From IMG/VR virus record IMGVR_UViG_3300042348_000330, positions 1 through 28,424 of that record: DNA of 28,424 nucleotides. The stretch is one strand, 5' to 3'. The notes beneath the pieces are model-generated. The model was not told where the DNA came from, searched no databases, and saw nothing but the letters and a program-made list of their open reading frames with translations. The DNA is from a virus. Taxonomy: Duplodnaviria; Caudoviricetes. This document shows positions 1-28,424 of the stretch, piece by piece (position 1 is the first letter of the stretch; every line of letters begins with the position of its first letter). A program made the translations under genes and the position numbers.

Positions 1-1
1 C

Positions 2-832
2 CCAGGCAACACCGTCGTCTTCCAGGTCTACAAGGACCTATCACGTGCTACAACAGCACTAACACAGACAGCTGACCCAGATGCAGTAACACTATCAAAC
101 ACCGACAAGGTAAACGTAGTTGTTGATGAATTCGGTAACGCTGTAATCACAACAGAGCGTTTGGCTCTAGAGTCACTTTCAGCAATTGACCCAGCAGTCG
201 CAGACATGTTGTCTTTCAACATGCGCGATTCATTGGATTCACTTGTATGGCAGAAGCTCACATCACTTGCAACAATGCGCTACACAGGTTCTTCTTCTGC
301 TGATGAAACAACAATCAACGGTGAGAACGTATCTTCAAGCACAACAGCTCCATACCTAACAGCAGCTCTTGCTCGTAAGGGTGTAGCTAAGCTTCGCGGT
401 GCATCTGTTCAGCCACGTGATGGCGGATTCTACACAGCACTAATCCACCCAGATGTGTCATTCGACCTTCGTTCAGAAGCAGCATCTGCTGGAAACACTG
501 CATGGCAGCTTCCACACACATACACAGAGGCTGGCGTTGCCAACCTATGGAATGGTGAAATCGGTATCTTCGACCAGGTTCGTTACATCGAGACACCACG
601 TGCTGAGTCAATCTCAGGTTCAGGAACATCTAAGGTTTACGCAACTGTACTCCTTGGTAAGCAGGCTCTTGTTGAGGCTGTTTCATACGAGCCAAAGACT
701 GTTATCGGTCCAGTTACAGATAAGTTGATGCGCTTCCGCCCAGCGGGTTGGAAGGGTCTACTTGGATGGAACGTCTACCGCAAGGAAGCACGTTACGTCA
801 TCCAGACCAAGTCAAGCATCGCAACAGCGTAA
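2..832 (+). CDS. Major capsid protein, C-terminal part (N4-gp56-like family); 5' truncated by the window edge
   Basis: The frame of ORF 161..832 stays open back to base 2 (PGNTVVFQVYKDL...EFGNAV). It contains IHPDVSFDLR, GEIG...VRYIET and D-x-L-x-R-x-x-x-x-GWK motifs typical of this capsid family, and is followed by a strong hairpin. Confidence 0.85.
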   Translation, partial: PGNTVVFQVYKDLSRATTALTQTADPDAVTLSNTDKVNVVVDEFGNAVITTERLALESLSAIDPAVADMLSFNMRDSLDSLVWQKLTSLATMRYTGSSSADETTINGENVSSSTTAPYLTAALARKGVAKLRGASVQPRDGGFYTALIHPDVSFDLRSEAASAGNTAWQLPHTYTEAGVANLWNGEIGIFDQVRYIETPRAESISGSGTSKVYATVLLGKQALVEAVSYEPKTVIGPVTDKLMRFRPAGWKGLLGWNVYRKEARYVIQTKSSIATA

Positions 833-841
833 CTTTGACAG

Positions 842-872
842 GAAGGGGGAGGGCAACCTCCCCCTTCTACTT
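842..872 (+). terminator. GC-rich hairpin after the capsid gene (probable weak terminator or mRNA-stabilising stem)
   Basis: GAAGGGGGAGG-GCAA-CCTCCCCCTTC: 11-bp perfect stem with a GNRA loop and only a short TACTT tail. Confidence 0.7.
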
Positions 873-881
873 AAGGGAGAT

Positions 882-1091
882 ATGGCAAAGAAAAAGCAAA
901 AACCAGATACAACCTTCTTAACACCACTCAAACTACATGCTGTGCAAGCACATGAGTTGTATACAGAATACAAAGAGGCGGGGTTCACAGAAGGCGAAGC
1001 ATGGGAATTACTAATGCGCCAACTTCCTGATTTGGAATTAGAGGCACTTGATTTTCTAGAAGAGGGGTTAGACGATGCCGATGAACAATAA
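882..1091 (+). CDS. Hypothetical protein, 69 aa (basic N-terminus, acidic C-terminus)
   Basis: AAGGGAGA RBS before ATG 882; MAKKKQKPD...HELYTEYKEAGFTEGEAW. Confidence 0.7.
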   Translation: MAKKKQKPDTTFLTPLKLHAVQAHELYTEYKEAGFTEGEAWELLMRQLPDLELEALDFLEEGLDDADEQ

Positions 1092-1224
1092 GAAACCAGC
1101 AGTAAAAAAGCCATCAGTTAAAAAGAATGTTATGCCACCAGATTACGACGTAATCCTTCCTGGCATGGGATACACAAAGCCAACTAAGAAGAGCTCACCA
1201 AAGAAGATTAAGAAGGGTAAGTAA
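1075..1224 (+). CDS. Small Lys/Pro-rich protein, 49 aa (not in the ORF track)
   Basis: Read by hand: MPMNNKKPAVKKPSVKKNVMPPDYDVILPGMGYTKPTKKSSPKKIKKGK*. GAGGGG upstream; fills the gap between neighbouring genes. Confidence 0.65.
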   Translation: MPMNNKKPAVKKPSVKKNVMPPDYDVILPGMGYTKPTKKSSPKKIKKGK

Positions 1225-1225
1225 C

Positions 1226-1393
1226 ATGCCAATGGTCGACGGAGAGAAGTTTCCATATACTGCTAAGGGAATCGCAGCAGCTAAGAAGAAGAACAAGAAG
1301 CACGAAAAGACTGAAAGCAAGATGGAACGAGCCGTTGAATACGGCAAGAAGAAGCCTGCGGTTAAGAAGCCTGCGGTTAAGAAGAAGAAGTAA
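1226..1393 (+). CDS. Small Lys-rich protein, 55 aa (not in the ORF track)
   Basis: Read by hand: MPMVDGEKFPYTAKGIAAAKKKNKKHEKTESKMERAVEYGKKKPAVKKPAVKKKK*. Its stop abuts the next ATG at 1394. Confidence 0.7.
   Translation: MPMVDGEKFPYTAKGIAAAKKKNKKHEKTESKMERAVEYGKKKPAVKKPAVKKKK
1349..1378 (+). repeat. 15-nt tandem repeat AAGAAGCCTGCGGTT x2 (encodes KKPAV x2)
   Basis: Exact tandem duplication visible in the sequence. Confidence 0.9.
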
Positions 1394-1669
1394 ATGGACC
1401 CAAGACTAAAACGAGCAGGCGTATCTGGCTTTAACAAGCCCAAGAAAACACCTAGCCATCCAACTAAGTCACATGTTGTTGTAGCCAAATCTGGTTCACA
1501 AATAAAGACTATTCGTTTTGGTCAGCAAGGCGTCAGTGGTTCACCAGAGAAGGCTGGCGAAAGCAAGTCTTATCGCCAACGTCGTCAATCATTCAAGGCT
1601 CGTCATGCTAAGAGCATAGCTAAAGGTCCTATGTCAGCAGCACACTGGGCAGATAAGGTGAAGTGGTAA
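1394..1669 (+). CDS. Small basic phage protein, 91 aa (KTIRFGQQG...F-x-ARH...W type)
   Basis: Very basic; the motif pattern recalls widespread small viral proteins of unknown function. Coupled to both neighbours. Confidence 0.7.
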   Translation: MDPRLKRAGVSGFNKPKKTPSHPTKSHVVVAKSGSQIKTIRFGQQGVSGSPEKAGESKSYRQRRQSFKARHAKSIAKGPMSAAHWADKVKW

Positions 1670-1923
1670 TGGCAAAGATTTTCCGTGGACCAACTATGCG
1701 AATCAAGTTAGGTCTATCTAATGACCTCTGGTTTGTTTCATATCCATGGGGAAAGACTGTTGTCAAAGACAATGGAACCTGGAAGACAATCGTATCTCCA
1801 CAAGACTCTAGTCTCGATGACTATCAAAAGGTATTACGTGGTGGTTACGACAATCCGATTACTGATGCAGAGGCAGCGGAGTTAACCGCTGCAGGTTATG
1901 GAGAATACATTGTCGAATTGTAG
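1669..1923 (+). CDS. Hypothetical virion-module protein, 84 aa
   Basis: TAATG overlap start at 1669; ends LRGG...ITDAEAAELTAAGY. Confidence 0.7.
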   Translation: MAKIFRGPTMRIKLGLSNDLWFVSYPWGKTVVKDNGTWKTIVSPQDSSLDDYQKVLRGGYDNPITDAEAAELTAAGYGEYIVEL

Positions 1924-2152
1924 AAGTGGTTGTCGCACACAAGACCACGCCAATTGGGGCGAGTGTGCTCGTGCAGCAAACTTTGGTATTAGCAACGAAG
2001 GTGCAGCATCAGCAATCAAGACAACTGATAGGGAGCTAAGCGCTTACCGCGATGCTCGCAAACTTGGTATTCAACCAGCATCAACCAAGATGAAAGACAT
2101 CCAGAAAGCCGTTCGGGTTTCTGAGAAAATAGGAAGGGCAGCGCAAGCGTAA
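1910..2152 (+). CDS. Hypothetical protein with a CRSGCRTQDH...C putative metal-binding N-terminus
   Basis: GGAG at 1900-1903 suits a TTG start at 1910 (alternative ATG at 1898); stop overlaps the next ATG. Confidence 0.65.
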   Translation: MSNCRSGCRTQDHANWGECARAANFGISNEGAASAIKTTDRELSAYRDARKLGIQPASTKMKDIQKAVRVSEKIGRAAQA

Positions 2153-3051
2153 TGGCAACATTAAACCAATTGGTAGAACAGACCATCGCCGAAGTTGGCG
2201 CCTATGTAAAGAACCAAGAATCAGTTACAGTTATTACAAGCTCTATCGACGATAACGATGTAACCATTCCAGTAGATGATGCGTCATCACTTAGTAAGGG
2301 TATCGTTGAGATTAACGAAGAACTTATCTATGTGAAGAAGTCAGTTAAAGACAGTGGTACCATTCAGGTACTAGGTACTGGCGCAACCGTAGCAGGACGT
2401 GGATGGCGTGGGACTACAGCAACAAGTCACGCTGTTGGTTCTATCGTACGTAACAATCCATTGTTCCCACGTACACAAGTCAAGCGAGCAATCCTAGAAA
2501 CAATTAAGGGAATGAACTTCCCAGTAATCGCAAACGAAACATTCCAATTCAATGGCTCTGATTATTCATACATCATGCCAGATGCTCTAGAAGATATCAC
2601 TGGTATCTCATGGGATGTGCCAGATTCAACAGGCGTATGGCAGATAATTAAAAACTGGCGTTTGGATACAAACTATTACGACCCAGCTACTGCAACGACA
2701 AAGCAGGCATTGGTTCTTAAAGAAGCACCTATGCCTGGTCGAGATGTACGAGTTCAGTACACAAAGTTTCCTACAGTTATTACCGACAACCAAGATTTAA
2801 CCGTAAGTGGATTGCCATCTTCTTGTGAAGATGTTGTTCGCCTCGGTGCTATGTACCGCCTACTGTCCACAGTAGACCCAGGAAAAGTTACAGCAGCGTC
2901 AGTATCTGCGGATGCTCTCGACCAACCAGTTGCACCTGGTACTTCAACCAATGCAGCTAAGTATATTTTCCAGCTTTACACTGTTCGCTTATCCGAAGAA
3001 ATCGCTAAGCAACAGGCTAACTTCCTAAACATAATCCAGTATACGAGGTAA
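2152..3051 (+). CDS. Probable head-tail adaptor / neck protein, 299 aa
   Basis: Lies between capsid and fibre genes. Helical N- and C-termini (MATLNQLVEQ...; VVRLGAMYRLL) flank a beta-rich insert (RGWRGTTATSH) that resembles the fibre N-terminus (RGIDGSTAKAH). Confidence 0.55.
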   Translation: MATLNQLVEQTIAEVGAYVKNQESVTVITSSIDDNDVTIPVDDASSLSKGIVEINEELIYVKKSVKDSGTIQVLGTGATVAGRGWRGTTATSHAVGSIVRNNPLFPRTQVKRAILETIKGMNFPVIANETFQFNGSDYSYIMPDALEDITGISWDVPDSTGVWQIIKNWRLDTNYYDPATATTKQALVLKEAPMPGRDVRVQYTKFPTVITDNQDLTVSGLPSSCEDVVRLGAMYRLLSTVDPGKVTAASVSADALDQPVAPGTSTNAAKYIFQLYTVRLSEEIAKQQANFLNIIQYTR

Positions 3052-3054
3052 CGA

Positions 3055-4917
3055 ATGCCATCACCATCACGTTATTACAGCTCCACAGCTGCAAAGACTA
3101 CGCTTGCTAGCGCAGTCGATTCAGGTAGCGCAAGCATTCAGCTTGCTGCACCATCAGGTCTTCCTTCACAGTATCCGTATACTCTTATTCTTGAGAAGGA
3201 TACGGCTAACGAAGAACTCGTCCAAGTAACTGGCGTTACTGGTTCCTCTTACGCTGTAACACGCGGTATTGATGGAAGCACAGCCAAGGCTCACTCAGTA
3301 GGTGCAACCGTAGAACACGGTGTATCTGCTCGTGACTACACAGACTCTCGTGCTCACGAAGCAGCGTCATCTGCACACAACGTCACTGGCGATATCGTCG
3401 GTACTGGCGGTACTCAAACTCTTACTGGTAAGACGCTAACCACAGCAACACTTGGTTCTGCTCTTGATGCTGGTAACTTTAAGATTACTAATCTTGCTAC
3501 ACCAACATCATCTTCTGATGCGGTACGTAAAGACTTTGCTGATGCTCAGGTAGCAGCAGCTTCTACATCAGCAGCATCTGCTGCACTCAGCGCCTCAAGC
3601 GCTGCAGCAAGTGCAACGACCGCTTCTAACTCTGCTGCTACTGCAACATCAAGTGCAGCCACAGCAGTGTCATCAGCAGCTACTGCGGTTTCATCCGCAG
3701 CAACTGCAGTAAGCAGTGCTGCAACAGCGGTTACATCAGCAGCTCAGGCAGCAACCTCTGCATCAAGTGCTGCAACGTCTGCAGCCTCTGCATTGACCAG
3801 CCAGAGTTCAGCAGCAACCAGTGCATCATCTGCATTAACAAGTGCCACGTCTGCTGCAGCTTCTGCTACAACAGCAGCAGCGTCAGTTGCTGCAATCTCA
3901 GCATTCGCAACTACTGCAAGTAACTCTGCAGCAACAGCAACTACTTCAGCAGCACAGGCTGCAACATCCGCAACCAGTGCAGCAACTTCGGCATCTAGTG
4001 CAGCAGCATCATTCGTATCAGTAACTGGTCTAACTGGTTCTGGTATCTTGCGTGACCTTGGTTCAATTACAGATACCGACACAACAACTACAACGTATTT
4101 AAACGTAGCAACATTGACAGCGTCTGCACAGACAAGTGCAACCGCTGCTGCTACAAGTGCGGCATCTGCACTCGCATCTCAAACATCAGCTAGTGCTAGC
4201 GCAACCACTGCTTTAAATAGTGCAGCGACTGCAACTACATCTGCTGCTCAGGCAGCAACTAGTGCCACATCTGCAGCCACCTCTGCTACCGCAGCAGCTA
4301 CCAGCGCAAACAGCGCAGCAGTTTCTGCAACAGCTGCAGCGACTAGTGCAACTAGCGCAGCAGCGTCAGCAACCACAGCACTTAACTCAGCTGCTACCGC
4401 TACAACATCTGCAAGTCAGGCTGCTACATCTGCTACCTCTGCTGCTACTTCAGCAACATCGGCAGCAGCATCAGCTACTGCAGCAGCAGCAAGTCTTGAT
4501 AGCTTTGATGACAGATACCTTGGCTCTCAGGGAACAGCACCAACGTTGGACAATGATGGTAACGCACTTCTTGAAGGAGCGCTTTACTGGAACTCAACCA
4601 ACAAGAACATGAACGTTTACAACGGAACCGCGTGGGAAGTTGTAACAACATCTGGTGATATCACTGCAGTTACTGCAGGAACTGGTATCTCTGGCGGTGG
4701 TGGTTCTGGTGCGGTCACGATTACAAACGCAATGGCTACAGCAATGACAGCCAAGGGCGACATCATTGTCGCAACTGGAAGCGGAACATTTGTTTCTCAG
4801 GCAGTTGGAACCAATGGTCAATTCTTACAAGCAGATAGCACACAGGCAGATGGTGTTAAGTGGTCCAACGTAGTAACAGACCCAATACCAGATGTACTAA
4901 TGATGATGGGAGCATAA
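3055..4917 (+). CDS. Tail fibre protein with a long Ala/Ser/Thr-rich coiled-coil stalk, 620 aa
   Basis: Contains GTQTLTGKTL, KITNLATPT...DAVRKDF, DSFDDRYLG...DNDGNAL..GALYWN, GDITAVTAGTG and AKGDIIV...GTNGQFLQADS fibre motifs. Confidence 0.8.
   Translation: MPSPSRYYSSTAAKTTLASAVDSGSASIQLAAPSGLPSQYPYTLILEKDTANEELVQVTGVTGSSYAVTRGIDGSTAKAHSVGATVEHGVSARDYTDSRAHEAASSAHNVTGDIVGTGGTQTLTGKTLTTATLGSALDAGNFKITNLATPTSSSDAVRKDFADAQVAAASTSAASAALSASSAAASATTASNSAATATSSAATAVSSAATAVSSAATAVSSAATAVTSAAQAATSASSAATSAASALTSQSSAATSASSALTSATSAAASATTAAASVAAISAFATTASNSAATATTSAAQAATSATSAATSASSAAASFVSVTGLTGSGILRDLGSITDTDTTTTTYLNVATLTASAQTSATAAATSAASALASQTSASASATTALNSAATATTSAAQAATSATSAATSATAAATSANSAAVSATAAATSATSAAASATTALNSAATATTSASQAATSATSAATSATSAAASATAAAASLDSFDDRYLGSQGTAPTLDNDGNALLEGALYWNSTNKNMNVYNGTAWEVVTTSGDITAVTAGTGISGGGGSGAVTITNAMATAMTAKGDIIVATGSGTFVSQAVGTNGQFLQADSTQADGVKWSNVVTDPIPDVLMMMGA
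3550..4495 (+). repeat. Low-complexity Ala/Ser/Thr heptad-like repeats (e.g. SSAATAV) in two blocks
   Basis: Protein-level 7-residue periodicity with synonymous-codon diversity, interrupted at ~4010-4120 by FVSVTGLTGSGILRDLGSITDTD. Confidence 0.85.
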
Positions 4918-4918
4918 C

Positions 4919-5116
4919 GTGCCAGCATTTGCACTACAACTACGTCGAGGAACTACAGCAGAACACTCGACATTCACAGGCTTGGTCGGAGAAATCACAG
5001 TTGATACCGACAAGGAAACCGTCGTAGTACACGACGGTGTAAAAGCTGGCGGTTATCCGCTAGCGAAAGTAACAGACGAAACAGGGATAGACCCTTTCTT
5101 ACTCATGGGAGCATAA
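4919..5116 (+). CDS. Small tail protein, Mtd N-terminal-like domain, 65 aa
   Basis: LQLRRGTT..HSTFTG..GEITVDTDK.TVVVHDG...GG.PL motif; ends DPFLLMGA. Confidence 0.75.
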   Translation: MPAFALQLRRGTTAEHSTFTGLVGEITVDTDKETVVVHDGVKAGGYPLAKVTDETGIDPFLLMGA

Positions 5117-5119
5117 CAA

Positions 5120-5443
5120 ATGGCATACAAAGTACTAGGACAACTAGCTGCTGCAACATCAACCGAAGAAGGTCTATACGCAGTACCCGCCTCTTCATCT
5201 GCAGTGGTATCAACAATCGTAATCGCAAACCGTGGAGCAACTTCTGCAACTTATCGCATTGGAGTTAAGCCAACAGCGGGAACAACAATTACAAATGCAC
5301 ACTGGATTGCTTACGATGTACCAATCGCAGCTAATGATTCAACAGCATTAACGCTTGGTATTACTCTTGCAGCAAACAATGCAATTCGTACATTAGCTTC
5401 AAACGCAAACTTGACATTTTCAGCATTCGGCACAGAACTTTAA
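5120..5443 (+). CDS. Small beta-rich tail-associated protein, 107 aa
   Basis: YKVLGQ...LYAVP...STIVIANR...YD..I.AN...LTLGITL...FSAFGTE pattern; coupled to the upstream gene. Confidence 0.7.
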   Translation: MAYKVLGQLAAATSTEEGLYAVPASSSAVVSTIVIANRGATSATYRIGVKPTAGTTITNAHWIAYDVPIAANDSTALTLGITLAANNAIRTLASNANLTFSAFGTEL

Positions 5444-5463
5444 TAGATAGGTAGGTAGGCTTT

Positions 5464-6060
5464 ATGGCTATCAGTAGATTCGCTGCTTCAAGGTTGACCC
5501 AAGGTCTGCCTAAATATCAAAGTGCATGGGACCAAGACGGTGTCCAACAGGGTGCGATGGTTCCTATTATTTCCAGAACTCAAACAGTAGATGAAAATAA
5601 TTATGTTATTTCAAACATTCCTCAAGTTTATCAAGACTTAAGAATCGTAATTGTTGCAAGAGGAAGCGATACTGCTGCAATAAACCTTTACACAATCTAC
5701 CCAAATGGAACGCTGACTGGATGTAGTAGAACTACAATCCAGGGAGATGGCGCTACGCCATCTTCGTATCGGCATACAACATCTTCGCCAACTTATGGAA
5801 TTCAATGTTTAGTTCCAGGTGGTGGAAATACAACCAACTACTGGGGCATTCAAGTTGTTGATATTTTAAATTATGCTAGCACATCTGCAAAGGTTGCAAT
5901 AAGTAGAGTTGGTTCAGATTATAACGGCGCAGGCGGTGCAGAACTGACGGTTACTAATATTGCTAACAGTGCTGCGATTACACATATTAGTTTATCTGGA
6001 ACAGCAAACTTAAAAGCGGGTACATCTGTGTCTGTTTATGGAATTAAGGCAGGAGTATAA
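5464..6060 (+). CDS. Paralogous tail/receptor-binding module protein A, 198 aa
   Basis: Family motifs NIPQVYQDL, DILNY, YGIK; N-terminus MAISRF...WDQD..QQGAMVPI. Confidence 0.7.
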   Translation: MAISRFAASRLTQGLPKYQSAWDQDGVQQGAMVPIISRTQTVDENNYVISNIPQVYQDLRIVIVARGSDTAAINLYTIYPNGTLTGCSRTTIQGDGATPSSYRHTTSSPTYGIQCLVPGGGNTTNYWGIQVVDILNYASTSAKVAISRVGSDYNGAGGAELTVTNIANSAAITHISLSGTANLKAGTSVSVYGIKAGV

Positions 6061-6062
6061 AT

Positions 6063-6572
6063 ATGATGAGATGGATTGCAAGCCAAACATTTCCAAGTGG
6101 TGGCTCTGGAACATTTGTACAATTTACAAATATTCCACAGGAATATGACCATCTTCAATTTAGAATCTATAGCCGTTCAGGTAATACTGGTGCTGCTGGT
6201 GGTATTTATATGGCTGGAAACTCATATCACATCACATGGGGAAATGGTACAACTACTGGTCAGTCATCTTGGGGTTCTGTAACAAACTCAATTATGGATG
6301 GTATTGGTAACAGCTCTACCGCTGGAACATTTAATGGTTTTATTTTAGACATATTTGATTATAGTAAAACAACAAAAGGAAAAACATTTAAATGGGTTGG
6401 TGGCTGGGATGCTAATGGTTCTGGCTTTGCTGAAGTTGGCAGTGGTGGTCTTACATCAACGGCTGCTGTAACAAGCTGGTTCTTTGATACTGGAGCACCA
6501 AATTATTTTACTCAAGGAAGTCGATTTGATTTATACGGCATCACATCTAACCCAGTAGCGACAGGAGCTTAG
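6063..6572 (+). CDS. Paralogous tail module protein B, 169 aa
   Basis: FTNIPQEYDHLQFR, ILDIFDYS.T.K.KT, GWDANGSG; ends GSRFDLYGITSNPVATGA. Confidence 0.7.
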   Translation: MMRWIASQTFPSGGSGTFVQFTNIPQEYDHLQFRIYSRSGNTGAAGGIYMAGNSYHITWGNGTTTGQSSWGSVTNSIMDGIGNSSTAGTFNGFILDIFDYSKTTKGKTFKWVGGWDANGSGFAEVGSGGLTSTAAVTSWFFDTGAPNYFTQGSRFDLYGITSNPVATGA

Positions 6573-6573
6573 T

Positions 6574-7104
6574 ATGCCAAAAGGTATGTTACCTATATAC
6601 ACACAAACAGTTACCGCTGCAGGTGGGGTTGCTTCAATCACGTTCAACAATATTCCACAAACATTTACAGACCTTGTTATTATGCCATCTTTTCGGGCTA
6701 CGCTAAACGGCGGTGTTGTTGTTACAAATGTTAATCTAATAATTAATGGTGATACAACATCAACACCTTATTCTATAACTGGCTTCGGTGGTAACGGAAG
6801 CTCAACATATTCTGAAAGAGCAGCAACCCAAAATACACTAAGACTTGGTTTTCTTGTCAGTAGTTTAGGAACTGCAAATTATTTTGCAACCAATACAATA
6901 ACAGTTGGTGACTACACTTCAACTAAAGTAAAACCATGGGTTGCCGAAACTTGCACAGAAAACAATGGAACTGCAAACTGGACTGGACTCTATTCTGGCG
7001 CTTATAGAAACCCTGCTCCTATTACACAAATCGCTTTTACAAGCGATGCTGGAAATATTGCACAAAATTCTACGGTAACTCTTTACGGAATTGGAAAAGC
7101 ATAA
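6574..7104 (+). CDS. Paralogous tail module protein C, 176 aa
   Basis: MPKGMLPIYTQTV, FNNIPQTFTDL, ENN, YRNPAPI, TLYGI. Confidence 0.7.
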   Translation: MPKGMLPIYTQTVTAAGGVASITFNNIPQTFTDLVIMPSFRATLNGGVVVTNVNLIINGDTTSTPYSITGFGGNGSSTYSERAATQNTLRLGFLVSSLGTANYFATNTITVGDYTSTKVKPWVAETCTENNGTANWTGLYSGAYRNPAPITQIAFTSDAGNIAQNSTVTLYGIGKA

Positions 7105-7676
7105 TGGCAATTAGACGATTCTCAATAGCAGAACCAGGTGTAAAGTCCAACAAGTTTTGGGACCAGGATACTCAACAAGGTGCAATGGTTCCCATTGGTC
7201 ATGTAATTGCTAACGGCAATAACTCCAATATGAACTTTCTTAACATACCAAATCACTATCGTGATTTGGTTTTAGTTATTAATGCTACATCAAATAGTGC
7301 ACATAGCGGTGCAATTATTTTTAATTACGCAAGTTTTGGTACTTACTCTGCTACGTTCTTGAGAGGCAACGGTTCTTCTGCTTTAAGCACGAGAGTAACA
7401 TCATCTGGTGCTGGACCATTACTTTCAAACGTTACTTATGGTCAAACGATTCCAACGTCAAGTGTTATACATATACAAAATTATGCAAACACTTCTGGGT
7501 TTAAAACTTATCTCGGAAGAAATGCTGCCGACGTTAATGGTTCTGGAGAAACACAAATGATTGCTGGACTATGGCAAAAGACGGAAGCTATATATGAAAT
7601 ACTTTTATCTAGTGGAAGTGGTTCTATATTTTGGTCTGGAACCGCAACCCTATACGGTATTAAGGCAGGCGCTTAA
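7104..7676 (+). CDS. Paralogous tail module protein A', 190 aa
   Basis: MAIRRF...WDQDTQQGAMVPI, NIPNHYRDL; ends YGIKAGA. Confidence 0.7.
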   Translation: MAIRRFSIAEPGVKSNKFWDQDTQQGAMVPIGHVIANGNNSNMNFLNIPNHYRDLVLVINATSNSAHSGAIIFNYASFGTYSATFLRGNGSSALSTRVTSSGAGPLLSNVTYGQTIPTSSVIHIQNYANTSGFKTYLGRNAADVNGSGETQMIAGLWQKTEAIYEILLSSGSGSIFWSGTATLYGIKAGA

Positions 7677-8216
7677 ATGACAATGCATCATATCGCAGGT
7701 ATAACAGCAACAGCTGGGCAAAGTAATATAAACTTTTCATCATTACCACAAAACTTTACACATATTCAAGTTAGAATTAGTGGAAGAAGCGCAAACACTT
7801 CTGGTTCTTTTGGTAGTGTTTACAGTGGTTTTAATGGCGAAGTTTTTACAGGAACAAGTTATACACATCATAATGTTTCAGGTGAAGGTTCTTCAACAGC
7901 CGTACTTGCACAAGCATCACAAGGTCAATTAAACATAGGAGGCGGGTTCTTTCCTTGGAGCACAATTCTTGCGAATGTTCAAGCTTCTTTGATAATTGAC
8001 ATACTTGACTACTCAAGTACGTCAAAAAATAAAACAATAAAATATATTATGGGTTGGGATGCCAATGGTTCTGGAAGAGCCATGTTTGGCTCAGGGATGC
8101 GGATGAACACTGCTGCAATAAATGAAATATATTTTAGTCCTGACGCTGGATTTACAGCGGGTTCTCGTCTTGATGTATACGGTATTACCAACAACCCAAT
8201 AGCGATGGGAGCCTAA
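7677..8216 (+). CDS. Paralogous tail module protein B', 179 aa
   Basis: FSSLPQNFTHIQVR, IIDILDYS.T.K.KT, GWDANGSG; ends GSRLDVYGITNNPIAMGA. Confidence 0.7.
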   Translation: MTMHHIAGITATAGQSNINFSSLPQNFTHIQVRISGRSANTSGSFGSVYSGFNGEVFTGTSYTHHNVSGEGSSTAVLAQASQGQLNIGGGFFPWSTILANVQASLIIDILDYSSTSKNKTIKYIMGWDANGSGRAMFGSGMRMNTAAINEIYFSPDAGFTAGSRLDVYGITNNPIAMGA

Positions 8217-8218
8217 CC

Positions 8219-8746
8219 ATGCCTAAAGGTATGCAAGCAATTTACAGCCAAGTTGTTGGAGTAAATGGAGTAGGCAATGCAGCTGCTATATTCTATAACA
8301 TTCCCCAGACATATACTGATTTAAAAATTGTTGTGTCGCAAAGGAACACTAGTAGCAACGTTGCGGAAAATCTTGCAGTTAGATTTGATGACGCTAATGC
8401 ACTTTATTCACATACGACTTTATATGGAAGTGGCGCTGGCGTTGCAACGTCAAGAAGCTCTAACTCTGCTTTTATTTCCTATACTGCTGGAATGTTTATT
8501 AACGGTAATAATTCAACAGCTAATACATACGGAACATTTGAATTATATATCCCAAATTATACAAGCAATTTATTTAAACAATGTTTAATAGATGCAGTAA
8601 CTGAAAACAATGCAACCGAAGCTTATGCTTCGTTTACTAGTGTTTTATATCGCAACCAGGCGCCAATAAGAACTGTATATGTTCAAGGATATTCAGCAGG
8701 AATGGCAAACGGAACTACAATAACAATTTACGGCATCAGCCGTTAA
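8219..8746 (+). CDS. Paralogous tail module protein C', 175 aa
   Basis: MPKGMQAIYSQVV, FYNIPQTYTDL, ENN, YRNQAPI, TIYGI. Confidence 0.7.
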   Translation: MPKGMQAIYSQVVGVNGVGNAAAIFYNIPQTYTDLKIVVSQRNTSSNVAENLAVRFDDANALYSHTTLYGSGAGVATSRSSNSAFISYTAGMFINGNNSTANTYGTFELYIPNYTSNLFKQCLIDAVTENNATEAYASFTSVLYRNQAPIRTVYVQGYSAGMANGTTITIYGISR

Positions 8747-8765
8747 ACCGACAAAGGAGAAACAA

Positions 8766-8990
8766 ATGACAACACCTACAGTAATCGAAGTCGATTGCTC
8801 GACTGGTATCTCAACAGAGCGTCCAATGACGGCTGATGAAATCCAGGCAATGGAAGAACGCCAAGCTGCATTTGCAGTAGAGCAAGCAGAGCGTGAAGCA
8901 GAGGCAGCAGCCAAGGCTGCAGCTAAGGCATCAGCCGAAGCAAAGCTTGCAGCACTAGGTCTATCAGCAGAAGAAATCGCAGCACTCTAA
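8766..8990 (+). CDS. Small helical protein, possible tail fibre assembly chaperone, 74 aa
   Basis: AAAGGAGA RBS; EVDCSTG..TERPMT.DE N-terminus, E/A-rich helix, ends KLAALGLSAEEIAAL; follows the tail module. Confidence 0.6.
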   Translation: MTTPTVIEVDCSTGISTERPMTADEIQAMEERQAAFAVEQAEREAEAAAKAAAKASAEAKLAALGLSAEEIAAL

Positions 8991-9000
8991 GGAGATAACA

Positions 9001-9189
9001 ATGAACGCAAAGTTTCAAGCAGCAGCATTATCTTGGTTCCGAGCAGCAGCAGCTTCGGCTATTGCACTCTACCTTGCAGGACAGACGGACTTTAAAGTAC
9101 TAGGAACAGCAGCCCTAACAGGCTTCCTTGGTCCAGTACTTAAGTGGCTCGACGGTTCTTCAACAGACTTCGGTCGTGGAGCAGAGTAG
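9001..9189 (+). CDS. Probable holin, 62 aa
   Basis: TAAGGAGA RBS; two short hydrophobic segments; lies upstream of the endolysin. Confidence 0.6.
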   Translation: MNAKFQAAALSWFRAAAASAIALYLAGQTDFKVLGTAALTGFLGPVLKWLDGSSTDFGRGAE

Positions 9190-9401
9190 TGAATCCAAAC
9201 GAATGGGCTGGTCTAGTCCTAACTATCCTTTCAATCATGGGTATCTTTCTCGTTGGGTTTAGATGGTTCATGCGTGTTGAAATTAGAAATATCGTTAAAG
9301 AGGAAATCAGTGTAGTCAAGCACGAGCTTACCAAAAATGGTGGCTCAACCACTAAAGACAAGATTGATTTTATCTACGAGAAGATGAAGAAAGATGGTTA
9401 A
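9189..9401 (+). CDS. Single-pass membrane protein of the lysis cassette, 70 aa
   Basis: GTG at 9189 overlaps the upstream TAG; N-terminal TM helix and ELTKNGGSTTKD motif like actinophage lysis-region membrane proteins. Confidence 0.6.
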   Translation: MNPNEWAGLVLTILSIMGIFLVGFRWFMRVEIRNIVKEEISVVKHELTKNGGSTTKDKIDFIYEKMKKDG

Positions 9402-9907
9402 TGAAAACTGTAGCCAAGAAAGCCACGCCTGCTGCCATTGCTGTTCTCCGTCAAGCGACGGCGTTAAAACCAAAGCGGAAGAAAGCCAGCGATGGTCTTC
9501 TACCATCAGCTGCCCATGTCAAACAAAGCCCGAATTCGGACCACAATACTGGGCTAGCAGTAGACCTGACTCATGACCCAGAAAATGGTATTGACTGTAA
9601 AGAAATATTTGAAAAGCTTAAGGAAGATAAACGTGTTTCGTATCTTATCTTCGAGGGAAAGATTTGGTCTAAAGAAAAATCCAAGTTGGGAAACCGACGG
9701 TACACTGGGTCTAATCCTCACAATAAGCATCTTCATATTTCTATTGTTGCCTCTGGTGCTACCGATACTTCTCCATGGTTTTGGTGGATGAATCAACCTA
9801 AGTTAATTAATCAGGTAAAGGCAGCTATTGCTGTTGTGCCAGTTAAGAAAGCGTATCCAGTAGAAGACACATCTAAATGCTGTCAGCACTGCCCATCTAA
9901 GAAGTAG
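9401..9907 (+). CDS. Endolysin, Zn peptidase of M15/Hedgehog-DD-peptidase fold, 168 aa
   Basis: SDHNTGLAVD matches SxHxxGxAxD, with downstream HxxHLH; adjacent to holin-like genes. Confidence 0.7.
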   Translation: MKTVAKKATPAAIAVLRQATALKPKRKKASDGLLPSAAHVKQSPNSDHNTGLAVDLTHDPENGIDCKEIFEKLKEDKRVSYLIFEGKIWSKEKSKLGNRRYTGSNPHNKHLHISIVASGATDTSPWFWWMNQPKLINQVKAAIAVVPVKKAYPVEDTSKCCQHCPSKK

Positions 9908-9917
9908 GAGATAAGTC

Positions 9918-11834
9918 GTGGCAACGAATAACAAAGCCCTAGTTGGTGACCTACCGATTATCTTGAGCCAGTCGATTCCGACTGCGCTTGTTAAGTATAA
10001 GCGTGAGGACTTTGCTGCTAGCTATGCTATCGGTAATACACCATGGCTATCTGCAGCCTCTGACCAGAACCGTATTAGTCGTATCACGACTACATACCAG
10101 AAGGAACGTATCGACCAGGGTTCATCCGCTGGTGAAAACTCTTTGTCTAACTGGTGGTTTAGGTCTGCAACATCCTGGCACCACGGCTCAGGAGAACGTT
10201 ACTACGATGCAGACGCAAGCGACCTGTACCGATACTACGAATCAAACAACATAGATGTGTGGTCAGTCGGAGAGTTAAGTCTTCTTAAGGCAACAACTAG
10301 TTTAAGTACTGCTGCTGCAAGCAGCCCAGTAACTGTAGCTGGTGGAACATTCTATCTTGAGAACTCAACTCTTAAGTTCTATAACGAATCAACCAGTACA
10401 TCTACAAGCATTGCTCTTCCTGGTGTTGGCAATATTCCATACTGCATTACATCAGATGGAACATACTGTATCGTCGCAGCTACTGAAGGTATCTATGACG
10501 TAACAACTGCTGGCGTAATTAGAATTCTTTGGGACAAGCCAACATATGTTGCAGCAGCATGGTTCCCGCAGGCTATTGCCTACGTTAAGGAACGTATCAT
10601 CGTTGCAGCAAGAGAAGGAACGGTTGAGGTAGGAATCTACGAAGCAAGTAGAGCGTACGTAACCCCAACCCCAAGACTTAATGCATCTAATGAACGTTGG
10701 GAAACAGCTAACACTGCCACCGTTGTCAACTCTATTGCCGAACTAAACTCGGCAATCATTGCTGGATACACACAGGGTGCTGTGTCACGTGTCCTTTCAT
10801 TTACCATTGACCCAACAAATCCACTTGCTGCAATCAATGAGCCAACCGTTATCGCCGAACTACCACGTGGTGAAAGCCTTAACCAGATACGTTGCTACCT
10901 AAGCGAGTACGTTGCATTAGCAACTACACGTGGTCTTCGAATTGGAAACCAGTCTTCTGATGGAAACGCCTTTACGTATGGCTCACTCAACGTAGAAGGT
11001 GAAGTTAAAGATATTGCGTTTAGCAATTCATACATCTATGCAACAAGAGCCCACGCCTACAACAACACTTATGGATTGTGGCGAATTAATTTAGGTACAC
11101 CGCTTGACGGTCATTTTGCATACGCAGCAGATTTAGTTACAGATTCTGGAACAGTCAATGGCGTAGCGTTTATCGGAACAAGCGATAGAAAATTTATTAC
11201 ATCATCATCTGGTGTATGGATTGAGCATGCAACAAGTCTTGCAACTTCTGGAACCATCAGCTCTGGCTATATCCGATGGGGTACATCAGAAAGAAAGCAG
11301 CCTGTATCAATTGCGATTAGAGCTGTCGGCTCCGACGGACAAATTGGTTTTACCGTATCCGATGACAATGGCAATGCATCAAGCATTGGTGCAGTACCAC
11401 TAAATGCATCTACTGATTTACAGTTATCTGCTGGTCTTCAACCATCTGATAACTTTGAGATTACTATGACACTAACGAGAAGTACATCCGACGTTACGCT
11501 TGGACCTACACTTCAAGAATGGCAGTGTCGTGCATTACCTGCACCTATTCGCTCAAGAACTATTACAGTTCCTTTGCTGTGCTACGAGGAAGAGCGTGAC
11601 CCTAATGGAGTTACCAACGTAAGCAACCCATGGGAGCGAATCAAATATCTAGAACGTATTGAGCAAAACGGTGGAGCCGTTCTGTATCAGGACTTCTCTT
11701 CAGAAGAGGAAAGAATCTGTGTCATCAGAGCTATCCAATTTGAACAGCAGTCTCCTCCATCATTTGCTTCTGGGTTTGGTGGCATCGTTACCGTTCAATT
11801 GCAAACAATTGATACGGAGCAACCAATCCAATAA
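9918..11834 (+). CDS. Large beta-rich virion structural protein (tail nozzle / tubular-B-like), 638 aa
   Basis: TAGGAGA RBS with GTG start; size and beta-propeller-like composition. The function is inferred. Confidence 0.5.
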   Translation: MATNNKALVGDLPIILSQSIPTALVKYKREDFAASYAIGNTPWLSAASDQNRISRITTTYQKERIDQGSSAGENSLSNWWFRSATSWHHGSGERYYDADASDLYRYYESNNIDVWSVGELSLLKATTSLSTAAASSPVTVAGGTFYLENSTLKFYNESTSTSTSIALPGVGNIPYCITSDGTYCIVAATEGIYDVTTAGVIRILWDKPTYVAAAWFPQAIAYVKERIIVAAREGTVEVGIYEASRAYVTPTPRLNASNERWETANTATVVNSIAELNSAIIAGYTQGAVSRVLSFTIDPTNPLAAINEPTVIAELPRGESLNQIRCYLSEYVALATTRGLRIGNQSSDGNAFTYGSLNVEGEVKDIAFSNSYIYATRAHAYNNTYGLWRINLGTPLDGHFAYAADLVTDSGTVNGVAFIGTSDRKFITSSSGVWIEHATSLATSGTISSGYIRWGTSERKQPVSIAIRAVGSDGQIGFTVSDDNGNASSIGAVPLNASTDLQLSAGLQPSDNFEITMTLTRSTSDVTLGPTLQEWQCRALPAPIRSRTITVPLLCYEEERDPNGVTNVSNPWERIKYLERIEQNGGAVLYQDFSSEEERICVIRAIQFEQQSPPSFASGFGGIVTVQLQTIDTEQPIQ

Positions 11835-12052
11835 TGGAAGAGAACAAGTTAATACCACTGGTATCACCAGGTGAACGAAGTGAGTTGGTCGATAAGGTTC
11901 GGCTAGCTCTTAATGTTGCTGGAGATGATGTGCTTGATGCTCCCCTTGCCGAGTTGCTAAGAGGGTTGCAGCATCAACTTTCCATCCCAGCAGTCGGGTG
12001 CATCAATATAGCCACGCTGGATGCGCTCGCAGTTGCTCCACCAGAATGGTAG
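11834..12052 (+). CDS. Stand-alone peptidoglycan-binding-like (PGBD) three-helix protein, 72 aa
   Basis: L..GE.SE.V..V..AL....D.V.D......LRGLQ..L.I...G.I...TL.AL follows PGBD spacing, but is degenerate. Confidence 0.5.
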   Translation: MEENKLIPLVSPGERSELVDKVRLALNVAGDDVLDAPLAELLRGLQHQLSIPAVGCINIATLDALAVAPPEW

Positions 12053-12056
12053 GGCT

Positions 12057-12098
12057 AAAAGGAGAGGGGGACTTAATTGTCCCCCTCTTTTTTTATTT
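12057..12098 (+). terminator. Intrinsic terminator ending the late operon
   Basis: AGAGGGGGAC-TTAATT-GTCCCCCTCT followed by a T run; a second hairpin GGCTTGCC-ATCA-GGCAAGCC lies at 12113-12132. Confidence 0.85.
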
Positions 12099-12185
12099 CC
12101 CTTTTTCACCACGGCTTGCCATCAGGCAAGCCTTTCCCGCCCACCACCCCTCAACCCTATCAGATTATTGGTAAAAATAAACGGC

Positions 12186-12230
12186 GTGTCTTATGACACA
12201 AGAAAGGAATACGCTGGTATGATTTACGGT
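12186..12230 (+). promoter_or_regulatory. Probable promoter for a leaderless transcript starting at ATG 12231
   Basis: Extended -10 TGgTATGAT (12215-12223) lies 7 nt before the ATG, which has no RBS. Palindrome GTGTC-TTAT-GACAC (12186-12199) sits at the -35 position. Confidence 0.6.
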
Positions 12231-12428
12231 ATGAATAAACTTCCTCCGCATCGGTCTTACAGTCAGCTAACAACCTGGCAATCCTGCCCTCAGAAATACT
12301 ACTTGAGTAAGGTTGCCATGGTACCAGAGAAACCCGCAGTATATCTAGCAGCTGGCTCAGCTGTTCACTCTATGTTGGAATGGTTGAACCATGAGTTCTA
12401 CAAGCAGCAACAACAGCAATCTAATTGA
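12231..12428 (+). CDS. Cas4/RecB-like PD-(D/E)XK nuclease, N-terminal fragment, 65 aa
   Basis: HRSYSQLTTWQSCPQKYYL...GSAVHSMLE is the typical N-terminus of this family (S.S.L...CP..Y, G..VH..LE). Confidence 0.8.
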   Translation: MNKLPPHRSYSQLTTWQSCPQKYYLSKVAMVPEKPAVYLAAGSAVHSMLEWLNHEFYKQQQQQSN

Positions 12429-12639
12429 CCAGCGGGGAATCCCCAGCAATGAATGTGTGAACTGTGGTTCAAACATTCAGATAATCAGAGCCATCTTCCA
12501 AGACTATGACTTGGTCATGTGGTTCACCGATTCTTTCTGTGCCACATGTGGCTCACCTATGACAACACCCACACCAGTAGACCATCCAGACTACGTGAAA
12601 CCAGAACACCCAGAGGAAGAAGACGATGAGTTTAACTGA
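12391..12639 (+). CDS. Small Zn-ribbon protein (CxxC...CxxC), 82 aa
   Basis: CVNCGS...CATCGS with an acidic tail; overlaps both nuclease fragments. Confidence 0.7.
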   Translation: MSSTSSNNSNLIDQRGIPSNECVNCGSNIQIIRAIFQDYDLVMWFTDSFCATCGSPMTTPTPVDHPDYVKPEHPEEEDDEFN

Positions 12640-13294
12640 GAAGTGGCTTGAGGTTTTTAATGACGAAGTTAGAAGTGTCGAAGAGCAAACAGGAATCCCA
12701 TCGACAGAGTGGAAGACAGCAGGTCGCAAGACTGCTGCTCGTCCAGATGGCGAGGACTTAGCTTTTTGGCAGAGCGATGGGCTCAAGCAGGTAGAGGCAT
12801 ACCAGAAATGGATGTTGCAATCTGGTTGGCAAATCGCTACTATGCCTGATGGTCGTCCTGGAATCGAGTGGTCTGCAGATGTGCATTTCGGAGGCACACC
12901 TGTAAGATTTATCATCGACGCGGTATATCAAGTAGGGGAAGACTTGGTTATCGTTGACTACAAAACAGGTTCCAGGACGCCATTCGGTGTAATCCAGAAT
13001 GGCTTATATGCCAGCGGTATTGAAAAGATTTACGGCATCCGTCCTAAGTGGGGCGCATTCTTTATGACACGCCAAGGCGAGCTTGGTGATTTAATTGACT
13101 TAACCCACCTAAGTATTGAATACTATGAACATGCATTCAGCTCTATGAACCACTCAGTATTGCAAGGTTACTTCCCAACATTTGTTGGTGAGAATTGCAA
13201 GATGTGTTCGTTCGTTGATAAGTGTCCAGCATGGGGCAGCAAAGATTTCCCGCTACAAATTCCAACAACAGGGAAAGAAAAGGAGAGAAAGTAG
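12626..13294 (+). CDS. Cas4/RecB-like PD-(D/E)XK nuclease, catalytic C-terminal fragment, 222 aa
   Basis: IID...IVDYKTG, Q..LY and C-terminal CKMCSFVDKC; own GAGGA RBS. Confidence 0.85.
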   Translation: MSLTEKWLEVFNDEVRSVEEQTGIPSTEWKTAGRKTAARPDGEDLAFWQSDGLKQVEAYQKWMLQSGWQIATMPDGRPGIEWSADVHFGGTPVRFIIDAVYQVGEDLVIVDYKTGSRTPFGVIQNGLYASGIEKIYGIRPKWGAFFMTRQGELGDLIDLTHLSIEYYEHAFSSMNHSVLQGYFPTFVGENCKMCSFVDKCPAWGSKDFPLQIPTTGKEKERK

Positions 13295-13756
13295 ATGACT
13301 GAATCTATGTTCTCGTATACAGGAAAGCTAAACGGCAATGACTTGTTTACCGTCCGAGGTAACAGCGTTGCTGAATTCAAGGCAAACCTAAACGCAGCAA
13401 TCGAGGTAATCTCTGATGCTGCTGGTCTGCAAACTATGTTGCTTAATCGCACAACTGGTGGTGCATACGCACCAAACATGGAGCAAGCAATCGCTGGTCT
13501 ACAAGCAGCTGGTCTGAACCCGCAGCCTGTAACTACAACACCTCAAGCGATTGAGGTTGTTAAAGATAAGTATGGTAACGAGTGGACATATGGACATCCA
13601 GATGCGCCAGACCTACCAGACGGACGTGGCAAGTACGCCAAGAAGAAGGGCGTATCAAAAGCAGGTAAGGCTTATGTTGGTTGGTTCGACCCAGCCAAGG
13701 GACCGAAGCCTTTCTCACCAGGTGCTGTAGAAGCAGAAACAATCTGGACTAAGTAA
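13295..13756 (+). CDS. Conserved replication-module protein (possible ssDNA-binding or recombination partner), 153 aa
   Basis: AAGGAG RBS; lies between nuclease and helicase; C-terminal KKGVSKAGKAYVGWF motif. Function inferred. Confidence 0.5.
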   Translation: MTESMFSYTGKLNGNDLFTVRGNSVAEFKANLNAAIEVISDAAGLQTMLLNRTTGGAYAPNMEQAIAGLQAAGLNPQPVTTTPQAIEVVKDKYGNEWTYGHPDAPDLPDGRGKYAKKKGVSKAGKAYVGWFDPAKGPKPFSPGAVEAETIWTK

Positions 13757-14589
13757 TGCGTAGCCTATTGCAAGTAGTGGGTGTCGAGTCACCAGCTGGT
13801 CATCAACTACCAGAAATCCTACCTCAACTCACCGCCAGTCAGGTGGTCTTTCGTCAAGCGCAATTGCATTTGATTGCAGGACAACCAGGCGGAGGTAAGA
13901 CACTACTTGCATTATGGTACGCAATCACTTCTAAAGTTCCATCCTTGTACATATCAGCAGACTCTGATTCACGTACCATCGCTACTCGCGCTGGTGCAAT
14001 CATTATGAATAGAGATGTTGCTGATGTTGAAAGACTGATGGATACCGAAGCAAGTGTTCTCCTTGAGGATGCACTAGCAGAAGGTGCCAGCCATGTACGA
14101 TTCGCCTTCGACCCAGCACCTTCTCTTCAAGATGTTGAAGAGGAGATTGAAGCGTGGATTGAATTACATGGCTCGGCTCCTGCTGCTGTGTATGTAGATA
14201 ACTTAATGAACGTAGCCTCCGCTAGTGATAACGAGTGGACTGCACTACGTGATGCCATGTCAGCGTTTCACTACATGGCACGTGAATATGAATCGGCTTT
14301 CATCGTCCTACACCACGTATCCGAGAATGAAAAGATGTCTAAGCCAAACTACCCAGCACCACGTAAAGCGTTGATGGGTAAGGTAGCAGCACTACCAGAG
14401 TTGGTCCTTTCGGTGGCTCTGGATAGTGCTTCTAATAGTTATCGCGTTGCTGTTGTTAAGAACCGACATGGCAAGGCAGACCCAACCGCAGAGAGTTACG
14501 TATCTCTAGCAGCAGAGGCAAGCAAGATGGTTCTCTATAACTCACCAGCTGAATTGTTCCGCGCCAGAACAATGAGTCAATGGCAATGA
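13756..14589 (+). CDS. DnaB/RecA-like replicative helicase (ATPase domain), 277 aa
   Basis: Walker A AGQPGGGKT, Walker B VYVDNL, LHH, and VKNRHG (DnaB motif H4). Confidence 0.85.
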   Translation: MRSLLQVVGVESPAGHQLPEILPQLTASQVVFRQAQLHLIAGQPGGGKTLLALWYAITSKVPSLYISADSDSRTIATRAGAIIMNRDVADVERLMDTEASVLLEDALAEGASHVRFAFDPAPSLQDVEEEIEAWIELHGSAPAAVYVDNLMNVASASDNEWTALRDAMSAFHYMAREYESAFIVLHHVSENEKMSKPNYPAPRKALMGKVAALPELVLSVALDSASNSYRVAVVKNRHGKADPTAESYVSLAAEASKMVLYNSPAELFRARTMSQWQ

Positions 14590-14972
14590 GTAACCTATCT
14601 TCATTTGATTTAGATTTTAGTTATGGTCAGTCAGGCGAGAAGTTAGTAGAAGAGTTACTTACTGGTGGCAAGACCATTGAGGTTAAACGTGACCGCAAGT
14701 GGCATGCTACTGGCAATCTATATATAGAAGTTGAATGTTGGTACCAGCGTTCTGATTCATGGGAACCATCAGGTCTGTCTGTCACGAAGGCAAGTTACTG
14801 GGCTTTCGTTCTAGAACATGGCGTATTGATGGTACCGACTGGTCACGTACGTCACGCCATACAGAAGTATGGACGTGAGATTACCTGCGAGATTCCACCG
14901 AATCGAAGCAAAGGTTATTTGATTACGGTCGAGAACTTACTAGACGTTATGAAGGAATTAAAAGATGAGTAG
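14586..14972 (+). CDS. PD-(D/E)XK-like nuclease-fold protein, 128 aa
   Basis: FDLD...G..GE, IEVKRD...TGNLYIE; ATGA overlap with the helicase stop. Confidence 0.6.
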   Translation: MSNLSSFDLDFSYGQSGEKLVEELLTGGKTIEVKRDRKWHATGNLYIEVECWYQRSDSWEPSGLSVTKASYWAFVLEHGVLMVPTGHVRHAIQKYGREITCEIPPNRSKGYLITVENLLDVMKELKDE

Positions 14973-15126
14973 AGCTGGCATCCTCATACGTGGGGCTTGG
15001 GTTAAGTGGCATGCACTTGGCTACGTAGGAGTTAAGAAAAGAAAAAGGCTGAAACATCTTGTAGTTACAGATGAGTATGCACTAGTGTACTGGGAACAAT
15101 TATATAAACTATCCCGCAGACCTTAA
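14965..15126 (+). CDS. Small basic hypothetical protein, 53 aa (not in the ORF track)
   Basis: Read by hand: MSRAGILIRGAWVKWHALGYVGVKKRKRLKHLVVTDEYALVYWEQLYKLSRRP*. AAGGA upstream; fills the gap before whiB. Confidence 0.55.
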   Translation: MSRAGILIRGAWVKWHALGYVGVKKRKRLKHLVVTDEYALVYWEQLYKLSRRP

Positions 15127-15135
15127 GGAGTTAAG

Positions 15136-15405
15136 ATGAATATGCCAGACCTATCACGTGGTCAATGCAGAGAAGTTGGTAGCGATTTTTTTTACCCATA
15201 TTCTGAAAACGAAAGTGATACATCGGTATATTCTTTTGGTAAGAAGATATGTTCTGGTTGTGAAGTAAAGCAGCAGTGCCTTGATTGGGCAGTACGCCAT
15301 GAAGGTTATGGTTTGTGGGGTGGCAAGACACCACGTGAAAGAATGTTAATCCGTCGTCAGTTAAATATAAAACTAGAGTCGTTGATACCAGGAGATTACG
15401 TATGA
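15136..15405 (+). CDS. whiB: WhiB-family Fe-S transcription factor, 89 aa
   Basis: Four Cys (C...CxxCxxxxxC), FFYP, GLWGG-TPRER turn; TAAGGAG RBS. Confidence 0.92.
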   Translation: MNMPDLSRGQCREVGSDFFYPYSENESDTSVYSFGKKICSGCEVKQQCLDWAVRHEGYGLWGGKTPRERMLIRRQLNIKLESLIPGDYV

Positions 15406-15755
15406 CAACAGCAGCTAAACGCAAGGGCTCACAGTTCGAACGTGACGTAGTCAAGTGGTTAAGAACCATGGGATACCCATGCGCTGAACGTGCATATGGT
15501 GCTGGTCGACACGACGATGTCGGAGACATCGATGGTATCAATGGTGTAGTAATCGAATGCAAGAACGAGAAAGCAATAAGAATTCCTCAGTACCTTCGGG
15601 AGCTAGAGGATGAGATGACACATGCCGATGCAGAGACAGGCGTTGTGTTAATCAAGAAGCGTGGCACTTCTAATATCTCAGAGGCGTATGCAGTAATGCC
15701 TGCGGAACTCTGGGTAAATCTGCTTAGACAGGCAGGTTACAATGGACATCAGTAA
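15402..15755 (+). CDS. Holliday junction resolvase (Hjc-like PD-(D/E)XK), 117 aa
   Basis: KRKGSQFERDV, D.GDI, IECKN. Confidence 0.8.
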   Translation: MTTAAKRKGSQFERDVVKWLRTMGYPCAERAYGAGRHDDVGDIDGINGVVIECKNEKAIRIPQYLRELEDEMTHADAETGVVLIKKRGTSNISEAYAVMPAELWVNLLRQAGYNGHQ

Positions 15756-15793
15756 TCAAGTGACAGATGGTTACAAAATGAAACGAGGTAACT

Positions 15794-16171
15794 ATGCGGT
15801 TAGCGATAACGATGGGCATAGCGATAGCGTTCGTGTTGGTATCACCAGCAGAAGCGTTGTCACCCAAACTTACACACGAAGTTCGCATGTCCGTAATGGA
15901 CAAGGAACAGAGAGTGGAGTATGCGATTGCTCAGTTCGTAACCGAGAAGGAGCAGCGACTATGTGCGAAACGTATTGCGTACAAGGAGAGTCGCTACAAC
16001 GAGACATCACTCAACAAAAAGAGTGGAGCTCGTGGAGTGTGGCAATTACTATGGGGGAAACCTCATTGGTCATTACTCAAACAGACTCAGGAGGCGCACG
16101 ACTACGTGCTCCATCGATACGATACTTGGTGCGGGGCGTACAGGTTCCACCAGGAAAGGAACTGGTATTAA
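15794..16171 (+). CDS. Lytic transglycosylase (SLT/lysozyme-like) with N-terminal signal or TM segment, 125 aa
   Basis: KESRYN...N..SGARGVWQ, YV..RY..WCGA...H....WY. Confidence 0.8.
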   Translation: MRLAITMGIAIAFVLVSPAEALSPKLTHEVRMSVMDKEQRVEYAIAQFVTEKEQRLCAKRIAYKESRYNETSLNKKSGARGVWQLLWGKPHWSLLKQTQEAHDYVLHRYDTWCGAYRFHQERNWY

Positions 16172-16174
16172 CAA

Positions 16175-16507
16175 ATGAATCAGCCTGAGTTTCTAGAAGC
16201 AGTCTTTAATCATTACGGATTGACCTTGCCACTTGGTGGGGAGAAATCAATCCTGTGTCCTGTACATGATGACTCACGTAAGTCTGCTTCGGTGAACTCA
16301 GACAAGGGCGTCTGGGTATGTTATGCATGTAACGCAAGTGGTTCTGGTATACAGATAATCATGGCACGTGAAAAGCTAACATACCCAGAGGCTCGTTCAT
16401 GGGCGGAGAAGAACATTGGCAAGGAAGCTAAGTCATCTACTCCTACACGTGGACGTAAGAAGGGCAGCGGTAGGTGGACACCACCTAGATTGAGAGCTGC
16501 ACTATGA
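16175..16507 (+). CDS. DNA primase zinc-binding (CHC2) domain as a separate ORF, 110 aa
   Basis: CPVHDDSRKSASVN...WVCYAC...G. Confidence 0.88.
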   Translation: MNQPEFLEAVFNHYGLTLPLGGEKSILCPVHDDSRKSASVNSDKGVWVCYACNASGSGIQIIMAREKLTYPEARSWAEKNIGKEAKSSTPTRGRKKGSGRWTPPRLRAAL

Positions 16508-17034
16508 CAACCATTATTGGTATTCAGCAAGACAACGGCTGCATTCTCGCAGCCGACTCACGTACCACAGCAGGTGGTAGACCATTCTCGCATCCGATAG
16601 TTACTAAGATAACTAAACGTGGCAAGTGGCTGGTCGCAGGTGCAGGTGATGTGCAACCATGTGATGTAATCCAACACGTGTGGAAACCACCAGCAATCCC
16701 AGCCAATACCAAAGACGAGTATCATTTTATGATTACAACCGTAGTACCTAGCATGAGAGAGTGCATCAAGGAGTCTGGGTATAGCCCAAGCAAAGATGAC
16801 GAGGATGCTGGGTTTGAATTTTTATTAGCAATCAATGGAACCATCTACCAAGTAGATGATAACTATTCTGTATACCTACGTGACGATGGTCTGTATGGCG
16901 TAGGGTCTGGTTCATCATGGGCTCTTGGTGCGCTAGCGGGTGGGGCAACATGGAAGCAAGCAATGCAGATTGCTGCTCGTAATGATGTGTATACTGCACC
17001 TCCGTTTATTACACACAGACAGGAGAAGAAGTGA
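16504..17034 (+). CDS. Ntn-hydrolase, HslV/proteasome beta-subunit-like protease, 176 aa
   Basis: MTTIIGI (N-terminal Thr), AADSRTT, KI, AG.G, GSGS..ALG, D..T. Confidence 0.82.
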   Translation: MTTIIGIQQDNGCILAADSRTTAGGRPFSHPIVTKITKRGKWLVAGAGDVQPCDVIQHVWKPPAIPANTKDEYHFMITTVVPSMRECIKESGYSPSKDDEDAGFEFLLAINGTIYQVDDNYSVYLRDDGLYGVGSGSSWALGALAGGATWKQAMQIAARNDVYTAPPFITHRQEKK

Positions 17035-17678
17035 GAACCAATCCGAAACTCATTGAACTCTGGACAAAGGCAGCACATACATATCACGATTCATTAGCTG
17101 GCTCACCAGCTGAGGCATACCTTGAGAAGCGTGGCATCCTAGATGGCGCCCAACAATTTCTGTTGGGCTATGTAGTAGAGCCTGCTGCTGGTCACGAGGA
17201 CAGACTCAAGCACCACCTATCTATTCCGTACATCACCGAGGCTGGTGTTGTTGGGTTTAAGTTCCGTCGCATTGATGATGGTGACCCTAAGTACATGATA
17301 CCTACTGGTCAGAAGCATCACCTGTATAACGTAGGCGCAATACTTCATGCAGTAAGGGAGGTGTTAATTGTTGAAGGAGAGATTGATGCTATTTCTGCAA
17401 CTCTTGCTGGTCATCCTGCTGTCGCTGTCGCTGGCGTTAACGCTTGGAAGCCTTATTTCTCACGTTGTTTCGATGGTATAGGCAGAGTAGTAATTGCTAC
17501 AGATAACGATGTTAAAGAGGATGGCTCTAACCCAGGGCAGGACTTAGCTCGTAGATTGCAGGATGCAATCCCGCAGTCTATGCGCGTGTCGCTACCGCCT
17601 GACTCTGATATTAATAGTATAATTGTAGACCAAGGAGCTCAAGCATTAACCGCATTGATTAATGCGTTAGACAATTAG
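17031..17678 (+). CDS. DNA primase catalytic/TOPRIM domain, 215 aa
   Basis: YL..RGI, IPY, FKFR, PKY, IVEGEID, DND...G, D.N. Confidence 0.88.
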   Translation: MRTNPKLIELWTKAAHTYHDSLAGSPAEAYLEKRGILDGAQQFLLGYVVEPAAGHEDRLKHHLSIPYITEAGVVGFKFRRIDDGDPKYMIPTGQKHHLYNVGAILHAVREVLIVEGEIDAISATLAGHPAVAVAGVNAWKPYFSRCFDGIGRVVIATDNDVKEDGSNPGQDLARRLQDAIPQSMRVSLPPDSDINSIIVDQGAQALTALINALDN

Positions 17679-17689
17679 AAGGGGCTCCG

Positions 17690-18007
17690 TTGGCAACCAG
17701 TAAACTAACCATCGATAATTTCCAAGAAGACGCACAGGAAATATACGACCAGCTTCTGTCTATCTTAGTGATGAAGCAAATCGATTACGGTCCACTCAAT
17801 ATCTGGAATGCACCTGGTGGTGCAACCAATGGGTTGATGGTTCGTATGTCAGATAAGTTAGAACGATTAAAGAATTTAATCTACAACTCTATTGAACCAA
17901 ACAACGAGGCGCTTGAAGATAGCTTCATTGACATAGCCAACTACGCAATCATTGCGTTGATGGTAGAGCGAGGCATCTGGGAGAAGTATGCCACGCAACA
18001 GAAATAA
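17690..18007 (+). CDS. DUF1599 / nucleotide-modification-associated (MazG-like all-alpha) protein, 105 aa
   Basis: K..DYG, G..VRMSDK..RL.NL, E.LEDS..D.ANY.II. Confidence 0.75.
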   Translation: MATSKLTIDNFQEDAQEIYDQLLSILVMKQIDYGPLNIWNAPGGATNGLMVRMSDKLERLKNLIYNSIEPNNEALEDSFIDIANYAIIALMVERGIWEKYATQQK

Positions 18008-18275
18008 AACTTACGAAGAGCAACGTGTGTCTCGCATTCGGTCTTACGGTATTAGTGTTGAAGACTACGAACGCATGTTCGCCGAACAGAATGGAGCTTG
18101 CTACATTTGTGGCGAAGCTCCCACCACGAGAGCGCTCGACATTGACCATTGTCATAAGAGTGGCAAGGTACGAGGACTGCTTTGCAGTAACCATAATCGC
18201 GCCCTTGGTTTGTTAGGCGATGACCCTGACCTGTTGCTTAAGTCAATTGAATACTTGGTGAAGTCGCATGACTGA
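17988..18275 (+). CDS. Endonuclease VII-like (His-Me finger) protein, 95 aa
   Basis: YGIS..DY..M...Q.G.C.IC, DIDHCH..GKVRGLLC..HN..LG. Confidence 0.88.
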   Translation: MPRNRNKTYEEQRVSRIRSYGISVEDYERMFAEQNGACYICGEAPTTRALDIDHCHKSGKVRGLLCSNHNRALGLLGDDPDLLLKSIEYLVKSHD

Positions 18276-18909
18276 GCTGACACGTGACCATCCTATCTGG
18301 GAGCAGGTCAATGATATTACATCTGTGCTTTCGTATAACCTATCGAAGAAGTACCATCGGTTTGCTGAACAGGCAGACATCAAGCAGGCTATGAATGAGT
18401 ACGCTTGGAAACGTAAGGACAAGGTAGCAGAGTACCTTATCCGAGAAGAAGAGAATGAAAAGCGTATGGGTTACAAAGCTTTCTCTACCTTCATGCGTAG
18501 GGCAGGCGAGCGATATGCTCGCAAGGAGAAGGCACGTTCGCTTGGCTATGAGTTAGGTGATGAATACTTCTATCGCATTGAGATGATTGAGAACTTAATT
18601 AAAGTTCTTGGTTCAGAAGATACACACTTGGTTGGTCAAGTGTTAGACCCAGATGTTCATGGCATCAAAGCTAAGAAGCAAGCAAGCGAAGGTAACAATC
18701 TGCTAGCTATGCTAGCCGATGTTGACCGCGCAATGAAGAAGCTTGACCCACGTACGCAAGGGATACTCAACGCTAGGTTTGCACAAGACCAACCACTAAC
18801 AGAGATTGCTACCAACTGGGAGATATCTCCGCAGCGAGTAGAACAGATAGCAACACGAGGTGTTAGAGATTTATCCGAGATGCTAGGTGGAGGTACACCA
18901 TATGCCTAA
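18268..18909 (+). CDS. Sigma-70-like (ECF-type) factor with region 4 HTH, 213 aa
   Basis: N-terminal E..DI.Q....W region-2-like segment; C-terminal L..R...IL..RF......EIA....IS..RV.Q. Confidence 0.7.
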   Translation: MTELTRDHPIWEQVNDITSVLSYNLSKKYHRFAEQADIKQAMNEYAWKRKDKVAEYLIREEENEKRMGYKAFSTFMRRAGERYARKEKARSLGYELGDEYFYRIEMIENLIKVLGSEDTHLVGQVLDPDVHGIKAKKQASEGNNLLAMLADVDRAMKKLDPRTQGILNARFAQDQPLTEIATNWEISPQRVEQIATRGVRDLSEMLGGGTPYA

Positions 18910-19078
18910 CTATGATTTCGTATGTCCGATGTGTGACAAGAGCATTGAGTTGTATGTTGAGTACGATGCAGCAGAGTTTCCTAAATGCGAAGACTGCAAC
19001 ATCACCTTGACTAAGTTGTTCACGCCACCTGCAATTCATTTCAAAGGCGGAGGATGGGGAGGTAACCACGTTGGGTAA
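18902..19078 (+). CDS. FmdB-family zinc-ribbon protein, 58 aa
   Basis: MPNYDFVCPMC...CEDC...I.FKGGGW; GGAGG RBS. Confidence 0.85.
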   Translation: MPNYDFVCPMCDKSIELYVEYDAAEFPKCEDCNITLTKLFTPPAIHFKGGGWGGNHVG

Positions 19079-19850
19079 GTCAGGCAATCCTGCTAAGCAG
19101 GTTAAACCGAAAGCTTTTAATAACCAAATCATGTTGACTTGGTGCGACAATGGAACTGTCGACGGTAAGTTTATGGAGGGCGTGGTCTACACAATCCTGA
19201 CCGCAGGTTTGCCCATCTCATCAGCTCAACGTGTGCAAGGCAATCAGATAGGCAGGCAGCGTGAGACAGCGTTCGATACCTGGCACAAGAAGACAGACTT
19301 TGACTGGATACTATGGGTAGATAGCGACATCGTTCTTACGAACGAGGCGCTTCAATTGGTATGGGATGCAGCTCATCCTGTTGACCGACCTGTTATTAGT
19401 GGCACGTACTACATTAGTAAGCAGATGGAAAGCTCTATCATGCAGCCATACGCTGCACTATTTAATGCACATGATGATGACAAGTACACGATGTCATACA
19501 TCCATCCTCTGCCACCCAACCAGTTACTTAAGATTGATTACGCTGGCTTCGGCTTCTTACTTATGCATCGCAATGCAGCAGATAAGATACGAGAATTCCA
19601 TGGCGATAAGCCATTGTTCTTGGAGACAGATGCAGGTGGTGCCGATGGCAAGGATAGATTTATCGGTGAAGATATCCAGTTCTTCATGAACATGAAGGAA
19701 GCTGGCGTCCCATTGTATGGTCATACTGGTGCTGGGGTTAAGCATATGAAACGGTTTGCATATGATGAAGAGTTCTACAAACTCTATTGGATAACGATGA
19801 TGAATAGTATGAAGGCACAGGCGCGTGAAGAAGAAAAGGCGGGGGAATAA
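19071..19850 (+). CDS. GT-A fold glycosyltransferase (GT2-like), 259 aa
   Basis: I.R.R, WVDSD (DxD), GFGFLL, GED..F, H.K. Confidence 0.8.
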   Translation: MGKSGNPAKQVKPKAFNNQIMLTWCDNGTVDGKFMEGVVYTILTAGLPISSAQRVQGNQIGRQRETAFDTWHKKTDFDWILWVDSDIVLTNEALQLVWDAAHPVDRPVISGTYYISKQMESSIMQPYAALFNAHDDDKYTMSYIHPLPPNQLLKIDYAGFGFLLMHRNAADKIREFHGDKPLFLETDAGGADGKDRFIGEDIQFFMNMKEAGVPLYGHTGAGVKHMKRFAYDEEFYKLYWITMMNSMKAQAREEEKAGE

Positions 19851-19862
19851 TCCCCCGCCTTT
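19835..19862. terminator. Probably bidirectional terminator at the convergence of the + and - operons
   Basis: AAAGGCGGGGGA-ATAA-TCCCCCGCCTTT, 12-bp perfect stem; the glycosyltransferase stop lies in the loop. Confidence 0.8.
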
Positions 19863-19866
19863 CGCC

Positions 19867-20010
19867 TTACCACCGACTTAAATCTGAGAAGAATTCCCTC
19901 TTAGATTGTTCGGCGTCATAGCACAGCCGATACATATCGGCTCTGCCTTTCTTATTACCCAACCGATAGGCAATGAAACCTACTGCTGATGCGATGATGA
20001 TGGTAATCAT
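19867..20010 (-). CDS. Small membrane-anchored protein, 47 aa (not in the ORF track)
   Basis: Read by hand: MITIIIASAVGFIAYRLGNKKGRADMYRLCYDAEQSKREFFSDLSRW*; ATGA overlap with the upstream gene. Confidence 0.6.
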   Translation of the reverse strand: MITIIIASAVGFIAYRLGNKKGRADMYRLCYDAEQSKREFFSDLSRW

Positions 20011-20339
20011 TTCTTTAATTCTCCAATTCGTTCTAGTAATTTATCTGGCTGTTCAAGGTGGACGATGAGGGCTCTGCCCCCATCCCCTTCTATATCTACG
20101 GCAACCAAGTGCTTAACAAACTTCTCTGCCTGTAGTTGTGTGTTGAACTCACCCCACGCCTGGACTGGAGCCCATCTTGCTAGCTGTGCTATGAGTATGT
20201 ATGAGTCACGCTTACCTCGTGCTATATCTAGCGCTTCGATAATCTCTACGGCTAACTCGCTAGCACTTTCGGAGGCGCTACCTTCTGGGTCTAATAAGTT
20301 AGCAACTAACTTAATCTCAGTCGGACGTGGTCGTGCCAT
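20007..20339 (-). CDS. Hypothetical protein, 110 aa
   Basis: Start moved to MARPRPTE (TAATG overlap, AAGGA upstream). Confidence 0.7.
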   Translation of the reverse strand: MARPRPTEIKLVANLLDPEGSASESASELAVEIIEALDIARGKRDSYILIAQLARWAPVQAWGEFNTQLQAEKFVKHLVAVDIEGDGGRALIVHLEQPDKLLERIGELKK

Positions 20340-20470
20340 TAGTATTCCTTCATGCACTGCACGTATCTCTGGTGGTAAGCCAGAGCTTCGAGCGCTTCAC
20401 GTGTAGTTCGTCGTTCGATTTCTGCATTGCAGTAATCGCATATGATTGTCACGCTTTCTAGATGTATCAT
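20339..20470 (-). CDS. Small putative Zn-finger protein, 43 aa (not in the ORF track)
   Basis: Read by hand: MIHLESVTIICDYCNAEIERRTTREALEALAYHQRYVQCMKEY*; CxxC...H...C; overlaps both neighbours. Confidence 0.6.
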   Translation of the reverse strand: MIHLESVTIICDYCNAEIERRTTREALEALAYHQRYVQCMKEY

Positions 20471-20694
20471 GCTTCTTTCCTCACTTCCCATTCTCGTGTA
20501 TAGATTTCGCAGACATCTCCGTCCACTTCTTTGTAATGCATATGAGCACCAGCCATGAAGAGAACCTCGTCCTCATCATCGCCGATACCGTAGGTATCAT
20601 GGTACCCACAGTACCATGACCACCCAGCGATAGGCTTTATTACTAGTGATGGCTCACGCACCACTAACGTGGTGCTGTCCTTGAGTTTACCCAT
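20467..20694 (-). CDS. Hypothetical protein, 75 aa (C-x-x-H...H...C)
   Basis: ORF track; tiled with its neighbours. Confidence 0.65.
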   Translation of the reverse strand: MGKLKDSTTLVVREPSLVIKPIAGWSWYCGYHDTYGIGDDEDEVLFMAGAHMHYKEVDGDVCEIYTREWEVRKEA

Positions 20695-20917
20695 TGGTAT
20701 TCTCGTGTCGTGAATAGAGGATGACGTCAGTCATTGTCACTTCTAATTCATCGTGACGTGGTTGTTCAACCAACTCTGGTTGATTATTTTTTTCAGCATA
20801 GATTGCTAGGTAATCTAAAGCTTTGAGAAGGTACTGCCCATCCTCCGCTGATAGCGGAGGCTGAGCAACCTCTTGGTCGAACTCATCTACGTACTTCTGT
20901 AGCGGGTTCTCTGTCAT
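20687..20917 (-). CDS. Hypothetical acidic protein, 76 aa
   Basis: GAAAGGAG RBS; tiled with its neighbours. Confidence 0.7.
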   Translation of the reverse strand: MTENPLQKYVDEFDQEVAQPPLSAEDGQYLLKALDYLAIYAEKNNQPELVEQPRHDELEVTMTDVILYSRHENTNG

Positions 20918-20919
20918 AG

Positions 20920-21894
20920 TTAAACTCCTTTCGTGATTAGTTCAAGAGCCTTGCTCTTGGTGCGGTCGAATGAACCAGACACCACACGCTCTGCTCGTAC
21001 TGCTCCTGACTTGTGGCTGAACCAATCGATGTACTCAACGATTGCTTGGAATGCACCGAAGGCTGTGCCTTTGAGGTTATCTTGTGTACCAGTTGCACCT
21101 TGGTAGATATTCATAGCAGCACCACGTGCATCCAGTGCTTTGTTGTACTGACGCTTCTCTCCTTGAGAGAGACGGAAGTATGGGATTGATTCGACATGAC
21201 TAGGCAGTGACCACATCTTCTTAAAGATGTTGGCTACGTCATCATCGTTGACAGTTGTATTCAACAACTTGTCAGCCACAGATTCGTATGTCTCAATCCC
21301 TGTGTAGATAATGTCCAACATCTGGCGAAGGTCATTGACCTTTAGCTGAGCGTTGGTTGTGTGGTGCAAAGAATACTTTGTATCCTTGCGGAAGATGCCA
21401 GAGATTTGATTAGTGCAGAACAATCGGTTAACGATTGGTGTGATACCCAATGAGCATGACCCATCATGGGAGGTTCGTGCTAGTAGGTATGCAGAGTGAG
21501 GGTCACCAGCAATCTTCACTTCTTTAGGAAGTGCCAACGTCATCCAGACTTGAGCACCACCACGTAACGCACCTGCTGCTGCATACCTGGCTTCGCCAGA
21601 ATCTACCAGTGCATCCAGCGCTGAGAACATCTCATCATTCTGGAATACTTTGTATCGGCTACCAACTGTACCTAGTACAGCCTGACTACCATCCTTATCA
21701 GTACGGACAGTGGCTAATGTATTCGGTACAGGCAGACGGCTAACGCCGTCGTTGCTTAATGCTAAAGCTTCGACATCAGCAAGTGATACTTGCCAGTCAA
21801 GTCCTGCTTGTACTGCTGCATCATGTGCAGATGTTGCTGTTACTTCGTAGCCTGCAATGCTCATTGCTTGGCGTCGTTCTGTTCTTGTTGTCAT
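20920..21894 (-). CDS. DUF932/DUF945-family phage/plasmid protein, 324 aa
   Basis: AGLDW.V, VRTD, LG.VG..Y...QN...F, G.L.GG..VW, SHDGS, R..C.NQ, HT, GT...A..A..EY.D. Confidence 0.85.
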   Translation of the reverse strand: MTTRTERRQAMSIAGYEVTATSAHDAAVQAGLDWQVSLADVEALALSNDGVSRLPVPNTLATVRTDKDGSQAVLGTVGSRYKVFQNDEMFSALDALVDSGEARYAAAGALRGGAQVWMTLALPKEVKIAGDPHSAYLLARTSHDGSCSLGITPIVNRLFCTNQISGIFRKDTKYSLHHTTNAQLKVNDLRQMLDIIYTGIETYESVADKLLNTTVNDDDVANIFKKMWSLPSHVESIPYFRLSQGEKRQYNKALDARGAAMNIYQGATGTQDNLKGTAFGAFQAIVEYIDWFSHKSGAVRAERVVSGSFDRTKSKALELITKGV

Positions 21895-21936
21895 TTGTAT
21901 TTCCTTTCAGGTTGGGTTGGATGGGAAGTTATATTC

Positions 21937-22200
21937 TCACATACGGCTGGCAAAGTCAACGACTGCATCTTTAAGTTGGTCGTGATAATGCCCTGTGTTG
22001 CAGACGATTTCGCCTGTATCTGGGTGGAGGTATGCCCTCCATGTTACGTATGGGTCAGCGTTCCTTAGCATCGGCTCGCTACCTTGTAGGTCTTTCAGCC
22101 ATAGGCAGAGGATGATTTTCTCACCATCTACCCATGAGTTCTTAGCGTCGACGATGACTGCCCCATTGGGGCAGCTAGCGCCACGTCTGATTGTTGCCAT
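21937..22200 (-). CDS. Hypothetical protein, 87 aa
   Basis: Start moved to MATIRRG after AGGAGG; PYVTW...GHY motif. Confidence 0.65.
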   Translation of the reverse strand: MATIRRGASCPNGAVIVDAKNSWVDGEKIILCLWLKDLQGSEPMLRNADPYVTWRAYLHPDTGEIVCNTGHYHDQLKDAVVDFASRM

Positions 22201-22202
22201 CG

Positions 22203-22838
22203 TTATGCCTCCTGTATGTATTCGATACGAGTATCGTCGATAGACCATGTGTCTACCTCTGTGTTCTGGTTGTCGATATCCCACTCGATGTCAGCGCTGA
22301 TACCGATTTCTTCTGCGATTGAACGAGCATCATCTTCGGACGCTGCCGTTACCTTGAATGATGCATAGACTGTGTATCGAACCTGTACTTCGTACTCCTT
22401 GGTGAACACAAGTTGGCTACCGAATACCTCGTTGAGTATCTCTGATACCTCACCGAAGGTGATGTTGCTTGTCTCTTCACACTTGCCATCTTGGATGGCG
22501 TCGTTGAACATCGTGTATAAATCACGTACCTGATTGCGATGGTTGTTGATGGTGGTGCGTAGACCCTCGTTGATAGTGCGAGCACCCTCAAGGTCGACTC
22601 GTAGTTTGTCAGCCTCGCTGAGTGATGCAATACCTACTGCTTCTTGCACTGCTTGTTCGGTTGTTGTCATGGTGGTGCCTCCTTCGGTTGGTTGGTTGGA
22701 TATGTACTGCATTGCTCTGCCACATGGGCAGTTCATACTTACTGTTCCGCTTGGAAATCCAAAGCCATCTCTAGCATGGAATTCAATTGCGGAATCACAT
22801 TCTTGTTGGTCACATACGAACCAGTATTTTTGGGACAT
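22203..22838 (-). CDS. Coiled-coil/acidic hypothetical protein with two in-frame starts (22838 and 22670)
   Basis: Both ATGs carry the CCAACC..CCGAA(A)GG extended RBS; the upstream 56 codons contain C....C...CPC. Confidence 0.7.
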   Translation of the reverse strand: MSQKYWFVCDQQECDSAIEFHARDGFGFPSGTVSMNCPCGRAMQYISNQPTEGGTTMTTTEQAVQEAVGIASLSEADKLRVDLEGARTINEGLRTTINNHRNQVRDLYTMFNDAIQDGKCEETSNITFGEVSEILNEVFGSQLVFTKEYEVQVRYTVYASFKVTAASEDDARSIAEEIGISADIEWDIDNQNTEVDTWSIDDTRIEYIQEA

Positions 22839-22871
22839 TGGTTTTCCTTTCGGTCGGTTGGTTATATATAT

Positions 22872-22893
22872 GCATAGCTTTGCTATGCTATCT
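22872..22893 (-). repeat. Hairpin repeat element, copy 1
   Basis: Minus strand AGATA-GCATAGC-AAA-GCTATGC followed by ATATATA. Confidence 0.9.
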
Positions 22894-22903
22894 TTGACGC
22901 CTG

Positions 22904-23089
22904 TTATCCACAGCATGCGCCATCGTTGGTATCAGCACAGCATTCAGCACAGAATGGTTCGTTGTCCTTCATGCTATTGCGACACCCATATTCATCCATC
23001 GTGTTGGTGCATGGATGTCCTTCGTATCCGAAGCACATAACTGTTGCCAGTTCTTCGGCAGTCATATCGTAGATATGTTTACTCATCAT
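22904..23089 (-). CDS. Cys-rich mini-protein (8 Cys in 61 aa)
   Basis: ORF track; GAGGA RBS; ends CAECC...GACCG. Confidence 0.65.
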   Translation of the reverse strand: MMSKHIYDMTAEELATVMCFGYEGHPCTNTMDEYGCRNSMKDNEPFCAECCADTNDGACCG

Positions 23090-23423
23090 CCTCTTCCTCT
23101 ATGTCATGTGGGTCTAGTGCCAGTTTGCTATCTATTAGATAGGCTCGTACCGCATGGTCGATACCTTCATATCCATCTTCATCGATGGATACTGGTTGCC
23201 AATGGTCGCGGATAATCCACGCCATCAGTACCTCTCGTGTGAATACAGTCTGGATGTCATACTCTTCTTGCTCTGCAAGCATGGCACCTAGTGAATGCCA
23301 GATTGCTAGGTCAGTCATTGCTGAACGCCATGTCTCTAGAGACAAGCGATAGGTTGTTAATGATTCCGCTGCTTTACTAAGTAAAGCTACGCTATCTTCT
23401 GTTGTGTTCATGTTGTCCCTCAT
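23079..23423 (-). CDS. Hypothetical acidic protein, 114 aa
   Basis: ATGA overlap with the GP88-like gene. Confidence 0.7.
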   Translation of the reverse strand: MRDNMNTTEDSVALLSKAAESLTTYRLSLETWRSAMTDLAIWHSLGAMLAEQEEYDIQTVFTREVLMAWIIRDHWQPVSIDEDGYEGIDHAVRAYLIDSKLALDPHDIEEEDDE

Positions 23424-24145
23424 TTCTTTGCTATCGCAAATCGGATATCGGATTTACCGTCGACACATAGACGGCATGTTGCACAAGCACTACCTTCGGT
23501 AGTGATTAGTGGAATGGAACCCAGATTCTCTGGACATTTCGCACCCACCTTGCCAGTCATGCTGAGCATCGTGTCCTTTGCATCAGCAAAGGTGTCAGAT
23601 AGATAGGCAACCTTTACCTTGACACCTTCGGTGCGAAGATAAACAGCGCTGGATTTATTCTCATCATCTGTACTAAAGTACAGCGACAAGTTGTCAAGTC
23701 CATCCAGAATTCTTGCAGCGGATGGCACTCGTGTATATACCCAGAACTTGATGTCTGGGTTGAGCAGTATCACTGCTCGCCATGCTTTGGCATAGGTATC
23801 GGAGAAGAAATCCCCATCCCAATGGATGCGAAACATAGGCTCTGCATCTTTTGCTTTGCAATCCAATCGGAACGCAGCAATCATGTCATCCAATAGATTG
23901 GATGCTGTCTCTAGGTCTGCATCTTTGATGAGATTCCAGTTGTGTAAGAGAGTATCTCTTACTGAGGGGAAGATGCGTTCTAGTTTTCCAGCGTAGCAAA
24001 TCTTCTCGCATATGCTGGTGGCACCAGGACATGAGTACTCCTTGCCACTTGGCAAGCCGAACGTGTTAGCAATTGCTGAGCGCTTACCGTTTGGTGTCGG
24101 TAAGTTGGTGACCTTACGGTCATTGGAACGCTTTAGTCCTGCCAT
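23420..24145 (-). CDS. GP88-like (mycobacteriophage gene 88 family) radical-SAM-related protein, 241 aa
   Basis: F.LP...SCPGAT..C...CYA, FRIHWDGDFF, FWVYTR, S.D, and C-terminal CP...CxxCxxC. Confidence 0.8.
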   Translation of the reverse strand: MAGLKRSNDRKVTNLPTPNGKRSAIANTFGLPSGKEYSCPGATSICEKICYAGKLERIFPSVRDTLLHNWNLIKDADLETASNLLDDMIAAFRLDCKAKDAEPMFRIHWDGDFFSDTYAKAWRAVILLNPDIKFWVYTRVPSAARILDGLDNLSLYFSTDDENKSSAVYLRTEGVKVKVAYLSDTFADAKDTMLSMTGKVGAKCPENLGSIPLITTEGSACATCRLCVDGKSDIRFAIAKK

Positions 24146-24188
24146 GTTCTTGCTCCTTTCGGTTGGTTGGTTTTGCCCTTCTATATAT

Positions 24189-24210
24189 GCACAGCTTTGC
24201 TGTGCTATCT
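24189..24210 (-). repeat. Hairpin repeat element, copy 2
   Basis: Minus strand AGATA-GCACAGC-AAA-GCTGTGC followed by ATATATA. Confidence 0.9.
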
Positions 24211-24481
24211 ATTCGTGGTTATCTGTACACCATGGTTCGAGATGATGCCCCTCGACAATGGCGTAAGCGGGGGCTGTAGGGTAGCCACGCCATGCGACAC
24301 CGTCTGGTAGTTGGATACTCCGATGAGTATCCCCATCTGATACCGCATAGATTGCTTCGATACATGGTTCCACCATGGTAAGTGGAACAGGTGGATAGTG
24401 ATTGCCTTGCAATTGGATTGCAATAGACTGCCGAATGTCAATGACATTCTCTGCCAAGTCGTAAGCCATCGTGCTTCCCAT
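24209..24481 (-). CDS. Hypothetical protein, 90 aa
   Basis: GGAGG RBS with TAATG overlap; NHYPPVP...I.LPDGV.WRG...HHL..W. Confidence 0.75.
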   Translation of the reverse strand: MGSTMAYDLAENVIDIRQSIAIQLQGNHYPPVPLTMVEPCIEAIYAVSDGDTHRSIQLPDGVAWRGYPTAPAYAIVEGHHLEPWCTDNHE

Positions 24482-24810
24482 TACGCGACCTCCTTGTCTG
24501 CTTCAATTGCATACTTTGCAATTGTGTCGTACTCTCTCATCCCCCAATTGAGAAGCAATTGCCGTAGCAAATTGACAGCCGATTGAGGTATCTCTTCTTC
24601 CACTTGACTAATTACATTAGTCACCATCGTTTCGTAGTCGTACTTGATTACATCGCTGATGGTTGCGACGTTACCTTGGAACACGCGAGTCATCTGGATG
24701 AGGTCATCCCATGCTTCTTGGTCATTCTCGATTACCGATAGGTAATCGTTTACGAATACATCACTTGCTAAAGCAAGTCTTCCTTCTCCTTCTACGTGCT
24801 TTGCTGGCAT
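24481..24810 (-). CDS. Hypothetical protein, 109 aa
   Basis: Start moved to MPAKHVE (GGAG RBS, TAATG overlap). Confidence 0.7.
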   Translation of the reverse strand: MPAKHVEGEGRLALASDVFVNDYLSVIENDQEAWDDLIQMTRVFQGNVATISDVIKYDYETMVTNVISQVEEEIPQSAVNLLRQLLLNWGMREYDTIAKYAIEADKEVA

Positions 24811-24995
24811 TAGATTTCTCCATTCTCTTGTAGTTTTCCGATGGCATTTGCCATCGCTTCTTGCCATGTGTATCCTTCTCCTCCACCTACGAAGGTTTCC
24901 CAGTCATTGAGTTTGAAGAACTCAACGTAGTATCTTGTCCCGCGAGGGGCGTTCTCATCTTCTTGGTGGTTCAGTTGTACCTTGTAGTCCATCAT
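24810..24995 (-). CDS. Hypothetical protein, 61 aa
   Basis: GAGG RBS; ATGA overlap. Confidence 0.65.
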   Translation of the reverse strand: MMDYKVQLNHQEDENAPRGTRYYVEFFKLNDWETFVGGGEGYTWQEAMANAIGKLQENGEI

Positions 24996-25165
24996 CGTTC
25001 CTCTCGAATTGTTGTTGCCCAGTGTTGCTCTATATCTGCAGACCTACGGTCTGCTATCTTGATGTCCACGTAGTCCCATACGAGAGCCACGAGTAGGATG
25101 CCAATCACGCTGAAGAGAATTCCAATTGCGAGGAAGTCTCCCCAATAGAGTCCATAACCGTTCAT
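24992..25165 (-). CDS. Small single-TM membrane protein, 57 aa
   Basis: GGAG RBS before MNGYGLYWGD; hydrophobic stretch FLAIGILFSVIGILLVALVW. Confidence 0.7.
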   Translation of the reverse strand: MNGYGLYWGDFLAIGILFSVIGILLVALVWDYVDIKIADRRSADIEQHWATTIREER

Positions 25166-25215
25166 AACTTTTCTCCAATCTGCCGACCGACTTTCGGCTG
25201 GCTCCCCTTTAATAA

Positions 25216-25237
25216 GCAAAGCTTTGCTTTGCTATCT
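25216..25237 (-). repeat. Hairpin repeat element, copy 3
   Basis: Minus strand AGATA-GCAAAGC-AAA-GCTTTGC followed by TTATTAAA. Confidence 0.9.
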
Positions 25238-25433
25238 TGAGATGTGCATGCGCCTGCATCATGGCGCCCGCCTGTTAGTAGCCAATACGCGTGAGGTATT
25301 AGTAGTCCATATACGTGCATGCAGGTCTGCCCGCGCATACGTATGTATGCAGCGGTGTGTATGTGTGGGGTGTGTGTTCATGTATGTATGACATGACCAA
25401 CAGGCTCACGACACGCTTCCTGTCCGTCTGAAT

Positions 25434-25463
25434 TTGACATCTTTGGGGCTCATCGTGTAAGAT
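25434..25463 (+). promoter_or_regulatory. SigA/sigma70-type promoter
   Basis: TTGACA (25434-25439), 18-nt spacer, TAAGAT (25458-25463), upstream of ORF 25516. Confidence 0.7.
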
Positions 25464-25515
25464 GGTTCCATCAATCGGCGCTGGGCTGGTTGATAACTAA
25501 CCGAAAGGCAAGACA

Positions 25516-25779
25516 ATGAACGCATGGACACACGATGATTTACTAGTAAATCTCAAGGATGAAGTTAACGAAGTTAAGAATTTCTACAACGTACCTTCGC
25601 TCGACCATGTACCCGATTTCGAATTAACCTCGCTCAAGTACGCTCAACTAGGTGACCTAGTTCCACTAGGTAAAGGCAAGGTCGGTATCGTTTTCGACTA
25701 CGTCGAAAGCTTCGGCGTACGCGAGTTGAGCATCGTCGCTTCAAATCTCCGCGTGGTTCTCAAGCGAGTAAGCGCATGA
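25516..25779 (+). CDS. Hypothetical protein, 87 aa
   Basis: AACCGAAAGG RBS; follows the promoter. Confidence 0.7.
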   Translation: MNAWTHDDLLVNLKDEVNEVKNFYNVPSLDHVPDFELTSLKYAQLGDLVPLGKGKVGIVFDYVESFGVRELSIVASNLRVVLKRVSA

Positions 25780-25967
25780 GGGCAATCGCGTGTGACGATA
25801 ACAGCACTCTCGCGGTGGTACGCGATGGTAAGTTAGACATCTACACGCTCATCGGCGAAGCCGACACGCCCAAGGATTTGACAAGTCAGAGTGTATATAC
25901 ACTCCTTCACTCCATAGACGAGCCCGATAGTGAGGCGCGTATATATGAGTGGTTCAGGGCTCTATAG
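25776..25967 (+). CDS. Hypothetical protein, 63 aa
   Basis: ATGA overlap with the previous gene. Confidence 0.6.
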   Translation: MRAIACDDNSTLAVVRDGKLDIYTLIGEADTPKDLTSQSVYTLLHSIDEPDSEARIYEWFRAL

Positions 25968-26039
25968 ATAGTCAAGCCCCTCTTCCGCTTCCGCGAGGAC
26001 GGTGGGGGAGGGGTTCGCCCATCTAGGGAAGATTTACGC

Positions 26040-26070
26040 GGGGCAGGGGGCAACCCTTGCCCCTTTTTTT
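26040..26070 (+). terminator. Intrinsic terminator
   Basis: GGGGCAGGGG-GCAA-CCCTTGCCCC followed by T7. Confidence 0.88.
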
Positions 26071-26369
26071 GTGTGTTTTACCCTAGCCGACCCCCAGGAT
26101 GTTTAACCCCACCCCCCACCCGCCCCCCACTATCAACCAAAATATTTTCACCAGAACCAGGCTCTGACCTGCACTTTTAAAAATAATTAAAAATATTTAC
26201 CAAAACCCCTTGAGACACGCCCACTCTCTAGACCCCTATATAAGTGTAACGGCGAAGTTCCACTGAGCCGTAAACGGCAGTCTTAACGACTGCCTTTATT
26301 GGTAAATAAGCTTATGTGGGGATACCTCTGTCTGGACCCCTGTAGACCCCTACAGATACTGGAGTAGAG

Positions 26370-28259
26370 TTGGAAAGAAATCTAACCCCCGAAGAGGCTC
26401 GTAAAGAACTCATCGACTTGGTACGCCAAGGGCGCACCATCGCCGATGCCCTAAAGGTTATTGGTCGCTCTCGCTCTTGGTATGATACCCAACGGCGCGA
26501 AGCTCAAGGCTTCGCTGCCTACGTAGACAATGCTCGGTTTAGAACAGCAGACCTCGCAGAAGATGCTCGGTCTGGTCTATCTGACTTTGCCGAATTCTCC
26601 GAGAAGTATCTTGGTGCGAAAGTTTGGGACCACATGCTTAACGTGGTCGATATGTTAGAGGGCAGAGAGCCCCGCTGGATTGAACCAGCAATGACTTACG
26701 AAAAAGGCTCTGGCGGTCTATCTCGTTTGCTGGTAAACGTACCACCAAACCACGCCAAGACGATGACCATCACGATTAACTACGTGACTTACCGTATCGT
26801 CAAGAATCCTAACATCTCGGTTATCGTAATTTCGAAAACCCAGGAACAGGCAAAGAAGTTTCTCTACGCTATTAAGCAGCGTTTAACGCATCCGCGTTAC
26901 GCTGACTTACAAGCTGCCTTCGGTCCAGCCGATGGCTACAAAGCTACCGCTGACCAATGGTCGGCTAATAAGATTTACCTTGGCGGAGATATCCGCGACA
27001 ACGACGCTAAAGACCCTACGGTCGAAGCTATCGGTATGGGCGGTCAGGTCTACGGCGCACGTGCAGACCTAATCGTGCTAGACGACGTTGTGACGTTGTC
27101 GAACGCCAATGAATGGGCGAAGCAACAAGAATGGATTAGGCAGGAAGTTGCCTCACGTCTCCCACCAGGAGGCGGTCAGCTTCTCGTAGTCGGTACTCGT
27201 GTATCAGCAGTCGACTTGTATAAAGAACTTCGCAACCCCCAGCATTACACGGATGGTGTACTTCCGTGGTCATATTTGTCCATGCCAGCAGTACTTGAAT
27301 ACGCTGACAATCCAAAGGATTGGAAAACCCTTTGGGCTAAATCAGAGCAACCTCTTACAGACACTGACGTGCCTGACGAGAATGGTTACTTTGACCGATG
27401 GACAGGCGAACGCTTAACGGCGGTTCGCAACGAGGCAGGACCATCCAAATGGTCTTTGGTTTACCAAAACCTCGATATCGCGGAGAATGCAATCTTCGAC
27501 CCGATGTGCGTCAGAGGCGCAGTCAATGGAATGAGAAAATCGGGTGCGCTTATTGCAGGCGCAGCGGGACATCCTGATAATGCACAGAACTTCTATCGCA
27601 TTATTGGTATTGACCCAGCGATGTCTGGCGACACCGCAGCTGTAGCTTACGCAGTTGACCGCAGAACCCACAAGCGCTATGTCATGGACGTTCACGTCAT
27701 GAGCAGCCCCACACCTGCAGCAATTCGCTCCTTGATAAGAGAGTGGACGGATGCGTACAAACCGCATACCGTTATCGTTGAGTCAAACGCTTTTCAGCTT
27801 TTCTTAACACAGGACGAGGAAATTAGAAACTTCCTCGCCACACGTGGTATTAATTACCGACCACATTACACAGGTAATAACAAGCAAGACCCAGAGTTTG
27901 GCGTAGCCTCACTCGCACCGTTGTTCGGTACCGTCATTAAGCGAGACGGTAACAACAACAACTTGAAACATGCAGGCGACAACATGATTGAGTTGCCAGA
28001 CAGTTCAAGAAATGAACATATTAAAAAGCTAGTAGAACAACTTGTAACCTGGCAGCCAGGAGTACAAGGCAAACGATTAAAGATGGACGCCGTGATGGCG
28101 TTATGGTTCTGTGAAATCGTAGCCCGTGATGTTCTACTTACTTCAGCAAATGTACCAAACTTCCTCAAAAACGAATTCACACCTCGTTCCGAGATTGAGT
28201 CTAGGTACATCGTCAACTTAGATGACTTAGCTGCAGCGCAGCGAATAGTGAGATTGTGA
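26370..28259 (+). CDS. terL: Terminase large subunit with N-terminal HTH extension, 629 aa
   Basis: Walker A-like VPPNHAKT, G.RADLIVLDD, VGTR coupling motif, YQN, GIDPA..GD, ESNAFQ, and D..MALW; GGAG RBS with TTG start. Confidence 0.9.
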   Translation: MERNLTPEEARKELIDLVRQGRTIADALKVIGRSRSWYDTQRREAQGFAAYVDNARFRTADLAEDARSGLSDFAEFSEKYLGAKVWDHMLNVVDMLEGREPRWIEPAMTYEKGSGGLSRLLVNVPPNHAKTMTITINYVTYRIVKNPNISVIVISKTQEQAKKFLYAIKQRLTHPRYADLQAAFGPADGYKATADQWSANKIYLGGDIRDNDAKDPTVEAIGMGGQVYGARADLIVLDDVVTLSNANEWAKQQEWIRQEVASRLPPGGGQLLVVGTRVSAVDLYKELRNPQHYTDGVLPWSYLSMPAVLEYADNPKDWKTLWAKSEQPLTDTDVPDENGYFDRWTGERLTAVRNEAGPSKWSLVYQNLDIAENAIFDPMCVRGAVNGMRKSGALIAGAAGHPDNAQNFYRIIGIDPAMSGDTAAVAYAVDRRTHKRYVMDVHVMSSPTPAAIRSLIREWTDAYKPHTVIVESNAFQLFLTQDEEIRNFLATRGINYRPHYTGNNKQDPEFGVASLAPLFGTVIKRDGNNNNLKHAGDNMIELPDSSRNEHIKKLVEQLVTWQPGVQGKRLKMDAVMALWFCEIVARDVLLTSANVPNFLKNEFTPRSEIESRYIVNLDDLAAAQRIVRL

Positions 28260-28263
28260 CTTC

Positions 28264-28424
28264 ATGAAAGAATTCGTACAAGCTTTTGAGCAATTAAAAG
28301 CTAGAAACGCCGAGCGCGATAAGCGCATGCGCGAGGTAGCTTTAGTTCGTGCTGGTCAAGCAGACCAAGTATTTCGTGGCTTGTTCCCAGAAGGAACTTG
28401 GTCACGTCCAATCATTGCTAACCT
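28264..28424 (+). CDS. Probable portal protein, N-terminus (3' truncated)
   Basis: MKEFVQAFEQLKARNAERDKRMREVALVRAG...PIIAN is open to the window end, directly after terL. Confidence 0.65.
   Translation, partial: MKEFVQAFEQLKARNAERDKRMREVALVRAGQADQVFRGLFPEGTWSRPIIAN

Follow-up and report, generated by a model that had tools for sequence, protein, structure and literature searches.

A Cas4/AddB-type nuclease is encoded by two genes, N and C, in the window analyzed here, a 28,424-base virus record taken at its full length. It is probable that the two products make up one enzyme and that a third gene, Z, is a lodger between them. The split is a natural, old, and selected two-gene form of this nuclease, as seen directly in its anatomy, its conservation, the selection on it, and the architectures of its relatives. 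The features of the region are as follows.

12056..12095, + strand: intrinsic-terminator-like hairpin (17-bp stem, T-rich tail; consensus match only) that closes the region of virion genes, ahead of the replication operon
12215..12223, + strand: TG-n-TATGAT, which resembles an extended −10 box, 7 nt ahead of the N ATG; the start of a leaderless transcript is predicted here
12231..12428, + strand: N piece of the nuclease, 65 aa from its ATG, with HRSYS, GSAVH, and a variable C-terminal tail; Cys19 is predicted to be an Fe-S ligand and His46, in GSAVH, a metal ligand
12391..12639, + strand: Z, CxxC/CxxC zinc-ribbon-like, 82 aa with a core of ~50 aa, no named family (ORF list, profile searches)
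12612..12617, + strand: Shine-Dalgarno-like AGAGGA, 8 nt before the C start
12626..13294, + strand: C piece of the nuclease, 222 aa, with E81, D98, D111-Y-K113, Q124-x3-Y128, and C191/C194/C200
13295..13756, + strand: neighbor gene without a family match in Pfam or PHROGs searches; its position suggests a ssDNA-binding protein
13756..14589, + strand: DnaB-like helicase/ATPase of the replication/recombination operon (phrog_243, E = 1.7e-74)

N, Z, and C lie in three successive frames, with overlaps of 38 nt (N/Z) and 14 nt (Z/C); the stop-to-stop reading frame of N opens at 12021. An earlier note on this DNA had placed the N-terminal motifs and the catalytic D..DYK and CxxC motifs on separate ORFs of 65 and 222 aa, with an 82-aa CxxC/CxxC ORF between them that overlaps both. 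The ORF list and coordinates, together with matches to known profiles, bear this out. N covers positions 3-51 of Pfam PF12705 and C covers positions 87-247, both above the cut-off, and phrog_1870 is tiled by N (12-69) and C (74-306) with almost nothing missing. The Fe-S nuclease signature is complete over the two ORFs, with Cys19 in N and C191, C194, and C200 in C, all invariant. The RecB motifs (His, E, D, D-x-K) and QxxxY are likewise present, H46 being located in N and E81, D98, D111, K113, Q124, and Y128 in C. A typical PF12705 nuclease has all these motifs on one polypeptide; here there are two ORFs in different frames. As the note had also claimed, deleting the interval restores no fusion: when 12390 is joined to 12626 in the sequence, N stops 14 nt into C.

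The pieces share their Cys pattern, RecB motifs, QxxxY, and predicted fold with the "iron staple" PD-(D/E)XK nucleases Cas4, AddB, and AdnA (PF12705, phrog_1870; AdnA, 9np6/6ppr; ACE1, 9iab), and mycobacteriophage "Cas4 exonuclease" homologues are ~32% identical. Cluster ligands in the Cas4 family are described as one N-terminal and three C-terminal Cys residues (sections of PMC12094033, PMC4176176, and PMC12538437), and His62 of SSO0001 binds the catalytic metal (PMC4176176, in part). Reference iron-staple nucleases are single chains (PurpleHaze gp76 is one ORF), whereas here the cluster ligands and a predicted metal-binding His are spread over two genes. The claim that the Fe-S ligands sit on separate chains can be refined, with N carrying the invariant His46 in addition to one Cys. 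We predict His46 to be a metal ligand because of its spacing and a 2.9-bit stretch in the alignment of Cys19/His46 with AdnA, which is weak.

Both pieces were present in 77 of the close loci, the best 80 of 172 viral loci found with C, and Z lies between them in 77/77; the other three are cut by contig ends. A second locus search added 29 new, more distant loci (L152-L180) from its best 80, and 28 of these carry N, Z, and C as separate ORFs, the remaining one being truncated. The split described in the note from a single sequence is therefore shared by close and distant relatives. The 93 database homologues of C range down to 36% identity and are mostly 217-239 aa long. Between the window and 60 distinct close loci, the median dN/dS values of N, Z, and C were 0.015, 0.04, and 0.095, as calculated from unsaturated pairs alone (21, 18, and 49, respectively); synonymous sites are saturated in N and Z (median pS of 0.74). 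Purifying selection acts on N, Z, and C and, by dN/dS, is strongest on N. Eight residues are invariant in 36 N pieces (H7, S9, S11, C19, L25, G42, H46, and E50), as are the catalytic, QxxxY, and Cys columns of 40 C proteins. All scored motifs are kept in 24/24 split pairs, including the four Cys and His46, and in 3/3 proteins of swapped order (see below). No spare intact copy of the nuclease was found in 5/5 near-complete relatives, where the two pieces are the sole family matches. Across split pairs, the identity of N rises and falls with that of C (rho of 0.58 over 276 non-independent pairs), and the two genes lie within about 1 kb of each other in every complete locus.

The same break was detected in other lineages, with and without genes in the gap. 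Of 35 loci from one search (L229-L263), 33 have both pieces, with one to four genes between them, and a Z-like gene in 32. In another search, both pieces were present in 21 of 22 loci, and Z in 0/21; N and C are adjacent or overlapping in 19 of these pairs and separated by one unrelated gene in 2. A further 81 loci comprised 62 intact single ORFs, 15 split, and 4 partial forms. The cultured lytic Planktophila phages E7 and F5 (OX376640 and OX376641; L286:2811-3588 and L287; PMC10202952) also carry the split nuclease, as a 61-aa N and a 202-aa C that overlap by 17 nt with no gene between; next come a small gene and then DnaB, an order shared with the window. ORFs were listed for E7 and the junction DNA was read in both; the records are without annotation. 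N and C are thus separated by a normal boundary between genes, at which other genes are gained and lost. Just before C, loci L229-L263 hold a conserved, helical-looking gene of 63-79 aa that starts with MGRKHAKII, even in L253, which lacks Z. Some database proteins were set aside. P0080 (274 aa) was ruled out as a fusion, its extension being without N motifs, and "C-only" proteins known without a locus were not accepted as split forms (P0187 and P0314 cluster with full-length proteins, and P0253 begins inside an N motif).

Z has four Cys that are invariant in 38 homologues, in which nothing else is invariant. PHROGs and Pfam searches, including those with the 38 homologues, gave sub-threshold Zn-ribbon matches alone, and tblastn found no match to Z in GenBank phages; leads in the protein Atlas are unnamed clusters or DUF7479. 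The note had suggested a possible three-subunit complex. In a complex of this kind, Z would bind the N/C pair, cap the opened loop, or regulate the nuclease and hence stay in the gap. Such an enzyme would explain why Z lies in the gap in 77/77, 28/29, and 32/33 loci of two lineages far apart from each other, clade I and a part of clade II (both defined below), whose C pieces are ~33-45% alike, and why Z is under strong selection and overlaps both nuclease pieces. However, Z is missing from 21/21 split pairs and from E7 and F5, and it was absent from 5/5 split records without a gap Z that were searched whole (3 of them at least 90% complete; positive controls found, 3/3). L253 lacks Z in the gap although nested among Z-bearing loci, L240 and L255 have other genes between N and Z, and homologues of Z lie downstream of DnaB in five loci with an intact nuclease and in the split L302. 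These observations weaken the three-subunit reading, which we consider unlikely. When the complex of C, N, and 4Fe-4S was predicted with Z as the scored partner, the score was 0.00 twice, to which we give no weight either way. Because Z also occurs elsewhere, next to intact nucleases, and several split genomes lack it, Z is likely a free-standing, probably zinc-binding protein of the replication module that lodges in the gap and is not a required subunit. Z may nevertheless have an accessory role, since it has long been in the gap in two lineages and a clade uniting them is not rejected (p-AU of 0.14).

Signals for separate starts were then compared across relatives. The motif TANNNT lies 6-7 nt before the N ATG in 56/56 distinct close regions (shuffled mean of 7.6, maximum of 18) and is kept although the surrounding sequence varies; a two-hexamer promoter scan missed this box. 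Since the motif has this spacing and follows just after the terminator-like hairpin, we predict that the ATG at 12231 is the leaderless mRNA start of the replication operon. The AGAGGA before C has an anti-SD pairing energy of −5.9 kcal/mol (relatives' median of −6.0), a modest signal, as 8.5% of background windows reach it. The start codon of Z is ATG in 49/56 close regions and GTG in 7/56, and stops in the distant loci overlap the next start in the usual coupled manner. The N stop is set by an Ile codon of Z at 12424-12428, which is ATT in 56/56 regions compared with 64/277 of the other Z Ile codons, and selection appears to fix the end of N.

The invariant ATT could also be counted in favor of recoding, that is, a single chain obtained when the interval is spliced out of the RNA, bypassed by ribosomes, or crossed by two frameshifts. 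So could the N-to-C distance, which is 2 mod 3 in 77/77 close loci, and the ATGAGTT with which both Z and C begin. This repeat, pointed out in the note, is real in the window, but the two 7-mers are identical in just 17/56 distinct close regions. That count rules out a maintained target duplication; the repeat is possibly an old relic. The start of C is shifted by three codons in 10/56 close regions and is still ATG. Among distant loci, the frame offset between N and C differs (0 or 2 in clade I; 0, 1, or 2 elsewhere), and the gap ranges from an overlap to >700 nt with different genes inside, which argues against gene 60-type bypass or a programmed frameshift. A self-splicing intron is disfavored by the lack of any Rfam family at threshold, the saturated synonymous sites, and an RNA folding z-score of −0.86. 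An RNA-library contig covers 12183-12589 without a gap, and no contig joint skipping Z was found in the four RNA runs compared, out of six with matching contigs, although this evidence is weak, as the contigs may not be transcripts and uncovered parts are uninformative. A split intein was rejected as well: the Pfam scan showed no intein domain, and the pieces abut in phrog_1870 with tails of ~10 aa or less. The note had ranked splicing and bypass as less likely, and with varying frames, no Rfam intron, and no skip in RNA-library contigs, we regard a recoded single chain as very improbable.

A slightly less probable alternative still is that the pieces work apart, with C alone acting as a cluster-less nuclease and N having some other role. 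Some Cas4 proteins do cut without a cluster (PMC4176176, in part), which would allow this. Against it, split pairs without exception retain the four Cys and His46, N is the most conserved ORF and stays within ~1 kb of C in all complete loci, and N and C are re-fused in the permuted proteins described below. The weakest alternative, a pseudogene or assembly chimera, is negligible given the dN/dS values of 0.015-0.095, the many independent assemblies, and the same break in two cultured phages. In its favor, L079 has a stop inside C, and in L034 upstream-like sequence takes the place of the first N codons (each 1/80 close loci and probably an assembly error).

Among the best 150 of the 50%-representative proteins matching P0092, 123 have the normal order, 24 are C-only, and 3 have a swapped order, beginning where C begins and ending with the N module. 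The clusters of these permutants have 14 members from several sources (P0092), 3 members (P0152), and 1 member (P0143). No genomic locus of a permutant was found in viral scans (split relatives alone), metagenome scans (one unrelated locus), or genome scans. A search for longer N-bearing proteins returned six of 114-138 aa, which look N-like with upstream extensions; it missed the known permutants and is thus insensitive. In the model of the intact relative P0150 (pLDDT of 96.5), the break falls in the loop at 60-66, between helices 39-59 and 67-88. The model of the permutant P0092 (pLDDT of 96.0) has helices and strands as in P0150, with the N module at the end. The closest fold matches of both models are AdnA and ACE1. 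A RecB-like fold is accordingly found in these models, which are of relatives of the window pieces, and is predicted for the split nuclease.

On trees of the C domain, locus-verified split forms make up three well-supported clades, I (window), II, and III (E7), among intact forms; the split L302, L344, and L364/L367 fall outside these clades, and the deep branches are weak. A single clade of I, II, and III was narrowly rejected (p-AU of 0.037), on a quick tree and with the grouping set after the tree was seen. The permutants as one clade (p-AU of 0.52) and the permutants together with clade I (p-AU of 0.40) were not rejected. Repeated fission of the nuclease gene is likely, and one fission with later re-fusions is possible. 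The intact P0154 is sister to the C-only group P0093/P0121/P0122 with full support, all known from proteins alone, and their separation is possibly a recent independent fission.

For separate translation, assembly, cluster, activity, and substrate, we infer the following scheme. N would be translated from a leaderless mRNA, and Z and C by coupled initiation. N would supply one Fe-S Cys and the metal-binding His, and C would supply three Cys, the catalytic acids, and the lysine. The two chains would fold together, share a 4Fe-4S cluster, and complete the active site; the cut falls in a loop that connects two helices in the predicted fold of the intact enzyme. Because two archaeal Cas4 proteins do not need their cluster to cleave (PMC4176176, in part), helix packing may hold the chains together as much as the cluster does. 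By analogy with AdnA, AddB, and ACE1, the enzyme may act on DNA ends by threading the 5' single strand and cutting it, serving phage recombination and replication beside the DnaB-like helicase. After fission, the junction would have become a gene boundary, where Z settled as a module gene. The central idea of the note, a naturally split enzyme assembled in trans, has good support in the conservation of both pieces, the selection on them, the absence of an intact copy, the variable cargo, and permutants at the same site, all of which are read from sequences. More tentatively, and with some doubt, we suggest that the cluster and active site of this staple nuclease are completed only upon the meeting of two separately made chains, that its loop has been opened repeatedly, that the split was a stepping stone to the permutants, and that the split may be a control point, with leaderless N, cluster supply, or Z timing assembly.

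The setting of the nuclease is a replication operon in a phage genome. A profile scan of the window identified genes for capsid, terminase, WhiB, a sigma-like protein, a glycosyltransferase, and replication, and lake and freshwater metagenomes hold DNA that is near-identical to it. WhiB is described as an indicator of actinophages (PMC10202952, in part), and because the window carries a WhiB gene, an actinobacterial host is likely. The close relatives of the window are 41-42 kb in size; therefore, the window is a partial genome. A homologue of the 13295..13756 gene lies beside the nuclease in 23/29 distant clade-I loci, and a DnaB-like gene is near the nuclease in 29/29, 31/35, and 23/24 loci of three locus sets. 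No cas genes (including cas1/cas2) and no Argonaute were found among the 22 ORFs scanned in this partial genome. A CRISPR-associated Cas4 is disfavored, as these 22 ORFs gave no cas1/cas2 hit, PF01930 is below the cut-off, and the neighbors are DnaB-like and family-less genes.

The primase in the window is likewise two genes, a CHC2 zinc finger (16175-16507) and a Toprim (17031-17678), with a proteasome-subunit-like gene between them. In clade-I relatives, the CHC2/Toprim gap is 530-2056 nt with variable content; in most other lineages, the two abut or overlap. Two replication genes of this operon are therefore split and house lodgers, those of the nuclease and the primase. A free-standing endonuclease VII gene is located at 17988-18275, and in L303 (4861-5226) a gene resembling endonuclease VII directly follows an intact nuclease. 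It is speculation that genes of this type might have made the original cut in the nuclease. Elsewhere in the window are six tandem, paralogous-looking tail or receptor genes of 170-200 aa in two or three alternating types (5464-8746) and a tail-fibre-like protein with long Ala/Ser/Thr repeats (3055-4917).

Phage enzymes in pieces have been described before. In phage Aeh1, nrdA-a/mobE/nrdA-b are "genes in pieces", presented in the accessible text as one case (PMC3045599). Like that essential enzyme, the nuclease is split with active-site residues on two chains (here predicted), a separate gene in the gap reaches into the second piece, and no splicing is seen. In contrast to mobE, a homing endonuclease, Z has no nuclease match (38 homologues); the Aeh1 tails are essential, whereas here the N tail and the C start are short and variable; and unlike the Aeh1 split as described in these parts, the nuclease break is found repeatedly, in several lineages whose gap may be empty or filled, and again in the circular permutants. 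The topoisomerase genes 39/60 of T4 are likewise a phage enzyme gene divided by an insert (10.1101/2022.08.31.505936, in part), but compared with what that source gives for gene 60 bypass, the nuclease has no matched take-off/landing codon plus stop, no fixed gap, and no structured RNA. Inteins have been reported in actinophage Cas4 at another site (10.1101/2025.01.02.630785, in part), and the terms "split" and "permut" do not occur in the available portion of a Cas4 phylogenomics paper (PMC5704561). No description of a split or permutation of this nuclease was found in the literature searched, which lay mostly outside subscription journals.

Fission followed by fusion is a model of circular permutation. 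Intact, split, and swapped-order nucleases share one break point, as this model has it; what differs here is that all three occur in one phage family. The permutants may descend from split forms (clade I plus permutants not rejected, p-AU of 0.40). The N gene, at 61-70 aa, is easily missed by annotation, and C then looks like a truncated three-Cys protein. Each of Cas4, AddB, AdnA, Dna2, and Exo5 is described as one chain that its cluster staples; a natural two-chain form would show that neither the staple nor the catalytic site has to be built within one chain. Conditional Cas4-type nucleases could be engineered at this break, a split point provided by nature. Since E7 and F5 are cultured phages of the dominant freshwater Actinobacteria, the split form is testable in culture. 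As the intact, split, and permuted nucleases all share a single site, circular permutation by way of fission and fusion becomes testable, and, if true, one family shows permutation by fission and re-fusion in nature.
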